Below, one piece after another: positions 1 to 11,552 of a stretch of 11,552 bases of DNA. Positions within the stretch are counted from its first letter, which is position 1, and the number at the start of each line of letters is the position of its first letter. The position numbers and the translations under genes were made by a program. The notes beneath the pieces were generated by a model. That model saw only the letters and a program-made list of their open reading frames with translations, did not search any database and had not been told where the DNA came from. This DNA is from Verrucomicrobiota bacterium (GTDB taxonomy: Bacteria > Verrucomicrobiota > Verrucomicrobiia > Chthoniobacterales > UBA6821), in the NCBI GenBank assembly GCA_008932965.1, contig WBXG01000057.1, positions 1-11,552 on the forward strand. Direction: 5' to 3'.

Positions 1-1165
1 AAGGAAGTTTCTCCTTCCAAGTGCGCATGGCAGCACGTTGCACCGCTTCATAAGCAATTTTGCGAGCCATCCCACGATCGGTAAGTTCTAAGAGAACAGC
101 CTGGCTTCCATAGAGGCCATGAGTGAGTTCCATATTACGGGCCATATTTTCAGGATAGATCTGGAGTCCCTCAACAAGCTTTGTGAGAAGATGCAACATA
201 TAATCAAGCAAGGTGCATGAATCGGGCAAAATAATCCGCTCCACGCTGCTATGACTAATATCGCGTTCATGCCAGAGTGCCACATTTTCCATGGCAGCTT
301 GAGCATTGCCACGCAAGATACGAGCTAGTCCGCAGAGACGTTCACCCGTAATAGGATTCCGTTTGTGAGGCATCGCAGAACTTCCTTTTTGACCTTCACT
401 AAAATATTCTTCAACTTCTAAAACTTCGGTACGTTGAAGGTGACGGAATTCTGTAGCCCAGCGGTCAATGCTACAACCAACAAGGGCCACCGTAGTCATA
501 AACTCAGCATGGCGATCACGCTGTAATATTTGTGTTGAAAGGGCTGCAGGTTTCAGGCCGAGGCGGTGACAGACGTAGGCCTCTACTCGTGGATCTAAAT
601 GAGCATGTGTGCCGACAGCACCGCTGAGCATGCCGATAGCCACGCGCTCACGCATCTGTATGAGGCGTTCTTTTGCACGACTCAATTCATCGTACATCAC
701 CCCTAACTTCAATCCAAAGGTGATTGGTTCAGCATGAATTCCGTGACTTCGACCGATTGTTGGAGTGAATTGATGTTCTAGAGCGCGCTTTGCAACAGCT
801 CTTTGGAGTAAGTTGATTTCTTCTAAAAAAAGACTGATTGATTCGCTCATTTGTACCGCAAGGGTCGTATCAAGGAGATCCGAAGAGGTGAGACCCCGAT
901 GAATCCAACGTGCCGGATCTCCAACATAGGAAGCGACATTTTCTAAAAAAGCAATCACATCGTGGTTGGTGCGTTTTTCAATTTCTGCAATCGCCTCACG
1001 TGAAAAAGCTCCTTTTTCTCGAATGATTACAGCATCTTCGCGAGGAATAATGCCGAGCTCTGCCATTCCTTCACAGGCTAAGATTTCGATCTCAAGCCAA
1101 AGTTCATATTTGCGCTGCTCTGACCAAAGCGAGCGCATTGTAGGTCTGCTATAACGTTCAATCAT
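1..1165 (-). CDS. purB: Adenylosuccinate lyase, partial (C-terminus lies beyond the window start)
   Basis: I translated the minus strand by hand from the ATG at 1165-1163. It gives MIERYSRPTMRSLWSEQRKYELWLEIEILACEGMAELGIIPRED...NHDVIAFLENVASYVGDPARWIHRGLTSSDLLDTTLAVQM...SSAMPHKRNP. The HxGxTSSD(L)xDT and SSAMPHKRNP signatures are typical of the fumarase/ASL superfamily and of PurB. The frame stays open to position 1, so the six-frame track does not list it. Confidence 0.9.
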   Translation of the reverse strand, partial: MIERYSRPTMRSLWSEQRKYELWLEIEILACEGMAELGIIPREDAVIIREKGAFSREAIAEIEKRTNHDVIAFLENVASYVGDPARWIHRGLTSSDLLDTTLAVQMSESISLFLEEINLLQRAVAKRALEHQFTPTIGRSHGIHAEPITFGLKLGVMYDELSRAKERLIQMRERVAIGMLSGAVGTHAHLDPRVEAYVCHRLGLKPAALSTQILQRDRHAEFMTTVALVGCSIDRWATEFRHLQRTEVLEVEEYFSEGQKGSSAMPHKRNPITGERLCGLARILRGNAQAAMENVALWHERDISHSSVERIILPDSCTLLDYMLHLLTKLVEGLQIYPENMARNMELTHGLYGSQAVLLELTDRGMARKIAYEAVQRAAMRTWKEKLP

Positions 1166-1213
1166 AAAGGGACCTAATATAATCCATTTACTTTAAAATA
1201 ACACAAAATTCAC

Positions 1214-2134
1214 TTACTTATGAAACAAGGCTTGTCTCATTATTTCGATCGGTGGATCTTGTTCAAACCAGATTTGAAAAGCTAATGCTCCCTGATACAA
1301 GAGCATGGAGAGTCCATTAGTGGCCTGAGAACCTGCTTGGAGTGCCGATTTCATCAAGGGGGTTGTTGTGGAAGAGTAGACGATATCATAGCAATATTGA
1401 TCCTCATTAAACAAATGAGGTGAGATGAGAAGAGGATCATTCTCACTCATCCCAACCGAAGTGGCATTCACAATAAGATCAACGTGAGGCATGACCGAGG
1501 CAATGCCAGCATCGCTTAATTCCACTGTATGAATGGGAATGGTGCCCTTGGAAAATTGGGAAAGTCTTTCCACCTCTGCTGTTAGAGTCTCTGGGGTTCG
1601 GCTTGCTACATAGAGTTCCAAACAACCCCCTAAAATACATTGAGCTGCAATGGCCCTCCCAGCACCACCACTCGCTCCTAGAATCAGAATGCGCTGAGAC
1701 GGAAGCAGTAAATTCCATTCCTCTTTAAGTGCTGTGACAAAACCGGGACCATCGGTGTTGTAACCAAATAACTTTTCATTACGAATGGAGATCGTATTAA
1801 CTGAACCTAAAAAGGTAGCTTGGTCGCTCACTTTATGAAGGTAGGGGAGAATAGCCCTTTTGTGAGGGAGCGTAATGTTGAGTCCAAGAAATCCAAGGTG
1901 AACAAGCTTTTGAAGTGTTAGGTCAAGTTCTTCTGGCCTCACTTCAATAGAAATGTAGTTGTAAGGAAGCCGAGCTTCCTGAAGTGCTGCATTCTGCATA
2001 GGGGAAGAGATCGAATGAGCTACAGGAAACCCAAGAAGAGCATATCTATCTTCTGCTTGGAGAAGTGACAAGGGATCTTTACTAGCGATGAGATCAGATG
2101 CCTTTAGAACCGAAGTTGGTAAAGAGGAAAACAT
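1214..2134 (-). CDS. aroE: Shikimate 5-dehydrogenase
   Basis: 306-aa ORF with AroE hallmarks: LLGFPVAHSISSPMQN, LNITLPHK, GSVNT, GYNTDGPGF and a Rossmann motif ILGASGGAGRAIA. About 30 aa precede the conserved core, so the exact start is uncertain. Confidence 0.88.
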   Translation of the reverse strand: MFSSLPTSVLKASDLIASKDPLSLLQAEDRYALLGFPVAHSISSPMQNAALQEARLPYNYISIEVRPEELDLTLQKLVHLGFLGLNITLPHKRAILPYLHKVSDQATFLGSVNTISIRNEKLFGYNTDGPGFVTALKEEWNLLLPSQRILILGASGGAGRAIAAQCILGGCLELYVASRTPETLTAEVERLSQFSKGTIPIHTVELSDAGIASVMPHVDLIVNATSVGMSENDPLLISPHLFNEDQYCYDIVYSSTTTPLMKSALQAGSQATNGLSMLLYQGALAFQIWFEQDPPIEIMRQALFHK

Positions 2135-2170
2135 TGTTTGTGATTTTCAATGAACCCCCGAAATCTTATA

Positions 2171-2198
2171 ACACTTCAGTATGAAATATTCGGGCTAA
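2171..2198 (+). repeat. Solo right terminus of the TTARCCCGGATATTTCAT repeat family, with a possible minimal two-terminus remnant from 2157
   Basis: Positions 2171-2194 (acacttcagtatgaaatattcggg) are identical over 24 nt to 9148-9171, the right end of the full copy at 8989-9175. The upstream stretch cccgaaatcttata (2157-2170) is a degenerate inverted partner. The terminal CTAA (2195-2198) read on the minus strand is TTAG, and it contains the TAG stop of ORF 2195-2977. Confidence 0.8.
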
Positions 2199-2977
2199 TC
2201 CTCGGAATCGGTGATTCCTCCTTGAAGTTGATCAACCTCTTCGGAAGCACGTGAAAGTTGTTGTATACCAAAAGCAAACTCGCCTTGGAGATCTCTCGAC
2301 TTTCTATGCATGATTGTATACTGATTTTGATTTTCAGGTGGTATGATCACTCCTTTATCTAAGCCTTCATTAACGACCTCTTTATAGTAATACATAGCAC
2401 TTTGTATTTCACTAAGAGAAGCCTTAGATTCTTGAATCGTTTCTGAAATAAATCTTGGAAGATCCTCTTCTTGCAATAGTTCAGTTGAATTTAAGGGTCG
2501 GTAGAGATGTGTTCTTTGATTTAAGTAATTTGATGCTTCGGTGATGACCTCTTTAGCTCTGTTAAGGAGACGATCTGCTTTTTCGAGTTTTTCTCCCCAG
2601 CTAGTAAGCGCATCATGGAGCTTTTCTTCATGGGTAGGTATGATTTCATCATTCTTCAGAAGATCTTGTGAGGAGTTAGTGGAGATAGGAGTAAATTTTT
2701 CTAATGGTGAGGAGCCTCTCTTAGTGGGGGATTCCTCTTCTGTAAATTCAGAAGAAGTTGTGTCAATGGATTGACTACTAGGTGTCACACTTCTATCACT
2801 AGGTGTCACACTATGAGGGCTCTGAAGTCCAATGGGCCGAAAAGGAGATGAATTGCTAAGGCTTTCTATCGATTGAGAATTGAAATGACCTATCGCTGGG
2901 TTGCTACTAGTTTCGGGTTCTAAAGAGTGTGAACCAGAGTCTCTTGAAATAGAAGTTGTTGGTATTTTTGCATTCAT
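2195..2977 (-). CDS. Hypothetical protein with a Ser/Thr/Pro-rich low-complexity N-terminal half and a charged, probably helical C-terminal half
   Basis: 260-aa ORF starting 15 bp downstream of gltX on the same strand. I see no recognisable catalytic motif, signal peptide or TM segment. The first ~110 aa are S/T/P/E-rich. The last ~150 aa are rich in E/K/L/Q (EKLHDALTSWGEKLEKADRLLNRAKEVITEA...). Calling it coding rests on ORF length and operon position only. Confidence 0.55.
   Translation of the reverse strand: MNAKIPTTSISRDSGSHSLEPETSSNPAIGHFNSQSIESLSNSSPFRPIGLQSPHSVTPSDRSVTPSSQSIDTTSSEFTEEESPTKRGSSPLEKFTPISTNSSQDLLKNDEIIPTHEEKLHDALTSWGEKLEKADRLLNRAKEVITEASNYLNQRTHLYRPLNSTELLQEEDLPRFISETIQESKASLSEIQSAMYYYKEVVNEGLDKGVIIPPENQNQYTIMHRKSRDLQGEFAFGIQQLSRASEEVDQLQGGITDSED
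2777..2812 (-). repeat. In-frame 21-bp direct duplication inside the hypothetical ORF
   Basis: actaggtgtcacact occurs at 2777-2791 and again at 2798-2812, a 21-bp period. It encodes the duplicated peptide SVTPS(DR)SVTPS in the low-complexity N-terminal half. Confidence 0.85.
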
Positions 2978-2992
2978 CTAATGAGGTTTTTT

Positions 2993-4312
2993 TTAATGAG
3001 TTCCTGCAAGTAATCGTTGGATCGTTTTCTCCCGTCCTAGGATTTCAAACATTTCGTAGAGACCGGCTCCTACGGAACGTCCACTCACCGCGACGCGTGC
3101 AGGATGCACGAGTTCACCAGTTTTTACTCCAAGCTTCGATGCAGTCTCTTTCAACCTAGCCTCAATGGAAGTGGCCTCCCAGTCTTCAAGCAACAATAGA
3201 GCCTCTGCTAAAGCTTCTAGGCGGTTATGAGCATCTGGACTTGAGAGATTTTTTGCAACTGCAGTTTCATCATAAGGAAAATCATCGCTGAAAAAACAAC
3301 GCACCCAATCGGGAAGATCAGGGAGTGATTTGATTTTGGGTTTTACAATGGAGAGCACTTTTTCAAGCATCTCCCAGCTCTCCCAAGTGATACCTGCTTT
3401 TTCTAGAAACGGGAGTGCAAGTTCGGTATAACGGGCCAAATCCATATGTAGTAAATATTGGCCATTCATCCAAAAACATTTGTCGACATCAAAAGCAGCA
3501 CTACGGCGATTGATATTGTGAAGTTCAAAAAGTTGGATTACTTCGGCTGTCTCAAGGATCTCACGATTATCTTTTGGAGACCATCCTAAGAGGGAAAGAT
3601 AGTTGCGCACTGCTTCTGGAGCATATCCTTCCTGTGGGTAAATTCCCATGTTGGCCCCTTGATCTCGTTTGCTCATTTTACTTCCGTCACGATTCAAGAT
3701 GAGTGGGGTATGGGCAAAATGGGGAGGCTCTGCCCCAAGAGCTTTGTAGAGTTCCAAATGTTTTGGAGTATTTGAAAGATGATCTTCACCTCGAATGACG
3801 TGACTAATCTGCATCTCAATATCATCGACAACGTTGACAAAATGAAAAATCCAAGAGCCATCAGGACGACGGAGTGTAATATCAGGATGAGTTCCAGGAT
3901 TAGTGAGATCAAACTCAATACTTCCACAAATTAGGTCATGAACGATCACTTTTTGACGCGGGGAGCGAAAGCGGATCGCCCCCTTTTCTTCATAGAGGTG
4001 CCCTCCCATCTCCAGACGCTGGAGATACTCTTCGTAAATCGCATTGCGTTCACTCTGATAGTAAGGACCATAGTTTCCTCCTTTTTGAGGACCTTCATCC
4101 CAGTCCAACCCTAGCCAATGAAGTCCATTAAAGATGATCTGCTTTGCCTCCTCAGTATTACGACTATGATCGGTATCTTCAACTCTTAGAATAAATGTTC
4201 CAGCATGCTTGCGTGCGTAAATCCAGTTAAAAAGAGCTGTGCGAGCACCCCCTACGTGAAGAAGGCCCGTGGGTGAGGGAGCAAAACGAGTGCGAATAGG
4301 ACGAGTTGGCAT
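2993..4312 (-). CDS. gltX: Glutamyl-tRNA synthetase (class I)
   Basis: 439-aa ORF. It has the HIGH-type motif PSPTGLLHVGGARTALFNW, the KMSKS motif GSKMSKRDQG, and the conserved GluRS blocks RVEDTD and GPYYQSER. Confidence 0.92.
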   Translation of the reverse strand: MPTRPIRTRFAPSPTGLLHVGGARTALFNWIYARKHAGTFILRVEDTDHSRNTEEAKQIIFNGLHWLGLDWDEGPQKGGNYGPYYQSERNAIYEEYLQRLEMGGHLYEEKGAIRFRSPRQKVIVHDLICGSIEFDLTNPGTHPDITLRRPDGSWIFHFVNVVDDIEMQISHVIRGEDHLSNTPKHLELYKALGAEPPHFAHTPLILNRDGSKMSKRDQGANMGIYPQEGYAPEAVRNYLSLLGWSPKDNREILETAEVIQLFELHNINRRSAAFDVDKCFWMNGQYLLHMDLARYTELALPFLEKAGITWESWEMLEKVLSIVKPKIKSLPDLPDWVRCFFSDDFPYDETAVAKNLSSPDAHNRLEALAEALLLLEDWEATSIEARLKETASKLGVKTGELVHPARVAVSGRSVGAGLYEMFEILGREKTIQRLLAGTH

Positions 4313-4385
4313 AGTTTTGGAAGATAATAGTTCCCTACCAGTAATACAGATCCAAGAACAATGCCAGCTATAACTTGATTTTCCG

Positions 4386-4659
4386 TTAACCCAAATATTT
4401 CATCCTGATCGTGACGAGGAGGCCTCGAAGGCTGATAGAGAACCACCGGCGGTTGGGAGACCGCGGGGGAGACTGCCGGAGACTTCCTTGAGGCAGCCCT
4501 GAAAGGGCGAGACGAGCTGGAGCGAGCGAGTCAACGCAGGCGAGTATTTTGACTCAGGGCTGTATGAGTCCCTGCCGCCCAAGTCAAAATGGAGTCTAGC
4601 ACAGCATCCCACTGACTACCCGGCTTCCTTAGTAGATCAGGATGGAATATTTGGTTTAA
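4386..4659 (-). mobile_element. MITE-like non-autonomous element, copy A (274 bp, opposite orientation to copies C and D)
   Basis: The left end is ttaacccaaatatttcatcctgatc. The reverse complement of the right end is ttaaaccaaatattccatcctgatc, giving a 25-bp TIR with 2 mismatches. Both ends are flanked by TA within TTAA. The reverse complement of the interior (attttgacttgggcggcagggactcatacagccc) matches copy C (attttgacttggacagtagggactcc) and copy D (ggcagtaggaactcatacagccc). The cagccttcgaggcctcctcgtcacgatcagg arm matches copy B. The core is about 60-68% GC against about 45% for the flanks. No credible ORF is present. Confidence 0.85.
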
Positions 4660-4811
4660 TCTGCGGGCTAGAAAAAATGATGAACCAATTTCAAGATGAA
4701 ATGACTCGTTTTTTGTGGGTCGAAGGAGGGTCAGGAGAAAATGTGAATAACTTGCGAGTAACCAGTACCTCAAAAATTGTCTCAACAGTTCTCTTTTTGT
4801 GATTGACGGTA

Positions 4812-4856
4812 GTGTGAAATAGTGGGAGAAAGTGGGGGTAAATGGAGCGAAATGGT
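4812..4856 (+). promoter_or_regulatory. Putative MraZ operator made of five direct repeat boxes at exact 10-bp phasing
   Basis: The boxes are GTGTG (4812), GTGGG (4822), GTGGG (4832), ATGGA (4842) and ATGGT (4852), each followed by an A-rich 5-nt spacer. The array ends 31 bp upstream of the mraZ ATG. MraZ proteins are known to autoregulate through phased TGGGN/GTGG-type direct repeats in the dcw promoter region. Confidence 0.65.
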
Positions 4857-4887
4857 TAAATTTACCATTCCTCAAAATTAGTAGTTT

Positions 4888-5340
4888 ATGTCCTCCTCTC
4901 TTCCCACATCATTGATTTACGCTGGCACTTTTGAGCGTGTCATGGATGGGAAGCATCGTGTGACCATCCCAGCAGCTTGGTTGGCACAGGGAATTAGCGA
5001 ATTTCACGCGATTCCAAATCCAAGCGAAGAATGTCTTATTGTGATGCCTCCTCATGAATTTCAAGTGATCGAGGAACGTATTGAACAGAGTGGGGCTGCT
5101 GCTCCAGAACGTCGTAAAGCGATTCGACAGTTTTATAGTCGTGCACGTGCTATCTGCGCAGATGCTCAAGGACGGATCCTTTTTTCCGAAGAACAATGTA
5201 GTCCACTCCAACTCAAAGGAGAGGTGGTGCTTGTTGGTGGCCGGAGTCGTTTTGAAATCTGGAATGCAACAAGGTGGCATGCAGTTGCTACCGAGGAGCA
5301 TGATTCTTTCAGAAATATAGCTCATCTCATTGGACTTTAA
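4888..5340 (+). CDS. mraZ: Transcriptional regulator MraZ
   Basis: 150-aa ORF in first position of the dcw cluster. It has two SpoVT/AbrB-like half-domains with the MraZ DxxxR signature: MDGKHRVTIPAAW and DAQGRILFSEEQ. The start could instead be the TTG at 4912, which would give the usual short N-terminus (M)IYAGTF. Confidence 0.85.
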   Translation: MSSSLPTSLIYAGTFERVMDGKHRVTIPAAWLAQGISEFHAIPNPSEECLIVMPPHEFQVIEERIEQSGAAAPERRKAIRQFYSRARAICADAQGRILFSEEQCSPLQLKGEVVLVGGRSRFEIWNATRWHAVATEEHDSFRNIAHLIGL

Positions 5341-5547
5341 TTTTCTCGAAATATGTCCTTTATTCCACTTCCACGACTCTTTCAATCCTCTCTGTTCCAA
5401 AAAATGGAAAGAGAGATGAGTCCTTTCCTCTGGTGCCACGGCCGAAAGTCGTTATCCCTCCCTTCTCACAAGCCATCACCTTCCTTTGATTGTACTAGCG
5501 ATCGAGTATTTTCTTTGAGAGCACCTTTTCAAAAGAAAGCTGTTCCT

Positions 5548-6516
5548 ATGGCAAAAAAGAAGGAGACCCAAGGGAAGATGGATGAGCACAAGCCATTTGT
5601 CCATAAATCGGTATTAGCTAAGGAAGTCGTTGATTTTTTGCAACCTAAACCAGGAATGACCATTCTAGATGGAACGCTTGGGGGTGGGGGGCATACCGAG
5701 TTGTTTTTAAAAGCAGGAGCAACTGTTATTGGACTCGACCGAGATCCTGAGGCTCTTGCTTTTGCTTCAGAGCGGCTGAAAATATATGGTGACCGTTTTA
5801 TTCCTAAAGAAGGAAATTATGTGGATGCAGATAAATATCTCTCAGCCATTGGTATTCCAAGAGTGGATGGAATTTTGCTCGATTTAGGAGTCTCTTCCTA
5901 TCAGCTAGATACTGCTGAAAGAGGATTTTCTTTTCAAAAAGAGGGTCCACTTGACATGCGCATGGGTAATTCTTCTACAACTGCTGCAGACATTATTAAT
6001 AGCGCCCCTCTGAGTGAGTTGCTTTCTATTTTTCGCAATTATGGCGACGAGCCACGTGCCATGATGATGGCGACACGTATCATTCGAGAGCGTCAGCATC
6101 AAGTCATCACAACAACCACACAACTATCATCAATCGTGGCTGCTGGAATGCCTCTAGGACCGCGTCACCCAGCAACACGTATTTTTCAAGCATTACGTAT
6201 TGCTGTGAATGAAGAGATTAGCCAGCTTGAAGAGGCACTACCTCGACTTTCCAATATTCTAGAGCCAAAAGGACTGATCGGAGGCGGACGTCTGGCAATC
6301 ATTACCTTTCATTCTCTGGAGGATCGCCCCGTTAAAAGATTCTTTCGTAAACATGCAGCCGTTGAGCTCGATGACCCAACATGGGCAGCACCTCGACCCA
6401 ATCCCGATCGTATTTTTACTCTTCCTAAAAATTGGTCATTAGAAGCTTCCCCAGAGGAGATCTCCAAAAATCCACGAGCTCGTAGTGCTAGATTACGGAT
6501 GGCCGAGCACCTTTAA
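5548..6516 (+). CDS. rsmH: 16S rRNA (cytosine1402-N4)-methyltransferase RsmH/MraW
   Basis: Conserved RsmH blocks are present: HKSVLAKEVVDFL, the SAM-binding DGTLGGGGH, LDLGVSSYQLD, RGFSF, GPLDMRM, FHSLEDRPVK and NPRARSARLR. The ORF is open from 5353, but the first 65 codons are low-complexity and lie upstream of where RsmH homology begins. ATG 5548 gives 322 aa, and ATG 5578, which follows AAGGAG at 5561-5566, is the alternative. Both give a normal length. Confidence 0.85.
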   Translation: MAKKKETQGKMDEHKPFVHKSVLAKEVVDFLQPKPGMTILDGTLGGGGHTELFLKAGATVIGLDRDPEALAFASERLKIYGDRFIPKEGNYVDADKYLSAIGIPRVDGILLDLGVSSYQLDTAERGFSFQKEGPLDMRMGNSSTTAADIINSAPLSELLSIFRNYGDEPRAMMMATRIIRERQHQVITTTTQLSSIVAAGMPLGPRHPATRIFQALRIAVNEEISQLEEALPRLSNILEPKGLIGGGRLAIITFHSLEDRPVKRFFRKHAAVELDDPTWAAPRPNPDRIFTLPKNWSLEASPEEISKNPRARSARLRMAEHL

Positions 6517-6547
6517 GGATCGATGTTCCTAATAACATTTATTTTTT

Positions 6548-6579
6548 CTAGCCTGCATATTTCATACAAATCGTGACAG
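6548..6579. repeat. Solo terminus of the same repeat family in the rsmH-ftsL spacer
   Basis: ctagcctgcatatttcatacaaatcgtgacag aligns with the left end of copy B, ttagcccggatatttcatgctgaatcgtgacga, at roughly 25 of 32 positions. The alignment includes the atatttcat and aatcgtgac blocks. No inverted partner is visible nearby. Confidence 0.7.
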
Positions 6580-6619
6580 TTTTTTCACCTCCCTATCAAA
6601 AAAAGCGATTAATACAACA

Positions 6620-6994
6620 ATGAACCGTCTTCATACACAACCCTCTAATCGTCGTCGGACAAATAATGGTATTGAGGTCCCTTTGCTCGCCCAATGGCTT
6701 GTGGTGTTTTTTATGCTCGGCTTGTTAGGTCTCTTTTTTGTCTACCTAAAAAATCAGCAACATGCACTTGGAGAACAGACACGCCTTGTAGAACAAAAAA
6801 TAACAGAACTACGTGCGCATCATGATGCCCTTAATGCAAAAGTCACTGCACTCACCTCTCGTGGAGCATTACAGCGACGACTCGATGAAAAATATTTGGA
6901 TCTTATCCCAATTACAGAAACAGCAATCGCAAGAACAAATCCTACTTCTAACTCAAGTGAAGAGAAAGCAATGAGGACGGCTTCATTTCCTTAG
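6620..6994 (+). CDS. ftsL: Cell division protein FtsL-like (bitopic membrane protein with a coiled coil)
   Basis: 124-aa ORF in the canonical position between rsmH and ftsI. It has a basic N-terminus (NRRRTNN), one hydrophobic TM segment (LLAQWLVVFFMLGLLGLFFVYL), then a heptad-like helical region (QTRLVEQKITELRAHHDALNAKVTAL). The call rests on topology and synteny, not on sequence motifs. Its TAG stop (6992-6994) lies inside the terminus of repeat copy B. Confidence 0.65.
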   Translation: MNRLHTQPSNRRRTNNGIEVPLLAQWLVVFFMLGLLGLFFVYLKNQQHALGEQTRLVEQKITELRAHHDALNAKVTALTSRGALQRRLDEKYLDLIPITETAIARTNPTSNSSEEKAMRTASFP

Positions 6995-7170
6995 CCCGGA
7001 TATTTCATGCTGAATCGTGACGAGGAAGCTGCAAGGGGAGATGGATTTTTTGTTGAGCTCGAAGTCTCCTCGAGCAGGCGCACGCAGCCTTCATCAGCCT
7101 TTATCACTAGCCTTATCCCATCAGCCTTCGCAGCCTCTTCGTCACGATCAGGGTGAAATATCTGGGCTAA
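6991..7170 (+). mobile_element. MITE-like element, copy B (180 bp) with long imperfect TIRs of about 45-50 bp
   Basis: The left end is ttagcccggatatttcatgctgaatcgtgacgaggaagctgcaagg. The reverse complement of the right end is ttagcccagatatttcaccctgatcgtgacgaagaggctgcgaagg, matching at about 44 of 50 aligned positions. It is flanked by TA on both sides (tTAg...cTAa). A central palindrome gagctcgaagtctcctcgagc is present. The overlapping ORFs 7017-7202(+) and 6991-7230(-) are translated repeat sequence, not genes. Confidence 0.88.
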
Positions 7171-7213
7171 ACCTTCTTTCCTTCTTTGTAGGTTCCTACT
7201 AACATTTAAGGTT

Positions 7214-8992
7214 GTGCAAAAAAAATTCACCTCTGCAGCACTGGGTCAACGCATTGGATTAGTCTGTTCTTTTGTAGCATTGATTTTTACCTTTTTTGCA
7301 TTTCGTCTCGTCAATCTTCAGGTGGGAGGACATGAAAAGTTTTCTCATCTTGCAGCAGAAAAGCATGGTGTAAAGCAGCCTATTGCTGCAGTACGAGGAA
7401 ATATTTTTGACCGACATGGAGAGATCTTGGCAGTCAATGTTCCCGTTCGAACGGTCTATGCAGATGGAACCCATATCAAGGACCCTTTGGCGCTTGCTCA
7501 TGTAGCAGCTCCTTTTCTTGGTCTTCCAGAAAAAGAATTGGCTCTCAAACTTGCTAGCAAACGTCCTTATGTGGTTATTCGCTCCGGTATTTCTGAATTA
7601 GATGCTACCGCAATGATGCGAGCCCTGGAGGAATCGAAACTCTCTGGACTCTACTTACAGCCTGGTTCTGAGCGATCTTATCCTAATGGAAAAATGCTCT
7701 CTCATGTGCTCGGTTTTGTCGATCATAGCGGTCATGGAATCGATGGTATTGAACGTACTTTTGACAAAGAATTAGCTGGGCGGGATGGCTATCGTCATAT
7801 TGAACATGATCGAAAGGGACTTGAAATTGTGCTCTATCGAGGCCAAGAAGAACCAGTAATTAATGGAACCAATATTTATCTCACAATCGATATGGGTCTT
7901 CAGGCGATTCTAGAAAAACAGCTTGATAGTGCTATGGAGACCTATAAGCCAGCTGGAGCAACGGCGATTTTAGTAGATCCCAAGACGGGGGAGATTTTAG
8001 CAATGGGAAGCCGTCCTAATTACGATCCCAATCATTACAGTGAGGCAACGCCTGAAGAGCTTCGTAATCGTGCTGTTACTGATATGTACGAGCCGGGTTC
8101 CGTTTTTAAAGTGGTTGCTGCTTCCGGTGCTATCAATGAAGGAATTGTAACAGAGAACAGTACTATTTTTTGTGAGCATGGGTCTTTTTTATATGGAGGG
8201 AAAATTCTTCATGATGCCCATGGAGATTATTTTGGAGATCTTTCTGTGAGGGATGTATTAGTACACTCTTCCAATATCGGTGCAGCTAAGATTGCGATGA
8301 AAATGGGAGATACAAAGTATTACGAGTATGTAAGGCGTTTTGGTTTTGGTGAAAAAACCAACATTCCCTTACCTGGAGAAATTTCTGGTCTCGTGAATCC
8401 TCCGGCACGCTGGGATAAATTAACTATCACTCGTATGGCCATGGGACATGCCATTGCGGCAACTCCGATTCAAGTGGTCATGGAGATTGCGTGTATTGCC
8501 AATGATGGGAAATTGATGGTACCCCAACTCATCCATCATCGGGATCAGGAGAAGGAGAAAATGGAGCCGATAGTGCGCCGTGAGATTATTTCTTCGAAAG
8601 TAGCCGAAATTATTAATGGGGCTCTCATCGATGTTGTTGCGCGTGGAACGGCTCAACATGCTAAAATGGACGGGTACTCCGTTGCTGGAAAAACTGGAAC
8701 AGCACAAAAAATTAATACGCATGGTGGTTACTTAGAGGGGCGTTACATCGTCTCCTTTGCTGGCTATTTTCCGGCTGAAAAACCACGGATTGCTGGTCTT
8801 GTTGTGATTGACGATGCTCGTATTGGAAGTATTGCAAATTTTGGAGGTCTTGTGGCTGCCCCTATTTTTTCGAAAATCGGAGAAGCTTCCGCACGTTATC
8901 TTGACCTGCTTCCAAGCTCAACAGGAGCTTCAGTAAGTAAAGAAAATGCTTCATCCCCTTCTTCAAGTATTCCTAAAGTGGAAGCCCCTTAA
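7214..8992 (+). CDS. ftsI: Peptidoglycan D,D-transpeptidase FtsI (class B PBP, PBP3)
   Basis: 592-aa ORF with a GTG start. It has an N-terminal TM anchor (IGLVCSFVALIFTFFAF), a PBP dimerisation region, and the three transpeptidase motifs: SxxK (GSVFK), SxN (HSSN) and KTG (GKTGTA). The TAA stop (8990-8992) lies inside the TTAA terminus of repeat copy C. Confidence 0.9.
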   Translation: MQKKFTSAALGQRIGLVCSFVALIFTFFAFRLVNLQVGGHEKFSHLAAEKHGVKQPIAAVRGNIFDRHGEILAVNVPVRTVYADGTHIKDPLALAHVAAPFLGLPEKELALKLASKRPYVVIRSGISELDATAMMRALEESKLSGLYLQPGSERSYPNGKMLSHVLGFVDHSGHGIDGIERTFDKELAGRDGYRHIEHDRKGLEIVLYRGQEEPVINGTNIYLTIDMGLQAILEKQLDSAMETYKPAGATAILVDPKTGEILAMGSRPNYDPNHYSEATPEELRNRAVTDMYEPGSVFKVVAASGAINEGIVTENSTIFCEHGSFLYGGKILHDAHGDYFGDLSVRDVLVHSSNIGAAKIAMKMGDTKYYEYVRRFGFGEKTNIPLPGEISGLVNPPARWDKLTITRMAMGHAIAATPIQVVMEIACIANDGKLMVPQLIHHRDQEKEKMEPIVRREIISSKVAEIINGALIDVVARGTAQHAKMDGYSVAGKTGTAQKINTHGGYLEGRYIVSFAGYFPAEKPRIAGLVVIDDARIGSIANFGGLVAAPIFSKIGEASARYLDLLPSSTGASVSKENASSPSSSIPKVEAP

Positions 8993-9175
8993 CCCGGATA
9001 TTTCATACCGATTCTGCTGCGTCTTGCGAACACCTGATGGATACTGAGTCAGCCTCCTATTTTGACTTGGACAGTAGGGACTCCACCAATCCGGTATCAC
9101 CATCCTTCGTCCTTCTTGTGCTAATAAGCTTTGCACGGCGCCTCATGACACTTCAGTATGAAATATTCGGGTTAA
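8989..9175 (+). mobile_element. MITE-like element, copy C (187 bp)
   Basis: The left end is ttaacccggatatttcataccga. The reverse complement of the right end is ttaacccgaatatttcatactga, matching at 21 of 23 positions. It is flanked by TA within TTAA at both ends. The interior is homologous to copy D and to the reverse complement of copy A. An 8-T run (9176-9183) follows immediately, then the murE ATG at 9186. Confidence 0.88.
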
Positions 9176-9185
9176 TTTTTTTTCT

Positions 9186-10706
9186 ATGATTTTACAAGAT
9201 CTCCTCTCCTTTACAGAAGTTATTTCAATGAGTGGTCCAGCTGATGTTGGATCGACTCTTGACATCAAGCAGCTCTGTTTTGATTCACGAAAGGTACTAC
9301 AAGGGTCGCTGTTTTTTGCATTGCCGGGTACTCACAAAAAAGGGAGCACTTTTGTGCAAGAGGCAATGGAACGAGGAGCTGCAGCTGTGGTGAGTGAAGA
9401 AATAATCAATCAAAATTCTCAATGTAAGGTTCCATTCATTTGTGTTCCCAATGCTCGACGCTCCATGGCTGATCTAGCGTGTGCATTTTATCATTTTCCG
9501 AGTCAAACATTATCTCTCTGTGGCGTTACAGGAACTAATGGGAAGACAACCTCAAGTTTGCTGGTGCGTCATATTTGTGAAACTAATGGACGTGCGTGTG
9601 GTCTTCTTGGAACCATAGAATATGTTTTACCAGGACGAGTCGAAGAGGCCTCTCATACAACACCTGAATCCATTGGAATTCAATCGATGCTTGCAGAGAT
9701 GAGGGGCGGGGGATTTAAGGGAGTTGCTATGGAGGTTTCAAGTCATGCTCTTTCCCAAGAAAGAGTAAGAGGAATCGAATTTGATGTTGCCATTTTTACA
9801 AATCTTACACAAGACCACCTTGACTATCATGGATCGATGGAGGCTTATTTTAATGCCAAGGCAGCGCTGTTCGAATCCCTTCCCTATCAAAAAACAAAAC
9901 GAGGACGTGCTGTTATTAATGGAGACGATCGTTATGGACGTTTGCTCTTAGACCGTTTGGAGAAACTCCCCATCAAAGTTCCCACGATCACGTATGGACA
10001 ATCGAGTGGAGTTGATTTTCGTGCGACCAATATTGAGTATACTCCGAGCGGTACCATTTTTTGTTTAGAAGCTCGAAAAAGAAGCTACTTAGTGAGATCC
10101 CCATTGATTGGGATTTTTAATGTTTATAATGTTTTAGGAGCACTTGCCTCTGCTAGCTCTATGGGTTTAGAACTCCGTCGTGCGATTAAAGCACTTGAAA
10201 CAGCACCGCAAATTCCAGGGCGCTTACAACGAGTGGAGGGAAAGAAAAATTATCAAGTCTTTATTGATTATGCTCACACCCCTGATGCTCTTGAAAATGT
10301 TCTTCGTTCTTTACAGTACTTGCGGCCTGGTCGTCTTGTGGTTGTTTTTGGATGTGGGGGGGATCGCGACCGTGGCAAGAGGCCGCTCATGGCAGCTGCA
10401 GCAGAACGCTATGCAGATCACATTATCGTCACTACTGATAATCCACGCGGGGAGGATCCTACGGCGATTATCAAAGAAGTGACTCAAGGATTTAGACAAC
10501 AAAAATATTGCTGTATCTGCGATCGACGGGAGGCCATTTCTAGAGCTATCGAACAAGCATTGCCATATGATATTATTGTTATTGCTGGTAAGGGCCATGA
10601 GACCTACCAAGAGGTGAATGGAGTGCGATCTCCTTTTGATGATGCTAAGGTAGCCCAACGAGCAATGCTTCTGAATCAAAGGCCTGAACCCGAGAAGTGG
10701 AGCTAG
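9186..10706 (+). CDS. murE: UDP-N-acetylmuramoyl-L-alanyl-D-glutamate--2,6-diaminopimelate ligase
   Basis: 506-aa ORF with the Mur ligase P-loop GVTGTNGKTT, the conserved blocks HTTPES, EVSSHAL and FTNLTQDHLDYHG, and the DNPR motif (TTDNPRGEDP) associated with meso-DAP specificity. The TAG stop (10704-10706) lies in the terminus of repeat copy D. Confidence 0.92.
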   Translation: MILQDLLSFTEVISMSGPADVGSTLDIKQLCFDSRKVLQGSLFFALPGTHKKGSTFVQEAMERGAAAVVSEEIINQNSQCKVPFICVPNARRSMADLACAFYHFPSQTLSLCGVTGTNGKTTSSLLVRHICETNGRACGLLGTIEYVLPGRVEEASHTTPESIGIQSMLAEMRGGGFKGVAMEVSSHALSQERVRGIEFDVAIFTNLTQDHLDYHGSMEAYFNAKAALFESLPYQKTKRGRAVINGDDRYGRLLLDRLEKLPIKVPTITYGQSSGVDFRATNIEYTPSGTIFCLEARKRSYLVRSPLIGIFNVYNVLGALASASSMGLELRRAIKALETAPQIPGRLQRVEGKKNYQVFIDYAHTPDALENVLRSLQYLRPGRLVVVFGCGGDRDRGKRPLMAAAAERYADHIIVTTDNPRGEDPTAIIKEVTQGFRQQKYCCICDRREAISRAIEQALPYDIIVIAGKGHETYQEVNGVRSPFDDAKVAQRAMLLNQRPEPEKWS

Positions 10707-10866
10707 CCCGGATATTTCATACTCAATCTATTACGGCTTGTGGAAAGTTCACTATTACTGCGTTGGTCGCGAGTTGTTATGAAGGGAGGCAGTAGGAACT
10801 CATACAGCCCGGCATCACAATCCTTCGCCCGTCTTGAAGTAATGGACTTTGCACGCCTCCTCATTT
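10703..10866 (+). mobile_element. MITE-like element, copy D (about 164 bp, right terminus lost or degenerate)
   Basis: The left end ctagcccggatatttcatac is intact. The interior is co-linear with copy C: ggcagtaggaactcatacagcccggcatcacaatccttcgcccgtcttg against gacagtagggactccaccaatccggtatcaccatccttcgtccttcttg, and gactttgcacgcctcctcat against gctttgcacggcgcctcat. No ...tatgaaatattcggg right end follows. Confidence 0.8.
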
Positions 10867-10924
10867 TATAAACACAATAAAATCTTTTACGTTCTTCTCT
10901 TAAATTTTGCTTCTTCTAATCCTA

Positions 10925-11552
10925 TGGATCCTACCTCCCTTTCTCAAATAGCTGCTTGGTGTGGTGCTGAAATTCTTAGCGGTAATCCTGAGGCTCTTGT
11001 ATCTGGGGTTTCTCATGACACACGTCATATTAAAATGGGTGAACTCTACATTGCACTGCGTGGAGAGCATTTTGATGGCAATGTTTTTATGAAGGAGGCT
11101 CAAGAAAAGGGAGCTCTCGGAGTGCTCTGCGATGGATCCCCACCACAGAATCTTCCCTCTGATTTTGGAGTGTTACGCGTGACTGACACTCTTCAAGGAT
11201 TGAGATCCCTGGCAACAGCATGGCGTGGAGCGTTATCTCTGCGATCGGTTGTCTTAACGGGAAGCAATGGAAAAACAAGCACTAAAGATTTCACTACTGC
11301 ACTGTTAAGTTTTTTTCTTAAGGTTACTTCTACTCAAGGTAACTATAATAATCACATCGGGCTTCCTCTCTCGATTTTAAGGGCTTCTAAGAGTGATCGG
11401 GTTGCAATATGGGAAATTGGAATGAATCATGCTGGTGAAATAGCTCCTTTGGCTTCCATTGCTAGGCCAGACATAGGGATCATTACTAATATTGGAACTG
11501 CTCACATCGGTTTTTTGGGATCACGAGAGGCCATTGCCCAGGAAAAAGGAAA
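10925..11552 (+). CDS. murF: UDP-N-acetylmuramoyl-tripeptide--D-alanyl-D-alanine ligase, partial (N-terminal ~209 aa; continues past the window end)
   Basis: Hand translation from ATG 10925 gives MDPTSLSQIAAWCGAEILSGNPEALVSGVSHDTRHIKMGELYIALRGEHFDGNVFMKEAQEKGA...VVLTGSNGKTSTKDF...GNYNNHIGLPLSIL...WEIGMNHAGEI. These are the MurF N-terminal domain, the P-loop TGSNGKTSTK and the NNxIG(L)P block. The position after murE fits dcw synteny. It is absent from the ORF track because no stop falls inside the window. Confidence 0.9.

Follow-up and report, generated by a model that had tools for sequence, protein, structure and literature searches.

An unnamed MITE family with IS1380-type ends in the spacers of a dcw cluster from freshwater Chthoniobacterales

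Correia elements (CREE/NEMIS) occur in the dcw cluster of Neisseria, and one of them supplies the dcaC promoter (PMC2649163, citing Snyder et al. 2003). The QMITE1 and QMITE2 elements of Coxiella burnetii overlap the 3′ ends of functional genes, sometimes giving them their C-terminal residues or their stop codon (PMC5896051). Phylogenies of piggyBac take transposases of the IS1380 family, which are relevant to the elements described below, as their prokaryotic outgroup (PMC10813416). We analyzed a window of 11,552 nt (the whole of contig WBXG01000057.1) from an uncultured freshwater Chthoniobacterales (Verrucomicrobiota) bacterium. The repeats in this window are very probably (at a probability of about 0.85) the old, decayed remains of a MITE family that has IS1380-type ends and a high copy number in low-GC freshwater Chthoniobacterales. 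They are similar to the Correia elements, which are ~100–160 bp long, in being short, high-copy, and intergenic, in their inverted-repeat ends, in their predicted co-transcribed hairpins, and in their location inside the dcw cluster. They differ in that the two families have no sequence similarity and in that the target duplicated by the Correia elements is TA. No parent IS sharing the ends of the Correia elements is known. The Correia elements also contain IHF sites and promoter halves, for which no counterpart was found in the window elements.

The window contains mraZ, rsmH, ftsL, ftsI, murE, and murF, in this order, with gltX, a gene for a 260-aa hypothetical protein, aroE, and purB upstream. 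The original prediction, which was made from the sequence alone and placed a MITE-like repeat in most spacers of a core dcw operon and its neighbors, had named the same genes. It had also called such spacers unusual for a dcw cluster, and they are abnormally long compared with the junctions of 7–55 nt in a relative (locus L125). Of the 12 junctions from gltX to gltA, 9 now contain an element, which makes the cluster ~1.5 kb longer. Over the length of the window, 4 independent contigs assembled from other samples match it at 99.0–99.5% identity and carry every copy; therefore, the elements are not assembly artefacts.

Nine termini matching TTARCCCRGATATTTCAT with at most 3 mismatches lie within the 11.5 kb (0.69 termini per kb), compared with a chance expectation of 0.03 on average and 1 at most in 200 shuffles, which agrees with the predicted minimum of 9 termini of one family. 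The matches are located at 4386–4403, 6548–6565, 6991–7008, 8989–9006, and 10703–10720 on the plus strand and at 2181–2198, 4642–4659, 7153–7170, and 9158–9175 on the minus strand. They delimit 3 complete elements of 274, 180, and 187 bp, a copy truncated on the right, and 2 solo ends, all of which were found where they had been predicted, with the start of one solo end (A) refined to 2165. The predicted consensus included TTA(A/G) as a part of the terminus. This assignment does not hold: the element proper begins with CCCGGATATTTCAT, and the adjoining YTAR, that is, the outer 4 bases, is a 4-bp target-site duplication.

MITE B (4386–4659, 274 bp, no strand assigned) is the complete long form and lies in the spacer between the divergent gltX and mraZ. 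It has inverted-repeat arms of 25 nt (92%) and includes a 93-nt GC-rich module at 4444–4534. Its closest relative, in a locus from the same sample (L127), is 81.5% identical over 265 nt, and its orientation is opposite to that of the copy in the equivalent spacer of L121, a sister species. Adjoining B on the minus strand is a weak, short candidate for a tenth terminus fragment (CTAGCCCGCAG, 4662–4672), which is based on the 90% complementarity of 4658–4678 to 6541–6561. MITE C (6991–7170, plus strand, 180 bp) is a complete short form in the ftsL/ftsI spacer, has arms of ~54 nt (81%–87%), and shares 75% identity with the 176-nt family consensus. MITE D (8989–9175, plus strand, 187 bp), another complete short form, lies in the ftsI/murE spacer and has arms of 23 nt (91%). 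MITE E (10703–10866, plus strand), whose right end is missing, lies in the murE/murF spacer and is 82% identical over 158 nt to positions 343–520 of locus L217. Of the 2 solo ends, terminus A (2165–2198) reads TTAG followed by CCCGAATATTTCATACTGAAGTG on the minus strand and matches the right end of D at 91% identity over 35 nt; the left terminus S (6548–6579, plus strand), in the rsmH/ftsL spacer, reads CTAG followed by CCTGCATATTTCATACAAATCGTGACAG, has 3 mismatches to TTARCCCRGATATTTCAT, and is retained in the conspecific contigs.

The GC content is 54.7% in B (interior 59.8%), 51.1% in C, 46.5% in D, and 47.6% in E, compared with 44.2% in the genes of the window. The predicted interior GC of 53%–68% is thus right for B and roughly right for C, and wrong for D and E. 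The ORFs within B, C, and D are short, unlike between copies, and without a family match, in line with the prediction of no credible ORF. Conserved ends and diverged interiors were likewise observed, and the measured overall identity of C and D (62%) is close to the ~65% given earlier; selection on the ends, which had been offered as one reason, is unnecessary to explain the pattern.

Copies of the family exist outside the window, as its description as MITE-like had implied: metagenome loci of such organisms hold copies of ~176 and ~270 bp. The collected loci contain at least 92 complete elements, 88 of the 92 fall in one homology cluster, and the element sizes have modes near 176 and 270 bp among the matches listed. 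The interiors of the window elements match copies in Spartobacteria and Chthoniobacter MAGs and are 76%–82% identical to the metagenome copies, and every window copy is at least 18% diverged from any other copy sampled. The elements show each property by which bacterial MITEs are recognized: they are short and non-coding with terminal inverted repeats, occur in many copies, have a target duplication, and are polymorphic between species. The window repeats are an unnamed MITE family of an ordinary, known kind. Neither IS1380-derived MITEs nor this terminus was found described in the full-text literature searches that could be run. For uncultured freshwater Verrucomicrobiota, this is an additional MITE family, unnamed and very abundant, that is linked to a specific IS1380 clade; it leaves the general understanding of the MITE mechanism unchanged.

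The flanks of the elements define the target site. Among the matches listed for 78 low-GC loci, 85% of 269 termini are flanked by YTAR, and the flank is TTAA at 131 of the 269. Among 59 paired elements, 15 have the same palindrome on both sides, 9 have an identical, non-palindromic direct repeat, and 3 have inverted flanks. In the window, B and D have TTAA on both sides, conforming to a target duplication; in C, the left flank is TTAG and the right flank is CTAA, a duplication that is inverted and not direct. At 28 termini, an open frame of at least 100 codons has the TAR of the flank as its stop codon, compared with 3 or fewer at any other upstream offset, and a further 10 frames run through to a TGA at +16. 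Because either strand of YTAR includes TAA or TAG, a stop codon that is the site of an insertion is regenerated, and 4 window copies accordingly abut one: A (TAG at 2195–2197, the 260-aa hypothetical gene), C (TAG at 6992–6994, ftsL), D (TAA at 8990–8992, ftsI), and E (TAG at 10704–10706, murE). As insertion occurs at YTAR sites including stop codons, the gaps of an essential cell-division operon can be filled without breaking genes. The siting at stop codons thus has a simple, checkable reason, namely that the duplicated target contains one, and the same rule accounts for the repeated invasion of an essential, tightly packed operon.

In overlapping gene 3′ ends, the Chthoniobacterales family resembles the QMITEs, with the 28 termini supplying a stop codon and the 10 a short tail. 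The QMITEs are unrelated in sequence and host, and their 3′-end preference was left unexplained, whereas here it follows from the stop-containing target motif. The ends of piggyBac start with CCC. The window family resembles piggyBac in that its ends start with CCC and TTAA is its commonest flank, by the count given above for the matches listed, and differs in its looser YTAR target; the enzymes are only distantly related, and seamless excision is a hallmark of piggyBac.

The same ends and the YTAR duplication are borne by full-length ISs of the IS1380 family (1.56–1.69 kb) in many phyla (L064, 1860–3491; L033, 1383–3052; and in L014, L026, L098, L084, L076, L078, and L179), so that a parent type of IS with these terminal repeats does exist, as had been anticipated. 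The proteins of these ISs (437–461 aa) match PF13701 (E 6e-162) and the NCBIfam model NF033539, “IS1380 family transposase” (417 bits, cut-off 180). Uncultured full-length members carry the 14-nt terminus of the window without any change (L033, L064, L014, L084, L179, and L150), and all of these encode NF033539/PF13701 proteins; so does L224, whose terminus is one base off (CCCGGATATTTCAC). The L224 element (5902–7483, flanks CTAG/CTAG) is a full-length IS in a Chthoniobacterales MAG of 61% GC and is located at the dnaE stop codon, and P0244, from Chthoniobacteraceae, is a second candidate IS1380 partner within the order. IS1380-family ends begin with CC as a rule. Two named relatives, ISPa33 and ISMaq4, bear CCCGGATTTCTCAT at their ends and show CTAA and CTAG duplications; the window family resembles this clade in its near-identical terminal repeat (CCCGGATTTCTCAT versus CCCGGATATTTCAT), its CC start, and its duplication, the 4-bp YTAR type being common to the ISs (CTAA, CTAG) and the MITEs.

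The original prediction had suggested an IS630/Tc1-mariner-like parent. According to this reading, the MITE would duplicate TA, and the R or Y beside the TA would be the first base of the element; TA is present in all flanks, and the TTAG...CTAA of C fits a TA duplication with a paired terminal G/C. We regard this reading as almost certainly wrong, because the same ends and duplication bound full-length ISs that encode IS1380-family, not IS630-family, transposases. Furthermore, the non-palindromic four-base direct repeats (CTAA/CTAA, TTAG/TTAG) outnumber the inverted flanks by the 9 to 3 noted above, and the ends start with CC.

The window elements differ from the IS1380 ISs in their size (180–274 bp) and in having no transposase. 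No interior homology between the MITEs and the full-length ISs was found in at least 13 full-length copies, and only the outer 14–19 nt are shared. A tblastn search of ~650 kb of low-GC MITE-rich loci revealed no IS1380 transposase, none was found in the window, and the full-length ISs found are in other organisms. Judged by sequence, the window elements are non-autonomous derivatives or mimics of IS1380 elements, not IS copies. It is highly improbable that each copy is instead the in-place remnant of a separate full-length IS1380 insertion that lost its transposase gene by deletion, the short form never having been mobile. Solo ends are common, and full-length ISs bounded by these termini are likewise found at stop codons (for example, that of dnaE in L224), as such an origin would have it. 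However, the short elements share homologous interiors across dozens of unrelated loci in different genomes (the 88 of 92 in one cluster, among the matches listed), none of the full-length ISs examined has subterminal sequence homologous to these interiors, and independent deletions would not yield 2 sharp size classes of 176 and 270 bp.

An origin of the repeats as a MITE family with IS1380-type ends suggests the following course. The element consists of a 176-bp backbone, or of ~270 bp with the extra 93-nt module, bounded by the inverted repeat CCCGGATATTTCAT, the terminal repeat of one IS1380-family clade. An IS1380-family DDE transposase, supplied in trans, would bind both ends and excise or copy the element, which would then insert at a YTAR tetranucleotide, most often TTAA, that becomes duplicated. 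Upon insertion exactly at a stop codon, the left copy of the duplication would keep the reading frame closed, and in a packed operon with original spacers of 7–55 nt, a stop codon may have been one of the few harmless targets. Insertions by these probably mobile elements would have built up over a long time in the lineage and then decayed by point mutation, truncation, and nesting. The present copies may be neutral passengers that are transcribed along with the genes and could fold into long hairpins. Recent mobility in the window species is unsupported, because the copies are at least 18% diverged and the 4 conspecific contigs show no presence/absence differences.

Comparison with relatives at 89%, 77%, and 72% MurE identity revealed progressively fewer copies, down to zero: (i) the sister species L121 (89%) lacks A and E and has 2 extra tandem copies at murG/gltA, and its spacer between aroE and the hypothetical gene is 7 nt long compared with 60 nt in the window; (ii) L123 (77%) has a single remnant in the cluster; and (iii) L125 (72%) has no copies. 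The window species and L121 each have an element at gltX/mraZ and at ftsI/murE. The ftsL/ftsI junction of L125 is 20 nt long and has TTAA at the ftsL stop codon; ftsI and murE are separated by 7 nt in L125 and overlap in L123; and the murE/murF spacers without E in L121, L123, and L125 are 61, 58, and 23 nt long, respectively. The proposed comparison of orthologous loci for empty sites thus gave occupied and empty sites between species and none within the species, every copy being kept in the 4 conspecific contigs. Several unrelated housekeeping loci, which contain clpC, bamA, recJ, or an IMPDH-family gene, have 0.70–1.11 termini per kb, a density at least as high as that of the window; therefore, the dcw cluster has been invaded and is not, as had been implied, specifically enriched.

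The predicted RNA folds of the elements are very stable (B, −117 kcal/mol, z −5.0; C, −93.7 kcal/mol, z −9.5; D, −62 kcal/mol, z −5.4). They raise the alternative that former MITEs have been domesticated, so that hairpins in the dcw mRNA act as processing, stabilizing, or attenuating signals kept by selection and would set the relative expression of ftsL, ftsI, murE, and murF. We consider this quite unlikely. The fixation of all copies in the 4 conspecific contigs and the 2 positions shared with L121 are consistent with it, and the complementarity of the arms is preserved between subfamilies through paired changes at several columns, which could reflect structural constraint instead of pure decay. 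The Correia elements of Neisseria affect neighboring genes, one of them in the dcw cluster (PMC2649163). By contrast, a fixed function would not tolerate the truncation of E, the reduction of A and S to solo ends, or the inversion of B between species; relatives function with junctions of 7–55 nt; and unrelated loci bear the same elements at equal density. The elements show no preferred orientation with respect to transcription (16:12), neither of their ends is favored next to the stop codon (9:7), and no orientation bias was found for the 93-nt module relative to the flanking genes. In the predicted hairpins of this module, paired sites are no less variable than unpaired sites, and most stem substitutions disrupt pairs, so that no selection on them was detected. 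A promoter and terminator consensus scan placed no site inside any element. A known structured RNA was rejected, as no Rfam covariance model matched in the window at E values up to 1 or overlapped the elements in 5 loci with better-preserved copies. It also appears unlikely that the dcw copies have been co-opted as very stable intercistronic hairpins at stop codons, which would decouple translation and control how transcripts are processed or stabilized between ftsL, ftsI, murE, and murF, with a YTAR-duplicating IS1380 clade using stop codons as safe landing pads and thereby colonizing essential operons across phyla.

REP/BIME sequences are imperfect palindromes of 20–40 nt that have a conserved GTAG-type head, are associated with a tyrosine transposase, and duplicate no target. 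Mobilization of this kind by a RAYT was rejected, since the elements measure 176–274 bp, carry IS-type inverted repeats, and are flanked by YTAR duplications; none of the loci showed a RAYT. The elements give rise to spurious small genes, altered C-termini, and contig breaks in MAGs of this group; gene calls of 54–82 aa in L121, L123, and L221 fall inside elements and are artefacts of ORF calling.

The window, which is an entire 11,552-bp metagenomic contig, carries a partial purB, aroE (1214–2134), a gene for a 260-aa hypothetical protein (2195–2977), and gltX (2993–4312) on the minus strand, and mraZ (4888–5340), rsmH (5353–6516), an ftsL-like gene (6620–6994), ftsI (7214–8992), murE (9186–10706), and murF (starting at 10924) on the plus strand. 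The nearest homologues of its MurE carry Verrucomicrobia or Chthoniobacterales MAG labels. The terminus TTARCCCRGATATTTCAT has 9 matches in the window with up to 3 mismatches (0.03 expected), and a pattern search reproduced the repeat coordinates of the original prediction: the complete elements B (4386–4659), C (6991–7170), and D (8989–9175), element E (10703–10866), whose right end is absent, and the solo ends A (2165–2198) and S (6548–6579). The higher GC content that had been predicted for the elements holds for B (54.7%; interior 59.8%) and C (51.1%) compared with the genes (44.2%), but was overstated for D (46.5%) and E (47.6%). The predicted RNA folds of the complete copies have energies of −117, −94, and −62 kcal/mol (z −5 to −9.5 relative to shuffles). 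A 21-nt stretch at the right border of B, flank included (ATTTTTTCTAGCCYGCA, 4658–4678), is 90% complementary to 6541–6561 at solo end S; a tenth terminus fragment may lie at 4662–4672, and B would have inserted into it or beside it.

A search for TARCCCRRATATTTCAT in prokaryotic genomes, one per species, revealed at least 119 stretches from many phyla, in which the sequence beyond the motif continues as in genuine element ends, not as in chance matches. A single gene (437–461 aa) lies between opposed ends spaced 1.56–1.69 kb apart; its product matches NCBIfam NF033539, “IS1380 family transposase”, with 417 bits (cut-off 180), and Pfam PF13701 with E 6e-162. The 4 bases outside CCCGG are direct repeats in these full-length elements, either CTAA/CTAA (L033, L014, and L098) or CTAG/CTAG (L064, L026, L076, and L078). 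Of all 59 paired elements, 15 have identical palindromic flanks, 9 have identical non-palindromic flanks, and 3 have inverted flanks; in the others, the flanks mostly differ by one base. This flank comparison places the start of the element at CCCGGATATTTCAT and identifies YTAR as a 4-bp target-site duplication. Two ISfinder-named elements annotated on plasmids, ISPa33 and ISMaq4, share CCCGGATTTCTCAT ends and have CTAA and CTAG duplications, respectively. These full-length elements confirm the broader proposal that a parent IS carries the same inverted repeats; the IS630/Tc1-mariner-like type given as an example in the original prediction is refuted, because the elements with the same ends encode an IS1380-family transposase and are flanked by 4-bp YTAR direct repeats. 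Only the outer 14–19 nt are common to the full-length ISs and the short elements, and no transposase was found in approximately 650 kb of low-GC loci. In L064, the full copy adjoins an oppositely oriented terminus, and one CTAG is common to both. The ends of piggyBac elements start with CCC. The TTAA preference and CCC ends of the family described here agree with the piggyBac kinship of IS1380, whose transposases are regarded as prokaryotic relatives of piggyBac (PMC10813416).

Direct reading of the sequence placed the stop codon of the upstream gene inside the YTAR preceding CCCGG at 4 window copies, namely the stops of the hypothetical gene (2195–2197), ftsL (6992–6994), ftsI (8990–8992), and murE (10704–10706). 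YTAR flanks 85% of 269 termini from 78 low-GC loci (TTAA 131, CTAG 46, TTAG 34, and CTAA 18), with about one third of the counted YTAR flanks fixed by the search pattern and the remainder free. Both strands of YTAR hold TAA or TAG. At 28 termini, the flanking TAR closes an open frame of 100 codons or more; every other upstream offset between 1 and 60 nt has at most 3 such cases. In a second peak (10 of the 269 termini), frames cross the terminus and close 16 nt inside the element, at the TGA of CATACTGA; the last residues of these host proteins are therefore MITE-encoded. The ftsI of the sister species L121 is such a read-through case, ending at the CATACTGA TGA (9784–9806). The observed stop share is approximately 20% per element, against a rough 10% expected for harmless YTAR sites from our own estimate of the spacer YTAR frequency. 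Therefore, target preference together with purifying selection suffices, and special targeting of stop codons is unneeded. With originally tiny operon spacers, the stop codon would have been almost the sole target on offer. In the uninvaded relative L125, the ftsL and murE stops each fall within a TTAA. The YTAR target thus gives a tidy explanation for the stop-codon position of the family. A full-length copy in a Chthoniobacterales MAG (L224, 5902–7483, CTAG/CTAG) has the dnaE stop codon as its right-hand CTAG duplication; therefore, autonomous IS1380-family elements also use stop codons.

The genome scan also revealed many short paired elements (70–450 bp) in Deltaproteobacteria, Gammaproteobacteria, Planctomycetota, Hydrogenedentota, and Verrucomicrobiota, and, among the matches listed, the window interiors have homologous copies solely in MAGs of Spartobacteria and Chthoniobacter. 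A metagenome scan with the more specific terminus TARCCCGNATATTTCATACTG yielded at least 92 stretches; most of those listed have 40–47% GC, similar to the window, and L127 is from the same sample as the window. Among the complete elements from the listed stretches, 88 of 92 form a single homology cluster with size modes of 170–189 bp (44 copies) and 260–279 bp (22 copies); the long form adds a 93-nt GC-rich module to the short backbone. The best copies show 90% identity to the consensus and 95–97% among themselves. The window copies are old, given their 60–75% identity to the consensus and 76–82% to their best relatives across matched stretches of 133–265 nt. The repeats are a real, well-delimited, unnamed MITE family of a familiar kind.

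The module, of approximately 93 nt, folds into three adjacent hairpins, two with GNRA loops (GGGA and GUAA); examples are window 4444–4534 (in B), L143 1700–1797, L153 8124–8221, and L121 5392–5480. Type I (34 copies, 85–99% identical to their own consensus, most above 90%) occupies the centre of the MITE in a single orientation. Type II (window B, L121, L127, L169, and L177) is inverted relative to the backbone and differently placed, and the module therefore looks like an independent nested insertion. Compensatory changes separate the two types in one stem, and stem substitutions within type I are pair-breaking in 60 cases versus 27. The module showed neither an Rfam match nor an orientation bias.

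Short elements with the same 14-nt terminus occur in other phyla (L013, L050, L065, L075, and L094 in Deltaproteobacteria; L017, L091, and L111 in Hydrogenedentota; L093 in Pirellulales), and share with the Chthoniobacterales family a subterminal pattern, ..TCGYGAC/GAG..GCGAAG..GATGG.., which is in none of the full-length ISs. This common pattern hints that the MITE backbone is old or has spread horizontally. Minimal YTAR-flanked palindromes consisting of two opposed termini alone, such as CCCGGATATTTCATGAAATATCCGGG, were found in Gammaproteobacteria, Nitrospinaceae, and Desulfoluna (L101 1029–1060, L060 174–199, L119 3809–3855, and L099 878–944), and may represent either the smallest form that is mobile or footprints left by imprecise loss.

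Empty orthologous dcw sites, proposed in the original prediction as a check on mobility, do exist: occupancy differs between species, but not among 4 conspecific contigs from other samples, which are 99.0–99.5% identical to the window and keep all copies. L218, a longer contig of the window species, extends the view of the cluster: (i) murF|mraY holds a fragment and a full 177-bp copy; (ii) murD|lysM, two nested copies; (iii) lysM|ftsW, a remnant; and (iv) murG|citrate synthase, a solo end that is the whole 21-nt spacer between convergent stops. From gltX to citrate synthase, 9 of 12 junctions are occupied in this species. L121 (MurE 89%) is without A (7-nt spacer) and E (61 nt) and has no recognisable copy at ftsL|ftsI, and its murG|gltA spacer (442 nt) is filled by two tandem copies. 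L123 (MurE 77%) has a single remnant in the cluster, with ftsI and murE overlapping, and L125 (MurE 72%) has no copies and junctions of 7–55 nt; mraZ–murG spans 12.25 kb in L125 versus 13.7 kb in the window species. The gltX|mraZ copy is inverted between the window (4386–4659) and L121 (5267–5539), with 70% identity reversed and 52% forward, within common flanks that differ by a 12-nt indel beside the left end; murE identity at third codon positions is 68% between the two. The opposite orientation points either to an inversion between the arms or to two insertions that occurred independently at nearly the same position.

Terminus density is 0.69 per kb in the window (up to 2 mismatches), and L218 has 14 termini in the 14.3-kb cluster versus 1 in 7.2 kb of flanks. 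The 7–14 kb loci of related organisms (L152, L153, L158, L160, and L168) have 0.70–1.11 termini per kb, a comparison biased because these loci were picked up by containing an element. The genes of L153 and L158 are ordinary (clpC-like, mcsB-like, bamA, transketolase-type E1 beta subunit, recJ, IMPDH-family, and T2SS F protein). The dcw density is not exceptional, and the biased comparison shows no more than this.

MITEs in operon spacers are a familiar phenomenon. Correia elements are present within the dcw cluster of Neisseria, where they can provide a promoter (PMC2649163), and Coxiella QMITEs overlap gene 3' ends (PMC5896051). The literature searched, of partial coverage, contains no description of IS1380-derived MITEs or of this terminus. 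In 25 aligned short copies, arm complementarity is kept by paired changes at 11 of 29 predicted pairs, as domestication of the elements as RNA hairpins would predict; these changes follow subfamilies and thus may just mirror descent from different master copies. Rfam gave no match in the window and none overlapping an element in five loci with well-preserved copies. The elements show no preferred orientation with respect to transcription (16:12) and no bias in which end adjoins the stop (9:7), and a consensus promoter and terminator scan revealed none inside any element. Gene-pair contexts are co-directional in 28 cases, convergent in 13, and divergent in 10. We conclude that the elements are selfish passengers and consider domestication improbable.

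A LysM-domain gene (220–240 aa) lies between murD and ftsW in the dcw cluster of these Chthoniobacterales (L218 16339–17001, L121 15800–16468, and L125 15536–16213). The window rsmH frame (5353–6516) encodes 387 aa, with an N-terminus approximately 65 aa longer than those of its relatives (322–342 aa), and its Pfam domain begins at residue 82; the true start is probably the ATG at 5548. Across contigs, the rsmH length varies with the gene caller (387, 384, 370, and 322 aa).

Follow-up and report, generated by a model that had tools for sequence, protein, structure and literature searches.

The locus

Why do four genes in one stretch of bacterial DNA end exactly at the edge of a repeat? The stretch analysed here, called the window throughout, is 11,552 nucleotides long and holds a dcw cluster from a Verrucomicrobiota (Chthoniobacterales-like) bacterium. 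The ftsL gene (6620-6994, plus strand) ends cct-TAG and is followed by cccgga. The same six bases follow ftsI (7214-8992, plus strand), which encodes a PBP3-type transpeptidase, starts with GTG and ends cct-TAA, and also murE (9186-10706, plus strand), which ends agc-TAG. On the minus strand, an ORF at 2195-2977 ends gat-TAG, with cccgaa next. NCBIfam confirmed the gene identities, and the four gene ends given in a preliminary description of this DNA were all correct on re-check, in coordinates as well as in sequence.

The termini of the repeat are inverted and read CCCGGATATTTCATAC. With as many as 3 mismatches allowed, the window has 10 occurrences of the 14-mer CCCGRATATTTCAT; shuffles have 2.0 +/- 1.3. 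In total there are six copies or fragments, A to F, with termini common to all.

Copy A (4386-4659) belongs to a long class, with a core of about 266 nt and flanks TTAA/TTAA. It sits in the divergent gltX-mraZ intergenic region and not at a stop codon. Copy B spans 6991-7170 with its flanks: TTAG at 6991-6994, in which TAG is the ftsL stop, then the core at 6995-7166, then CTAA at 7167-7170. It is an old, diverged copy, with 1 mismatch in the left 16-nt terminus, 3 in the right, and degenerate flanks. Copy C (8993-9171, 179 nt) has a perfect left terminal inverted repeat (TIR) and 1 mismatch in the right one. Its left target-site duplication, TTAA at 8989-8992 on the plus strand, contains the ftsI stop (TAA, 8990-8992). 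The right one, TTAA at 9172-9175 on the same strand, is followed by 10 nt and then by the murE ATG at 9186. The TA-containing bracket earlier described around these three full copies is thus confirmed.

The other three are truncated and decaying. Copy D (10703 to about 10865) consists of the flank CTAG at 10703-10706, whose TAG is the murE stop, the left TIR and some 160 nt of internal sequence; its right end is lost. Fragment E (about 2150-2198) is a right end only, running to 2194, plus the flank CTAA at 2195-2198. Read on the minus strand this flank is TTAG, and its TAG is the stop of the ORF at 2195-2977. Fragment F (6548-6577), overlooked earlier, is a solo left end (CCTGCATATTTCATAC...) with its flank CTAG. 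The rsmH stop is 33 nt upstream of it, and it adjoins no stop codon.

The element family

A pattern scan of GTDB genomes yielded 56 element-bearing 8-kb blocks from four Chthoniobacterales/Spartobacteria MAGs. Together with the window and the related loci L002 (from a sister species) and L006, these provide 211 element ends within about 426 kb of related sequence, and 78 complete copies. The family makes up about 5% of the sampled blocks, from Verrucomicrobiota of fresh water and soil that have been little studied. Most copies are 176-180 nt long, with a second class of 257-300 nt; the cores of B and C in the window measure 172-179 nt. The comparison shows that the true element ends are CCCGGATATTTCATAC...GTATGAAATATCCGGG, with TIRs of 23-25 nt.

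The copies in the window lack a transposase-sized ORF. Short, non-coding for transposase, bounded by TIRs, flanked by a target-site duplication and dispersed in many copies, the repeat is a miniature inverted-repeat element (MITE). Stops that abut an element also occur outside the window, at murG and gltA in L002 and at a PIG-L-family gene in L006. A scan of viral contigs with the terminus pattern returned three isolated single matches.

Some copies are found inside genes. Nine of the 78 lie in frame within long ORFs of 249-1194 codons, seven of them as 60-codon (180-nt) inserts and the others as inserts of 87 and 93 codons. All are in related MAGs, with no window copy among them. The element has a single open reading phase. 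This phase reads YTA as a Leu codon and translates to L[A/T]RIFHTD...EI[S/C]GL.

The probable parent element

Longer elements with the same ends do encode a transposase. At L038 (4916-6716) there is a 1801-bp element with perfect 16-nt termini and flanks CTAG/CTAG, coding for a DDE_Tnp_1_4 / NF033539 IS1380 transposase. CCCGGATATTTCATAC is matched at 16 of 16 bases at both of its ends and in many metagenome copies. Every autonomous element scanned matches the IS1380 family model: L038 scores 244 bits against NF033539, and L117, L125 and L148 score 333-342 bits (cut-off 180), with the latter matches covering model positions 2-418 of 419. The Pfam DDE_Tnp_1_4 match is at 2.7e-97. Another locus, L100, holds the 3' end of a transposase together with the same terminus.

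Metagenome elements retrieved as relatives of the L038 transposase (L112-L190) include 33 full-length ones with these termini, 1.7-2.2 kb long. Identical YTAR flanks surround 21 of them, including TTAG/TTAG and CTAA/CTAA pairs. The flanks of the other 12 are non-identical. Chimeric contigs demonstrably account for at least one of these 12, though not for all: L126 joins the left flank of L129 to the right flank of L125.

The likeness of the window repeats to the autonomous elements stops after about 17 nt. Neither the window's species nor the four MITE-rich MAGs yielded an autonomous IS1380 copy, and when all MITE-rich MAG blocks were searched by tblastn with the IS1380 transposase, L100 was the sole match. 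Multi-copy insertion sequences are usually lost from MAG assemblies. The partnership between MITE and IS1380 is therefore read from termini in common with elements of other Verrucomicrobiota. By this sequence comparison, the elements with these termini have IS1380 parentage and the window repeats are MITEs derived from an IS1380-family insertion sequence, one found widely among Verrucomicrobiota. The transposase that mobilised them would have come from a full-length copy of the same lineage.

Other candidates fared less well. A region at L094 (4478-5768) was rejected as an autonomous element, having a membrane transporter-like ORF, poor ends and no YTAR. IS5, which has the same Py-T-A-Pu 4-bp target, is ruled out as the parent, given that the partners are IS1380. 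The piggyBac Pfam model was not matched by the transposase at the thresholds used, while IS1380 was.

The preliminary description was right that the repeats originate from a transposon. It had placed them in the IS630/Tc1-mariner family. None of the scanned autonomous elements with these termini encodes an IS630/Tc1-type transposase.

The target site

The size of the target decides where the stop codons come from. If only TA is duplicated, as had been suggested, the next base belongs to the element, and a terminal purine of the element completes TAA or TAG. If four bases are duplicated, the purine that follows TA comes from the target.

Of the 211 ends, 179 have YTAR immediately outside the core. 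Counted by single ends, TTAA occurs 80 times, CTAG 52, TTAG 28 and CTAA 19; TTAA is the commonest site in AT-richer hosts, and CTAG dominates in GC-rich ones. Both flanks carry the identical 4-mer in 43 of the 78 complete copies (TTAA 25, CTAG 12, CTAA 6). Within single ends, flank bases 1 and 4 are strongly coupled (odds ratio 7.8, p=4e-10). Bases of separate origin on either side of TA, one from the target and one from the element, would not be expected to show this. Non-palindromic flanks, taken over MITE copies and full-length elements, are direct repeats in 12 cases and TIR-symmetric in 3. Near-identical copies of a single subfamily differ in having A or G next to the core. The target duplication is thus 4 bp, YTAR, and not a 2-bp TA. 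In the window, then, the stop codons most likely belong to the host, as part of the target that was duplicated, and not to the element.

A duplication of TA alone does agree with the TA that brackets every end and with the CTAA/TTAG flanks of two full-length elements (L121, L147). It is also the better fit for copy B, where the inner bases of TTAG...CTAA are complementary, as in a TIR. Under the 4-bp model, copy B needs two later substitutions. It had been proposed that this insertion changed the ftsL stop from TAA to TAG; that proposal leans on a flank pair seen in 1 of 78 complete copies, an old and diverged one, and is not upheld.

Empty sites are available for comparison in L063 versus L018 (CTAA versus CTTA), in L054 versus L040, and at ftsL in L002. 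In these other genomes one copy of the 4-mer is kept and the length is unchanged. Whether the element is removed with TA or with 4 bp, equally many bases are lost, so the length of an empty site does not separate the two models. The direct non-palindromic flanks and the single copy at empty orthologous sites do rule out that YTAR is carried by the element without duplication.

The ftsL stop in L002 is CCT-TAA(-G), at the same codon, and copy B is absent there. This agrees with the TAA predicted as the ancestral ftsL stop. The idea that excision restores compact junctions holds for copy C, where deleting the copy and one flank leaves TAA, 10 nt and ATG. It fails for copy B: in the sister species the ftsL stop is followed by some 125 nt of unrelated spacer, and the element-free ftsL-ftsI spacer in L006 is 144 nt. 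An empty ftsI/murE allele, defined as the stop followed by the murE start within 4-20 nt, had 0 matches in metagenome contigs. No presence/absence polymorphism was found between strains (L002-L005, L006/L007, window/L001), whose overlaps are identical.

Stop codons as insertion sites

A pyrimidine followed by a TAA or TAG stop is in itself a YTAR site. Four genes end at the repeat edge, it appears, because the repeat inserts into and duplicates YTAR, which would make such a stop a natural and harmless place to land.

As the preliminary description anticipated, stops are indeed enriched. YTAR sites at stop codons are occupied in 15 of 102 cases (14.7%), versus 43 of 837 (5.1%) for other intergenic sites (odds ratio 3.2, p=7e-4). 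These statistics exclude the window and its orthologous loci, and take as genes simple ORF calls with a minimum of 100 codons. By a second measure, 23% of insertions are at stops, where 6.8% would be expected for any permissive TA. Stop codons are therefore over-represented as sites, but modestly, about threefold. In the window, 4 of the 6 copies or fragments abut a stop, versus about 16% of insertion blocks overall (77 of 92 are not at stops).

The excess probably comes mainly from purifying selection. The cognate transposase would integrate at YTAR, preferring TTAA and CTAG, and all four bases would be duplicated. After insertion at a stop, the gene's own stop would be the left copy of the duplication, and the element would follow it directly on the 3' side. 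The next gene would keep the second copy together with the entire spacer ahead of it. That the protein is left unchanged by insertion at a TAA or TAG stop had been noted before, and it stands. With both the protein and the downstream start region unaltered, insertions at stops should outlast those at other YTAR sites, and the advantage should be greatest in a compact operon with spacers of 7-60 nt. Each copy at a gene end in the window would then have inserted at a pre-existing stop. This explanation as a whole, IS1380-derived MITEs landing at YTAR and surviving best at stop codons, is considered quite probable.

Other explanations

The element could instead be actively targeted to gene ends, for instance through the change in composition or bendability where coding sequence gives way to non-coding, or through coupling to the termination of transcription or translation, with no role for survivorship. 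YTAR sites 1-60 nt downstream of stops are occupied in 8 of 171 cases, so that stop-codon sites are used 3.5 times more often (p=0.006). Insertions there would spare the upstream gene too, and gene disruption alone does not obviously explain this difference. Also, at the same junctions L002 has insertions that look independent, with a different orientation or subfamily. However, the next gene's ribosome-binding region or a terminator is often just past a stop, so selection can explain the difference as well. Selection is evidently strong: inside genes about 0.5% of YTAR sites are occupied, a depletion of about 10-fold. Occupied sites show no consensus beyond YTAR, and most insertion blocks are away from stops. 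Active targeting is accordingly held to be unlikely.

Copies might also be retained because they are useful as RNA hairpins after stops. In the dcw operon they would influence how stable the mRNA is, how it is processed or how far one gene reads through into the next, a role proposed for ERIC and Correia elements. Copy B folds into a very stable hairpin (-92.8 kcal/mol, z=-8.8), and so does copy C, as a long hairpin closed by its TIRs (-61.3 kcal/mol, z=-5.1). The dcw clusters of the window and L002 both hold many copies, and reviews describe effects of MITE RNA structures on neighbouring transcripts (PMC2229807). Inverted termini yield hairpins automatically, however, and the positions are not conserved between the sister species. 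Copies B, D, E and F are all absent from L002. It has others, and its copy at the position of A runs in the opposite orientation. D is absent from L006 and L008 too; where E is missing in L002, the gap to aroE is 7 nt. Decay of D, E and F also speaks against usefulness. Scanned in full against Rfam at E<=1, the window gave no match, and a promoter/terminator scan of 4300-11000 found fewer sites than in shuffles, none of them inside the elements. Retention for function is very doubtful.

An IS630/Tc1-mariner-type MITE duplicating TA alone is the least probable of these, and highly improbable in view of the coupled, mostly direct flanks and the IS1380 transposases.

Comparison with known systems

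The element is of a known kind, an IS1380-derived MITE; the family member is new. Survival at stops would explain, simply and testably, how an operon both essential and densely packed can be filled by a mobile element and come to no harm: the two commonest stop codons fall within the 4-base target, and the duplication spares both neighbours. An abundant MITE family of Verrucomicrobiota is now tied to IS1380, with a TTAA plus CCC...GGG end signature. There is a practical side too. The repeats break MAG assemblies, cause small ORFs to be called wrongly and can turn up in translation as inserts of 60 residues, so annotators of these genomes are advised to mask them.

IS1380 termini begin with CC, and the family duplicates 4-5 bp according to ISfinder. 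The 4-bp duplication of the window element falls within that range, as does that of IS1247, at 5 bp (PMC3281130). The same 16-nt termini are found on full-length NF033539 / DDE_Tnp_1_4 elements of the family to which ISEcp1, IS1247 and ISPme1 belong. Unlike known IS1380 members, the window copies are non-coding derivatives of 170-270 nt, in Verrucomicrobiota. No documentation of a strict 4-bp YTAR target was found for characterised IS1380 members.

IS5 duplicates a Py-T-A-Pu tetranucleotide, most often CTAG (PMC5493358). This is the same target and duplication length, but the transposase family and termini differ.

Among small repeats, RUP is linked to an IS630-type partner. Correia/NEMIS, ERIC and RUP elements resemble the window element in being short, multi-copy and mostly intergenic, with inverted termini and long hairpin transcripts. 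They have TA at their termini (PMC2229807), whereas the window element has a 4-bp duplication and an IS1380 parent. In-frame fusions of MITEs to genes have been reviewed (PMC2229807, PMC3184786). Rickettsia palindromic elements (RPE) likewise occur in frame in genes, as 9 of 78 copies do in the related MAGs here, but they are a different element family.

Outside bacteria there is a likeness to piggyBac, whose ends read CCC...GGG and whose hallmark is seamless excision. In both, a duplicated TTAA tetranucleotide flanks CCC...GGG termini. The window element differs from eukaryotic piggyBac in being bacterial and in a target relaxed to YTAR, which admits CTAG and CTAA/TTAG too. It could be imagined as a bacterial piggyBac counterpart, cutting and pasting at TTAA/CTAG with seamless excision, using stops as reversible safe harbours and having its 60-residue in-frame inserts exapted through the Leu YTA phase. 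This is rather unlikely; if true, MITEs could occupy and vacate the stops of essential genes and leave no trace. IS1380 transposases have been described as distant relatives of piggyBac and used as its prokaryotic outgroup (PMC10813416, PMC10140906).

Element copies in the window

The window is one entire 11.5-kb contig. According to NCBIfam, its minus strand carries purB, aroE (1214-2134) and gltX (2993-4312), and its plus strand mraZ, rsmH, ftsL (6620-6994), ftsI (7214-8992), murE (9186-10706) and the start only of murF. The minus strand also has a conserved hypothetical ORF (2195-2977). The nearest relatives of the encoded MurE are found in Chthoniobacterales MAGs.

Repeat finding and alignment yield six copies or fragments of a MITE that ends in CCCGGATATTTCATAC. 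Copy A (4386-4659) is a long form, oriented opposite to the other window copies. Copies B (6991-7170) and C (8989-9175) are accompanied by copy D (10703 to about 10865), which misses its right end. Fragment E (about 2150-2198) has only the right end, and fragment F (6548-6577) is a left end alone that adjoins no stop codon. The terminus motif CCCGRATATTTCAT has 10 matches in the window at up to 3 mismatches, versus 2.0 ± 1.3 in shuffled sequence.

As the preliminary description reported, and as the coordinates bear out, four genes have their stop codon in the three bases that directly adjoin an element core: ftsL, ftsI, murE and the minus-strand ORF. Its interpretation of these stops holds up only in part.

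Directly 3' of the right TTAA of copy A lies TCTGCGGGCTAG (4660-4671), which resembles an 8-nt leftover from the right end of another element, together with a CTAG flank. The sister-species locus L002 has a similar leftover, ATATGCAGG, ahead of its copy between gltX and mraZ. Small 'genes' of 54-114 aa also appear inside or across repeats, both in public gene calls and in plain ORF lists (window 4531-4875, minus; L002 5327-5575, minus; relative L006 13110-13274, plus). These are probably spurious.

Target-site duplication

GTDB species genomes were scanned once with an 18-mer from the terminus, giving 100 blocks. Four related MAGs (CAIWMF01, JAIPKF01, JBMOFC01 and DATEBV01) account for 56; the rest are single chance matches in unrelated taxa. 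Together with the window, L002 and L006, the MAG blocks provide 211 element ends. The 4-mer outside the core is TTAA at 80 of these, CTAG at 52, TTAG at 28 and CTAA at 19.

It had been proposed that the element duplicates only TA, and that its own first purine completes the host stop. Separate origins of the outer bases predict that these are independent. Flank bases 1 and 4 instead show strong coupling (odds ratio 7.8, p = 4e-10), which counts against a TA-only model. With both flanks read on one strand, 43 of 78 complete copies have the same 4-mer on either side (TTAA/TTAA 25, CTAG/CTAG 12, CTAA/CTAA 6). The TIR-symmetric TTAG/CTAA arrangement occurs once among the 78, in window copy B. Across MITEs, the ~130-nt element of L079 and full-length elements, non-palindromic flanks are direct repeats in 12 cases versus 3 symmetric ones. 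At orthologous sites that lack the element, a single 4-mer remains and the length is unchanged.

From these flanks we conclude that the duplication is 4 bp, with consensus YTAR (Y pyrimidine, R purine) and a preference for palindromes. The window stop codons are therefore most likely host sequence, with the stop bases belonging to the duplicated target and not supplied by the element.

Among the MITEs, 6 perfect non-palindromic duplications (7 if L079 is included) are CTAA/CTAA and none is TTAG/TTAG. The imbalance (p about 0.02-0.03) is probably chance, because both are one event seen on opposite strands. TTAG/TTAG flanks do exist among full-length elements.

Head-to-head elements often have one TTAA or CTAG in common (...CCGGG-TTAA-CCCGG...), as at L040 338/343, L054 3106/3111, L044 5503/5508, L073 6490/6495, and L103 175/180 and 6682/6687. 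This arrangement points to new insertion into the flank of an older copy. A rough count suggests that the number of available sites is enough to account for the frequency of such pairs.

Transposase family

A Pedosphaerales-type Verrucomicrobia MAG (locus L038) contains a 1801-bp element with perfect 16-nt termini and CTAG/CTAG flanks, encoding a DDE_Tnp_1_4 / NF033539 IS1380-family transposase. A Spartobacteria MAG contig (L100) begins with the 3' end of an IS1380-type transposase gene, after which come the same terminus and CTAA.

A search of metagenome contigs with the L038 protein returned 80 loci, and in 33 of them the element is complete, at 1.7-2.2 kb, with termini CCCGGATATTTCATA... 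Their transposases, of 457-471 residues, align with the IS1380 model over its whole length, scoring 333-342 bits. Identical YTAR flanks surround 21 of the 33 (CTAG 15, CTAA 3, TTAG 2, TTAA 1). Chimeric assembly across a 1.75-kb IS explains part of the mismatches: contig L126 has its left flank in common with L129 and its right flank with L125, and L145 was likewise compared with L147.

The earlier assignment to IS630/Tc1-mariner thus gives way to IS1380, the family encoded by elements with the same termini; no IS630-type partner with these termini was seen among the full-length elements examined. The window's own lineage yielded no autonomous copy. By its termini and flanks, the window element is most probably a MITE of IS1380 descent, flanked by duplications of the 4-bp YTAR target.

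Shorter elements with the same termini and YTAR flanks occur as well, of about 130 nt (L041 6850-6980, L079 6622-6751) or as a minimal 35-nt palindrome (L059 56-90). Their hosts are other Verrucomicrobiota (an Amazon MAG, Limisphaerales) and a Planctomycetia MAG, so the terminus family is broader than the clade studied.

The same locus in relatives

The orthologous locus was fetched from three relatives, using MurE homologues as anchors. MurE identity to the window is 89% for the sister species (L002-L005), 77% for L006/L007 and 72% for L008. L008 is element-free at every junction, with spacers of 7-23 nt; L006 is element-free at these junctions and has copies elsewhere. Copies B, D, E and F are absent from L002.

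The ftsL gene ends CCT-TAA in L002 at the very codon where the window has CCT-TAG, which fits insertion of copy B at a stop already there. Beyond this stop, the L002 spacer contains about 125 nt of unrelated sequence (within 7856-8019) without counterpart in the window, and L006 has a 144-nt element-free spacer (8094-8237). Copy B occupies this place in the window (6995-7196 in the comparison). Contrary to what had been supposed, excising it therefore does not restore the ancestral junction; host spacer was presumably lost with or after the insertion.

Between gltX and mraZ, the L002 copy (5267-5539) is oriented opposite to copy A, both being long forms. Either the site was hit independently in the two species, or the segment between the inverted termini flipped.

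The L002 ftsI/murE junction carries a copy (9784-9961) with a degenerate left terminus and an interior closer to window copy D than to copy C. Here the FtsI frame continues for seven codons of the terminus up to an internal TGA (...SNPNSSH*), unlike in the window, where FtsI ends with the flanking TAA. The C-terminal tails of the two proteins cannot be aligned. In L002, then, the element itself provides the ftsI stop. Further stops adjoin element ends at murG and gltA in L002 and at a PIG-L-family gene in L006.

Stop codons and reading phase

To obtain occupancy, element-related sequence was masked, each block was deleted with one flank copy, ORFs of at least 100 codons were re-called and every YTAR site was classified, with the window and orthologous loci left out. 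Elements occupy 15 of 102 stop-codon sites (14.7%), versus 43 of 837 other intergenic sites (5.1%; odds ratio 3.2, p = 7e-4, or 3.3 when stratified by 4-mer). Sites 1-60 nt downstream of a stop are occupied in 8 of 171 cases (4.7%; p = 0.006 against stop-codon sites), and sites inside genes in about 0.5%. With all permissive TA dinucleotides as baseline, 15 of 64 are at stops versus 6.8% expected (p = 2e-5).

The anticipated enrichment at stops is real but modest. About one in six insertion blocks adjoins a stop in the MAG loci, versus 4 of 6 in the window.

We infer that the excess is mainly due to selection, because insertion exactly at the stop would be the sole position that spares the upstream ORF and at the same time all of the downstream spacer. 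There may also be an intrinsic preference for stop-codon sites; no sequence preference beyond YTAR is visible. On the selection reading, target sequence and survivorship together account for the coincidence with stop codons.

Nine of the 78 complete copies lie in-frame within long ORFs (249-1194 codons), which continue across them uninterrupted (L018 2312-2487, L043 747-922, L047 292-548, L054 3111-3385, L060 3871-4046, L063 2488-2663, L074 276-451, L096 4458-4633, L098 1176-1351). The L018 orthologue of the L063 host gene lacks the insert. For the 176-nt core, adding the 4-bp duplication brings the insert to 180 nt, or 60 codons. Without exception, the nine copies use the single reading phase that makes YTA a Leu codon, and the encoded sequence is L[A/T]RIFHTD...EI[S/C]GL.

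Taken together, the stop-codon, in-frame and L002 FtsI cases give one outcome per phase. With TAR in frame, the site is a stop codon and the protein is unchanged. With YTA in frame, read-through adds 60 residues for the common 176-nt form. In the third phase the protein is extended by a short tail, about seven residues long, up to the TGA in the terminus.

Copies B and C form long TIR-closed hairpins (z = -8.8 and -5.1), as expected of any MITE. The elements have no Rfam match and no promoter-like or terminator-like signal.

Relation to known systems

The ends of piggyBac read TTAA|CCC...GGG|TTAA, the same signature as that of the window element. According to the literature, IS1380 transposases are distant prokaryotic relatives, and the outgroup, of piggyBac. 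IS1247, a member of the IS1380 family, is described as making a 5-bp duplication. IS5 is described as duplicating Py-T-A-Pu, and the target of the window element is likewise YTAR. The in-frame copies found here have parallels in Rickettsia and other bacteria, for which reviews describe in-frame fusions of MITEs.
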